A DNA stretch of 57,090 nucleotides, filler included, from Circinaria calcarea (lineage: Eukaryota), in NCBI GenBank assembly GCA_051942165.1. It is 5 parts of 5 records of this genome, joined end to end, with 100 filler letters (N's around TTAATTAATTAA, not from the genome) between each part and the next. Parts side by side here need not be neighbours in the genome. Positions count along the whole stretch, not along the records: positions 1 to 11,393 come from JAVECS010000688.1; 4 more parts are not named here. One strand, given 5' to 3'. The notes under the pieces were generated by a model, which saw only the letters and a program-made list of their open reading frames with translations, ran no database searches and was not told where the DNA came from. The translations under genes and the position numbers were made by a program. Below, piece after piece: positions 1 to 57,090 of the stretch; within the stretch, counting starts at the first letter, position 1; each line of letters opens with the position of its first letter.

Positions 1-432
1 ACCGATCTCGTTCTTGTCGCGCCTGCAGTATGAGCAGAACGGATTAGGCTTGTCGATGCGTGCCTCGCAGTGAAGGCAGACCTAGGTTTTACAGTGAGAC
101 AAGAACTTTGATACAGTACGGAGACTTACCTGGGTTCCCTCGAATCTTCCTGGTTCTTCTATCCCCTCTAAGCTATCCCCTTCGTGCCGATCTCTGAAGA
201 GCAACAACGTGGAAGCAGTGGAAGGCTGCACCTTGCGGAAAAAGAACAAGGACGACGTGACGGGAGATTGGGGAATGGGATGCATGGCAATATGAACCGG
301 CGCGCACAGGGCGAAAGTATATATTCTTAATCGTATTTCGACCGGTAGGGTCATGAGACTGGGTCGGGTATTATCACCATCTTGACGAGTTGTGACAATG
401 TCCCAGAGTAGATCTCGAGCTCTAGACAGCAT
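1..432 (-). CDS. Hypothetical protein with F-box-like motif and a spliced CxxC-x10-CxxC zinc-ribbon-like exon; runs off the window start
   Basis: ATG at 432; LMTLPVEIRLRIYTFAL resembles the fungal F-box-like LxxLPxEIRxxIY motif; GTAAGT..TAG intron 129-82 joins in frame to VCLHCEARIDKPNPFCSYCRRDKNEIG. Confidence 0.55.
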
Positions 433-819
433 TCTTAACGGTTGCGGGCAGGTTTTCAATTGCTTCTAATAGGTATTCTCAGGAACGGCAGCTTAGTATT
501 AAAGGATTGGGCAATTCTGGTAAAAAGAAAAACGAGAAAGTGACAGTTGCCGAAGTCTAACGAGTGAAATAAGTGTTCAATAAACACGACAAAGTTCAGT
601 TGAAGCCTCGTCGAGGTCGTATCTCGAGTTAAGATAATACGATACTCTTCGCTTGGCGTAGCCTCGTATTTATTTTTGGTCACTTGTGGTTCGCGTCGGC
701 GAGCTTCAAAAACCGCGACTCAATTATAAATACGCGTATTCGACGATCTTCAGCGTAAGAGACTGAAAACGCATTTTCCCATAGTCTCAGCCTGAACCTC
801 ATCTCATATCTCAATCACA

Positions 820-1981
820 ATGCCTCGCAAGGTCCCCTCCATTCCAGACACCCCTCCACACGCCATAGATCCTTACGACATTCTCTCCCTCCCCGCCACC
901 GCTTCCGCCTCGGAAATCAAAACAGCCTACAAGAGACTCGCCCTTCTCCACCATCCTGGTAAAGTCATTCCCTATAATATCCGCATCGCCCCCCCCTAAA
1001 GAGACCATTTACCAACTCACCCATCCAGACAAAGCACCCCCCTCCCAACGTGACCAAGCCCACACCGACTTCCAAAACCTCGCTTTCGCCTACGCCATCC
1101 TCTCCGACGAGCGCCGGCGCAACCGCTACGATGCCACCGGCAACACGTCCGAATCCCTCGACATCGACGACTCCGACTTCGACTGGACATCCTTTTTCCG
1201 CACCCAATACGCCGACGTCGTGACGGGCGCCAAACTCGACGACTTCAAATCCGAGTACCAGAACAGCGAGGAAGAGACCCGGGACGTGTTGACCGCGTAT
1301 AGAAGCCACAAGGGCAAGATGAACGCGATATACTCGAGGGTGATGATGAGTAATCCCCTCGAAGACGAAGACCGCTTCCGAGCAATCATCGACGGGGCAA
1401 TCGCAAAGGGCGAAGTGGAAGCCTACGCCGCATATACCAACGAGTCGGCCAAGAGCAGAGGTGCACGCATGAAGAACGCCAGACGCGAAGGCGTCGAGGC
1501 GCAAGCCTACGCCAAAAAGCTCGGTGTTCACGACAAGCTCTTCGACACCGGTCCGAAAAAATCCAAAAAGGGAGGATCGGCAGCAGGGGAAGCCGATCTA
1601 GCGGCCTTGATACAGCAGAGAGGACAAGGCAGGACGGAAAGCTTCCTGGATAATCTGGAGAAGAAGTATTCCAAGGACACGAGGGGCAAGAAGCGCGCGG
1701 CTGCGGAGGAGCCGTCTGAAGAGGCCTTTGAGCGGATGGCGAAGAGGGGTAAGAAGCGGAAGGAGGTGGAGGCTGTGGAGGCTGTAGAGGTTGATGATGA
1801 GGGGGAGGAAGTGGTGAATCTGAGTGAAGAAGAGGAGGAAGAAGAGGAGCAAGAAGAAGGGGAGGAAGAGGAGGAAGAGGAGGAGGAAGAGGCGCCGAAG
1901 CAGAAGCCAAGGAGAACGCGTCAGACCAAAAAGGCACGGGACCGGCCGAAGAGAGCGAGGGCTCAAGGACGACACAACTAA
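820..1981 (+). CDS. DnaJ-domain protein (DNAJC9-like), 2 exons
   Basis: ATG 820: MPRKV..DPYDILSL..EIKTAYKRLALLHHP; intron 959-1028 restores the HPDK motif; FQNLAFAYAILSDERRRNRYD; EYQNSEEETRDVL; acidic/basic tail. Confidence 0.92.
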
Positions 1982-2357
1982 GGATCGCTTCCCTCCTGGC
2001 AAATCGAAGCTCCTACAATTATCTTTTTTCCTAAGCGTGGTGTTCAAGGAACTTTTACGGAGTGCAGTAGAAAGTGTCTCTGCACTTGTTGAGGAAGAAA
2101 ATCCCCAAAACAGAGTATATGCCTCCGGGGCATCTATCAATGCATTGAAATAAAAATCTAATTCATCTGAAGTGTAAGGTCACTTTTGCTGCGTTCCCAA
2201 AAAAAAAAACTCTTTCTGCACAAGATGTCCCGTTCATCAAAGCAGAGTTCCCCGTAATGATACCATCCACCCCCGTCTTCCTTTTTCCTTCTTTCAACAC
2301 CCATACAACGCCCGTTGGCCCCTTGCTCGCTAATTCATGGTTTGACACTCATCAAGC

Positions 2358-4729
2358 TTAATCGATCTTGGCATGTTCCAGGCCTCGAGTCGGCAGAAGG
2401 TTGTTGGCTAATCGGATATGCGGTACCCTGTTCTTCGAATTGGGCTTCTGTAACTTTTTGCGGGCGACCATGACCGGCACAGAGGACTTGGTGACCAGGT
2501 AGTTGGAGAATGAGCCGAGGAGCACCCTATCACGCGGTAACGTCAGCCCGACTCATGGAGGAAAAGACAGTGATGCAGTATATACCCTTTGAGAGCACTC
2601 CGGCCCCGCGAGCCGAGTACGACTAGAGTTGGCTCGAGACCATCAATCTAGGATTTGTGAATAAGCGCCAAAACAATCATGAGGCGGGGTACGTACTGCT
2701 CCTGTAAGCATATGCTTCGGGCTCTTGCAGTGTATCACCTCAACAGCTATGCGAACCTGTAACTTGGTTTTCCTGAGAAACTTGATGCATGTTTGTGAGA
2801 TGTCTTCAATGGCATGAAAGCGTTCTTGCCCCGCTTTCGACGTATCTCTAGAATCGGTCGAGCCTGCACGGCTATGTCTACCGCCGGGCAACAAGGCCGG
2901 GGTACTCAAGGGTGATGGGTTTGGAAGCGACGGAGTATTCTGACTTGCGTGTGTCAGTCTTTCTACCACGGCCGACGTTTCTTGCATTTCTTGATCGCCA
3001 TCCACTGTTGGAACACCTCCGTATATGCTGTCCGTATCGCCAGACTTGCCCGTGCCCACTTCTTCATCAACCGCGTAGATTGCTAAAAGGGTGTCGCCAT
3101 CACGCAGGACGGTACCGATGGTCCATTCCAAAGCATAAGCAGCTTCACCACTTAGGTCAGTCGCTACGAGGTAAGTCCTGAGCCGCCTTGATCCTTCTTC
3201 AGCCTCTTGCTGCATTTTGGAAAACTCTCCGCGAATGATAGTTCTAATGACCCTGTGCGGTATTGAGCTATCAATAGCCGACATATTGATACTCAGACGC
3301 TGAGCACGCCGAATATCACTAAGGTCCTCTGAGTCTGACGTTACTGGGCTGGGCACACTCGAGGCTCGCGAATTATAATTGGTGTTCGGATGCACGCCTG
3401 GCTTTCTCATTTGCAATCTCTCACCAGCGGGCCCGGTAAGTGTGACTGCGGGTTCCAGCAAGGATCTAACTTTGTACTTAGAAGAGATGCTAAGGCCTGT
3501 AAACCAATGTCAGTCGAGCTATATGCATCCGGTTGAGGTGGATATTCTATATACTTACGTTCCTCCTCTGCAGCCGCCAGCAAACTCTTCGCCATCCTTG
3601 GTCCGCCAGATCTCCCCATTCCTAGTTGACGGGTATTTAAAGCTCCGTCATTCTCACTTTCTTCGTTATCTGCATTTCCACTGCCAGCGCTCTTCTTCTT
3701 CCGACTTCTCCGTCGACCTCTAACACTTCCGGGGCCCCAAGCGTCGTCATCCGACGAGTGCTCTTCATCGCTACTCTCCACGGCACGCTCATCATCCTCG
3801 TAATAGTCTTTCTGAAGCCGTACTTCACCTGTAGGAGACAGTGTTTCCCCACTGCCCAGTCGAGCACGCGCAGACGCATTCTGGGTCGGCAAACTCGATA
3901 AATTTCCACCAGACTTTAAGAGATTCGCATCAGATAATCTTCTGTATGCATTATTCATGTCGATGACTTTACCGCCATCTGTAACGAACGTGCCAGGGGT
4001 AGGCATCAGATTGAATGAATTCTTGTTTAGCAAGCCCTTACCCGGGGACTGTGACCGATTTCCAAGTCGCGAGTGAGGCGATCTTGATTGGTGTCCGAGT
4101 ATTCCTGCAGTAGAGTTATGCCTTCCTCTGTCCTTTGCCCTTGGTAAGGGTTCAAGCTCCTGGCCTTGCATGATGGCCGCCATAGCATTCCGCTGTAGGG
4201 TTTGCTTCTTTCCCCCTAGAGTGACTCGCTTTAGCAAAGCCTGACCGGAGACTGGAGGTGACATATCGAATTGATAGCTTGACGGGATATTTCCGTCGCG
4301 GTTGCTCCCTGCACGAGGCCGCAATTTTGCGGGATGTGAAGCTGCATCGGACTGAGTACGGTGCACGCCTACAACCCCACCTGATCCAGTAGGTGATGTT
4401 GTAGTACTGTGGGTAGTCCGATGAGGTATAGGACTGGATGTGTCAAGCATGCTCCGTACTCCTGGCATCAATGGGGCGGTCCTCAAAGGAGAGGCCGTTG
4501 TACCGGAGCCTTGGCTACTAACGGATCCCTGCCTCGGGGTAGCTGTAGGACTTACGTCCAGCATACTACGTACTGGCGGACCTATATCTAGCATACTGCG
4601 AATCGGCGGAACTGGGCTCGAAGTTCGAGCGCTCTGATTGATCGACGGAGCCCGCACCTGGGTTGAACGTCCTTCCAGTATGTCCATGACCTCCCGCCGC
4701 TCCTCATCAAGGGCGGACTCCAGAGACAT
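2358..4729 (-). CDS. Universal stress protein (USP) domain protein with long disordered N-terminus, multi-exon
   Basis: ATG 4729 MSLESALDEERRE; YLVATDLSGEAAYALEWTIGTVLRDGDTL; VEVIHCKSPKH; last exons give LVVLGSRGRSALKG and VLLGSFSNYLVTKSSVPVMVARK; TAA at 2360-2358. Confidence 0.9.
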
Positions 4730-7700
4730 CTTGTCCGATTTTCCGGGCGCTTCTGGCACTTGGGCTGTTCAAAGAACCTGCGGATTTTCAACGGGCGGTG
4801 ATCAGATGCGCCGGGAAGATGTGATTCCCTCTACGAGAGTGACGACTGAAGGCGTACTGATAGGTTGGGAATGCTTGAACGCGCTCTATTGACACCAGCT
4901 ATCACCTCATTCGATGTTGTGCCTAATCGGTTGCTGTTATGCGGTTCCGCTGGAGAGTGGCGCAAATACGGGGTAAGGAGTCCTGCCCCGAAGTAGGAGT
5001 AAGTCATCCATTAATCAATGTTATCGTTGCAGACACGGTCTCGAAGTCGGGGCGAGCATGACAGTCATAGCTTTCGACCTGGGACCGAACCTAATTCGCC
5101 CTCGATCTACCGAGCAGGCAGGTTCTCCCGTGCACCAGTAGCGCGCTCGGAACGACGAGGTGGGGGCCTTACCCCACAGGTGCTGCAAGGCGAGCGACTA
5201 GGATGGATGATGGGAGAGAGTGGTCGTGATAACTGTTTGTGAAGCTGGTTGTGTTGTGGGGACCAAGAGTGCGTATTGGAGGGATCCGTAACGCGGGAAG
5301 GAGACATGCCGCGCAGTGAAAAAAGGAAAGTCGACATCATCCCGAACTCTAGCCCGCTGACGGAAAGACCCTTGCACGGACCATAGTCTAAGGTTTGCTG
5401 CCCTCAACCAACAACGTTAGAGGGGGCTTCACAGTTATTATGGGCATGTACACTAAGATCAGGGGGGCTGGTTTGTGCCAGAATTTCGTTATCGCACTCG
5501 AGGCCCTCTCCATTTTCGAAGCTCTCGGCCTTTATCATACTTGAACTTTAAACCTCAGAAATCAGCCGAGGGTCTTTCTAGAGAGAAGATACAAGAACAA
5601 CTTCCCACTTTCTCCGTATCAACGCTCAGATCCGGCGTTCGCAGTCCAACCAAGACTCAAATTTTCAGTGATTTATATCAATCGCCTCAGCTGTACCCCA
5701 AATTCAGTGGATATGACCATGACAAAGATGACGGTCATGTCATGCCAAAGGGTTCAACTGTGATTTAACCGTCACACCGACTTACCAACAAGCAGAGTGT
5801 GAGCACTCTGTAGCCATTGCTGTATTCGGGCCTCTTTCCTGGTGATCTTCACAAGTCTGGTCGGTCAGATTGAGTCACGTGACTCGAGGTTGAACCGCAA
5901 TTCGAAGCGGGAGTGGCATGATTAGGCTCTCGACCCTAGTACGTACTTACCAGCCAGGTCGAGCTGTTACTTTACTACTACTGTACATCATTGGTCCCGC
6001 TAAAGGTATGTATCAGTGGGATCAGCAGCGCGTCTGAGCGATTGTATTTACACTCATCCTTCTCTTCACCAACGCCTAACATTCGAATACCCAGGCGAGC
6101 CTTTACTCACCTATCGCCTGGTCCAAATGGTATCCTGAGATCGCCTTCGAGACGGGGTGGAAAGGGACGTCGGGGGCGGCACGTGTTATAGTTTGGTAAG
6201 AGCGGGTAAAGACGCGAGGGAAAGTAAGTCCAAGCCAGGGTCTATTCCAGGCCACATGGGTGTGCTTGGCAGCAGGGGCAGACTCGCCGATTCTGGCCAA
6301 GTACTATGGTAGACGGTAATCAGAAGATTGCAGCCACCGACCGACTTCACCATCGCGACTCTCTATTATGGACGAAGCTACCTCATGGTGGGCACAGTCT
6401 GACACCGAGGCTCAGTTTCGCTTATGATTACTGAAATGTATCGGTTCTATCCGCGTCTGTGTACTCGGTATGGGAAGCACGTCATTCGATAACCATGTGG
6501 TGTCCGGAGTAGGCATGGCTGAAGCGTGGAGCAGGAAGAGACTACGGGAGTGAAAAGCTAGCGAAGGTTGTACCTATCAGTACCTCCCAATTAGGTAACT
6601 TCCCGGCTTTTCCGCTTCCTTTCTTGTTTCAGGCCCCTGGATTCAGCCTGGATTTCTGCAGCAAGCATGCAGCGCGGCATTATATGCAGCAAACTATCGA
6701 TTAATTCCCGTGCAGGTACTTCGTATTCAACCTCTTCAAAAGGGGGTGATGGTTTGCAAGTATCTAATCTACCTTTGATCAAGGCTCCTCTTGGTCGCTT
6801 ACGCCAAGCGCGCGGTGCGGGGAAATGAAAGGTAAAGTAATCCAACAGACCTCAGTATCAATCGCCGATCCGGCTGCTCGCACCTTGGACGGGCCAAAGT
6901 CCGCCTTGGAGTTTGGGAAGTCGGATCGTTATGGCTGGAAGGAGAAGGATGGAGAGAGGAGGAGGAGAAGGGCAGAGCTGCGGGGAAACTCAAAAATGCA
7001 CCAGCCTTGAGCTACAACGCCAAGCTGGTACGCCTGCCGCAGGTCCTACTTAGGCTATCCACCTGTTTGGCGGCTATACCCCATACTCCGATCATAGTAG
7101 TATTACGGCACGCCTCTTTCCTCTGGGCAGAATCTGGCCTTTGCATCATCTCATCAGGGCCGGATCATGACTCCCAACGATACGGGTAACAGCTGAGACT
7201 GGATTGCTGAATGCGTCGGAGCTAGGCAATCACGCCGTCTAACGCGTGTCATTCTCGTGGCTTAGTCTTCCTTTCCTGCCTCTTCCTTCTTTCCCTTTCA
7301 AGTGTCCGCTCGCTTCCGCCGGGCCTTTCCCAACGCCATGGCACTATTACATATACGAGAGTCGGTGGCTGAAGAGGGAGCTTTGGATTGGGACTCGTGC
7401 CCTGGATCTGGGAAACACGCGGACCTCGAAGAGCATGTGTCGATCGAGACCGCTTCAGCGTTCCCCAAGTGTTGTTCTACAAGATCTTTACGGCTCTTAT
7501 GCCTTCAGCCTTGCTCTACATGGCTCTGTCATGGTGTAGCTCCGGTTTGCACATGTTCCACCTCCTGCCATCGCCGACGATACCCAACGGGATCTCCACG
7601 GTCTTACTATGGCTTCTAATGGTAGGAACAAACTTTCTCCAATTCTTCTCAGTCATAGTTTCCTTCAAACCATGGTCGTTGGACCACGTTAGTGCACCGC

Positions 7701-8207
7701 CTTCCCTGCCAATAACTCTTGCAGGACGCATTACAACATTCCTGCACCACATCAAGTTCTCTTCGTGGTAACCCCTGTCATGTTTTTTCTACTTTTAACT
7801 CGTCAACTGTTTTTAGCAATTGATCACACGACCTCCTGTGAGATTGTTGGGAAGCGAGTGGTTTGATGGTACTTCCGCCCACTATAGATACAAGTCCCGG
7901 GGTAATGTGTGTCAGGAGCTTGAACATCATTGGGCCCGCAGTGCAAAGATGTCATTACTATTAGGCTAGTCATCAGCCTAGAATTCTGGCTTCCTCAGGC
8001 AGCTGCAATTCTACCCGATACATCTCGATGTAGACAACTCCCTACCATGGTTGATTTGGTTCTTGTGGGATACACTTTATCGAATAAAGGATCTAGGCAT
8101 GGATTCAATGCGGGGAACAGCTTTGGCTACTATTCGAGGACACCATCAGTCCAGCAAAACAGAAAGCTGAAGTAATTCGAACTATTACTCCACGAGGGGA
8201 AACTGTC

Positions 8208-8215
8208 TATATAAA
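8208..8215 (+). promoter_or_regulatory. TATA box of the repeat-precursor gene
   Basis: TATATAAA about 160 nt upstream of ATG 8377, followed by a CT-rich tract typical of fungal promoters. Confidence 0.6.
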
Positions 8216-8376
8216 CCGCCTGCTTTCCCCATTTCTCGTTCTTCCCATCGTGCCTTCTGTCCGACTCCCTCACGTTCTTCGATACTCTACTGTTCTCTCA
8301 AGGACGCTATTCCTAATCGTCATATCATTTACCACCACCTGTATTTACCCATCTTAACCAACCAATTACCGCAAAG

Positions 8377-9795
8377 ATGCGTTTCACCAAGGTTGCTGCC
8401 GTTGCGGCTATTATGTCCATGAGCGTCTCTGCTCTCCCGGCTGCTGCTCCTAACGCCAATGCCGATGTGGCCGAGGGTCCCGTTTTAGCATTGACCGAGC
8501 GTAATCTTGCGCAACTCAACGGCAGATCACCCACAGGCAAAGGGAGCCACAAAAGCCACAAAAGCCGCAAAAGCAAAAGCAGCAAAAGTAGTGGCCGTCA
8601 CCATTACTACCGTCGTATTCGGTCTTTGAGTCCTACTGGGAAAGCTTTGAGACGTTCCGTCTGGAAGTACTACAAGGTTCGCAGTCCCGCTGCCGAACCA
8701 ACTGGATACGATACCGTCAGCTACAAGAGCGGCAAGAGCGGCAAGAGTGGAAAGAGTGGAAAGAGTGGAAAGAGTGGAAAGAGTGGGCAGAGTGGAAAGA
8801 GTGGAAAGAGTGGGCAGAGTGGAAAGAGTGGAAAGAGCGGCAAGCACTATGTGCGAAGAGGTTTGGCCACCCGAGATGCTGAGGCTGAAGCTGAACCAAC
8901 TGGATACGACACCATCAGCCACAAGAGCTACAAGAGCGACAAGAGTGACAAGAGTAACAAGAGTGACAACAGCCACAAGAGCAACAAGAGTGGCAATAGC
9001 AGCAAGAGTGGCAATAGCAGCAAGAGTGGCAAGAGCAACAAGAGTGGCAAGAGCAACAAGAGTGGCAAGCACTATGTACGACGAGGTTTGGCCACCCGAG
9101 ATGCTAAGGCTGAAGCTGAACCAACTGGATATGATACCATCAGTCACAAGAGCGGCAAGAGTGGCAAGAGCGACAAGAGCAACAAGAGCAACAAGAGTAA
9201 CAAGAGTGACAAGAGCCATAAGAGCAACAGTAGCAACAAGAGTGGCAATAGCAGCAAGAGTGGTAAGAGCAACAAGAGTGGCAAGAGTAACAAGAGTGGC
9301 AAGCACTATGTACGACGAAGTTTGGCCACCCGAGATTCTAAGGCTGAAGCTGAACCAACTGGATATGACACCATCAGTCACAAGAGCGGCAAGAGCGGCA
9401 AGAGCGACAAGAGTGACAAGAGCCATAAGAGCAACAGTAGCAACAATAGCCACAAGAGCAACAAGAGCAACAATAGTGGCAAGCACTATGTACGACGAAG
9501 TTTGGCCACCCGAGATGCTGAAGCTGAACCTAGCGGAAGCAACAATGTACTCCGATGGCTCGGCTTGGCTCCACGCGACGCTGAGGCCGAAGCTACTGTG
9601 ACATATCCCGACTACGGCCATGGAGCCGGAAACGGTTCCCAGAAGAGCGGGAAGAGTGGGAAGAGCGGGAAGTCTCAAGGGAGCGGGAAATCTCATGGGT
9701 CTGGGAAGTCTCATGGATCTGGGAAGTCTGGGAAGTCTCATGGGTCTGGGAAGTCTGGGAAGTCTGGGAAATATGCCAAGAGATGGGCTGCTTAG
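8377..9795 (+). CDS. Secreted Kex2-processed repeat protein (KEP-type precursor) releasing Lys/Ser-rich peptides
   Basis: Intronless 472-aa ORF; signal-peptide-like MRFTKVAAVAAIMSMSVSA; repeated linker KHYV-RR-(G/S)LATR-DAEAEAEP-TGYDT; cores of (K-S-X)n. Confidence 0.88.
   Translation: MRFTKVAAVAAIMSMSVSALPAAAPNANADVAEGPVLALTERNLAQLNGRSPTGKGSHKSHKSRKSKSSKSSGRHHYYRRIRSLSPTGKALRRSVWKYYKVRSPAAEPTGYDTVSYKSGKSGKSGKSGKSGKSGKSGQSGKSGKSGQSGKSGKSGKHYVRRGLATRDAEAEAEPTGYDTISHKSYKSDKSDKSNKSDNSHKSNKSGNSSKSGNSSKSGKSNKSGKSNKSGKHYVRRGLATRDAKAEAEPTGYDTISHKSGKSGKSDKSNKSNKSNKSDKSHKSNSSNKSGNSSKSGKSNKSGKSNKSGKHYVRRSLATRDSKAEAEPTGYDTISHKSGKSGKSDKSDKSHKSNSSNNSHKSNKSNNSGKHYVRRSLATRDAEAEPSGSNNVLRWLGLAPRDAEAEATVTYPDYGHGAGNGSQKSGKSGKSGKSQGSGKSHGSGKSHGSGKSGKSHGSGKSGKSGKYAKRWAA
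8695..9525 (+). repeat. Four nested tandem units (198, 225, 234, 174 bp) built from 9-bp AAGAGYNNN sub-repeats
   Basis: Unit starts (GAACC..) at 8695, 8893, 9118, 9352; next unit start at 9526; all lengths are multiples of 3. Confidence 0.92.
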
Positions 9796-10440
9796 ATGGC
9801 GGATTGGAGTGGAGGAGATGATAGTCGGGGATGCAACTAAGGAAAATTGATATGAGTCCTTTTTTACTTGAAAAAGGCTTTTTTTATCCACTGATATTTG
9901 TTAGTATCTTTTTGATTTTGAAAAAATACTGTCAAGGGACCCCTTTTTTGAAATTGAAACTTGCAGTTCGCTCGGGGCTTTTTTCCTTCTACTGGCTGGG
10001 TCAGACTGTCCTTACCAACTCCCTCGCATGAGCTTTAGCTAGCCGCTTTTCCATAGTCTAATCCTTCCTTCCCCAATGGGCCTCTCTCCCAATCCATTCA
10101 TCGACGTAGTATTATTACCCGCCTCTGCTTTTTTTTTTTTTGGAACATCTTCACTACCCGGCTCCTAGGCACTTTGGTTGGGGATCTTCGTCAGGGACAA
10201 ATTTACAATGTTTACCATATGCCCCGAGTTAACCTCGCGACTAGACTACAAGTATACACGCCGAAAAAGTACCACTTGGCCGGATCTTAGACTCTTTCCC
10301 CCCCCCCCCTTGTCTTTTTCCCTGTCTTTTCCCCTTCGAGAAACACTTTTCAAATCATGGAATTCCGGTGATCTGATCCTCTATAGATAATTGTGTCTCC
10401 ACACAAAACCTAAACCAGACCCCTGCTCCCGATTCCCAAC

Positions 10441-10541
10441 TCACCTTCACCTTCACCTTCACCTTCACCTTCACCTTCACCTTCACCTTCACCTTCACCT
10501 TCACCTTCACCTTCACCTTCACCTTCACCTTCACCTTCACC
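10441..10541. repeat. Perfect (TCACCT)16 hexanucleotide microsatellite plus a partial copy
   Basis: Read directly from the sequence. Confidence 0.97.
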
Positions 10542-11393
10542 CACGAAGCCTCTTCGTTACACCTTTCCGGGGGGACACTGGGCCATAGACATAACCCTAA
10601 CTAAAATGGGGGTATTGGAAATCTTTTTTAGCAAATAGCTGCTATAGCTATATTTGTAGTCGTAGCTGTGAAAAATTCCGGGCGGGTAGGTTGGTTAGTT
10701 AACTCCCTCACTTCACTCCACGCATATTTCCTAGAAATGGGAGGGAGGGAGTTATGTATTTTATCTACCCCTCTGCTTTTCTGTCCTTTTTTCCTTTTCG
10801 CCCTCTGTCCCTTTTTCTTCAATTTTCTAATTTTTATTTTCTCTTGGAAGAAGAGCCTCGCCTACGTCGCTACGGGGGTACGGTGGCATAGATATAGGTA
10901 ATTGCAAGTTCGAATCGGAGTTTTTTTTTTTGGGCAAATGCAAAAACTGGATCGATTAGCAAAAACAGGAGTTTATTTATTTTGTTAGTTTTAACCATGG
11001 GCCGAAAGTTGCATGTACGTGGTATGTATATGAGTATTCCGGGGCCGGGGGGAAGGGGGGAAGGAAACGGCCCGTTCTACGGTACCATAAGTCATTCGCG
11101 TTTTGATCGTTTCGTTTCGTTTCGTTTTTTTTTTGGGATTCGGTCATTCGGAACCCGGATTGGGGGCCGGTGGGTACACTTACCCAAGTCCTTACATGAG
11201 AGTTCCGCGGTCCCCCAACAACCAATAAAAAAAAAAGGGGCAGGGGCGATTGAAATAGTTGGCCAAATTTGCCGAGATCCCCCACTTCCTTTTCCTTTTC
11301 CTTCCCCCGAATCCTTGTTTTGGTTGCGGGCTGGAAAAAGCCGGGAATAAAAAAAAACAAATTAAAACTTTGGGAACAAGAAAATCTCATCCC

Positions 11394-11493
11394 NNNNNNN
11401 NNNNNNNNNNNNNNNNNNNNNNNNNNNNNNNNNNNNNTTAATTAATTAANNNNNNNNNNNNNNNNNNNNNNNNNNNNNNNNNNNNNNNNNNNN
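11394..11493. other. Artificial contig spacer
   Basis: 44 N + TTAATTAATTAA (stops in all frames) + 44 N. Confidence 0.98.
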
Positions 11494-12017
11494 GTCCATT
11501 GCACAGCTTCCTGATCAACGGTCTTGCCGTTCGATAGTTCTGCTTCGACGCAAGCGAGCTGCCTGCCTGTGGTCGCATCTGTGATCAAGATCTTCACCAG
11601 TCCGTCGAGATCTGGGACACTAAAGGCAACGCCAGGGATTTGACTGACAACATCCGGAGAGAACTGCGAGTTGGAATTGATGACAATTTGACCAGGATTC
11701 ATAGGGCAAAGGGAGCTCAGCTCTGCGTTACCACAAGGATCTATGGTTTGGTTGAAAGCAGTGTAACCATAGGCGATGGCTTGTATATTGGCAATAATAT
11801 TCCCTCTGATGGTTGAGACGCCATTGATATTGTATGTGAGCGTGCCGTTGTCGGGTGTGAATACAACATCGAACAATGTCGCCGTGAACCCCGAATTATC
11901 TTGACAAGCGTTCAGCGAATTCGATTCGATTAGCCGCGCAGCTGTTGCCAGTGCGGAGAGGATAAGGATGATGGCGGAGCGAAGAGGGAGCGAGTTGACC
12001 GTTGATAGTAGTCGCAT
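11494..12017 (-). CDS. FLC/TRP-like membrane protein, N-terminal ML-like (TRP_N) domain; 3' truncated by contig end
   Basis: Signal peptide, then IESNSLNACQDNSGFTATLFDVVFTPDN..AYGY..DPC..LCPM..IPGVAFSVPDLDG..LACVEAELSNGKTVDQ, typical of the fungal flavin-carrier/TRP-like family. Confidence 0.85.
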
Positions 12018-13488
12018 CTTCGTCACCGCTCCTGAAAGACTGGAAGCTTATGTAGTCGCCTTCACCGAACTGACTGGCGGAAATGACAGATCGTATGGAG
12101 TAATGCGACTTGTTCGACTCGTGCCTCTCCTACTGATGCACACTTTCTCCAGAACGATGAGTCGGTTTCATGCAATGCAGCCGACAGTTCCGAGAAGTAT
12201 GAATGAGGATGTAGAGAATGGTGGTCGCTCGGCCAATGAGGCAAATCAAGGAAATCAAGTGAGCGACAACCCAAGTTAGGGTACTTTTAGTGCATTGACA
12301 GGCAGTAGTACTTCTTTGTAGCTGTGCGACGAGCGAGAGGCGGCAAGATTTGGTCTTGAGCGTCGTAACAATAGATGGAATGAAACAGCGATAGTGGTGG
12401 AGAGAGAGAGAGAGGTTTGATGGCGAGAGTTGTGATGGTGGTGATGTTGTGGGAGATGGAGAGTGAGACTGCAATGAATGACAGACAATTTCCTCCGTAT
12501 TCGAACGAGTGGTCAGGGGAGACCATCCATATGGTAGCGGAAAGGGTATTACTTTCTACCGAAAATGGCGTGGGGTCAGCCGCGCACGCCGCGTAATGCT
12601 CCGGACTCTAATAAATTCATATGATGATTTGTGTACATTCTTGATTTCGTCCCGGATGTCGGTACTGCTTACCCTTAAAGCCGTTGACAACGGTATTGGC
12701 TGTGATGCAGAGACACATTGTGGATCTTGTTACATACGGTAGAAGGTATCACTCCTACTTCCAAAAGCACGCCCTTGAAGAAAAGTTGCCACCTTGTAGT
12801 CCAATCAGAATCACTTCCTATGGGAGTCCAAGAAGCATAGCCCCAGCTGAGAGTTTAGTCGACTGGGCGGCATTTCACATGGATAATCAACTTGGCCCTT
12901 GGCCCAGTCCATTCCGGCACTCGACATTCTATTTCTTTGATGCCTTGGTTAAGGGTGCGGTTCTCAGCGTTGGGAGTCAAAGCGGTCTTTAAATTGGCTC
13001 AACGATGCAGGAACCCGCAGTGCGTACTAGGGGCCGACAGCGGCTCGATATCTTCCTATTACTACGGAGTATCGTACGCCTACACAGTGCTGCACCCTCG
13101 CGCAGACGACATGAGACACATTCGGAATGTATGAGATCGTCAATGTTAGCCTCGTTTTGCGGTGTGGTACCCAGGTACTTGGTACAGTATCACTGGTGGA
13201 AAATGAAATATTGATGCCGGATTTGACGGAAGTTACCGTATATTGCTATTTGCTATCTAGTCTTCACGAGTAGATCGTTTTATACTCTCACAGACACACT
13301 CTTGTAGAGCAATAGGGGAATAACTTGTCGTTCATCAATGGCATGTGCATAGTAGGAGTATAACTAGCTTACTTCTATCAGGTTAGCTTATCCGCTGAGA
13401 TACCCCGCTAGTACAAACTCTAATACTTTTGCTGTGAACAAATTCAATCCGGTTCTATCTAACAAGAAAATTTAGTGACGGACCGATC

Positions 13489-15544
13489 ATGGAGAACTCG
13501 AACCTGCATTCAAAAAAACGAAAGAGAAAGCATAAAAGCTCGCGACTATCTGGTGATCCCAGTGCGCCTCTTGAGGAGAGTAATAAGGTGGAAGCGCCTG
13601 TGGATGGTGTTGTGAAAGAAACTGGCAGCGGATCAACAAAATTACACAAAAAGAGCAAACACAAGCATGGTCCGGAAGGCTTCGAGGATGATGTACCAAC
13701 AGAGTCTGCGCGTACAGTTGGCGCAGAAGAAGTCCATACCAATGGCAACGATGCAGAAGATCCGGAAAACGGAACGCAGGGAGGCGGGGAAGTGACTGAC
13801 GGTCAAGGTCAGCGTCAGGCATCGAGCCTCGATATACCGTCTACTACATCGCTCTCTCTACCTTCGACAGGAACTACGCTTCAAAAGTTCTCGGATTTAA
13901 ATCTTTCGAGCAAGACAATGCAGGCAATCGAGGATATGAAGTTTGTGACCATGACGGAGATTCAGCAAAGAGGTATACCGCCTTTGATGGCTGGTAGAGA
14001 TGTTCTAGGCGCTGCCAAGACGGGCTCAGGCAAGACGCTGGCCTTTCTGATTCCTGCAGTGGAGATGCTGAGCGCATTGAGATTCAAGCCTCGGAATGGT
14101 TAGTGATGGACCTACGTATAATCTGACATAGTACTAAAATCGTTTAGGTACCGGTGTCATAGTGGTCTCGCCGACACGAGAGTTGGCCCTCCAGATATTC
14201 GGTGTTGCCAGAGAGCTCATGGCTCATCACTCTCAAACGTATGGAATAGTCATTGGAGGCGCCAATCGGAGGGCGGAGGCTGAGAAGCTAGCAAAAGGTG
14301 TAAATCTAGTTATTGCTACGCCTGGTCGGTTACTGGATCATTTACAGAATACGCAAGGTTTTGTGTATAAGAACATTAGAGCATTAGTCATCGACGAGGC
14401 AGATCGAATACTGGAAGTGGGTTTCGAAGATGAAATGAGACAAATTGTCAAGATCCTACCAAAGGAAGAACGGCAGACAATGTTATTTTCAGCAACGCAA
14501 ACAACGAAGGTCGAAGATTTGGCTCGAATATCACTCCGACCTGGACCTCTATACATTAATGTAGATCACCAGAAGGAACACAGCACAGTGGAAGGTAGGG
14601 TCTTCATCAAGTTGTCGTCTACTGGGCTAACAGATTGCCTTGTAGGCCTAGAACAAGGATATGTGTTATGCGACTCGGACAAGAGATTTCTCCTCTTATT
14701 CTCCTTTCTGAAGCGTAACATCAAGAAAAAGATTATCGTGTTTTTCTCAAGTTGCGCTTGCGTCGACTATCACTCGGAGCTCCTTAACTACATTGACCTT
14801 CCCGTCCTTGGGCTTCACGGAAAGCAAAAACAACAGAAGCGGACCAACACTTTCTTCGAGTTTTGCAATGCAAAGCAAGGCGTTTTAATCGCAACTGATG
14901 TCGCCGCTCGTGGGTTAGATGTATGTGTACTGCGCTCTGCCTTTCTGCAGCGCTGACGTTTACGTAGATACCCGCAGTGGACTGGATAGTGCAATTTGAT
15001 CCACCAGATGATCCAAGAGACTACATTCATAGAGTAGGTCGTACGGCAAGGGGTTCAGGCGGTAAAGGTCGAAGTTTGATGTTCCTGCAACCATCCGAAG
15101 TTGGTTTCTTGAAGCATCTAAAAGAAGCTCGAGTACCGGTTGTAGAGTTTGAGTTTCCAACAGCACGCATAGTCAACGTACAGTCCCAGTTGGAGAAACT
15201 GATTGGACAAAACTACTATCTCAACAAGGTGAGTCGGAACTGGTATGACTCTGTGTTTTCTGCGGTACTGTGCTAAATCGTCGTAGTCTGCGAAAGACGG
15301 ATACCGCTCATATCTTCAGGCGTACGCATCCCACAGTTTGCGGTCCATCTTCGATGTCCACAAGTTGGACCTAGTCAAAGTCGCCAAAGGATTCGGCTTC
15401 AACTCCCCACCTCGAGTCGACATTAGCCTAGGCGCCAGTATGAGCCGCGACAAGAAGACGGAGGGCAGACGGGCTTATGGCAGCCAGCCGAAGCAGGGTC
15501 AGAGGTTTCAGCGAAAAAGGGGGGTCGATGGAAATAAGGATTAA
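13489..15544 (+). CDS. HAS1: ATP-dependent DEAD-box RNA helicase Has1
   Basis: [47 protein letters not shown]; introns 14099-14147, 14595-14645, 14921-14967, 15229-15286; C-terminal [24 protein letters not shown]. Confidence 0.96.
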
Positions 15545-17322
15545 ACTTTCTTTTTGCGTGGTCGTTGGTAGATGGACTGTGACTGCCAATACGTCTTCTC
15601 TATCTACGGTTGTGGCATAGCGCGGCGTTGGTGGTAGTGGTCAACAGGCAGGCCTTGGGAAGGCAGTCATAGACTTTCGAGGGTATTGCCAACCATTTGC
15701 TCGGTCACCTCCTGAGCATAACTCCGTGCTTCGATCTGCTCTAGGATTCCACCTACTGAGTGACGCTGGCATTTAGTAGTTCCAAAACCGGCATCGATTT
15801 AGTTGGTAAGCACCAGATTGATTCCTGGTCATATACGCGACATCCAGTTGAAGAAACACTTACCGCCGGTCTTTTCCGTTTCGCGCTTCCGCTTGGGCAT
15901 AATGTCTTGCTGTGGGTTTTCGAGTCGGAAGAAGTGGTGGACAGCTGTATATGTAGCTGCCAATGGGATGGATGGATGGCAAGGGCGCTAACGTCAAAAG
16001 GTTTGGATGGACAAATAAACATTTGGTGGCCGTGGTAAGTGTTTTATATGGCACGCTATTCTACAAAGGTGTATATCATGTCATCCGTAGCCGTCGCTTC
16101 TTACACTAGGGGGCACTACCAATGGAACACTTTACACCGTCCTGGTCAGGTACCTGGACCATTAGTAGGGGTTTCGGTCACCGTAAAAGCATAGTCGTGG
16201 TTTGATAGACTTACAAAGCCGTCGCGTCAGGCCTTTGACTTTTCTGCTTACTGCGTAGTAAGAGTCTGTCGGGAGATGAAAGTCTGATTGCAACTGTCTC
16301 TAGCAGGACAATGTTGCATTCTCGAAACGAGCTACTCCATAACAGCGGAGAAAGTTGATGGCCGTCACAGCACAAGTCGTTGATTGGTGACTTGGGATTG
16401 TGTACAGGCCGACTAGGGAAGGTAGAGAGCATCATCGCCAGGCGTTTGCTGCAGATCAGTTGGTGGATCGATGTCGGGGAGGGAGTACCAAAAGGCCGTA
16501 TTGGTAAAAGCAGCGTATCGTCAAAAGGCGCCAGTGACGGTCATGCACATTGCCTGCCAACCACAACCTGGTACAGGCGCTGCTGGCCGCAAATCCCCGC
16601 CACTTTCACGTCGCCGTTGTACAACTGCAGTGGGAAGTGGTCTAGTGAGGTCCCTGCCGCTCCGCTGAGGGAGAGAGCTCGAACCTTGGCTGCGTTTGTT
16701 GTGTTTCCGTAGTCCGAGTGAACTAAAACTAGGATGCCACCCTCAGGAAGCTTTGGCACTATTATATCGTCTTCTTGTTTCTGGAGAAACCGCTTCTTGG
16801 CCGTTCATCTTTTTTTTCGGGGATAGGACTGAAGGTGACGCTTCTCATCAGTGTCTGGTCCTAGCTGTACGCACCGTTGCCGTCGCAGTTGGTGCATTGT
16901 AGTTACGGTCGGAAGGCTGAGGGCGGGGAGGAAGTCGCTCCTACTCCGTACCGAATGCACCATCACTGCCTCTGCGCACAAGGCCACTCATGATCGTCAC
17001 CCTCACTCCGTCCATACCATCGTCTGCATTGACCAGCAGTAACTGGCGTTTACGCTGGTGCTACTAGCTCTTTGCAGTTCTAAGTTTCTGATTATCTCTG
17101 TGACAGCAGCCGTTCGTTATCCAAGTCAAAATCATCCGCCGATGTTATCCTAGAAGTTCGGTGTCTCAATTCACTGTACAGCTCCATTTACTTATTCAAG
17201 TATTTCAGCAGCAGCGGCAGCCACGCCTGATCTACCACCGGTTTGCGCAACTCTCGTCGGAACATCTGCTAGTGCAGCCCAACACTGCGATTCCATGATA
17301 CCCCAGCCTCGAGCTTAACGCA

Positions 17323-20300
17323 ATGGGTGTTGATACCCGCAAACCTCCATTGCCCGCCCCGACAGAGTCTCCAACCCTTCAGACGTCCGGGGAGGATTTG
17401 GCGGTTACAGACCTTGCCACGAATATTTCTCGGCGGACCGACCACACATCCTACTCGATTCCTGAAGACGGTAGCCCAATAACCATAACAACGAACAAAA
17501 AGAAAGATCATAAACATAGGGATCAGGAGAGCACTCTAACTCGAGCATCGCACCAGTCGCAGACATCTTTATTGATCGAGTACTTTGAGGGTGGCAAAGG
17601 TCCGAACGTTCACTCGAGACCAAGCGTCCGAGTCAAAGTTACACCATCTTCGGCGCGCAAAGCGAAGGGCGCCAAGGATCATATTCAGATTACAGAAGGC
17701 GGCGGCCACCGTAAACCATCATACACGAGGCGCATATCACTGGGACCGACCGGCGCTACAGAGAAGATTGTTGAAAGTGACCAGAGAAGTATAAGCTCAT
17801 ACACCTCGGCTGCAGAGGACTCCAGCTTGTCTGGAAGGCGTCCACCTGTGGAGATCGAAGTGATGCACAAAGATCAAGGGAGCGATTTATCTGGAGCCAG
17901 CATACCCACAGAGCTCAATTACATGACGCATAACACATTCAATACCTCTGACATATCATCGATGCCACCAGACAGTATGCTCGAAGACAATGGCGCTAAC
18001 CTAACTCCACGGCGTAATCGAAGCCGGAGCTTGACACGAGAGGAGATGGTTATCACAAATGATACTCTCAAGACTCCATCGAGACGACGAAGCCGGAGTT
18101 TGAGTCGAGAGCGCATTGCGCAGAAAGTAATAGAGAAGCTGGGAAAAGAGCCTCGACATATTAGTGGTGGGGGGAAACAAAGGCATGCAAGTCATAGTCG
18201 AAGTGGAAGTATCTCCAAGGAGCAACTTGTCGAGACGGTCCAGTCGCCAAAACGGCGATTGGAAAAGTCTGGTAGACATCACCGTACGGATGAACCACCG
18301 AGTGGCGCTGAATCCAGCATCGTGACTGGTTCGCAACTATCAGATCGCAGAAAATCTGGTGATCAATATTCATTCCGTTCAGGAACATCCAAATCTTCGT
18401 TGAATAATCCCAAGCTGCTTGAGACTGTTGAGGATGCTATACGACGCTTGATTCTCCCGGAACTGACAGCTTTGAAGCATGAGCAGAAAACCCAGCAGAA
18501 TCGCTCCAAATTCGAGCGGGATAGGAGGGACTCTTTTGCCTCCGGCAGTAGTGTTTCGCGTGAGGAACTCACTCGGAGGGTTTCGAAGCATTCAAGTGCT
18601 CCGGATATATCGGGGAAGCCAAAGGTGGTGCTCAACCGTGACGACAATAGTCCGGGGATTATACTCTCTGGGAATTCGGTTAAAGGGAGAAAAGATCAAA
18701 GGCGTGACCGAGATTACGATTCTCCTTCGGAAAGAAATTACCATCGTGGGCCATCGGAGGAGACTGTCATTCGCGACGAGGGTAAACTCTCACGAAAGCG
18801 TAGTAAGGATAGTCATCGGTTGAGAGATGCAGCAGCTGGAGCCATAGCAGGAGGCATCCTAACTCACGCTGCCTTGAAGCACCATGACTCTCGTTCAAGT
18901 GTGGATAGGCGCGAGAGGAGGAAGAAGAGGAGCAAGAGTCATAGTCGAAGCGCAAGTCTCGCCGAGAGCACCGAAGAGATATTCCACAAGCACGAGGTTC
19001 CCCTTATGCCAATGCGGAGCGAGATCAATGATTCGGAGTTAACAAGAGACTCAATCTTATCCGAACGAACATCAACCCCAACTTCAGAGCGTCACAAGGC
19101 CGAGATCCGTGAAGTCGCTCGAGGATCTCCACGGGAGGTATTGTCACCGGCATCAATAACCCCTACACGATCACCTGGCGGTCTACAGCATGGCTTTGGG
19201 ACACATCATAGTAATCTCTCTCGTGGCGATGTTAATCTGCATAGCCCTGGGAGTGAAAGGAGCTTCCAAGACGACGTTCATCATTCTTACGCTGAAGAAG
19301 CCGCTCTTGTCGGTGCGGCGGCCGGTGTTGATGCTTTTGCCCCTGACCTTATGCGCAGTGGCCATGATCGAAAGGAGAGCCAACCATACAGGCATCACAC
19401 ACACGGGCGTGGCTTAAGCCCGATTCAGAGTGTTGCTAGCTTTGAAGAAGAAAGCGAACCGCCCAATCGAGATTCCATCCGGATCCATAGCGCTGGATCT
19501 TTGTCTTCTGCTGGCCAGCATCACAGACAGAACTCGGCGGTATCAATTGACACCCTTTCCTCGGCTGCCAGTACCAGCTTCGCTCGCTCCAAGCGACCTC
19601 AAGGTATTAATTTAGAAGATAGGAAAGATATCCTCGAGCAACACAATCTTAGAGACCCTGAACCTCGACATGAAGAGTATTCCAAAGACCCTGCCGTGAA
19701 TAAGTGGTATGATCAACAACACGAAGAGAATGAACGCTATCGTGATTCGATGGGGGACAGCAGCTACAGAGACTCGACTGTCGATGTCAGGCATATGACT
19801 AACTATAAGGACGACAGTATGGATGCGCCATATCTAGACAAAGTTACTACTACCCAACAGATCCGCGGCATGGGTGCCAATGCTGAGTATATACATACAC
19901 CAATCGCCGTGGAATCCGCAGTGGCTTCCTTACACGATCCATCCGTACTTGACGTTCATTCCACCCTATCCGGACGTTCTAAGCTCGGGGAACTCTCATA
20001 TCTAGATTCGCCGAACGATGAGCAGCAAGATGACACGGAGAACCGGGACAGCTTTCATTATGGCATTGAAAACGAAAAGCATGGAAGTCCATTGAGACAG
20101 CACTATGAAGCAGATCTCCAGAAATCTCGATCACTATCGGCCGAGTCACACGCTAAGCGGTCTTCAGCAGACGTGAAAGAACAAGGTACCCCGCAAGCTC
20201 CTAGGGAACATGAAGAACACATACCCATGGGAGCCAGTGGCTTGCCTGTTGCAGACGATCCTTTGCCTGAGATCGGCCACTTCCAACATTCTGAATCTGA

Positions 20301-22743
20301 TATTAGTACCAACCCCTCAATCATTCAAGGACCCATTGGTGGCGTGCCCCACGACAACCGTGACCACTGGCCTTACCAACCCACGCCACCATTGTCCAAG
20401 GGCGATTTACTGCAACGATCTAATAACACCAGCGCTCATGAGAGTCTCAAAGCTGCTGCTGCGAATATGCTCAGCGCCGCAGCTGGAGCCGGGGCTGGCG
20501 CAGCGTACGCCAGGAGGGATCGTGAGAAGCAGACCTCTCAGGAGAAGGATCTTGCTCTAAACGCAGACAGTCGTTCGCCAATGTTGAACCAAGAGTACGA
20601 GTATGAGCGGAACATAAACCATGACTTTGGGCCGATCCGAGATACTTATATGAGTGGCCAATCAATACCTACTCCTCCCGGGGCAAAGGATGAGGGATAT
20701 ATATCTGCCGCCAATCCGCGATCCGCAGGTGCCTTGACTCCTGATTACAGGGCGAAAGGTGTTGTAATATTGGGAGAGGACCATCTAAGGGATGTGGATG
20801 ATCCGATGGCAGGAGATGATCCATTTGTCGTTGGGAAAACGCATACCAGACATTTAAGCGGTAACTCGCATGGGATGGCATCCCCACTGTATGATAGTGC
20901 TACAGGCCGAGGCATTGATCGAATCCAGTCCAAGGACATAGTCGCGTTAATGGACCATGTAGGATATGAGCAAGATGCTGTACTGGATACGCGCTAACGA
21001 TTTATAGCTCACTGTCCGAGATGCTCAACGGAATGCTCGGGACACGGAGATTTTAGTGACGTTGGTTAGGAGCGCCGCCGAGATGCGTAATTCTTTCGAG
21101 GATTTAAAGAGATTCATTGCAGAGCAAGATGACATGATGATGGATACGACTGGCAAGCAGCATGATCGTACCGTGCAGAAGATCATTGGAGGCCCGCGTC
21201 CACAGCCACTGGGGACTCCACGTATACCACGTCGTGTCTCAACAGAAGATGATACGATGGACGATATGCCTGCCAAGAGGCGCAATGTTTTCAGACGAGC
21301 CCTGAAAGGCTTAGGTGGTGGACGTAACTCCAATGACCTTGGACGTATTGAGGATATGCTTGTCCAGCTTCTCGGCGACATGGAAGGGTTGAAGGCTGGT
21401 CAGGACATCAGGCCAAATGCTGGCATGACTCATCGCGATAGCTACCAATCTTACGATGATGCACGTGAGGTAGCGCCGGAAGGGTATGAACCCGAAGGAC
21501 AAGCAGGTACATCATCAACAGGGAACCAATCTGGATCTTTGTCACTTGCCACGTCTCGACATAGCAATGCAGGTGTGAGAGGGTTTGATGGCCGTCGAGC
21601 GTCTCAGAATAGGGTCAGTACGGTTCTAGAAGGAGACGAAGAGCTTGATGTCCATGAGCAAAACTTGGTACCACGACAATTCGAGAACAATGGGCAGCTC
21701 CTAACTCCAACGCAAGAGGTTCCCCGTGGCGGCTCTGTACCCTTGGACACCCCGCCAACGGTAAACATTGCGACAGGTGCTCAGAGCAATGAACACACGC
21801 CAAGGACCATCACCGACAAGAGCCGTAAACACAAATCCAGCAGTTCTTCATTCTTTCCCAAGATATCTCGATGGTCTAAAACCACTGCATCTTCGGCCCA
21901 TGATAATGAAAACGTGAGGAACAGCGGACGTCGAGATCGACCTCTCTCGGAAGCGTCTCGCTCAGGCTCGGACCTCAATTATAACACTAACGAACATTAC
22001 GATCCACAGGGTGATGACCGGCTACGTTCGAACGCGTCCCTCGCCGATGATCGCCCGCCATCCCCTTTGATTCCTTCGCATATTTCAGAAAAGCCGGCGT
22101 ACCAAGCACACCGTGATTCTCTCAACCTTCAGCACCCTCAGCCAAGGCAAGGGCCAACCGGTCGCTACCAAAACCATCTCGAGTCTCAAGCACAAACCTT
22201 TGGCTCTCCCATCTCACCCACATCTGATCAGTGGGGTTCAAACCCGATCCTCTCTCGGTTCGCGTCTGGCCCTGGTAATCGTCATAGCGGAGGAGCGGGA
22301 AATCTGTCTCCCATCTCCGACGCAGGCTTTTCGCAAGCATCCGCAGCAGAACAGAGCCATGCACCGGTTCGACCTCCCAAAATCAGGGACGATGGGCCAT
22401 TGATACCCGTTCGGCCGGCAAAAATTGCCGTAGGCGAAGGCAAACCTACCTTTGCGGAAAGATCAGCTGCTGCAAACGAAGAACAGAGGTACAGTAACGG
22501 TACTTTGGGATATGAACAGGTATGTATCTCTTCATCTCCCATCCGATGCAACTTACTTATTCCAGGCAGGCGAACGGTTCACCTCGTAATGGCCAAGTGC
22601 CCCAGCGCAAACCGACGGGGCCTAGACCGATCTCTACATCTGGGAACTTCAGTCCCGGTAAGGCGCCGGACCCGATCAAGCGGACCAGGTACCGAGGAAG
22701 CCCGAACCACGTTGAGGGTTCGAAGGAGGATGTCACCTGTTAG
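17323..22743 (+). CDS. Large (~1770 aa) mostly disordered fungal protein of unknown function, 3 exons
   Basis: Long ORFs joined by GT-AG introns 20959-21007 and 22520-22569; ordered islands SLLIEYFEGGK, LLETVEDAIRRLILPEL, DIVALMDHLTVRDAQRNARDTEILVTLVRSAAEMR. Confidence 0.85.
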
Positions 22744-22831
22744 AAAGTGTGCTATGGTGACATGATGTGTAATCTTTGCGAATCCAAAAGGGGCTGTTTA
22801 GGATGCTCGGGGGAGGGGGAGGGGGATATGG

Positions 22832-22931
22832 NNNNNNNNNNNNNNNNNNNNNNNNNNNNNNNNNNNNNNNNNNNNTTAATTAATTAANNNNNNNNNNNNN
22901 NNNNNNNNNNNNNNNNNNNNNNNNNNNNNNN
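22832..22931. other. Artificial contig spacer
   Basis: 44 N + TTAATTAATTAA + 44 N. Confidence 0.98.
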
Positions 22932-23508
22932 CTATATATTATGCCTATTATATCGTACTCCGTGTACTACTTACTCAAAATAGGAAACTACTATACATAG
23001 TTATATCATCCCCTGAAATATTTATACTTTCCCATGGACCTTCTACAAGTCACATAAGACGCGGAGGGAGAATGGTCTGATTACAACCGACCGGATAACG
23101 TTACACTCTCACTCGTACCAGTCCCAGTACTACCGTAGCGTTCATAACTCAATCCTCAGGTAGCTCACTATCCGCCCTTTATTAAAGGCTCTACCAACTC
23201 AACAAGGGGGTTTCGCAGTTATCTGACCTCTTGCTCATCACTTGGGGACGTCCGTCGGATACTGTGTCAACGAACCATATATCCGCACTCTGGAGGTAGT
23301 AAAGTATGGACGAATGGAGTAAAGGGAATACTTGACGTTTGAGCTTTGGAAGGCAGAAAGAAGGTATATATGATGGGTAAGAGATGGGGGAAGTTTCCCA
23401 TGGGCTAAAGAAGAGAGAGAGAGACCTGGCGGAATTGGGGTATATAAGATGAAGAGCTTGTGGGGAAACGAGATAATGGGAGGAGGGGGGTGGTATAACA
23501 AAAGTGGC

Positions 23509-24751
23509 ATGAGGCCCAAGATAGCACCGGATGAAGCTGCTCGTGCAATGGAGTGTGAGGGCTGGCTCCTTTTCGGTAATTATCCACCATGCCCTATCGT
23601 CCTTGTTGGAGATCCCAAGCAACTTGATCCTATTATCAAGAGCCAGCCTCTTAACAGCGGCTTCATCAAGCAATTGGCGTTACCATTGTTCACACGCCTG
23701 ATGAAGATGGGTCACCCGTCTACCCTTCTCGTGGAACAATTCCGTATGCTTGGACTCTTTTCGAATTTGACGTCGTGGACTTTCTACCAAGGGTCGTTGG
23801 TCAATGCTCCTGGTACTTCTCAAGAGAATCGTCTTATGGCTCAAAAGTTGGCCGAGTTCAATTTCAACCAATACGGACTGCGAAGCCCTGGCGTCATTAT
23901 TGATGCCACAAGTCATGCGGAGAAAGATCCCAATTTCTCAACGTTCAACTATATCACGGCTTCGATCACCCTCGACTTTCTCGAGAAACTCGTCGCGCTT
24001 GATGGTGTCAAGGCTGAGAATATTGCGATTCTCACTCGGTATACGGCGCAAATTCGTGTATCGATACGTACTCTTGGAACTACGCAAAGCCAACCCGGCG
24101 CTGCTTATCGAAGACGTCCAGATCAACACGATTGACTCTATCCAGGGAGGCGAAGCAGATATCCCGCTTTTGGATCTCTGTGTTTCCAATCAGATCGGTT
24201 TTCTCAAGTACCTCAACCGCGTCAACGTTGCCACCTCCAGAGCCCGTGACGCCATATATATTATGATTGACATCAAGGGCCTATACCATGGTGCGAGGTC
24301 AAAGGACCGAAAATAGGTCACCGAGGTAATCACATACTCTCGGAATCGGAGTATTGTGCACCAGGTCCCAGATGAGTACCCTCCCTCGGAACGTTTATCT
24401 GGCAGATCTTTTCTCGCACCCAGATGAAGCAGAAGAAGATAGTGAGGACGATCAGAAGGATGAAGGCTCCCCTTACCTCAACAGCTGGTGACGCTGTTCC
24501 GCCCTCCAATGGCCGAAGACTCCCAGACTTCAAGTGGTATGGATGTCGATAAGCCTGCCGATACGCCGGCTACACAGGCAATCGCCAAGGACTCTAAGCC
24601 TTTAGGTAATATGGATATCGATAAGCCTACTGACACATCCATTCAAGCTACTGACGAAGTGGTGTTGGGTGGAACAAGTGCAAGCGAGGACGCTACGGCC
24701 ATGGCTGAGGCTTCGGACACGCAAGATCCCCTGAGGATCCCCGCTTGCTGA
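23509..24751 (+). pseudogene. Upf1/DNA2/NAM7-like superfamily 1 helicase relic (C-terminal half), frameshifted
   Basis: DEAA, LVGDPKQL, LFTRL..L..QFRM, IAILTRYTAQ; after a frameshift near 24055: TIDSIQGGEAD, GFL..NRVNVATSRAR; TAG at 24314; broken acidic tail; no Walker A upstream. Confidence 0.82.
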
Positions 24752-26529
24752 AATGGTAAAGACGAATTGTTATGGGAGAGGAGGAAGGAAGGAAGGAAGG
24801 AGCCGTTTAGCAGGCCTTCGGGCATTAAAGTCTGCCTTCGGGCATTAGATAGAAGAGCAATTCCATCACGTCTTCTGCATATGCGTGCGCTCCCCGTGAC
24901 AACGAAGGACACTCGGACGATGTAGGCATTTTGGTTCCAATGAGGATGGTTCGACCGGAAGATGAATACCCTCTCACATGGACTAATATGAGCGTCGATG
25001 TCTCTCCTTATGATTAATACGCCACAATGCCAGCACAGGATTTTCATTAATAGATTCCGCAAGGATATATAAAAGCTACCAAAGCGGCCAGCGCTTGAAA
25101 AGATGACCTCTCGTTCATTATAAATACGTTCCCAAGGCACCTTAAAGCACTGCTCGTGCAATCTGGTAAGCATCAGGAGCTACCTCTACTGGCCTTTGCA
25201 TAGAGTGACCGGCCAATGACTTGCGCTTTTACAAGGTACTTCGATAAGTCCTCTCATGGTTCCTTACTCAAGATATACTCGGGAGGCGATCTCTGGTCGT
25301 AATAAGAATATCTTAGGTTCGAGAACCCTTGGACTTATTGGCCTTGCGTTTTCTATCCGATCAAGTGGACAGAAGCACCAGACGCCCTGGCGGTTTATGG
25401 TGAACCTTTTTGTCAGTCCTAGCCACGTGTCCGACTCTCTAGCTTATGTCTAGCTTGTCCAAAGGACTGGGTACCGGGATACCTTCGGTATGAAATTTCG
25501 AGCACTACCTGCTAAACAAGGAGGCATGACCCAATATAAAGGATTTATACCAACTCTTATTCTACTCGCAGATCGTGGTGAAGGTCGAAAGCTCAGGAAG
25601 CGGCTAGTTAGGATGACAAAGTGCCCGACTAGGGCGTTCATTTTGTCCCTTTGTCCAGCCTCCCTTATGCGGATTACCACTACCGCAAGGGGGCCTGATG
25701 GTCTTTGGCTGCTCCCAGATCATCAAGCCAGCAAGTTATTCGGGGAGAAAAAGGCCACTCTTAATCCTTTATCATAGGAGAGGACGCGGTCAGCAAAGAT
25801 GATAATCTTAAGAAAGTCCAGCATAAACGCAGGCCTTACCACCGGTTTTGGAAAAGGATTAGAGTCAGGTATCGAGGCAGCAGCGCTTCTTGCGCAGGGA
25901 TAGATTATACACGGATACAGCCTTCTTCATATTCAACTGCCCTTTGGCCTTTGCTGGCAGGTTTGTTGCGGGGCATCGATATGGATACTATTATTTGACA
26001 GACGATAGACGGTATATATGTCATGAAGGATGTGACAAGCAGTACGTTACTTCTCAGTCCCTCTTAAGGCACTGTAAGAAGAATTCGGGACATGCTCCAA
26101 AGTTATTATGAGTACAACAAGGGGAGTGAAGGAGGTATTATTTATCACCAACTCGGATTTACATCTTATTACCTGTCTGCTACTGAACGAGAAGCTCGAT
26201 AATCTCCTCCCTCGCTCCTCGCCTCTCCCTCCACGCCTACTCCTCCCTATCGTTATTGTCAGACCATCTTCGTCCTCGTCCTATTCAATAAAGAGCAGAG
26301 AGAGAAATCCGTACTAGGGCAATACTGCAAACAGCTTACTATATAGAAAGGCCTTCAACTGAGTAGAAGCCTCGCGATTTTGAGATCTGACGTTCACAGG
26401 TGCGATGGCATATTGACCTTCCGATGGCCATTTTTCCTGCGGACTTCGACAGATCTCGTCGATGTAGGCAGTCTTACATCTAGATATACTCATTAATTTC
26501 ATAACTAATTTCATAATTGATACAGTTAG

Positions 26530-26861
26530 GAAAATGGATAACATCGATTCGAGGGGAAAATATCCCGAAGATTATCTACGTTTGAAGAGATCTCCGGATC
26601 TTTTTGTTTGAGATCAATGACGATATCAATCTCCCAGCCATCTGAGGTTCGATAGCTTAAAAGGGCCGAAAGATCAGCCTGAGAAATAGAAGAAGATAGA
26701 CTCCTTGCTATAGGATCGTCTCAGGATTTTCCATCCATTGTGGCAATTCACATTCCTCTTCCCAGGTATTGTCGACTCCCCAACAAAGCCAGAAGTTACT
26801 CCTAGGCATCTGATACGACTGGGAGATTAGGTTTCTTTAACCGGGGTCTGAGCAACCCCAT
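26530..26861 (-). pseudogene. Degenerate ORF relic, product unknown
   Basis: Protein-like frame (MGLLRPRLKKPNLPVVSDA*E*LLALLG..DLSALLSYRTSDGWEIDIVIDLK) interrupted by TAG/TAA/TGA. Confidence 0.35.
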
Positions 26862-27237
26862 CGTTCGGAATAAATCGGAAGCCTTATAGACATCAGTCCA
26901 GAGAGCGAGGCACGCGTGATGCCGCAAAGCCTCTTTGGGGAGGACAACCTGCAGCCATTAGCCCCTCCGCTAAGGGTTCACAGACCGAGCGCCTGTCGTC
27001 CGCTCCTCTCTCTCCGCCCCTGGCCTGTTGGTAATTTTTCTATTGTCTGTCATTAGACTTTTCGGCCTACGTCGGATTCACCTGGAGGAAGCTCTGAGTT
27101 CGGGTGCCTCTGCCGGCTTACCTTGCAATAAAACTATATATATATAGGTCAGAACGGGATGATCTAGCCGGCAAATTGGGTTAATTAAGAAACGCACAGT
27201 GCTTTATATATCCGACGACGGCATCCTGACGAGGGTA

Positions 27238-28050
27238 ATGCTCCCAGCTCCCCTAGCACGCTTAAGCTCCATGGATACTGGACAGTTTTACCAATTATTC
27301 CCCTGGATTCCGAAATCGGGGGGTTAGGACATAGCCTCGACAGCATGATTGATATCAGATATTAAGTGCCTAGAACTTTAACAGTCGATATTCAGGCCTT
27401 CGTACATAGCGTACCGAAAAGATATCACTCCACTGAGCTCGATGTCCGTTGATCGGGTAAAGGACGTCCTCTTGAAAATCTCTGATGCTGGTAGAGACAA
27501 GTCTGTTGGGCAGTAGAATGTATGGTGGCATTTCTACCTGAGTATGTAACTTAGTAACTACCTATGCTACGAAAAAGTGCTTTTATGGTGTGTGGAAGTG
27601 TTAAGCATGGACCTCCTAAGCAACACATGCTCGGTAAGCCCTATGACTTCCAACAAAGTCCGTGTATAATTCAGAACTACGTGACGCCAGTCGCAGATAT
27701 AGACACGCTTTGGACATTCTTACTTCTTCTCCTTAAAAGTACACGATAATAGAGGCTGCGTCAGAGAACCTATCCTCAGAATATCTAGCCTTCAAAAGGC
27801 GAGAGGTACTGCTATAAACTGCATCCAAATTCGTAAAACGAGTACAAGGAGTAGGCCGAATACGTCCACCGCCTCCTACACAACAGGTACCGCCTCCTCC
27901 GCCTTCTCCACATCCATCAAATGCCATGGAAATCCTGTCGGCGGGAGGCTTCATCCTTGAGGAATATACAAATCACCATTCTACCAGTTTCAGAATCCAT
28001 ACGTGAAAGGCAAAACTGCCTAAAACCCCACCCGTGAGCAGTGGCTAATT
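27238..28050 (+). pseudogene. Degenerate gene relic, product unknown
   Basis: Frame from ATG 27238 has stops at 27325 (TAG), 27346 (TGA), 27379 (TAA), 27514 (TAG), each one C>T change from Gln/Arg; GTATGT and GTAAGC donor-like sites follow; Pro-rich distal part. Confidence 0.4.
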
Positions 28051-29098
28051 CGCATTTAAGATTAAAGTCTTGCAGCAGAACAAGGCGTGCGAGCAGATGA
28101 ATGCGGACTTATGGAAAAAGCATGTCCGCGTTTTGTTTCCTTGATCTTAATCAACTAGAGCCGAACAATACATACACAGTGCCGGGCATGAAGCAACCAG
28201 TCTTCCCCGTCCAAGCAAACATTGGCCATTTCATCTTCCTCCATTGAGGATACGAATGCCAGTTAGTTGATTAACCCTGGTACTATAGATAATATAAACA
28301 GCAAACCAGTCAACGTGCGGACACCGAGTTTAGTCCAAGCAACCGTTATTTGTTGGATCAAGGAGACCTTAAAAATTGGCAAACAGAGATATGGATAAAA
28401 TCTTCAAATCTGTTCGCGCGCACCCGGCCTCACTCGATAAGTTGTGGCCTTAGCTGAGTCATTTGGGGGACGCGGTGGGCTTCGAAGATTGGCTGACGCC
28501 CTATGCTTTATGGTGCGGGATGGCTACCACCGATTCTAGCTAGAAACTTTTGGATTGCTCATCGTCAGCCACAATATCGTCCGCTCCGCCATCGTTGATA
28601 CTAACCCATACTGCCCGAAGCCACAGTCGAGTTCACGCACCGTATAGGAGCCAGGCTCGATAACATTTAACTCAAAGATGCTCCTATGAGATCAAGAGTT
28701 TTCACCTCACCGTTTTAATATCTTGTATGGAGATGCTACTTCTAGTCCGATGTCTGACTTGGGGCCCTTACGCAATTCATTCCGCCCTCAAAATTATGCA
28801 TCTATCGAGGAGGTACGACAAGATTAAACCAGAGCTATCAACTTTGGTCTATCCTGTGTGCCGGGAAGAGCAAGCATCCAAAGGAACTTTCGACGGTCAT
28901 GTAAGTAGATGTTGCTGTGAAACCGCAAGGCATGTTATCTATATCGATATACTTGTAATCTCTCACATTTCATTTCACTAGGAATACGAGAAATCCGGTC
29001 AATGCCACAATTAATTCTATTCCGGGGCGGACGTACTGGGTACGTGCGTCGGCATGATCCGAGGTATTTGTCAATACCAAACCATTGCAAGTACCGGC

Positions 29099-29548
29099 AT
29101 GAGGAAGACCGAGAGTCCCACTGGGACAATCGTGACGAAAGTCACGATAACCCTGAATAAATAAACGTCGGCCTATCTGGGATTGGTCCACAACAATCCT
29201 GTCTTGGTCAAGGGGCGGTCCATATTATCGAATTGGATTGGAGCAACAACGGCCAGTTAATCGATTGGCCCTGCTATCACGGAACATATGAACAAGATAG
29301 CAGTCGAGGTGCGGACATCGAGTTCTGTTTTGATTCGACTCGCGCTTCACCTAGTCGAGCCGATAACAGAAAAATATACACTGCAGTCGCAACCCATTGG
29401 TTGGCAGACGACGGCCTTGTTTACCATAGACTTTCCTATTTACAAGATTATAAGATTCTCCCCCCAACGGAACAGATATATCGACTACCTCGCTCAAATG
29501 ATAACGTCCCGGGTTCGACGACCGAGACTACCAGAGGCATGGAATTGA
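29099..29548 (+). pseudogene. Degenerate ORF relic, product unknown
   Basis: MRKTESPTGTIVTKVTITLNK*TSAYLGLVH..WIGATTAS*SIGPAITEHMNKIAVEVR..; two TAA stops in an otherwise open frame. Confidence 0.3.
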
Positions 29549-31020
29549 CCCAGAAGCCTAGAAAGCAGCGCTTTCTCCATCCATCAAAAAGCTATTTGCG
29601 CTGGTCGAGCAAGATCGGAATCAGCCAGATGAAGCCTTGAACCGCATCAAGATGGATTTATACAAGGCTCTCGTTGTGGTTACGAAACATTCGGGAGCCA
29701 AAATAATCCAATCGGTGTGCAAATGAGAGGCATTATCCTCCAAGACCACCACCCCTTCACCTCAATCCTCAAACTTTTCTTCCCATGAATAATCCCTTTT
29801 CCAGGAGAAGTTACGGAAAAATCATGGAATTTCGACCCCATGAAAACGGAAAGTCTCGACTCAGCGCCACCCACGAATCGAGTATACTTAGTCAGATTTA
29901 CATTAGACTTTTTAACAGACTAGTCCTCGACGTTCGAAATGAAACGATCTGTTCATAAGGCAGGGTGGATGGCACCTGCGTGTCTAACTCGCATCAAGTT
30001 TTTCCCCCATAACCTCCTTTTTGGTCTTTCTGGGCATGGGTAAGGGTTATAGGGGCTCGAGGGAAAAATCACAATAAGGAGTTCAGTCAGCGGCGCTAGG
30101 CTGCCGTACGTTATGTGGACCTAAATTTCCAGCAAAACCTGGCGTCTAGGTTTCGGGAATAGGGATAATTTTCGGGGTGGGAGGAGAGCAGGCGAGAAGA
30201 ACTCCCAGAGTTCAATATTCGACAGGAAATCCGTACATAAACTCTATCTTAATAGCAGGATAATTACATCGGTACGAGCTACGTAACACGTAAGCAAGGA
30301 AATTAAAACAAAAGTCACTCTGAAGTTGGGGCTGATCTGAATATCAAAAAGTACAATCCGGTAAATATAAATTTATAAGTATTTGTATCAAACCCGTCAA
30401 GGGCAAGCCAAGCCGCAAATCCGATTATCAGAAAATCTCAGTGTGCTTGACTTAGTATTTAGGCCCCCCCTCTTCTCCCTCCCCTTGGGCCCTTACCTCG
30501 AGAACAGCGCTGGGTAATTTTGAAATAGAAAAAGGGAGAAGAGTTTGCAGGCGGACTTCGCAGTGCAAAGGGAGTCCGAAGCCGAGGCCGAGTGCCGGAA
30601 GGATAAATCCTGAATAAGGACCAAAAAGGGGATAGGGATTCCCACAAGAGAGACGGTGTGGAGGTACGCCTCGCGGTCGATAGGAGTGGGAATTAGATGT
30701 CAAGAGATTTACTCGAGAGCTTTCTATTACGATTACTCAAGCTCAAATGCGACTACGGGGAGGAGGAGCGCTCCCTAAGAAAGTTCAACACAGCCGAGCA
30801 ACCTATCTAACAAGCAGGCAGCTGGCCCCAGTATGAACAACTGTGATGGAACTGTGCTATCCAATCTGTCAACGACCAAAATCGCATATGGTATCCGTAA
30901 TCGCTCAAATGTATCCCAGAAACCCGCGTCATCAATCGCTCCCGAAATGCTGAAATGACAGAATGAAAAAGGTAGACAAAGCTTTCTGATCCTGTATATA
31001 CCATTCACCACCCTGCCTTG

Positions 31021-32628
31021 TTACAATAGATCCCCGGTGATTAGTTCCATGAGGTCGTCTCCGTGCGAATCTGTAAGTGGGCTGACAGAAAGCGTAGGCT
31101 CTGGAGACAGGGCACTTAGGATCGATGAAGAGATTTCCGCCGATTCCATGGCACCGAGATGTTGTGCAGACGCAATTGCCACCGGGGTAGGTATTGGGGC
31201 ACTCTGAAGCGATGGCGAGGCCGCTGTTGTAGGACGGGAACCTAGAGCTAAAGATAACACGACGGTACTGAGGAGAAAAATGATGATGTTCTTGCGATCT
31301 TGGCTCGCTAGATACATGTAGTTCTTCAGCAGCGTCCAAAGCGGTATGTCTTGCGCTGATCGCGATGGACAGACGTTGGTAGGTAAGCTGGTATTGGGTC
31401 TGCACTCGGGATTCTCTTCCCTCAAACCGTCAACGTATGCTTGGGCATCCTGGCCGTAAATCTCCCTCATCCTCGCATCATCCATACGACTGGCACCATC
31501 AAAATTTCCACCGGCGGACTGTCTGTAGTCGGTAGGAGATACTTGATGCTCCTCTTCCTCACTCCTCAGATCCAGCTCTCTCCTAAGATCATCCTCGATC
31601 CATGGTAGGATCTCAACATCCACCCTTTCCATCTCGCTCCACGCTGCACCCCACGCCCCTGCCCTCATGAGCCCATTTGCGGCGTAGATTTTGATATCCC
31701 ACCTCCTTTGCCCTGTACCACTTCCATGTAGCCCATCCCTAATCCTTCTTCCACAGTCTCCGCATTTGTCTAGGTCGTTATCGCTGTCATATTCCTCAGT
31801 TTCAGATGCATCCCGATCATATTCCTCACCTGGACTGAGGTGAAAGTGTCCACATTTCAGTATCCGAGGTATCTGTAACTCCAGGGATTCCAACAACCTT
31901 TCTTCAAGTAAGTCGTAATCTTCCCTCGGATGTGGAACCAGTATGCCTCGCTCGAGAACTGTAGCCGTCACCCTTTCCCGCAAGAGATTCCAATTTTTGA
32001 GCCAATAGCCGGGGAGAACACTCTCCAATATTTCCTGAGACCAGGGTAGTGCGATAGGCAGAACAGTGACATGAAGAAGAACGAGAGGATGCTCCTTTTT
32101 GATTCTCTTCGTAGGACTTAATTTCGAGGGTGAGCGCACTGCACTGCGATACGATATTGTTGATCTAGGCGTACTGTTCCGCGAGGAATAGTTGAGCTTG
32201 TATCGATGCTGTGAAGATGGAGACATTATGAAAGGTGGAGGTGTATTTTCGAGTTGCATGGCCCGAATGGAGGAAGGATTGCGGAATGGCGATCGGGTCT
32301 CGATTGGTACATAAGGGGAGGATTGCGTTTGCTCTGGCCCGCAGGAGCCGCTTCTGGACTCAAAGGGTAGCTCTGATATCTCATCATTGGAATGATTTGA
32401 GGTACGAGGAGAGCTTTGTCCGGTCATGTTGATGGTGTCGTCGAACACTAGCTCATCAGGCCCACTAGAGTTTCGAGCTGAAAAGCCTTCTTCCCCTTCT
32501 TGATAATCAATGTCCTGCTCAATAGTCTGCATTGGCTCCTCATGTCTCAATGATGGGAGCCGCGAGGAAGAGAAATCGTCTGATAAGGCAAGCAAATGCT
32601 GATAGGGTCTTTCTGTACTGTGCATCAT
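31021..32628 (-). CDS. Fungal hypothetical protein with C-terminal transmembrane segment
   Basis: 535-aa ORF; PLVLLHVTVLP, ERGILVPHPREDYDLLEERLLESLEL, PRILKCGHF, CGDCG, WDIKIYAANGLMRAGAW; hydrophobic IIIFLLSTVVLSLALG. Confidence 0.85.
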   Translation of the reverse strand: MMHSTERPYQHLLALSDDFSSSRLPSLRHEEPMQTIEQDIDYQEGEEGFSARNSSGPDELVFDDTINMTGQSSPRTSNHSNDEISELPFESRSGSCGPEQTQSSPYVPIETRSPFRNPSSIRAMQLENTPPPFIMSPSSQHRYKLNYSSRNSTPRSTISYRSAVRSPSKLSPTKRIKKEHPLVLLHVTVLPIALPWSQEILESVLPGYWLKNWNLLRERVTATVLERGILVPHPREDYDLLEERLLESLELQIPRILKCGHFHLSPGEEYDRDASETEEYDSDNDLDKCGDCGRRIRDGLHGSGTGQRRWDIKIYAANGLMRAGAWGAAWSEMERVDVEILPWIEDDLRRELDLRSEEEEHQVSPTDYRQSAGGNFDGASRMDDARMREIYGQDAQAYVDGLREENPECRPNTSLPTNVCPSRSAQDIPLWTLLKNYMYLASQDRKNIIIFLLSTVVLSLALGSRPTTAASPSLQSAPIPTPVAIASAQHLGAMESAEISSSILSALSPEPTLSVSPLTDSHGDDLMELITGDLL

Positions 32629-33664
32629 ATCCGTTTATCTTGATGCCTAACGCGCTGGCTTGGCTGGGAAATGGTTGTCTGCTCGATTGTTTAATTTTAA
32701 CCCCCCCGCAGCAATTGTGTTCAATGCATATATACAGCGCTAATTTTGCTTCAATCACGGTCTAAATCGCGTGGTCTGTGGATAATCACGAAAATCACGA
32801 AACCAAGTCACCATGGCAACAGCCCCAATCCCGATCCGGATTACAGTAGTTGCAAGGATTTTAGCGTGGTCGTGTCGCAACGATTATAAAATGCCCTCCC
32901 ACGCTCTTAAATTTGTATAGAAAATTGGATAGGCAACGGAGGATACCCTCAACAACAAATTTTCTTTCCTTTCTCGGAATATACTGTTCTAGTAGGTTAT
33001 GAAATGTTGGTCAAAAGCGTATGTTGATGTTTGCAACCACAGTAGTCTACTTTAAGCGCTGCCCTATCAAACTACCAGCAAACAGCTATCACCAAGCCTT
33101 TAAATTAATTCGAGGGCTTAGGTGTTGCTTATCAGAGATATTATGTCCGGGGACCCAACGCTCATACACATAACCTGATATAATATATTCCACCGGTAGG
33201 CATGTAAGATTTTGTGAAGAAGGGTTGGTTTAAAGAGGTCTGCTAGAGTAACAATGGTTTTTGCAAATGAACAAGAGAGCAACTTAAAGCTAGGGTGCCC
33301 ATCTCCATTATCACAGGGCATTAATAGGCCAGATGAACCATTACTCTAGGCATACTTGATGTATATTCTCGAAGCGTTACTAAATACCCCTAAGACCCCT
33401 AATTGGAAATTCGGTTTCCAACGGGTCGTATTGTATAACCTTAACAAGCAGGTAATGAGGATTATTAGTCTATCCTTGCTGTCTATCGTTAATACACCGT
33501 AAAATGGTCTATCAAGCGAGAAAGAAAACGCTTCTCTATGGAACTCCATGTGCAGCTTGAACCCTCCTATGTTTATATCTAGGACAAACCGCAGTAACCG
33601 TCTTTTCAAAGCCATTATGCCATCCTTCATTTCACTCACCTCCACGCTTATCCACATGGTTTGT

Positions 33665-34261
33665 TTACTTTGCGATTTCAACCCCGCCAGTTGCGCCTAT
33701 CATCATTAGCACGGGACACTCTCCAACGTCCCAAACCAGAAAACCTAAAAAATGCGAGTACTTACCAAGGGCTTTCTTGATATCTCCATAGATGGCGAAC
33801 TGAAAGGCCGTGAGACTTCCAACTGAGTTTCGAAACGAAAACGGTTAGCATTGATAGTATACTAGTGGCGATTTCGTCCTCCAAGTTATTGTACTTACCC
33901 ATGAAAAGCCTGGCGCCGATGCCCGTGTAACTACCGCGCAATCCGAGTTCTTTACCAATCTTGATCAGACGACGTGTAGTACCTTCTCCTGGGAGGCCTT
34001 GTGTCTTGTTGATCTTGCTGAGCATAGTATCGGCGGGTTGTGAGACAACCGCAGCAGCGAGGCCTGCAACAAGACCGGACCCGAGATTGATAACCGTCTG
34101 CATGCCGTCCGAAGTTTTTGACTTATCCACACGCCTGTAAACAGCTTCTGCGACCTTTTCATAGACCACAAACTTGGCCATGGTGTATGGAACCCTAAGG
34201 CGATGTTAGCAGTGTTGGTGAATACGACATGTTTGCACTCACTGTTTGAAAAGGATAGGTC
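33665..34261 (-). CDS. MIR1: Mitochondrial phosphate carrier, 3' part (5' cut by contig end)
   Basis: PILFKQ|VPYTMAKFVVYE; AAVVSQPADTMLSKIN; FM|VGSLTAFQFAIYGDIKKAL|GATGGVEIAK*; three GT-AG introns. Confidence 0.92.
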
Positions 34262-34361
34262 NNNNNNNNNNNNNNNNNNNNNNNNNNNNNNNNNNNNNNN
34301 NNNNNTTAATTAATTAANNNNNNNNNNNNNNNNNNNNNNNNNNNNNNNNNNNNNNNNNNNN
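34262..34361. other. Artificial contig spacer
   Basis: 44 N + TTAATTAATTAA + 44 N. Confidence 0.98.
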
Positions 34362-34624
34362 TCGTAGGCAGCGCAGAAACCTCTGATCAATTGAACAGTA
34401 TCATTTATCTCTGCGCCGAATCCCTCCGCATCTGCGGCATCTTGCTGCAGCCCTATATGCCCGGGACCATGCAACGCCTGCTCGATATGCTCGGTGTGGC
34501 GCTAGACGCCCGAAAATTCGATAACACGCTGCTGGGCTCGGACCTGGACTACGGCTCGTCGACGATTGAAGTGGGAAAGGGGCATGCGGGGGTGTTGTTT
34601 CCGCCGTTGTTGAGTGACAGGTAG
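34362..34624 (+). CDS. MSM1: Methionyl-tRNA synthetase (probably mitochondrial), C-terminal fragment
   Basis: IIYLCAESLRICGILLQPYMPGTMQRLLDMLGV..VLFPPL resembles the MetRS anticodon-binding helical domain end. Confidence 0.78.
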
Positions 34625-36715
34625 ATAGACGTACCCTTATGTAAAATACAAGTGCATTCAGCTCGTCCAGTTCAACGTGATGTCGAATGGTAACCCGTAG
34701 AGAATGATGCCACCGAACATCAAACGCTATGCCCGCCAATATTCTGTTTTTTTGGTTTCTACCTCCTGCAGACCTTCTTCCGCCTCCATTGGTTCCGCCT
34801 AGAACTGCCCTATCCGGCTTGCTAGCTAAAACATTACAGATGTCAATAGCGGACTCTGCCCATCGCTAAAACTAAACGTGCTTGGCCGTTGGCCCTCAGA
34901 AGCTGCGGATCCAGTAGCTGCGGAAAGGTTCACATAGGAACGCTACATGATCGGCGAATATCTTGGGCCTGGGCTGAAGCCACGTTGCTGCCATGGCTAC
35001 TTGACGAGTGGATTTCCCAAAACTCTACGAGTGCGACTTTTCAAGCCGTGGCAGCCTTCGAGTGGTCTTTAGAGTTGAGCGAGGAGTATTTCTAAGCTAG
35101 ACTTCCTCGATCAGCAAACTCAAGAGTCGTCCACACTGCTCAGTAGAGAGCCAACACGGCAAAAGGGCAAGTAGGTGTGTCTTGCCAGCAAGCAGGTCAT
35201 CCCCAAGCTGGATCCGCCGTTCTACTGACTCAAACGGCGCGTGGGGATGTGGAGACCATACCAAAGAGTAGGAGGTCCGAAAGCAAGTTCGCAAACCATG
35301 TGTATACGCCGACATGGAGGAAAATTCCTATAGACAGGAGCATGGCTTAAGCCCCAGGGGACGGGAGCAAACGGCAATACCCGCTTTAGGCAGGTGTACT
35401 TGAAATGGAATGTTTCAAAAATGGAAGGAGGAGCTGGTAAGCATGAAAATGATCAGAGGGCGCATATTTTAAACAGACACTCACTTATCGTCGCCGGCGA
35501 AGTAGGATGTGGAATGCTTTCCTGGATCTAACACTCAACCAACACTAGCAGGTTGGTTTTACTTCTCCTCTAGGACGAAGGTATTCATGGATGAGGTTGG
35601 TGCAAGCCTTTGCAGTAGTGTCAATAGAAGACGCAGAGCACATCAATTTGCTGGTTATTAGAAAGGGGGGGCCCCACTGACCTTGAAAGTTGCATCTAAG
35701 ATTGGTAAGACTCTAAGTCGAAGATGGACAGCAACAGATCAACGAGGGATATGGGACGAGTTCTCAAACGTACGTTCATCAAGAGAAGATACAAAGAGAT
35801 GCGCTTTCAAAAACGACCTTCTGACACCTTCGATGCAGGGTATCCTCAAAAATAAGCTTTCTTGAGGAAATAGGGCAACAGTCAAGACGATCAAACCACC
35901 GCGAATGTTATACGAATGTAGTCCTCCACTACAGCTTCGCGATCACATAACTCGGCCTCGATCTGTCTGGGCAACAAAATAGAAGCAGGCACAGACCTTG
36001 TACTATATCTCACAAGAGTCTCGAGGGCTTTCCGGCTCTTTTTTGTCCTCACATATCTGTGGTAGATAAGATGAAGGACTGTCGGGAACTACCCGGTTGC
36101 TCAGGTGAAGATGCTTTTCCGATCATCCATAAACTCATTGTATATCAGAGGCAAAGAGTGACTTTCTGACAAGATAAACACGTTCGGAAGCTTTATATGA
36201 GGTCTCCCGGAAAATCATAACGCCGTCGCATATCTGCTAAATTCTTATCGACTTGCTATCATAACTCTGAAGGATTTCGTGCTTTAATTCCGCTAAAGAT
36301 TTCTTTCCTGTCCTGTCATGATCCTTTGTAGGACTCTGTCTTCTCTGTTAGATACACCTCAAAGAAGTGTATCGAGTGGGCATTCCTCCTGTCTTGGCGC
36401 TTTTCTTCATGCAGAGCACTAAGACTCTCAAGTTTAATCTCTTTTACTTTTCTTACCCATCTAAACACTACCTTGTAGACAAGACGGAAGCTCGGGTGAA
36501 TCTGCTTAACTCGAGATCTGACAGTTCTAACATATACACGCAAATTGTCTATTACCCCTTTACCATCCACCCCCAATTCATGAACCATCATCAATCACCG
36601 CGTCCTTGAGCCTTTCTTTCTCTCCGTGGACGTTCTCGAGCTCATTCACAGTAACACAATTCTTCATACCATATTATCTACATAGAAAAGGCCCCCCCCC
36701 GAAACCTATTCCATC

Positions 36716-37923
36716 ATGGGCAGCATGGCACCGCAAGAGCCGAAGCAACCATGGGTGCAAACTCCATTAATCGAGTCTGCAGCACTCTCAAAAGCCGCAG
36801 GATGGTATACACTCAGCCTACTTAATTGCCAATCGAATTCAAATAGCTAACGCACCCATAGCAGAATTTTCCTCAAGCTCGAGAACCTTCAACCATCCGG
36901 CTCCTTCAAATCCCGGTACGCCCCTCCCCCACCCCCACTAATCCACCGCCCTCCGCTCATTGCCCTAACCTGCTTCCCCACAGCGGTATCGGAAACCTCA
37001 TCCGCCGCGCCATTCTCTCCCAACCCTCCCCTTCCCCTTCCCCATCTACTATCCACTTCTATTCCTCCTCCGGCGGAAACGCCGGCCTCGCCTGCGTGAC
37101 CGCCGCCCACACCCTCGGCTACCCTGCCACCGTCATCGTCCCCCTGAGCACCAAACCGCTAATGATTTCCAAAATCCGCGCCGCCGGCGCAACAGATGTG
37201 GTGCAAAAGGGCGCCACTTGGTCAGAAGCGGACCGGTATCTACGAGGAGTTGTCCTCGCAAATAATCCTCACGGCATCTACGTACCACCATTCGATCACC
37301 CGCACGTATGGGAGGGCACGAGCACGATGGTAGGCGAGGTAGCGCAGCAGCTGGAGTACGCGAAGCCAGACGCATTGATCTGCTCCGTCGGCGGCGGTGG
37401 CCTCTTCTGCGGCCTGATGCAGGGAATCGACCAGGTCTGGAACGGAGAGGTCGACGTGCTGGCCGTGGAAACGAACGGCGCCGACTCCCTGAACGCGTCC
37501 CTGAAAGCGGGAGAGCTGGTCACGTTGCCGGGCATCACGAGCATGGCGACGTCACTCGGTGCCGTACGGGTGGCGCCCAAGGCCTTCGAGTACGGCCGGC
37601 GCTCGAACGTCACGAGTGTGGTTCTCGCGGATGCCGAAGCCGCCATGGGATGCTGGCGGTTGGCGGACGATGAGAGGATGCTGGTGGAGGCCGCGTGCGG
37701 GGTTTCGGTCGCTTTGTGCTATGATGGGCGGTTGAAGAAGCTGTTGCCTCGTCTAACAGCGGAGAGCAGAGTGGTGGTAGTGTTGTGCGGGGGCTCGAAT
37801 ATCACGTTAGAGATGCTGGCGGAGTTCCGGCGAAAGTACGCCGACGTGGAGGAGTTGGCAACGAAAGATGAGGGCGTGCCGAGCACCTTGAGCGCACCCG
37901 ATGGTCACATGGAGAAAGATTGA
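36716..37923 (+). CDS. CHA1: L-serine/threonine dehydratase (PLP fold II)
   Basis: PWVQTPLIES; RIFLKLENLQPSGSFKSRG (PLP lysine); SSGGNAG; PPFDHP; SVGGGGL; VVLCGG; introns at about 36805-36861 and 36916-36983. Confidence 0.92.
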
Positions 37924-38106
37924 TCTAGGAAACATAGAGGCTTCCATGTAAATAGCATTTAGACTATAGATCCCCCGGGGTATAACACTTGACGCCATGA
38001 ATCTGAAGAACCTTGCCCTTTCATAATTATAGCGTTCAGTAGTGCCTTTCCACCCACTTTTCAAAACTTCGGATCATTTCTCATATGGCTTCCCTCCCGG
38101 ACGGTT

Positions 38107-39141
38107 TTATGCAGTTGCCTTCCCTAGTAGACTCCTCCGATAGTCCCAATAGTTTTTCCGTATCGGATCGAACCTCCTTGCTAACAGCTCCAAAGCCTTC
38201 TCTGCCAGTTCATCCTTCTCCTCCTCCGCCCAAACATCCGCCAAGAAATCCAACGCATGGCTGCTCCTCACCTCGTCCTCCCGCTCTACATTCGCAAACT
38301 CCCCCGCGAAAGCCTTCAGCTCACCCAGACCGTTCCCCTTCTTCCTCAGCAGCCCTCGAACGTAGTTCCATGGCGATTGGTTCTGCGGCGCCTGCCTGAT
38401 AGCCGATTTCGCATATTCAATTTCCCTCGCTAGTGTTGCGTCGTCGATTTCTTGGTCGTCCTCGCGCCCGAAGGTGATAAACCAGCGATGGTTCCAAGCG
38501 CTGTTGTTCCGTACGTCGACACGGAGTAGGGTTTCAATATAGGGGAGTTCGGAGTCCCAGAGGGAGAAGTGACGGACCAACCATTGCCGGTAGGACCAGA
38601 CGTGGTAGTTTTTGGCATCTTTGGCGAACATGCGGGCAAGGAAGGGGAGCTCGGTTGATGGGAGGGTAGATAATTGGGACATGATGACTTGGCGATGATG
38701 CCTAAGGCCGATCAGCTGGGAAGTCAGGTTACCGGTGGGTGGATGGATGCACAGCTTACCAGATTTGGTAGTTTTTGAGGTGTCTTAGGGAGACTTTGTT
38801 GAGCCACCCAAGTTCCTGCAGGGGATCTTGCCCAAGAGATTTGAGTATCTCAGCTCTGTATAGCCTGCATGATGATTCAATATCCCGCCCAACCTCCTTG
38901 GACGTTATAGCGCACTTGCTCACCAGACAGTGTAGTGTGCAGGATTCATGGATATGATATGTTGCGTAAGCTCGAGTGCTCGCTCCGACATCTCGTTCTT
39001 TGCCATTGCAGCTCGCAAATAGGACATGGCTTCGCTATACTCGTCTGTGTATGCTATCGCTGCTAAGGGATTCGGGCCCCCTTCATCTTGAGGTATGGGA
39101 ACGATGTCCTCCCATTGCTCCGACTCCTCGTATTTTCCCAT
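38107..39141 (-). CDS. RAM2: Protein farnesyltransferase/geranylgeranyltransferase-I alpha subunit
   Basis: WEDIVPIPQDEG, AMSYLRA, NPAHYTVW, KNYQIW, DAKNYHVWSYRQW, DVRNNSAWNHR, PQNQSPWNY, DPIRKNYW (PPTA repeats); two introns. Confidence 0.95.
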
Positions 39142-39747
39142 GTTGAAATTATTTCGAGTATTCGGTCTTCAGGCTTCGAGTGTAGGTACAACTGGCCAGT
39201 ATATATAGTTAATTAAGCTTGTCAAGTAGGCTTTCGATGCCTGGAGAAGACGAGTGGGATGAGGCTCTCGGCCTCGGGAACAATACTAACGTTTAAGCTG
39301 TGGTCCAAGCTCTGGACTGGGGTTGACCCTTTTCAGGAACCTCCTTTGAATTTCTTGTCATGTCACTACATATGCTTAGCAAATGATATCTGGTGTAATT
39401 TACAAAAATGGTCTCTGGGAATGGACCGGATTGCAACAGCCAGATTTTGCTGAAAAAACAAGGATCGTAACCATCCGTGCCATCGTAGGCACCATGGATA
39501 TCGGAGCTGTGTAGAAACTGCAATTGCCCCTGAGCTAGTTACTCCTGAGGTTTTATTGTGACTGCATGTTCTCATATCTATCCCTATATATATCCAGGTT
39601 CGTAGCTTTGGAAGATGCGGAGGGTATATGTGGCTCGAGCCCCAAAGCTTACGAAAGCAATCATGTGGGCATATTCGGCGTCAAGCGCCGCCAACCCTCC
39701 TATCCAACTCCCTACGCCAATATCCTCAAACGCCAAAGCCCGATAGC

Positions 39748-41413
39748 TCAAGTCCCGTCCTTTGGTATCTGGACCCAAGAAAACTCCACCTCGCTCTCCA
39801 CTCGAATCCCTCGCTGGGGCAACCCCATTTCCAAGTCTTGAGGATATGAACTCCGAATATGTGTCTCCGACGCGTGCTTGTTGATCCTGTGTGGCCGCGA
39901 TGCCAACTGCCGCTGCGCCTCCGCCGCCTCTTCATGCCACTCTCGCCGAGTCCCGTTCGACTCATCATACGTCGTTTTCGGAAATTGCACGTCCCCTAAT
40001 TTCATCCAGTCATCCTCCTTCCCAAATACACTCGCTGAATTGATGAAGTGACCTTTGCCGTCGATGCGTGAGCCGAGCGTGACCCTCAAATCTTTAGTGG
40101 CTGGTTTCTTGGATTGCTCAGAACCGCTTGACCAGCTGAACAGCTTGGGCAAAGTATGGGTTTTGTTTTTCCAGCTGAAGAGGGATCTGAAGAAGTCAAA
40201 TGACGGTAAGTGGTATCGGGAGAACGAAGCGAAAGCCGGCATACAGCCGCAAATGACGCCTACTGTCAGCTCGACAACGCTGGCGACGGTCAGTATGACA
40301 TCGTAAGGTAATTAGCAAGCTAGCATCCTTACACCCAAAGAAGTACCGGCACGAGATTCCATGTCACGTCAGCTGTACGGTCGATCTTAGTCCGATAGTA
40401 CAGGCCGGCGACACTAGATAAGCAAGCGCTACAGTTGTCTTCAGTCCGGGTCATTTGGTGAATTTGGGATACAGCCAAAACTTACAGAAGCCCCGTCATG
40501 AAGATTGCACATATCCCGATCTTTTTCTGTAGCGGCAGCTGCAGTTGCCATACTCCGGGCATAGGGAGGAAGAGAATGTAGAAATCACTGGCCACGTTGA
40601 AACCACCCATAGTGATGCCCAACGGGATAGCCTTCGCAGTATCCGAGGATAAAATTGAGCCAAGTAAACTCTGCCCTCGCTTTGGGATAGTAAGGACGGC
40701 GAACGTAATCGTAGTTGCTACGTAAAACATGGATATAATGACAATTCCGAAGTAGATACAGTATTGCAATTTGACGTTGGGGCGGAACACTTCCAAAAAG
40801 AGGAATAGAAGAGAGAGCTTGGCCATGAGGATAGTTGGAGAGTAGAGAATATCGACGACAATAAACTTCTAAGGTCAAACTCAAGGTCAGAAGGCAATGC
40901 TTATGATAAAGCCAGTCTCTCGATCTTACCCGAAGCAGGTCCGGAGTGAAATGTGATATCGAGACGTTCCACTGGTGAGGCCCGACGCCTTCACCCAGCA
41001 CTACGGAAATTAGTTGACTGGAAATTGTGCTAGAAATTCAGCCTCTCACTAGATATTGAGACAGCAGCGAAGCCCACCGCGCCAATCTGGATACAAGTTA
41101 GGAGGCGGTCAACATTCGAAGCTAACGCTAGACTTACAGCGGCAGGTACACAGACATCTGTCGATGGTCAGTATCTCTAAACACTAGATCAAACAAAAGG
41201 CTTACAATCATCCCATCCTAAGGTGTGTTTTATACAGATTTTTGTGTAGAATCGCATGAGCACAAATAAGGCCATAAGCGTTAGACATATTGCACTTGCA
41301 ATAACGAGAGTAGAGCCTCGAGACTCGGGATTGACAAAGTTTGAAGTCACGCCAGGTGGAGGTGACAAAGCTGGGAACTCGAAGTCTCGCTTAACGTTTG
41401 ATAAACGATCCAT
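39748..41413 (-). CDS. Pth11-like (fungal rhodopsin-domain) integral membrane protein without CFEM domain, multi-exon
   Basis: PPPGVTSNFVNPES; RFYTK..LGWDD; GVGPHQWNV; AKLSLLFLFLEVF; FNVASDFYILFLPMPGVWQLQLPLQKKIGI; VELTVGVICGCMP. Confidence 0.9.
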
Positions 41414-43179
41414 TATTTGAAGCTCTCAATATAATAATTTCCCATGGCGAGCACCCGACTACTTCAGGGAGTCAAGAGCAGAGCGCTACTAAATCTCATG
41501 ATCTTGGTTACATCCCGGGGCTGGAACTGTGCCACTGGTAGGCCCATCGCACGAATGCTCTCTCGTATTCATTGGCCCGTACCGGAGCCAACAGAGTAAA
41601 GGATGATGACAGGATGAATAAACCCCTCAAAGAAACAACACGTTGAAGATTTCAACAGACGAAGGAAGGACGCCGGCGGGAAAGCAAAGCTCGATCAGTG
41701 GACGCCATTGCTGACATCAGACATTAAGCTTGATTCCAACCGGTTTGGTCGATAGCGAGCTGACTCGAGGTCGGAAGATGCTTTGCCACTGTCCGACCCA
41801 CCCCACTGCCGCCCGAGCTCAACCAACAAACTCTCGTCATCCAAGTTGGCTTTGACCTGATTGCCCACATGCTGGGCACCGCTGACTATCGGCTTCACGC
41901 GGGGCGGAGCATAAGGTGGCAAGGTGAAGGTGTACAACGAGGCTGTGGTGCCCGCTTTCTCCGATCCGCCCTTCACCGGGATGCTTTTTCCATGAGCGGC
42001 AGAAGTGCTGAGAAGAGAGTTTGTTTCAGATTTCCAGGCTTGCAGCAGAAGACTGGAAACTGGGGGTGTGGCCATTAGACCACTTCGGCCCGGGAGAATC
42101 TCCTCGTTTCAGACTTGAACTTTATTCATGCTCATGGAAAAAAACCACGCAAGCCAGGCCGGCGGCTAAGGGTTGAGAAGCGGGGCGGTGAAGCTGTGAT
42201 GATGAGGGTGTGGCCTTTCTGAGGCATTCCGTTAATCCGATGTCCACTGTCTCTATGTACGAAGGGGGCCCCGAATTGCAGACATGGCTCGCCTCCGTCG
42301 AATCCTTTGTCATACCGCCCCATTCATCTATCTGACAAAGAATGTCCAGCACAAAGCACCAGAGGATACGCTGCATGGCCAATTGGTTCCGACAAACAAT
42401 CGTCCGATGCCACGGTACTACTAGTACTTATGCTCGTCAGGGGCGGTACGAGCTACTCCCGTAGTGTGTGTGCCTTTGGGGCTGAGCTAAGCGGTACTGT
42501 GGTCGGATGGGAAATTGTTCATAGCTCGGCGCTAAAGTCACTAGATTCCTTACTCAGACTATTAAAATTTTCAGGTATTCTAACTCCATTTCCTATTCTG
42601 ATTGGTTCAAATGGTATGCATACGAGATACTAGAAGTAAATAATAAAGCTTTTCCACAGTTTAACTGAAATAGGCTGTGATCTACTAGCGCCGAGCTATG
42701 AACAATTTCCTATCCGACCACAGTAGTGCAGCAACCACGAGGACTCGGAGATCCCAGTCCATCTCGCTCGCAACCCTACTGTGGTACAACCCGTCACTCC
42801 AATTGTGTTAAGGGGCAAGAGTCCGGCACAGCCTGCGCTGACACGGTTCAATCTATTCTAGCGTCATCAACTCTACCGGGGCTAGAGCCCCCTTGGAATT
42901 CCACCCCTTTCTCCTTTTGATCATCGGGAGTCTGTGCCTTTACCTGAGCCTCTCGCTCGGGCATTGCCGCTTTGCCCGGCCAATCTTAATTCCCATGGTT
43001 CGCATGAATTGTGGTGCGGTTTCCCAAGAACTCTGCACTCGTCCAGTCCCTTTACGTTGCCACTTATCGTTACAAGTATCTTGGACTCCCGCTGCAATTA
43101 TCGAGTCTCCAATCAGTCTTTAATCATTCTGCTTAGATACTTCAGTTCTTGCCAGCCGCTCCATTAATAATCTTCCAAG

Positions 43180-43844
43180 ATGCATTACCCTCTTGTCTAC
43201 ACTCTCCTTGCAATCGTGGCCGGATCTCTGGTCAGCGCACAAGATCTGTCTCAGATCCCACAATGTGCTGTATGTGATGTTTCCCCTATTGCAGACAGCG
43301 CCTTCACTGACTTGCGCCTGTAGCAACAAGCTGCGATTTCGAGCATTGGCTCTAGCGGTTGCCAGCTGACAGACCTTGCTTGCATTTGCAGAAATCAGGC
43401 CTTCCTGGATTCGTTGTTGCCACAGGTCCAGGAGGCTTGCACTGCGGATGAGCTTCAGAGTACGTTCGCCCTGGTTACGATACTGCATTATTCCCAGTAC
43501 TTATGACGCTTGCAGGACTCATCTCCGCCACCCAAAGTCTCTGCCTAGCCTCGGGCGTTACTCTCAGCATCCCCAGCGCCGCCTCTGCTACGTCCGCAGC
43601 CGCTTCTGCTTCGAACGCTGTAGCGTCAGCTACCTCGGCTGCTGGTTCTGCTTCGTCAGCGGTAGCGTCACTTGTCTCCTCTCTCTCCGCCGCTGCCAAT
43701 CCGAGTCAAACCCCAACCGGCGCTGCTTCAAGTCCATCACCCAGCACCACCATCACCCCTGCCAATAGTGGTTCCCAATTGGCAAGTGCTGGTGGATTAA
43801 TGGCCGCGATAGCGGTCGCTGCGGCTGTTGCTGGGCTGAACTAG
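43180..43844 (+). CDS. Secreted CFEM-domain protein with Ser/Ala stalk and probable GPI anchor, 3 exons
   Basis: MHYPLVYTLLAIVAGSLVSA-QDLSQIPQCA|QQAAISSIGSSGCQLTDLACICRNQAFLDSLLPQVQEACTADELQR|LISATQSLC; introns 43270-43323 and 43460-43515; hydrophobic C-terminal tail. Confidence 0.9.
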
Positions 43845-44789
43845 GAGACAATCAAATAAACGGCTAGATCTCTATGCATAGATGGGATAGAGGATAATGT
43901 ACATGTGGTGGTTCAAAGAAAGTATTGCCCGAGGAGTTGGCCCAGTGTGACTCTCGAGCAGGCGTATTGCTAGACAACTGTATCCTATTCATATTAGCAG
44001 CTCATAGTTTTTAAAGGTTGAGCACGTGGGCAATTCTAATGACGAGAGTTTCCTCTTCTCTATATAGTAATATACCAAGACCTCCTTCCCTGAATCCATA
44101 TAGAGCACAGATAGTTCGGGCTAGAATCCTTTGTGGCATTCATAGATCCTTGTACAACGCCGCTCTCACTGCTAACAGGATGTATTACACTTAGTAGCAG
44201 ATATACGATCTTGATACAACTGAACTATTCTTTGCTTAAGCGCATTGTCTTTTCGCGAGATCACTGTTCTTTTCTCCACACGATGCTATGGCAGAAGAGA
44301 ATTAAAACAGCCATAAGAAATCACCAGTTAAAAACCCTTGTGTCTGAACCAGGATTAATACGTGCATTAGTGAAGGATTCTAGTATATACTTTGTATTTC
44401 ATCACACCACACCAAACCTTCCTCCACGCTGTTGCATTCCGTAGTGCTGTGCTCAATTTGATCGCCCGACTTAATTCGGCCTCCCCACTATTGTGAGCTC
44501 CGCCACATGCGCGCATTCTTTCCGGCGGGACTGAACCCAGGTTTGGCCCTTGTCAAGGACCTAAAACACGAGATCGAGAGCAATACATGACGCTACTCTA
44601 GAAGTAGACTACGGTCAGGTGACTTGCGTAAACAGGGTATTCCGTGCCGGTCAGCCTCATTGAGTAAATTGTGGACATATCGCTCGTCGGCGAATAAGTT
44701 TTGGTTGAAATAAATCCTTCACCTAGTCAACGGTTGATAGAATTGACTTGATGGCTGAAATCTTCTCCTAGAGCTCCTTGATCTTCTGA

Positions 44790-45690
<901 letters not shown>

Positions 45691-45790
45691 NNNNNNNNNN
45701 NNNNNNNNNNNNNNNNNNNNNNNNNNNNNNNNNNTTAATTAATTAANNNNNNNNNNNNNNNNNNNNNNNNNNNNNNNNNNNNNNNNNNNN
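45691..45790. other. Artificial contig spacer
   Basis: 44 N + TTAATTAATTAA + 44 N. Confidence 0.98.
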
Positions 45791-47982
45791 AACTCTTCTC
45801 CCGAAATCCAATTCTTCAAAGGGAGGCTTCCACTCCTTGAGGCCATGAGGGCTCGCACCTCCACTGAGAGTGAGTGTACTCACAATTGACGATGGCGGCA
45901 CTATTGTCTCTTCCGACGTAGGCAACAACGCCGCTGACTCGGGTAGTTTGCGGTCTGGAATTACCCTTGTCGGACTGGTGGGACCTTGAGCCAAAACCTC
46001 CGACTGCCGTCTCTGGAGCTCCTCAAGCTTAGCGGCAGGGTTCCAATCCTCCTGTTTCGGTACACCCTCCGCCCCAGGTAAATCACTTATTGAATGTCTT
46101 TCCTCGCCCCAAAAAGTGGGACGGCGAACTGGTGCTGGTGTCACAGGAAGACTGGGTCTTTCAATCTCGGTCGGAAAGTCGGTGAGTTTCATGCTCGGGC
46201 GGCGCTCAGGCAAAAGAGCCTTTTTCCCTGCTCCGAAGTCATTCAGAACCACTTGTACTTTGATTTTACGGCTTTGAGCAAGAGCGGAGACATAGCGCTC
46301 GATCTCGGGCATTTCGTCCCAAGCATTCGTACGTGGGAATGATGCAAAAGGTTCTGACGTGACATTTAATGCTGGTGTAGAGGGGCTAGTTAGCTCTGCT
46401 GAGGTATCGTTGTCGGTTGTGGCCGAGGGGGTTGGCCCTGGAGACGATGGAACTTCATCCGCGAAAACGCGAGAGGGTTTCGGTTGACATTCTTCCCAGG
46501 GGAAAATAGGTTTAGGTCGTTCGTTAAGGGGAGGTGTCTTTGGGACCTCATACCACATGCCTTTCGGTGGTTGTGGGTACGCCTTGGGGGCTTGAAAGAG
46601 CTTTCGGTCTGCCGACATCGTGTAGGAATGGGTTGGAAGGTTCGAGGCTTCGGGGCGAGAAGCTACAGGTGGAGGTTGCCTGTAGGCCGTTAACAGTTGC
46701 ACAAACCCCTTGTCAAAAGTGTTAACAGCTCACCGTATGGGGTCCCAGTCCGCCATAGGAGCTGAGAAGCGTCGCTGCTCCAAAGTAGGAGCGGGAGTAG
46801 TTTCACCCTGTTGTATACTCTCAGCTGGCTCAATCTCTTCAGTAAGAGGTGGCTCGCTCGTTTCTGTAGATATCTCGCCTTTTGGGGGCCCCTTCACTGC
46901 TGGTCCTATTGAGGAAAATCCGTACTCGTTTGCAGTGCTCGGATTTTCGCCTTTCACATATTGCTGTACGATCCGAGAACTTTGTGGCGTCTGCCCTGAT
47001 ATGTGCGCCGTGATCTGCACTTGTTGTTAGTACTACTCATCAAACAGCTCGAGAAACACACAGGAGCCCTAAAATGCCTTTCATAGACAGCCCACCATCT
47101 CCCTAATAGCTCTTCATAGATGCCACTCGCGCCTTGTGTCTCTCGTCCAACGAGCCACGGTTTATTACGCCCAATGTAGTGTATCATGCTGATACTGCTC
47201 TGAAAGTGCCTGTATGCCGGTACGTACTGATAATGTCCACTGGGCGTGCAATTGTATGTGAAGCTCATCCTTTCCCAATTGCGAAAGTGCATGTTCAACA
47301 ACCCTTGGTCCGCTCCATCAAAGCTTATCCCACGCTGAGCCAGCGCTAATAATGCGTAATAGTCGCCCATGTTCGGGCTCAGAGCTAGCACCCCACTGTT
47401 GAAGCAGTCAGGCCACCCAATGTCTGGGACAGCGGCAAAGCTCGATTCGAGGCGAAAGAGCTCATCCGGCGCGCGGAGAGCAACCACATCTGCGTCAATG
47501 TAGACCAGACGTCGATACTGTGTCTGCCGCCAAAGAGCTATCTTGGTGAAGGTAGAAGCCAGATCAGGTCGATCCATGAGATAGAGATTGGCCGGACATT
47601 TGTTGACAATGCGGTCCACGGGTATGATTTGGTCGTATACTTTCTGTCATTTTCGGTCAGTGGATGATAGCTGAGTTCTTATTCCTAGGGCTTACTCGAA
47701 GCTCATCGATGGTGGAAGGTTGTAGGCTATCCAACGTGACCAGAACAGCGAGCTGCTTCCTGGTGCCATTGTCCCTCAACGAACGGGCTAATACGAGGGC
47801 GCCTGCGAGTGTATGATTAGTATAGCGTGAAAGCCTCTTCTAAGGTGATATCCCTTACCTGGCAGATAATTGTCGCTCGTGAGCAGCTACCGGGGCTGTT
47901 AGTATTAGATAGGATATACAGCATGAAGCCGGAGTCATGTCTGGCGTACCGTACAGTACGCATCTTGCGCCGTGTCTGCCAT
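45791..47982 (-). CDS. GLG1: Glycogenin (GT8) with long C-terminal extension; 3' end cut by contig end
   Basis: MADTAQDAYCT|LLTSDNYLP|GALVLARSLRD; TFTKIALW; YIDAD; PDIGWPDCFNSG; SFDGADQGLLN; HYIGRNKPW; PIFPWE; AWDEMPEIERYV. Confidence 0.93.
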
Positions 47983-48728
47983 GATGTTTGCTATTTCCGA
48001 CCTTCGCAGTCGGAGGTCTTCGTTACTTTATAGCAGGAGTGGGGAGAAGCAAGAGAGTGGGCAATTCCCCAATTTTCCCCACCTTTTTGATCGCCAGAGC
48101 TACCCCGGTCCAAACTCAAACTCACGCCCTTCACTGTTCTAGCCCCCTAGTCTAAGCGGACCCCACTGAGCTTCCGCCGTGTCAATGTCTTTAGGAGACC
48201 CACGTAGGGGAAATGGGAATGGCCTTATCGAACAATAGGACACAAACCAAACCATCATCACCAAGATAGATACCTGTGCGGCATCACTACTCCTAGGCGC
48301 AATGGGCGGCCAGGTATTCTACTGGTTGAAGATACAGAGGCACGCGACCGTGCTCGCACCTAAACTCGCGCGACCTCATCCTGCATCAAAGGGTCTTCCC
48401 CGCGTTTAGCCTACCTCGTACAGTAGAATAAGGAGTGTATATTATTAGAAATCTAGTAGGATTTCCAGGTAATGCATACACTCTGATAGCCTGATATGAG
48501 ACGAACATTTTATAGCTAGCTAGGTGAGATATGTAAGTCTATTGGCCATGGCTAAATGGGAGGAACAAGTCATGTATATATCCGGTCCGGGTAGCCACCC
48601 TCATGAGCATCCATGAATATTTACTCCATCAAATCCCATCCACCTACATCAAAGTCATCCAAAAAGGGGATCCGCCGTATAAAGGACGAAGCCGTGGCCT
48701 GATGCCTGCACTCCGCTAAGCTTACTAC

Positions 48729-50852
48729 TCACATGACAACGCAGCCTCCGCTCCTGGCTCGTCTCCTCCCGCCCCGGACGCCACCTTCCTCTTCGTCGGC
48801 ATGCACCATGGCCGCCTCTCTAGCTCGCCGTCGTCGTCTCCTGGCTCCAGCCCCCTGCGCTCCGGCCTCTTCCGTAGCGATCATATACTCGGCCCACTTC
48901 CTTTCCAGCAGACTTGCGCGAGCCAAATCACCCCGAAGTACCCGCTTGGTATGCTCGTCCACCGTTGGCTGATAGCCATAGAAGCATTTGAGTGATATGA
49001 TCTCGCATGGATAATGGGGTGCTGAGGAGTTGTGCGGCTGGCGGTAGAACTCGGCGTTCCGAGAAAGGACCTCACGGACTCCGGTCCAGTTGACGTTCTG
49101 GCAGTCATATGCAACCATCCTGATTCCCACGCGAGGCTTCTTCGACGGATTCCCGACGACTGCTTTGCGATTCCGTTGTCGCACCTGAGCAGCGACTTCC
49201 GTAAGTACAAGATCTGAGATTTTCGTGTTATCCATGTATAAGCTTTTCAGCTTCGGGCACTTCTTAATGACAGGTAGCATGCCAGCGTCGCCTAGATCCT
49301 CGCAGAAGCTAACGCTCAAGTGCTCGAGCCGAGATGCACAAGGTGCTTTGGCAAGGTTCTTCAACGTCGTGTTAGAGAGCCCGTCCAACTCTTCAAGATC
49401 TAGGTGAGTGATTAGGGGAGCTGACTCGAGAATACCGGCCAAGGCATCATCAGTTGCCAAGTTGCACTGCGAAAGCTGTAGACCGACAAGCCGTGGGACG
49501 TTGTGAGCTAGAGCCTTGATGCCATCATCAGTCAAAGTACTGCAGCGGCTGAAGTCAAGATGGCGGAACATTCGAGGAGGAACAATTGGTCGATCGGTTA
49601 AAGGATCCATCTTTGGATTTTCGCCCTGTAAAAGGATCTGAAGACCCTCGTCATCGAGGTCCGTACAGTGCGAGACTATTAGTCTCTCGAGGGTATTTCG
49701 ATTGAAAAGATCAAGGAGGAAGTCTTTATCATTCCAGCCTCTGATCTCACCAGCACGGAGGTCCTTGAGCTTCCCACAGGCTTGAACCACCTTTTGTAAA
49801 CCTTTTGTGTCAATGTTCTGACACCAGGATACATTGAGATGCTCTAACTGAGGACATCCTTGCGCGATGATCTTCATTGTCGAGTTATTTAGAACAGCTA
49901 GCCCAGATAGGTTGATGTGAACGAGGCGCGGGTTCCGTAGAAGGAAGTAGTGTACCGAAGGGCGATCAATAAGGCAGCCAACTATTGAAAAGTTCTCAAG
50001 GTTCCGGCACACGTCTGTGATTTTTTGACTTTCTGTCCCCCATCGCTCTCGCAGCTGCACACAACCTCGAAGATTCAGATCTTTTACAAATGGGCCAGCC
50101 TCGGTCATAATTTTTACTAGCGACTCACTAGGTATCTTCCTATAGAATTCCGATGCATCAAGGTTGGTCCAAAGTTGGCCATCAAAACACATCTTGTACC
50201 ACTTCTGAGATACCGCTGCACACCTGACTATCTCCTTAGGTCTTAAAAAGCGAAATATCTGCATTTTGATTTCATATGGCAGTTTGCCCCAAAAGTCAAA
50301 ATTCTCCCTGGAGCAAGGTTTGGCCTGAGTGACCGGTCTCGAGAAATAGTCGCCCAGTACCGCCGTGATCTCAGGCGTTGCAGCTAAGGCAGCCCCTTTG
50401 GACCCAAGCCGTCGATCCGCCGGCAATGGAGCACTGGTTGGTGTTGCAGACCCGCTGGCGCCAATCTTGCTGTCGACCACTCGAATACGAGCTTTGGACT
50501 CGAAGAAGGGCATTTCGCCTCCCGGTGTGCTAGCCACGGATGTTGGAGCTGTCGAGAAACCACCCGAAGACTGAGAGGAATAAGAGTTGCCATACGAATG
50601 TCCATATGGGGACGCCGCGGAGGAGAATGAAACACACGACATTGAGGCTTGACCACCGCCTCTGTAGGTGGAGGATGGAGTACGTCCTATCTTTGCCAAG
50701 GATGGGGAGGATGATATCCTTTGTAGGCCCTGGAGTAATCGATGGCGACCCTTGAGCTTTGGAGGTAAGTCAAGAGGTGGTTCAACCGAGTCAGCGCGCA
50801 TGGAAGCCATGTCCGCAGGCGACTCAACCACACGCTCCATCTCAGAGTTCAT
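48729..50852 (-). CDS. F-box/leucine-rich repeat protein (FBXL2/FBXL20-like) with C-terminal CaaX box
   Basis: F-box LPYEIKMQIFRFLRPKEIVRCAAVSQKW..FDGQLW; Cys-containing LRRs (LNLRGC, LNVSWC, LDFSRC, LSVSFC); ends RRRARSGGCVVM*. Confidence 0.92.
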   Translation of the reverse strand: MNSEMERVVESPADMASMRADSVEPPLDLPPKLKGRHRLLQGLQRISSSPSLAKIGRTPSSTYRGGGQASMSCVSFSSAASPYGHSYGNSYSSQSSGGFSTAPTSVASTPGGEMPFFESKARIRVVDSKIGASGSATPTSAPLPADRRLGSKGAALAATPEITAVLGDYFSRPVTQAKPCSRENFDFWGKLPYEIKMQIFRFLRPKEIVRCAAVSQKWYKMCFDGQLWTNLDASEFYRKIPSESLVKIMTEAGPFVKDLNLRGCVQLRERWGTESQKITDVCRNLENFSIVGCLIDRPSVHYFLLRNPRLVHINLSGLAVLNNSTMKIIAQGCPQLEHLNVSWCQNIDTKGLQKVVQACGKLKDLRAGEIRGWNDKDFLLDLFNRNTLERLIVSHCTDLDDEGLQILLQGENPKMDPLTDRPIVPPRMFRHLDFSRCSTLTDDGIKALAHNVPRLVGLQLSQCNLATDDALAGILESAPLITHLDLEELDGLSNTTLKNLAKAPCASRLEHLSVSFCEDLGDAGMLPVIKKCPKLKSLYMDNTKISDLVLTEVAAQVRQRNRKAVVGNPSKKPRVGIRMVAYDCQNVNWTGVREVLSRNAEFYRQPHNSSAPHYPCEIISLKCFYGYQPTVDEHTKRVLRGDLARASLLERKWAEYMIATEEAGAQGAGARRRRRRAREAAMVHADEEEGGVRGGRRRARSGGCVVM

Positions 50853-52897
50853 GATCGTCTGATGGTTGTGAATGTTCACCAGACTCCCGAGTGTTATCGG
50901 TCAGCCGACCACGTGGGGGGTTTGCGACCAGCGTGTGATCAGGCCCGTAGGAGGACTATATCCAATCTCTCGAATACGGTGCCCCTCAAGAGTGGTCCTG
51001 TTTCAATGGTTTTGAGGCAGAATGTATGCGACGGGGAGTAGAAGCTCCTGGAATACCCAGGGCCGGTAGGTAAGCGATCTAAAGCTCAGTCAGCTCACCC
51101 ACGATGCGAAAGAATGTAGTTATCGGTCACTCGTACTGATATGGTAAGCTGTAGTTGTACACTCCGTTAAGAGAGAAGCACCTCGACAAAAGCAATTCTC
51201 AACAGTATGTAGATCATCGATGAGTACAACGTTGGTACATTGGCTGCTCTGCCCGGCCGGTGGTGCTGATGCTGATGCTGATGGTACCTTGTACCCCTCC
51301 TTTTTCCGTTTTCCCTTATCTGGAGAATCCTTATCCAGTAGCTCCGGACCCCAACCCTGCTGTTGCTTTTTTTGCCTAGAGAGGAAATCTGCGATCATAC
51401 GAGACGGAAGAATATTGTTTGAGGAGAAATGGACGGCTTCGGAGTAGACGGTATTCACAGCTTGGGAGGTATTTTGGGGGGGATGATTTGATTGGCGAGC
51501 TACTCGGTACTGGCCTTCCATCTTCGGGATTGTGCTCTAGAGCAGCTCGACCCCCGGCAGCAGTGCCACCCGCCTGTGCCCTGCGTCAGCTCGGAAAAAA
51601 GACGCTGCATATATCAAAGCGATACTCATTACTCCGTACTGTACTCCCTTCGCTTGCGCTCTCGTGGCTGAATGGGAATGCGGCCAGATGTGTCTAGAAC
51701 CTGAGTGGATATTCTGAGCATTTTCGGTCCCTCGTCCCTACCATTCGTGACCAACGATAATTGGTCTCCCTCGGCCGGACGGTAATATCGATCGCCATGG
51801 AGTACCAAAAGGGGTCCGGTGGGGCTGAGTGCCACCCCACATACTGAAAGTACTTTGTATTTCCCTGACAGAAATAACCCCTTGCATGCTCTGGGGAAAA
51901 GAACTGTGCAGATTCCAAGGCCCTGCGTTGCCACCTAATTCACAAAGTTCTCTCTTACTGGCTGAACGGTATCGGCTCATGAGCACTCAGCCACCTCCCA
52001 CCAACCCGAGATGTCTCCACGCCGATTGTAGGTTTTCTGCGGCAGAACCAAGGGAACCTATAATAAATATACATACACCTGGTATATTCGAATATCTCTA
52101 TCCTAGGTATATCCTCGTCTTGAATTCTCTGAGAAAAAGTTGAAGGAGAAACGAGGCGAGTGAGCAGAAGTCGTTGCCGAAAATAACAATACAGTACTGG
52201 AGGATCCCCTCCTCACATAGGAATCATAGCTCGCCGAACAAACCTATAGAATATGGTCGTATAGAAGTCCTGTTCAAAAACACTCGTTGTAGAGGTAGTA
52301 AGAATGAAGCATCCTTGGTAGGTACACCGGTCTCTCTCTTCCATCGGCAAACGACTTTTGCAAACCCCGGGCTCGAAATTTAAGTATCGATTTAGACTCC
52401 CAGTGAACCCTAACTATCACGAACCCTAAATGAACGATAAAACCCATGATATTACTCCTTTTCCATACTCTCAAGATCTGCTGTTGGACTTCGTGCCTGG
52501 GACACTATTGTGAAATTTTTCGATAGGTGGCACCGCATGGCAAGCGCTAAAGCATTATAATAGCAGACGTGAGGCTGCTTGGTGTTCAACTCACTGGCCG
52601 TGGACTATCATCTATTGTTTAAGTCAACGACGGCAAACAAAGCATCATTATTGTGAGATTCAAGAATCAACAGCATATGACTCGTTGAATATATATTGTC
52701 GAAATCAAACTAGCCATACGATAATGCCTATGCTTCGGAGGATTCGAGTTGTGTAACCATTGTTGATGGCTACCTCAATCCGAAAACTCCTCTTACCAAT
52801 TCGTCAAGGTATCGCTGATATCTTGACGCCTTTGCCAACATTGTAGTTGCCTACAAGCCATAACCCAGTAGCCCTTTTCAATGCAGCATATACCTGA

Positions 52898-53781
52898 CTA
52901 CATCTCGAAGAAGCCCCCGTCACTCAGTCCATCGTCTTCATCCGCCATGGCTTGCTCATCATGCTTCGTTCTGGCTCCACCGCGACTATTATCATGACTT
53001 TCTTTATCTTTTTTGACTGCCCGAGGTTCCTGTTTCGCTGGCGGCTTCTCTCGTAATACTTCTGCTCTCCGCCAGATTCTTCCATCTCTTAGTTCTTCTA
53101 GCGTCCCTTCCGTCATGGAAATTTCTACTATATTCCACAAGGGTGGTCTCTTTCTACCGGGTTTTCCTTCTTCCTTTTCATCACCATTCCTTCTCTCGCC
53201 ATCTACCTCCCCAGACCCCTTTTTGTCCGTTCGTGCGTAGAGACTTTGATACTTCTCTGTAAGCGGATGGTAGATAGTGTAATTCAGATCAACCTCAGTA
53301 TCGTGAATGGCAGCCGAGAGTGACGTTCGCTCCGGGGAAGAAGGCGAAAGGGCTGAAGCCTGTTTCTGAAGTTTCTTGAGCGCACGTGTAGCCTTCTGTC
53401 TTTCTAAAGGCCTCGTCAATAAGTGAAGCAAGAGGTATCCGGGAGGGCTCACATACCAAAGAAACGTACCATATGGTACTTCCCAATCATATCCTTCCTC
53501 CGCTTTTCCTCGGCTCTTTTCTCGAGATCAGCTTTGTAACCTGCCAGGGCCCGCTCCTTCTCGATGCGTACATCTGCTGGTAGAGTCCGCGATCGCTCCA
53601 GGAGCCGAGATAGGTCACGAATCTTTCCTTTTAGTACACTCACCGATGCGGGCTTCGAACGTGGTGAGGCTTGAAGGTAAGAGTTAGGTCGTGACCGTTT
53701 GGCAGGTTGAACTTGGGACAGGTGCACATTTTGTTGTCGGGAAGGATGAACGTCATCTTCATACGGACGCTTGACACCCAT
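52898..53781 (-). CDS. EFG1: rRNA-processing protein Efg1
   Basis: KIRDLSRLL..LPADVRIEKERAL; KYHMVRFF|ERQKATRALKKL (intron 53456-53404); VDLNYTIYHPLTEKYQSLY; C-terminal DGGFFE. Confidence 0.9.
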
Positions 53782-54108
53782 TTAGATATTAAGCTCAAAT
53801 TTCAGCATCGAGTAGATTAGCTCGAGAGTTCGGTCAACCGCTGTCTACCACAGTGTTCCGAATTGCTAGTGGGATGAATCACGTGCCCACTCATCTCTCC
53901 GCTTCTATTCGTCCCATGCAGCAGTATGGAAGAAAATCCATCCGCTTCCAGTTGCCCTGCAATTGTATCAATTCGAGGCGGATTTACCATTTCCAATTGC
54001 ATCTTGGCCAACATGTCGCTTCCTCGAGTCCACAATGTTCTGGCATGACAACTTAATGCTTGATGCCAATGAAACCTCTTTGCAGGTGCATGGCCACCAG
54101 AAACTCCG

Positions 54109-57090
54109 ATGGAGACAGCGATTCGCTGGTCCCCAGGCTCCACCGACAGCAAACAGCGATTTCTAATTGTTGATGTCGTAGGCAAATCTCTAAAGTTATG
54201 CAATGTTATAGAGTACAAGAACAGGTCTCTAGATTGGGAAGAAATTTCGAGGAGCAACAAATTGCCCGCATTTCGTGCTTTCGACTGGTCCCCGGCGAAT
54301 GAGGATCTGGTTGCTGTTGGGCAGTGGTCTGGAGAAACCACGTTGTTTTCCCTGAACAATCGCTTGCAGCCACTGTCAATTCCAATAAGATCACAGCGGC
54401 AGTGTAATGCGGTGGCCTTCAACAAGACAAGTCTGTTGGCTACAGGCCTTGAGCGTGTTAGGAACGATTTCTGCCTGAATGTCTTTGACATCCAACACGG
54501 CCTTAATAGTCACTCGCAATCTGGCTCCGGCAAACAAGGAGTCGAGCCGATACGAAAGCTAGCCACCTCCGAAGGCATCACGAGCATCAAGTTCTTCCCG
54601 AGCCAGCAAGACCTTCTGGTAGCCGGAGTCAAAGGGACTTGTGTCAGGCTCTATGACCTTCGTGAAAACATTGGTAATCATATCTTGCAGTACCCCACCA
54701 CATGTGTGCATAATTTAGCAGTAGACCCTACCGACGAGAACTACTTCGTTTCCGCTGGACCGCCAAGGGAGACGGCAGTTCATGTATGGGACAGGAGGTC
54801 AGCACCTAGTAATACCGCAGCATCTCTGGGATCGGGAACGGCAGTTAACCCGCAAGACGGACCTGTTCTCGAGCTGAAGAGCCCCTTTTCGGATAGCGGC
54901 CGATCAAATCCAGCCAACCTATGGAGCCTGCGGTACTGCAGTACCGAAAGTGGCTGTCTCGGTGTACTGACCAGCAGTGGACAATTTCGGATCATTCGGA
55001 CCAAGCAGGGCTTCTGCTCTCAGCATCATGTATCCGGAGCCGACGACCATGCTGCAAGCGAGATCTTCAGTCCGGCTATCCCCCAATTGTACGTCAGCCA
55101 TGAATACGACGTCGAGCCTCCATTCTCTCACAGCCAGCATCATCGTGGAGAGCTCAGCCAGATTGTTTCTTTTGACTTTACCAACCTGCATACTTCCCTG
55201 ACTGGCAGACCTTGTGCTATCTTCTTACGTGGCTCTCAAGAGGTCGGCACATATGAACTGCAGGGACGACCACCAGCCCTCGCAGTCTCTGTCCGGAATG
55301 AAGTAGCTGTCACTGACACCCACCCCGATGTGATGCCCCCAGACTACCATCAAGGTATGGTTAACGGAATGACCATCATGGGGCCAGATCATGCAGGAAC
55401 GGCCCAGGAGCAATCCGAGGGTCGTGAGGATGACTCGAACCACCATGTGGTCCGTCACGGAGAAGACGATCAATATAGTCAGACTGCTATGCCCGCTTCG
55501 TCCACGGATGTCCAAGGTAAGTTCAGCTTGGGCAGACGGATGGTACTAAATGACATCCCCCGCCGTCGATGTGCTGCAGGCTACCTGTTCGATTGCAACT
55601 TGAACATGAAGATCGACAGTGATTCATTCACCCAAGCAATGTGGGCGTGGATTAGAAGTATGTGATTTTGGTCTTAAGGCCAATACGGAAGTTGACAGGT
55701 CTCTAGATGCGAAAAAGCTCGCGAGAGAGGGTGGCATGTGCTCGGAGAAGCTGGACTTTAGCTATTTAGGCATTTATGACTTGTGGATTGAGCGCTTGGG
55801 TATGCAATCACTTCTAATATTCTTTTTGTCTTCTCCTCACCCGATTTAGGTCAAGATATAGAGACGAGAACTCTATCGAAGACAGGCGTCCAGTGCACTG
55901 TATCCGACGCTATTAAAAAGCTTGCTGAGGGCATACCACTCGGTGAATCCAGTCCACAAGATACCTCAAAACCGAAGCATCGACAACTTTGTCTGCACAC
56001 TTGCAGTCTGGCCTTGTATGACGAGGAGAAGTTGGTAGCCCGAGTAAACCAGCTTTCTCGAGGTGGAAATTTAACAGAGGGTGCGTTCTTAGCTCTGCTA
56101 TATGGCAACAAAAAGCTTGCGTTTGATGCCTTGTGTGCCGATGGCCATACAGAAGCCCATAGGACCCTCTCCGTCATGATCATGTCCGGTAATAGCGGGC
56201 ACGTTGAGAAGTGGCTACACACGGCAGTCGAAGGAATGATGAAGGACGAGACCGATCCATTCTATCGAAGCATACTCAGTATAGTCGATGGCAAGGGTTG
56301 GGAAGATGTACTCGAAGAGGGAAATTTACCTTTACGGTACAATGTTGGAGTTGCCTTGATGAAGATGAATGACAAGGAGCTTACCAATTTTATCATCAAC
56401 CAAACTGAAATAGCAGTCGCAAAAGGTCTGCAGGAAGGCGTTTTACTGACCGGCCTCGGGGAGAAGGCCATGGATCTCTTCCAGAACTACATGAACAGAA
56501 CCGAAGACCTTCAAACTGCCGTCCTGGCCATGTCTCATACCGCCCCACTCTACCTTCGCGATCCGCGCTTCCTCGCCTGGAGGGAAGAGTATCGTCTGCT
56601 CATGAACTCATGGAAGATGTTCCGGGAACGAGTCACATTCGACGTCCAGTCGACGAAAATGGCAATCACCTGGGACGGCACCAAACTCCTCCAACCTATG
56701 CCTCGTCAGTTCACCCTCCGATGCAACAACTGCGACCAAGCCCTTCACCGCGACAAGCTACCAAGTAACCCACCTACCTCGGCAGGCAACTCTAGAACTC
56801 ATGCAGGGAGTATCTTTCCCGACGCCAAGTCAGGCATCGCATGCCCTCGATGCGGCGCACATCTACCCCGGTGCGAGATCTGTGATCATTGGATTGGGGT
56901 GCCAGATCCTCACACCCGTGGGGCGGAAGCGGATGCTACCAAAAGGGATCGATTTGCCGATGGGCTCTCTGTGTGTTTTACTTGTCGACACATGTGCCAC
57001 GCTGGCCATGCAGACCAGTGGTTCAAGCAGCATGCGGAATGTCCTAATCAGGGTTGCAATTGTCGATGTAGGGAATTGGATAATGCAGGG
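54109..57090 (+). CDS. SEA4: SEACAT/GATOR2 subunit Sea4/Mio (WD40 + C-terminal zinc/RING); stop codon beyond the window end
   Basis: METAIRWSP; RQCNAVAFN..LATGLERVRNDFCLNVFD; GVLLTGL; DLQTAVL; C-terminal CPRCGAHLPRCEIC..CFTCRHMCHAGHADQWFKQHAECPNQGCNCRC; introns near 55659-55705 and 55800-55850. Confidence 0.92.

Follow-up and report, generated by a model that had tools for sequence, protein, structure and literature searches.

The question raised by this locus, a repeat-rich open reading frame in the 57,090-nt stretch of Circinaria calcarea DNA that was analysed (the window), is whether it encodes a secreted precursor of peptides and, if so, what those peptides might do. The frame and a box upstream of it are located as follows:

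8377..9795, + strand: whole open reading frame, 472 aa, uninterrupted and with no intron necessary; alignable with homologs over its whole length, Met1 to C-terminus
8208..8215, + strand: TATATAAA box, read directly, 162 nt ahead of the start codon

Tandem Repeats Finder reported a 234-nt period in 2.8 copies with 88% matches, plus 9-nt sub-repeats, and two further frames are open across the repeat (8527..9900 on the − strand, 457 aa; 8651..9601 on the + strand, 316 aa). That these frames are likewise open would suit an ORF that is not a gene but a by-product of a 9-nt minisatellite. However, the signal peptide and the non-repetitive N-terminal 110 aa with homologs (E down to 3.6e-40) occur only in the + frame from 8377, and a TATA box lies upstream. 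In addition, contigs of a 90–95% identical relative from biocrust RNA libraries, assembled from three runs of one study, cover the gene, RNA libraries in themselves being no proof of transcription; the match to these contigs starts at 8286, with loose contig ends that are similar to 8270–8286. Both indels in this relative (+9 nt and +3 nt) are multiples of three and stay in frame. The homologs together with these in-frame indels and RNA-library contigs effectively refute the minisatellite explanation, to which we attach hardly any probability.

The encoded protein is laid out as a signal peptide, a pro-region and six low-complexity K-S-X units, four of which are tandem copies, with separators of the form ...HYV-RR-xLATR-(X-Ala/X-Pro)n:

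8377..8433, + strand: predicted signal peptide, residues 1–19 (MRFTKVAAVAAIMSMSVSA then LP), with basic n-region, hydrophobic core and V-S-A before the cut
8434..8526, + strand: pro-region, residues 20–50, with LP-AA-AP-NA-NA dipeptides, an acidic stretch and the conserved ALTERNLAQLNGR
8527..8616, + strand: unit U0, residues 51–80, SP dipeptide, 26-aa K/S/H peptide TGKGSHKS...GRHHYY, RR
8617..8682, + strand: most conserved island, residues 81–102, IRSLSPTGKAL-RR-SVWKYYKV-R
8683..8859, + strand: unit U1, residues 103–161, SP-AA-EP, 51-aa TGYDTVSY-(KSG)n-KHYV, RR
8860..8874, + strand: spacer GLATR, residues 162–166, with P4 Leu, P2 Thr and P1 Arg
8875..9084, + strand: unit U2, residues 167–236, DA-EA-EA-EP, 60-aa peptide, RR
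9085..9099, + strand: spacer GLATR, residues 237–241
9100..9318, + strand: unit U3, residues 242–314, DA-KA-EA-EP, 63-aa peptide, RR
9319..9333, + strand: spacer SLATR, residues 315–319
9334..9498, + strand: unit U4, residues 320–374, DS-KA-EA-EP (first dipeptide off-code), 45-aa peptide (53 aa untrimmed), RR
9499..9576, + strand: spacer SLATR, DA-EA-EP and conserved island SGSNNVLRWLGLAPR, residues 375–400
9577..9783, + strand: unit U5, residues 401–469, DA-EA-EA, 61-aa TVTYPDYGHG...SGKSGKYA, KR
9784..9795, + strand: C-terminal WAA tail and stop codon

The signal peptide was called heuristically from R2 and K5 in the n-region, from hydropathy and from V-S-A preceding L20. Its core of 14 residues reaches an 11-residue Kyte-Doolittle mean of up to 2.03, and the layout is alike in five full-length relatives (P0002, P0097, P0098, P0008 and P0007). 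The four TGYDT units and the divergent fifth described in the initial annotation are present, but a sixth K/S unit lies N-terminal to them (residues 53–78, ending HHYY-RR). An in-silico digest gave net charges and pI values of +8 and 10.8 for U0, +11 and 10.3 for U1, +10 and 10.1 for U2, +13 and 10.3 for U3, and +10 and 10.3 for U5. The predicted U peptides carry one to four His each, a hydrophobic fraction of 0.00–0.05 and a maximal helical hydrophobic moment of 0.19–0.38. Lysines follow one another at a spacing of three in 38 of 52 intervals, and Asp is common at the X position of K-S-X in U2–U4. N-x-S/T sequons number 19 across U2–U5 (six in U2, eight in U3), N-K-S sequons number 0, 6, 8, 4 and 1 in U1 to U5, and 22% of the residues in the mature chain are Ser. 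Of the 30 codons compared between linker copies J1 and J2, five differ synonymously and one nonsynonymously.

The only Pfam matches to the protein at E values up to 1 were Collagen (PF01391) and a sub-threshold MoeA_C; neither MF_alpha nor MF_alpha_N was among them. The Collagen match scored 29.8 bits against a cut-off of 27.2, but covers residues 119–155 only, and we consider it spurious because X in the K-S-X of U1 is always G (11/11). The best fraction of Gly at every third position is 0.82 in U1, 0.27–0.33 in U2–U4 and 0.52 in U5, and outside the Gly-rich stretch N, D, H or S takes the third position, also in relatives, which is not a collagen triple-helix repeat. A sequence search of the PDB returned no match at E≤0.01, and the best ESM Atlas scores (0.80 for the whole protein, 0.81 for residues 1–112) were below the level of a lead. 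The AlphaFold2 model, built on a shallow alignment of seven rows, had a mean pLDDT of 43.7, a pTM of 0.15, no residue at or above 70 and no secondary structure; by this model, the protein is predicted to be intrinsically disordered, without a fold.

All motifs on which the initial annotation was built were recovered in the ORF translation: LTER (residues 39–42), LNGR (47–50), four copies of LATR (163–166, 238–241, 316–319 and 376–379) and LAPR (397–400), together with six RR and one KR. The dipeptide runs comprise SP, SPAAEP, DAEAEAEP, DAKAEAEP, DAEAEP and DAEAEA, and runs do follow LATR as had been claimed, except that the third LATR is followed by DS-KA-EA-EP, in which the first dipeptide is not X-Ala/Pro. 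An Arg followed by two such dipeptides, R+(X[AP])2, occurs at five sites of the mature protein, whereas 20000 shuffles of it gave a mean of 0.25, a maximum of three and no case reaching five; the pattern is beyond chance. The RR and LxxR boundaries previously assigned to the units are present as well, but their arrangement is different: G/S-L-A-T-R comes directly after each of the four internal RR sites (RRGL or RRSL at 4/4 linkers), and the X-Ala runs begin only after the monobasic Arg, five residues past RR. As the dipeptide runs do not directly follow the dibasic site, a second, monobasic cleavage would be required. Kex2 cuts monobasic sites less efficiently. Its extended motif has Leu or another aliphatic residue at P4 and Lys, Arg, Thr, Pro, Glu or Ile at P2, according to the accessible part of PMC8528282; LATR, LAPR and LTER fit these published preferences, while KVR (P4 Tyr, P2 Val) and LNGR (P2 Gly) fit them poorly. 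KEX2-processed repeat proteins (KEPs) are defined, in the accessible text of Umemura 2020 (PMC7329392), by a signal peptide and at least three tandem repeats of 8–100 aa between KR, KK, RK or RR; here, the mutually similar RR-to-RR segments 162–236, 237–314 and 315–374 measure 75, 78 and 60 aa and agree with this definition.

The gene had been taken for an orphan, which it is not: HMMER, profile and metagenome searches found about eight relatives of 214 to at least 338 aa with two to at least five units. Six of 93 HMMER matches at E≤0.001 were true relatives; the other 87 had their best stretch within the K-S-G run (residues ~68–232), and three such matches that were inspected proved to be unrelated Gly-X-Y or low-complexity proteins. 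The profile search gave seven matches, and five metagenome loci were confirmed among 141 pattern matches. One relative is a protein from a Loekoesia (Teloschistaceae) lichen MAG; another, L001, is interrupted at codon 42 by an in-frame stop. On the ~1-kb metagenome contigs L002–L005, no poly(A) tails were seen. The family is small and has so far been seen only in lichen-type (Lecanoromycete) fungi. Fungi of this group are absent from the searchable strain tables of KEP surveys: Xanthoria, Caloplaca, Gyalolechia, Cladonia and 'Lecanoromycetes' have no entries in the searchable supplements of Umemura 2020, which hold accessions and not sequences, and KSGKSGK, KSNKS, Xanthoria and Cladonia have no match in the searchable part of the Le Marquer 2019 supplements.

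Conservation within this family bears directly on the proposed processing. Loss of the linkers in homologs had been named beforehand as evidence against it; instead, RR and R-(X-Ala/Pro)n are kept, and at least one in-phase X-Ala/Pro dipeptide follows 32 of 33 monobasic sites in eight proteins. At least two follow 30 of 32 distinct monobasic sites. Behind the monobasic Arg, Ala or Pro occupies positions +2/+4/+6 in 86 cases and +1/+3/+5 in 7 (eight proteins), a count that cannot be read as a probability because family sites share descent. The runs themselves vary in sequence and length (DAEAEAEP, SAVPDATPEP, NAKAAP, DADAVA, EAQP, NAKPSP), and the substitutions that distinguish the biocrust relative within them all keep or restore the code (5/5: P104A, E171K, E173D, S321A and K322E), the off-code codon 321 being Ala there (TCT>GCT at 9337). 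There are 24 unit-ending RR/KR sites, and Tyr, His or Trp lies within P6–P3 at 25 of 26 listed sites; the unit equivalent to U0 ends in YY-KR or HY-RR in relatives, and the C-termini of relatives read RR-WVA, RR-LA, RRR-LA or YR-FAA. RR-spacer sites end in Arg in 11/11 cases ahead of a K/S unit but in only 4/8 proteins before the WLGL island, where H, P, S or Q may replace it; the X-[AP] run persists at these Arg-less sites and so does not need a basic residue there to be kept. Conservation is highest in short non-K/S islands outside the presumed products. Invariant columns of the seven-sequence alignment are L39, T40, R42, N43 and L47 in the pro-region and K97, Y98, K100, R102 and S103 at the most conserved island, with KY[YF]KVRS invariant, and WL[GD]Lxx-R occurs once in each of eight family proteins. 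Judged from these alignments, the putative processing grammar is kept while its letters change. The code had been called complete; it is real and conserved in relatives, but one linker of the window protein (DS-KA-EA-EP) breaks it.

The gene probably encodes a secreted, disordered pre-pro-polyprotein of the KEP kind, for which we infer the following processing and function. The signal peptide would be removed after residue 19, a Golgi kexin would cut after each unit-ending aromatic-x-RR/KR and again after the monobasic hxxR (xLATR, KVR, LAPR) ahead of the next unit, a Kex1-type carboxypeptidase would trim the basic residues and a Ste13-type dipeptidyl aminopeptidase would remove one to five X-Ala/X-Pro dipeptides. 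The predicted products are six K-S-X peptides of 26, 51, 60, 63, 45 and 61 aa with charges of about +8 to +13, a pI of about 10, 0–5% hydrophobic residues, a head with Tyr and acidic residues and a tail with His and Tyr; spacers of four or five residues would be set free as by-products, as would three short peptides that are conserved. The units vary in length and in X but retain their charge density and the i, i+3 spacing of lysines, which suggests bulk electrostatics on polyanionic surfaces, for which the thallus or extracellular matrix, the walls of partner cells and mineral grains are candidate targets. A role as sequence-specific ligands is less likely. If the precursor is processed in this way, surface or matrix binding is quite possible, if somewhat short of an even chance; activity as an antimicrobial polycation is rather doubtful, some other role a little more so, and protection against desiccation improbable.

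Alternatively, the chain might remain uncut, or be cut only once, as a disordered and heavily glycosylated cationic protein of wall or matrix, with RR and X-Ala linkers serving another purpose. The lack of an AlphaFold2 fold, the Ser content of 22% and the 19 sequons of U2–U5 would be in agreement with this; however, the 472-aa protein has neither a GPI-type hydrophobic C-terminus nor any Cys, and the conserved X-[AP] phase and position after Arg, kept despite sequence drift, are hard to explain without proteolysis, as are the aromatic-x-RR unit ends kept across the family. We regard an uncut protein as decidedly unlikely. If the precursor is cut, the K/S runs could be mere spacers or carriers and the bioactive products SVWKYYKV, IRSLSPTGKAL and ...NVLRWLGLAP, acting as hormone-like signals. 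Invariant columns do cluster in these islands (K97, Y98, K100, R102, S103 and WL-L--R), each of which is bracketed by basic sites, and KEPs with an STE13 signature are candidate peptide hormones in the part of Le Marquer 2019 available to us. Yet the islands are single-copy whereas K/S units are amplified (two to at least five per protein), which suggests that the K/S units are the product under selection; moreover, in-phase X-[AP] trimming runs precede the K/S units, and the dibasic site of V-R-R-WLGL varies across the family, reading LR, RK or RH. Signalling by the islands therefore seems improbable to us.

With the same processing, the K/S peptides could also be antimicrobial or permeabilising in the manner of histatins, protamine or polylysine, directed at bacteria, competing fungi or a photobiont made to leak carbohydrate. 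Charge (+8 to +13), pI (~10), one to four His per peptide, the secretory architecture and the occurrence of a relative in biocrust community RNA libraries are consistent with such an activity, and, according to the accessible part of PMC9769878, the general proposal for KEP peptides is that they act on the biotic environment. Against it, hydrophobic residues at 0–5% and a helical moment of 0.19–0.38 indicate that these are not amphipathic membrane-active peptides, Asp at X lowers the charge density of U2–U4, and the N-K-S sequons of U2–U5 could be glycosylated; on balance, we hold this activity to be unlikely. Returning to surface binding, one can speculate that the products are a fungal counterpart of silaffins or mussel-type adhesives, i.e. 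tyrosine-capped flexible polycations which would glue hyphae to mineral grains, matrix or photobiont walls and which oxidases could cross-link via terminal tyrosines. In relatives, the heads can be rich in Tyr and Pro, as in DYGYPPP and DYYPPPPPP. So specific a function is, however, an unlikely one.

To our knowledge, silaffins are not a homology family, and their activity needs polyamine-modified lysines and phosphoserines. They differ from the window protein in that the sequences are unrelated, the kingdoms different and the silaffin units shorter. Sil1p of the diatom Cylindrotheca fusiformis shares with it, as far as described in the accessible part of PMC4557024, a signal peptide, an N-terminal non-repeat domain, strongly basic Lys/Ser/Gly/Tyr-rich units, KxxK spacing and an RR-x-L element whose removal frees, or here would free, the units (RRIL/RRNL in Sil1p, RRGL/RRSL here). 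The resemblance is one of composition and layout only. A secreted pre-pro-protein architecture with many long peptides is likewise found in Ustilago maydis Rep1, which is cleaved within the secretory pathway and whose 11 peptides act as surface material and not as ligands (PMC3133707, accessible part). Repellents are, however, amphipathic and form amyloid fibrils, and Rep1 lacks an STE13 signature in the available part of Le Marquer 2019, whereas the window peptides have 0–5% hydrophobic residues and carry that signature. The extended Kex2 motif, with P4 Leu or aliphatic and non-basic P2, is also found at the LxxR sites of K2PP effectors (PMC8528282, accessible part), but these effectors are folded proteins from which just one N-terminal pro-domain is removed; the window protein has no folded domain, and its motif repeats at every unit.

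The closest architectural likeness is to KEPs and the alpha-factor precursor, which share the signal peptide, the pro-region, tandem units bounded by dibasic sites, STE13-type X-Ala/X-Pro runs before units and a unit number that varies among relatives. An alpha-factor-type grammar had been proposed for the locus, and a Kex2/Kex1/Ste13-type code is indeed conserved in relatives, but the layout is not that of alpha-factor, because RR and a separate monobasic hxxR five residues on bracket a 5-residue spacer, with the run after the monobasic site. There is also no sequence relationship to alpha-factor and no MF_alpha Pfam match, and the units are low-complexity polycations of 26–63 aa, not conserved peptides of 9–24 aa. 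The predicted products are, as the initial annotation held, unlike pheromones, dikaritins and candidalysin, and also unlike repellents, being non-amphipathic. Its designation as an undescribed class is better narrowed: literature searches found no description of such a K/S polyprotein family, but the known KEPs already form an extremely diverse class of 838 types along with 2560 singletons, so that a new type within a known class fits better.

KEPs are common in fungal genomes, and we know of almost none with an established role beyond pheromones, toxins, candidalysin and repellents. As a natural experiment, the family tests the Kex2/Kex1/Ste13 grammar cleanly, in that the X-Ala/Pro phase and the aromatic-x-RR ends are kept while the rest drifts, and its two-site linker (RR and hxxR) would be misread by KEP catalogues based on dibasic sites only. 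Its apparent restriction to lichen fungi and the relative in biocrust RNA libraries make it a concrete candidate for lichen molecular biology, touching on the make-up of the hydrophilic extracellular matrix, the adhesion of hyphae to substrate and photobiont and the control of the thallus microbiome. If the adhesive interpretation were true, pheromone-processing machinery would be producing a material constituent of lichen thalli and biocrusts that has so far gone unrecognised. The predicted K/S peptides are easily synthesised and assayed.

No second copy of the gene was found within the 57-kb window, where tblastn with residues 1–110 returned the gene itself and otherwise E≥0.17. Comparison with the L001 locus showed the gene alone to match, the flanks giving short weak pieces. 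Among 33 long ORFs scanned with Pfam, chosen from 77 stop-to-stop ORFs of the window (a scan that may miss short exons), there was no tyrosinase, no methyltransferase and no DUF3328 (UstYa) gene, the last being a difference from dikaritin or ustiloxin-type RiPPs. The neighbours identified in the window include DNAJC9, TRP_N, a DEAD helicase, PALP and a prenyltransferase, besides others, and the closest match of the neighbouring helicase is from a Circinaria lichen MAG.

What the initial annotation had observed at 8377..9795, namely a signal peptide followed by units bounded by RR and LxxR motifs, is confirmed, and every motif it listed was found in the encoded protein. The locus comprises the following features:

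8208-8215 (+): TATATAAA box, read from the sequence upstream of the ORF
8377..9795 (+): single unbroken frame of 472 aa (ORF listing, standard code)
8833-9482: 234-nt period, 2.8 copies with 88% matches, made of 9-nt sub-repeats (Tandem Repeats Finder)

The N-terminus of the product (P0001) is a predicted secretory leader, MRFTKVAAVAAIMSMSVSA followed by LP, which is typical in layout and has a hydrophobic core with an 11-residue Kyte-Doolittle mean of up to 2.03. The mature chain contains 22% Ser, 16% Lys, 13% Gly and no Cys, and its mean hydropathy is -1.49. In two copies of the linker between its Lys/Ser-rich (K/S) units, J1 and J2, 5 codons of 30 differ synonymously and 1 nonsynonymously. 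Two further open frames overlap the gene, 8527-9900 (-) of 457 aa and 8651-9601 (+) of 316 aa; neither has support as a gene, and both were rejected as by-products of the 9-nt periodicity because the leader and the non-repetitive N-terminus with homologs exist only in the 8377 frame.

The X-Ala/X-Pro dipeptide runs start not after RR but after a monobasic Arg five residues further on (RR-GLAT-R, then DA-EA-EA-EP). All runs listed initially are present, except that the third LATR precedes DS-KA-EA-EP, the first dipeptide of which is off-code. Five Arg residues are each followed by two or more in-phase X-[AP] dipeptides; shuffled versions of the mature protein contain 0.25 such sites on average and 3 at most, and 0 of 20000 shuffles reached five. 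The five peptides proposed have to be supplemented by a sixth K/S unit near the N-terminus, R-SP-TGKGSHKS...GRHHYY-RR (residues 51-80). An in-silico digest, comprising removal of the leader, cuts after RR/KR and hxxR/KVR, carboxy-trimming and dipeptide trimming, predicted six K/S peptides, all with a pI of about 9.5-10.8; its by-products are two kinds of spacer, GLAT(R) and SLAT(R), along with the conserved short peptides IRSLSPTGKAL, SVWKYYKV and SGSNNVLRWLGLAP.

Predicted K/S peptides of the window protein
U0: 26 aa, net charge +8
U1: 51 aa, net charge +11
U2: 60 aa, net charge +10
U3: 63 aa, net charge +13
U4: 45 aa (53 aa if DS blocks trimming), net charge +4, computed for the untrimmed 53-aa form only
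U5: 61 aa, net charge +10

The initial description of the protein as an orphan was not borne out. A word-indexed search retrieved P0002 (281 aa; 214 positions aligned, 46% of them identical) as the sole relative. When 1.84 billion representatives were searched exhaustively with HMMER, 93 matched at E up to 0.001; six of these are true relatives aligning outside the K-S-G run (P0006, P0007, P0002, P0008, P0010 and P0012; E values between 3.6e-40 and 6e-12). The remaining 87 were set aside, their best stretch lying within residues about 68-232; three of these were inspected and are Gly-X-Y or low-complexity proteins. A cluster look-up added the full-length P0097 (294 aa), a profile search P0098 (225 aa), and a metagenome scan five loci (L001-L005) confirmed among 141 pattern matches. 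Only one family member is named, a hypothetical protein from the MAG of a Loekoesia sp.; this genus belongs to the Teloschistaceae, Lecanoromycetes (taxonomy look-up). As the HAS1/DDX18 helicase exon of the window is 92% identical to a Circinaria calcarea MAG protein and 85-88% identical to proteins of many other Lecanoromycetes and also some Leotiomycetes, an origin in a lichen-forming Lecanoromycete is likely.

All full-length members share the following order of parts:

Part 1: leader
Part 2: ALTxRNLA-L-x-x-R
Part 3: first K/S unit, with [YH]Y-(R/K)R at its end
Part 4: island IRSxSPxxKAL(K/R)R-SVWKY(Y/F)KVR, with invariant columns K97, Y98, K100, R102 and S103
Part 5: between one and at least four K/S units, with an X-[AP] run and an aromatic/acidic head in front of each and G-x-[HY]-[HY]-x-RR at its end
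Part 6: single island (V/L)-x-x-WL(G/D)L-x-x-R
Part 7: last K/S unit, closed by RR/KR/YR and 2-3 further residues

The number of units ranges from two (P0008, P0098) to at least five (L002), and in the window copy the middle unit is amplified to four tandem copies. Heads of the part 5 units include TGYD, AYDWD, DYGYPPP and DYYPPPPPP. In the partial relative L002:2-1015 (+), which has at least five units, they are long Tyr/Pro stretches (TDYYPPPPPPQNPEPYYPPPAGS) that recall extensin-type or mussel-type structural motifs; poly-Pro is absent from the window copy. The strongest conservation of the family lies not in the K/S units but in the islands SVWKY(Y/F)KVR and WL(G/D)LxxR (8617-8682 and 9532-9576 in the window); each has basic sites on both sides and might be set free as a small peptide. 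The copy at L001:3001-4083 (+), on a 68-kb metagenome contig, carries an in-frame stop at codon 42, which is the Arg of LTARNL in all other members, while its remaining frame of four units is intact; the stop may reflect strain variation, a point error or a pseudogene of recent origin.

The RR/X-Ala linkers are conserved among the homologs, as the initial reading implied. Scanning eight proteins for three classes of monobasic site (KYxK(V/I)R, RR-spacer-[RHP] and WLxLxxR) yielded 33 sites, 32 of them distinct, and at 32 of the 33 at least one X-[AP] dipeptide follows immediately. Among the distinct sites, runs of three dipeptides prevail (n=20), followed by two (n=7), four (n=2) and none, one or five (n=1 each). 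Within six residues past the site, Ala/Pro occurs 86 times at positions 2, 4 and 6 versus 7 times at positions 1, 3 and 5, counts which represent no probability, the sites sharing ancestry. Letters and length of the runs vary while the phase is kept (DAEAEAEP, SAVPDATPEP, NAKAAP, EPEPNA, DADAVA, SADADA, EAQP, NAKPSP). RR-spacer sites directly before a K/S unit end in Arg in 11/11 cases. Before the WLGL island, where the pattern missed two spacer sites, S-ended in L005 and Q-ended in P0098, Arg was found in only 4/8 proteins, which speaks against a second cut being universal at this position. Tyr, His or Trp stands at P6-P3 in 25 of the 26 dibasic sites recorded at the ends of K/S-rich stretches, and 24 of the 26 are true unit ends with RR or KR. 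The extended Kex2 motif, as given in the available text of Outram et al. 2021 (PMC8528282), has Arg at P1, Lys preferred over Arg, Thr, Pro, Glu or Ile at P2, and Leu or another aliphatic residue at P4; LATR, LAPR and LTER match it, KVR and LNGR less well. Processing of the proposed Kex2/Kex1/Ste13 type is well supported by this comparative evidence, the cleavages themselves being predicted.

RNA libraries contain a near relative of the gene; the claim is limited to its presence because RNA-library contigs alone do not prove transcription, nor can their depth rank genes. Four biocrust metatranscriptome runs, all from the same study, and one DNA run contained 31-mers sampled from 8200-9900; the DNA run gave no contigs. 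Three RNA runs yielded 28, 6 and 14 contigs. Nearly all of these share 90-95% identity with the window, and they extend from 8286 to 9665, filling 21, 14 and 19 of 30 bins. The listed differences comprise 11 synonymous and 14 nonsynonymous codons, and both indels (+9 nt behind 8543, +3 nt behind 9539) are in frame. The five amino-acid changes that fall in dipeptide runs all preserve the code or re-establish it: in P104A, Ala replaces Pro, E171K, E173D and K322E affect X positions, and S321A repairs the one off-code dipeptide of the window. L003 and L004, independently assembled metagenome contigs of ~1.25 kb with a P0002-type gene, start 2-3 nt apart and ~95 nt upstream of the ATG, which would fit a defined transcript start; neither carries poly(A).

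The family is best described as a new, apparently lichen-restricted type of Kex2-processed repeat protein (KEP). According to the available text of Umemura 2020 (PMC7329392), KEPs possess a signal peptide and at least three repeats of 8-100 aa between KR/KK/RK/RR, as does the window protein; the type is apparently new, but the undescribed class suggested initially belongs within the KEPs already known. The same source counts 838 types and 2560 singletons, so that a new type is expected in principle, and Le Marquer 2019 gives motif sizes of 3-352 aa, so that the unit length alone is not unprecedented. The available text of the latter regards Ascomycota STE13 signatures as largely confined to alpha-pheromone precursors and does not mention lichens. 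Literature searches for a comparable family among lichen fungi yielded only a survey of RiPP clusters, in which no repeated precursor is reported. A dikaritin-type RiPP cluster is not supported, because the 33 long ORFs scanned with Pfam (picked from 77 listed across the 57-kb window) include no DUF3328/UstYa, tyrosinase or methyltransferase. The ORFs scanned are of housekeeping type: DNAJC9, ML-like TRP_N, DEAD helicase, PLP enzyme, prenyltransferase alpha subunit, GT8, F-box/LRR protein, Efg1 and MIOS. Two very long Ser/Arg/Asp-rich, disordered frames (1232 and 585 aa; 17299-22765, +) had no Pfam match. The TRP_N gene (11442-12047, -) is flanked by N runs (X in translation) at about 10977-11441 and just upstream of 12047, read as assembly gaps near the finding.

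The amplified predicted products are best described as long, disordered, non-amphipathic polycations. AlphaFold2 with a shallow seven-row family alignment gave a mean pLDDT of 43.7 and a pTM of 0.15, with no residue at pLDDT 70 and no secondary structure, which is consistent with disorder. The K/S peptides contain 0-5% hydrophobic residues, with a maximal helical hydrophobic moment of 0.19-0.38. Lysines are spaced by three in 38/52 intervals; U1 has Gly as the X of K-S-X throughout, and the other units have G, N, D, H or S. Since length and X vary freely while charge spacing and aromatic ends are conserved, bulk electrostatic binding to anionic surfaces is favoured as the probable mode of action over receptor signalling, with an antimicrobial role of these cationic peptides as the chief functional rival. 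The closest system found in terms of composition and layout is the diatom silaffin precursor Sil1p (available text of PMC4557024), a likeness rather than kinship: a leader and a non-repeat N-domain precede basic Lys/Ser units with KxxK spacing, and RRIL/RRNL is removed on their release. That KEP products can be surface materials is indicated by the abstract on Ustilago Rep1 (PMC3133707), although such repellents are amphipathic, unlike the K/S peptides. N-x-S/T sequons number 0, 6, 8, 4 and 1 in U1-U5, those of U2-U4 (8875-9498) being recurrent N-K-S and N-S-S, and in L001 K-S-N is repeated eight times in a row. The peptides may be N-glycosylated, which would alter their properties.

What the first reader, a model, noticed from the sequence alone, without database searches (positions are those of the whole stretch)
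8701..9780. Released peptides resemble diatom silaffins/cingulins: possible mineral-binding or adhesive role
Seen: Ser at every third position, KxxK spacing (unit 1 has 13 consecutive (K/Q)SG triplets), Tyr/His at both peptide ends, and linkers RRGL/RRSL. Known: diatom silaffins and cingulins are Lys/Ser/Gly-rich KxxK proteins cut at RxL sites (e.g. RRIL), and modified silaffin peptides precipitate silica. Inference: a convergent fungal polycationic or phosphoserine peptide system for binding silica, minerals, polyanions or surfaces. Alternatives are Tyr-crosslinked wall or adhesive material, Gly-X-X polyproline-II ice binding, or antimicrobial activity. The similarity is compositional only; homology is not claimed.
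Basis: inference. Interest (0 to 1): 0.7.

Follow-up and report, generated by a model that had tools for sequence, protein, structure and literature searches.

The report
Lichen-fungus lysine-serine peptide precursor
This fungal gene makes a secreted protein that is most likely cut into six long, positively charged lysine/serine peptides with tyrosine at their ends; it belongs to a small family with no described match in the searches made, and its likeness to diatom silica-forming proteins is one of composition, not ancestry.

Summary
Observation confirmed. The finding lies in an intronless 472-aa ORF (8377-9795, +): signal-peptide-like start, six Lys/Ser-rich units. Ser fills the middle position of 70 of 70 triplets, Lys 56, Gly 36; unit 1 has 13 (K/Q)SG triplets. 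A divergent second copy (probably an allele) and seven relatives from other sources were found; the only named one is from the lichen fungus Loekoesia. Close relatives occur in biocrust RNA libraries. The family keeps Ser period 3, about 25-45% Lys, C-terminal Tyr (26 of 26 peptides) and a two-step linker, RR then aliphatic-x-x-R, followed by in-register XA/XP dipeptides (29 of 46 such sites, against 1 of 63 other Arg sites). That is fungal Kex2/Ste13 processing, so this is a KEP. The 'RxL' is Leu in only 11 of 18 linkers, aliphatic in 18 of 18: better read as Kex2's P4 residue. Gly period 3 is not conserved, so ice-binding/collagen is unlikely. Best guess: Tyr-ended polycationic peptides that bind anionic wall, matrix or mineral surfaces (about 0.4). 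Silica formation proper about 0.1. The proposed scrambled-control silica test cannot discriminate.

The parts
8208..8215 (+). TATA-like box (TATATAAA) upstream of the gene
   Evidence: read from the sequence; two of three RNA-library assemblies begin a few tens of bases downstream of it (one study, weak)
8377..9795 (+). Intronless CDS, 472-aa secreted Kex2/Ste13-type precursor (P0001)
   Evidence: 493-aa second copy on contig C1028; relatives
8377..8433 (+). Predicted signal peptide (residues 1-19)
   Evidence: hydrophobic core, best 11-residue hydropathy 2.03, matched in 7 of 7 other full-length N-termini; no signal-peptide predictor was available
8491..8505 (+). Conserved pro-region motif LTxRN
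   Evidence: present in 9 of 9 sequences examined
8533..8610 (+). Unit 0: predicted 26-aa K/S/H peptide ending HHYY, net +8
   Evidence: prediction
8611..8682 (+). Most conserved segment of the family (RRIRS...WKYYKVR)
   Evidence: found in 9 of 9 sequences; 10-11 synonymous against 7 non-synonymous codon changes to distant relatives
8701..8853 (+). Unit 1: 51 aa, 13 (K/Q)SG triplets, net +11, no sequon
8854..8898 (+). Linker 1: RR, L-A-T-R, four XA/XP dipeptides
8899..9078 (+). Unit 2: 60 aa, net +10, 6 sequons
9079..9123 (+). Linker 2
9124..9312 (+). Unit 3: 63 aa, net +13, 8 sequons
9313..9357 (+). Linker 3 (first dipeptide is DS here, DA in the second copy)
9358..9492 (+). Unit 4: 45 aa, net about +6, 4 sequons
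   Evidence: net charge worked out from the fragment
9493..9594 (+). Linker 4 with the family-wide spacer motif WL(G/D)LxxR (9541-9576) and dipeptides
   Evidence: motif in 8 of 8 sequences long enough to hold it
9595..9777 (+). Unit 5: 61 aa, Gly/His-richer, Ser mostly by TCT codons, net +10

Best explanation
A secreted fungal KEP (Kex2-processed repeat protein). Shown from sequence: signal-peptide-like start, six K/S-rich units, conserved linkers. Inferred with high confidence (about 0.9): Kex2 cuts at RR/KR and at the aliphatic-x-x-R site, Kex1 trims the basic residues, Ste13 removes XA/XP dipeptides, releasing disordered 26-63-residue peptides of net charge +6 to +13. Inferred with modest confidence (about 0.4): the peptides are structural. 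The Lys/Ser core binds polyanions (acidic wall or matrix polysaccharide, partner-cell exopolysaccharide, polyphosphate, mineral surfaces) or becomes a glyco- or phospho-serine spacer, and the terminal Tyr residues act as stickers or oxidative cross-link points, giving a coat or cement on hyphae of a lichen thallus.
For: In-register XA/XP runs follow 29 of 46 aliphatic/aromatic-x-x-R sites, against 1 of 63 other Arg sites and 0 of 46 when read one residue later; this holds in every lineage although the dipeptides differ. A Kex2-type P-domain is in the genome. Tyr lies within the last 5 residues of 26 of 26 distinct predicted peptides and within the first 9 of 19 of 26, while the cores are almost Tyr-free (7 Tyr in 809 core residues against 76 in 580 end residues over the 29 rows printed). 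Composition and Ser period are kept while length and exact sequence drift, as expected of a material rather than a receptor ligand. One relative (L013) carries YYPPPP stretches. Model is disordered, mean pLDDT 41. Precedent: Ustilago Rep1, a Kex2-cut precursor whose peptides coat hyphae (PMC8528282). Tyrosinase-family matches exist in the genome (8 matches on 4 contigs).
Against: No direct evidence of location, modification or activity. Ste13 signatures are usually linked to pheromone-like peptides, and Rep1 lacks them (PMC6339444). The family looks narrow (5 real clusters among 1.84 billion representatives), odd for a general lichen matrix component. Units 2-4 carry 18 sequons, so the mature form here may be glycosylated rather than a bare polycation; distant relatives have only 0-3. 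Tyrosinases are common in fungi and none lies next to the gene.
Confidence: 0.4

Rival explanations
1. Defence: the released polycationic, His-containing peptides, or the conserved basic spacer segments, inhibit competing microbes on the thallus or crust.
For: Net charge +5 to +16 for most predicted peptides; no Cys, no anchor; kep knockouts in Coprinopsis had no axenic phenotype and the authors suggest a role in biotic interaction (PMC9769878).
Against: Cores have almost no hydrophobic residues, so they cannot be amphipathic; Asp and sequons erode charge in units 2-4; the invariant Ser is not explained.
Confidence: 0.2
2. Desiccation or stress protectant: extracellular disordered hydrophilic peptides that protect membranes or bind metals through His during wet-dry cycles (working like dehydrins; likeness recalled, not tested).
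For: Disordered, very hydrophilic K/S/G/H/N/D make-up; close relatives in biocrust libraries.
Against: Does not explain terminal Tyr or precise processing; no Pfam match to a stress-protein family.
Confidence: 0.13
3. Silaffin-like biomineralisation: phospho-Ser and modified-Lys peptides deposit or pattern silica.
For: K/S/G/Y composition, KxxK spacing and RR-ended repeats parallel Sil1p; L013 repeats a Ser-Lys-Lys-Ser-Gly word; Ser is invariant.
Against: Linker explained by Kex2/Ste13; KxxK not above chance in L013 (16 of 36, p=0.39); no long acidic N-terminal domain; none of the literature searches returned a fungal silaffin-type system.
Confidence: 0.1
4. Signalling KEP: the active product is a short conserved spacer peptide (such as the WKYYKV segment) or the trimmed units, sensed by a receptor as in alpha-pheromones.
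For: Canonical Kex2/Ste13 architecture; the WKY[YF]K[VI]R segment is the best-conserved part; a weak Atlas hit to alpha-factor precursors (score 0.75, lead only).
Against: Units are long, low-complexity and unequal; the conserved segment occurs once, and its inner dibasic site is KK-P in the Loekoesia protein.
Confidence: 0.1
5. Gly-X-X polyproline-II bundle (ice-binding) or collagen-like triple helix.
For: Unit 1 is 13 perfect Gly triplets; Pfam Collagen E=5e-07 on residues 119-155.
Against: Gly third in only 14 of 44 triplets of units 2-4; Gly lag-3 not significant in 6 of 6 distant relatives tested; NCBIfam collagen-like match scores 26.7 against a cut-off of 325.
Confidence: 0.03

Closest known systems
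Fungal KEX2-processed repeat proteins (KEPs; PMC6339444, PMC7329392, PMC9769878)
   Same: Signal peptide, repeats between KR/RR sites, Ste13 XA/XP dipeptides, cleavage after single Arg also reported
   Different: Released units are long (26-63 aa), low-complexity, unequal and strongly basic; double-site linker; two single-copy conserved spacer motifs
Ustilago maydis Rep1 repellents
   Same: Kex2-cut precursor whose peptides form a hyphal surface layer (PMC8528282 passage)
   Different: Rep1 peptides are amphipathic, amyloid-forming, with no Ste13 signature; these are hydrophilic polycations
Diatom silaffin Sil1p and cingulins (PMC4557024)
   Same: Secreted precursor, basic K/S/G repeats, KXXK, RR-ended units, Tyr-rich patches
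   Different: No homology found; no acidic N-terminal domain; linker continues through a second Arg and dipeptides; modifications and link to silica unknown
Dikaritin RiPP precursors
   Same: KEP-like layout, Tyr in the repeats
   Different: No DUF3328 gene on either contig; no short identical core; Ste13 signature present
Lys/Tyr/Ser-rich bioadhesives and wall proteins (mussel foot proteins, tubeworm cement, plant extensins; recalled, not tested)
   Same: Lys, Ser, Gly, Tyr, His make-up; Tyr as possible cross-link; YYPPPP in one relative
   Different: Unrelated sequences; here Tyr is confined to peptide ends and peptides come from a Kex2 polyprotein

Membership tests
KEP | N-terminal ER signal peptide | tested here: met
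   By hydropathy only: basic start, hydrophobic core, conserved in 8 of 8 full N-termini; SignalP not available
KEP | At least 3 repeats of 8-100 aa between KR/RR/KK/RK sites (definition in PMC7329392 section 13) | tested here: met
   Four TGYDT...KHYV repeats of 45-63 aa bounded by RR
KEP | Kex2-type protease in the genome | tested here: met
   PF01483 match over cut-off on contig C484
KEP | Cleavage shown in vivo | not testable with these tools
   Needs peptidomics
alpha-pheromone precursor | XA/XP dipeptides after the Kex2 site | tested here: met
   29 of 46 sites
alpha-pheromone precursor | Short, near-identical repeated peptides | tested here: not met
   Units 26-63 aa, unequal, low complexity; no pheromone Pfam match
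dikaritin RiPP precursor | DUF3328/UstYa gene close by | tested here: inconclusive
   None of 71 genome matches lies on C688 or C1028, but the gene is 1.6 kb from the end of C688
dikaritin RiPP precursor | Short, highly repeated core peptide | tested here: not met
silaffin/cingulin | Basic repetitive Lys/Ser units with KXXK spacing | tested here: met
   45 of 58 Lys have Lys at +3 in P0001; significant in 7 of 8 family members, not in L013
silaffin/cingulin | RXL motif closing each repeat | tested here: inconclusive
   4 of 4 in this copy, 11 of 18 across the family; aliphatic in 18 of 18 and explained by Kex2 P4
silaffin/cingulin | Acidic N-terminal domain as in Sil1p (residues 20-107) | tested here: not met
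   Pro-region is about 30 near-neutral residues, then basic (Sil1p description)
silaffin/cingulin | Sequence homology to diatom proteins | tested here: not met
   No diatom protein named among hits; most hits are unnamed but share the fungal-type linkers
silaffin/cingulin | Phospho-Ser, methylated or polyamine-modified Lys; bound to biosilica | not testable with these tools
   Needs mass spectrometry and element mapping
collagen / Gly-X-X ice-binding protein | Gly at every third residue throughout the repeats | tested here: not met
   36 of 70 triplets; not conserved in relatives

The most novel reading that the evidence does not exclude
A lichen-fungal peptide cement that converged on silaffin and bioadhesive chemistry: Kex2/Ste13-released Lys/Ser peptides, phosphorylated or Lys-modified in the secretory pathway and cross-linked through terminal Tyr, that glue the thallus to mineral grains or condense silica or other minerals in biological soil crusts.
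Probability: 0.15. Interest if true: 0.8.

Novelty: new variant of a known kind. Interest (0 to 1): 0.45.

Why it matters
KEPs are common in fungi but almost all described products are short pheromones, toxins or cyclic-peptide cores. This family uses pheromone-style processing to release long, polycationic, Tyr-ended peptides, and its only named member is from a lichen fungus. How lichens attach to rock and soil and what proteins hold their matrix together is little known (own knowledge); this gives named peptides with predicted ends that can be looked for directly in thalli. If they carry phospho-Ser or modified Lys, fungi would have a secretory modification route that is so far known from diatoms and animal adhesives.

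Tried and rejected
Whole-protein homology search gave one real hit and three low-complexity ones; P0010 and P0011 were dropped as chance matches (a non-fungal-looking tandem repeat and an octopus protein), and P0009 (frameshifted after the conserved block) and P0007 (short form of P0012) were left out of the counts; P0006 and L011 were left out. Three nested rows were removed to get 26 distinct peptides; unit 4 of P0001 and the last units of P0002 and L013 were not captured by that script. Pfam and NCBIfam gave only collagen-type low-complexity matches; PDB sequence search nothing under E 0.6; ESM Atlas top scores 0.80 and 0.79, below the useful range; AlphaFold2 model pLDDT 41, so no fold search was run. 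No relatives in viral or prokaryotic contigs. Fam20C and silicon-transporter family searches in the own genome found nothing, but no control genome passed the cut-off and the assembly is fragmented, so these say nothing. Motif searches in the supplements of the two KEP surveys found nothing; the listed columns of the large table in PMC7329392 are accessions and labels, so this does not show absence from those surveys. Look-ups of earlier findings returned nothing. A general two-haplotype assembly was tested and not seen at two other loci. Habitat of unnamed relatives was not established.

Full report
The gene. The finding lies inside one intronless ORF, 8377-9795 on the + strand, 472 aa. The window is five contigs joined by N linkers; only 1-11393 belongs to this locus (G000 contig C688). 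Neighbours upstream are a DNAJC9-like gene and a Usp-domain gene, with no biosynthetic gene beside it. The protein has a basic-then-hydrophobic start, no Cys, no transmembrane or C-terminal hydrophobic stretch and no confident fold (pLDDT 41).

The observation. Ser in the repeats is coded by AGY in units 1-4 and mostly TCT in unit 5; relative L013 uses mostly TCN. Two unconnected codon sets at the same position argue for selection on Ser (inference).

Second copy. Contig C1028 holds a 493-aa version, 89.7% identical over about 6 kb including gaps, about 98% in non-repetitive coding parts. It ends inside the shared Usp gene on one side and matches contig C2421 at 95% to the contig end on the other, joining the locus to a halogenase that lacks its 5' part. 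The simplest reading is a second allele with a deletion; a local duplication is not excluded. Two other loci were single-copy. A search with the conserved part found only these two copies.

Family. Searches with the non-repetitive N-terminal part found P0002, four metagenome loci of two kinds (L010-L012, like P0002; L013; 4 of 45 candidate stretches), five real clusters among 7 hits in 1.84 billion representatives and P0014. One is named: KAL8707395.1 from Loekoesia sp., Teloschistaceae, Lecanoromycetes. Close relatives (mostly 90-95% alike) are in three biocrust RNA libraries of one study and one biocrust DNA run; RNA contigs cover the ORF and little upstream while the DNA contig runs on to 7600. 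This fits transcription but contigs from one study do not prove it. That the window's organism is itself a lichen fungus is an inference from these relatives. Nothing was found in viral or prokaryotic contigs.

What the family keeps. LTxRN in 9 of 9 sequences, a YxxI...KY[YF]K[VI]RS block in 9 of 9, a WL(G/D)LxxR spacer in 8 of 8 long enough. Ser period 3 is significant in 8 of 8 members, Lys period 3 in 7 of 8, Gly period 3 only in the two copies of this genome. Unit number, length and third residues vary freely. N-glycosylation sequons number 19 and 21 here but 0-3 in the others.

Processing. After each unit comes RR, then x-aliphatic-x-x-R (second Arg in 15 of 18 linkers), then XA/XP dipeptides. 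Two or more dipeptides follow 29 of 46 aliphatic/aromatic-x-x-R sites, 1 of 63 other Arg sites, and 0 of 46 sites read one residue late. Kex2 prefers an aliphatic P4 and an LxxR motif is used to find its sites (PMC8528282, passages); acidic or small residues are favoured after the cut (PMC2515848, passages); cleavage after single Arg and Ste13 trimming were seen for other KEPs (PMC9769878, passages); the Kex2/Kex1/Ste13 route is described in PMC6339444 (passages). The precursor meets the KEP definition of PMC7329392 (abstract, section 13 and part 1 of section 6 read). The predicted products here are six peptides of 26-63 aa, net +6 to +13. The 'RxL' is therefore most simply the P4 residue of the second site: Leu in 11 of 18, aliphatic in 18 of 18.

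Silaffin comparison. PMC4557024 (passages and part 1 of section 7) describes Sil1p as a signal peptide, an acidic domain and basic repeats ending RRIL/RRNL, active in vivo through phospho-Ser and modified Lys. The compositional parallel is real; the acidic domain, homology and any link to silica are missing.

Function. Tyr ends every predicted peptide (26 of 26) and starts most (19 of 26) while the cores nearly lack it. Reactive ends on a charged, flexible, length-variable core suit a binding or cross-linked material better than a receptor ligand (inference). Rep1 is a precedent for surface-coating KEP peptides (search listing of PMC3133707). Against this: Ste13 signatures are linked to pheromone-like peptides, the family seems narrow, and nothing here shows location or modification. 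I put the structural reading at 0.4, defence 0.2, stress protection 0.13, silica formation 0.1, signalling 0.1, Gly-X-X 0.03.

Novelty. Searches of the held library returned no description of such a family; the lichen RiPP survey PMC12048977 (passages) and the silicification review PMC11733937 (passages) do not mention one in the passages seen. The library lacks most subscription papers, and the KEP surveys' supplements may list members by accession only. Verdict: a real, conserved, apparently undescribed KEP family with unusual products; a new variant of a known kind, interest 0.45.

Noticed in passing
window 11394-11493, 22832-22931, 34262-34361, 45691-45790: The window is five separate contigs of about 11.3 kb joined by N runs around TTAATTAATTAA; genes across these joins are not neighbours.
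   Followed up: yes
L009 (G000 C1028) 1-2900 and L014 (G000 C2421): A flavin-dependent halogenase gene occurs twice at about 95% DNA identity; the C1028 copy lacks its 5' part and is joined directly to the peptide-precursor locus just past a microsatellite.
   Followed up: partly
window 10441-10541: Perfect (TCACCT) microsatellite, about 17 copies, much shorter in the second copy and close to the point where the two copies diverge.
   Followed up: partly
G000, 36 contigs: 71 UstYa/DUF3328 matches (exon-level); contig C812 carries both UstYa and tyrosinase matches, a candidate dikaritin-type cluster.
   Followed up: no
L013 1-1017: Relative whose units combine YYPPPP(P) stretches with Ser-Lys-Lys-Ser-Gly repeats, recalling both plant extensins and silaffin words (recalled likeness).
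   Followed up: partly
window 869-1981 (+) and 2643-4768 (-): DNAJC9-like gene and Usp-domain gene, the ordinary upstream neighbours.
   Followed up: yes
window 44790-45746 (+): Exons that look like a sterol 14-alpha-demethylase-type P450 (recalled likeness), cut by the contig end.
   Followed up: no
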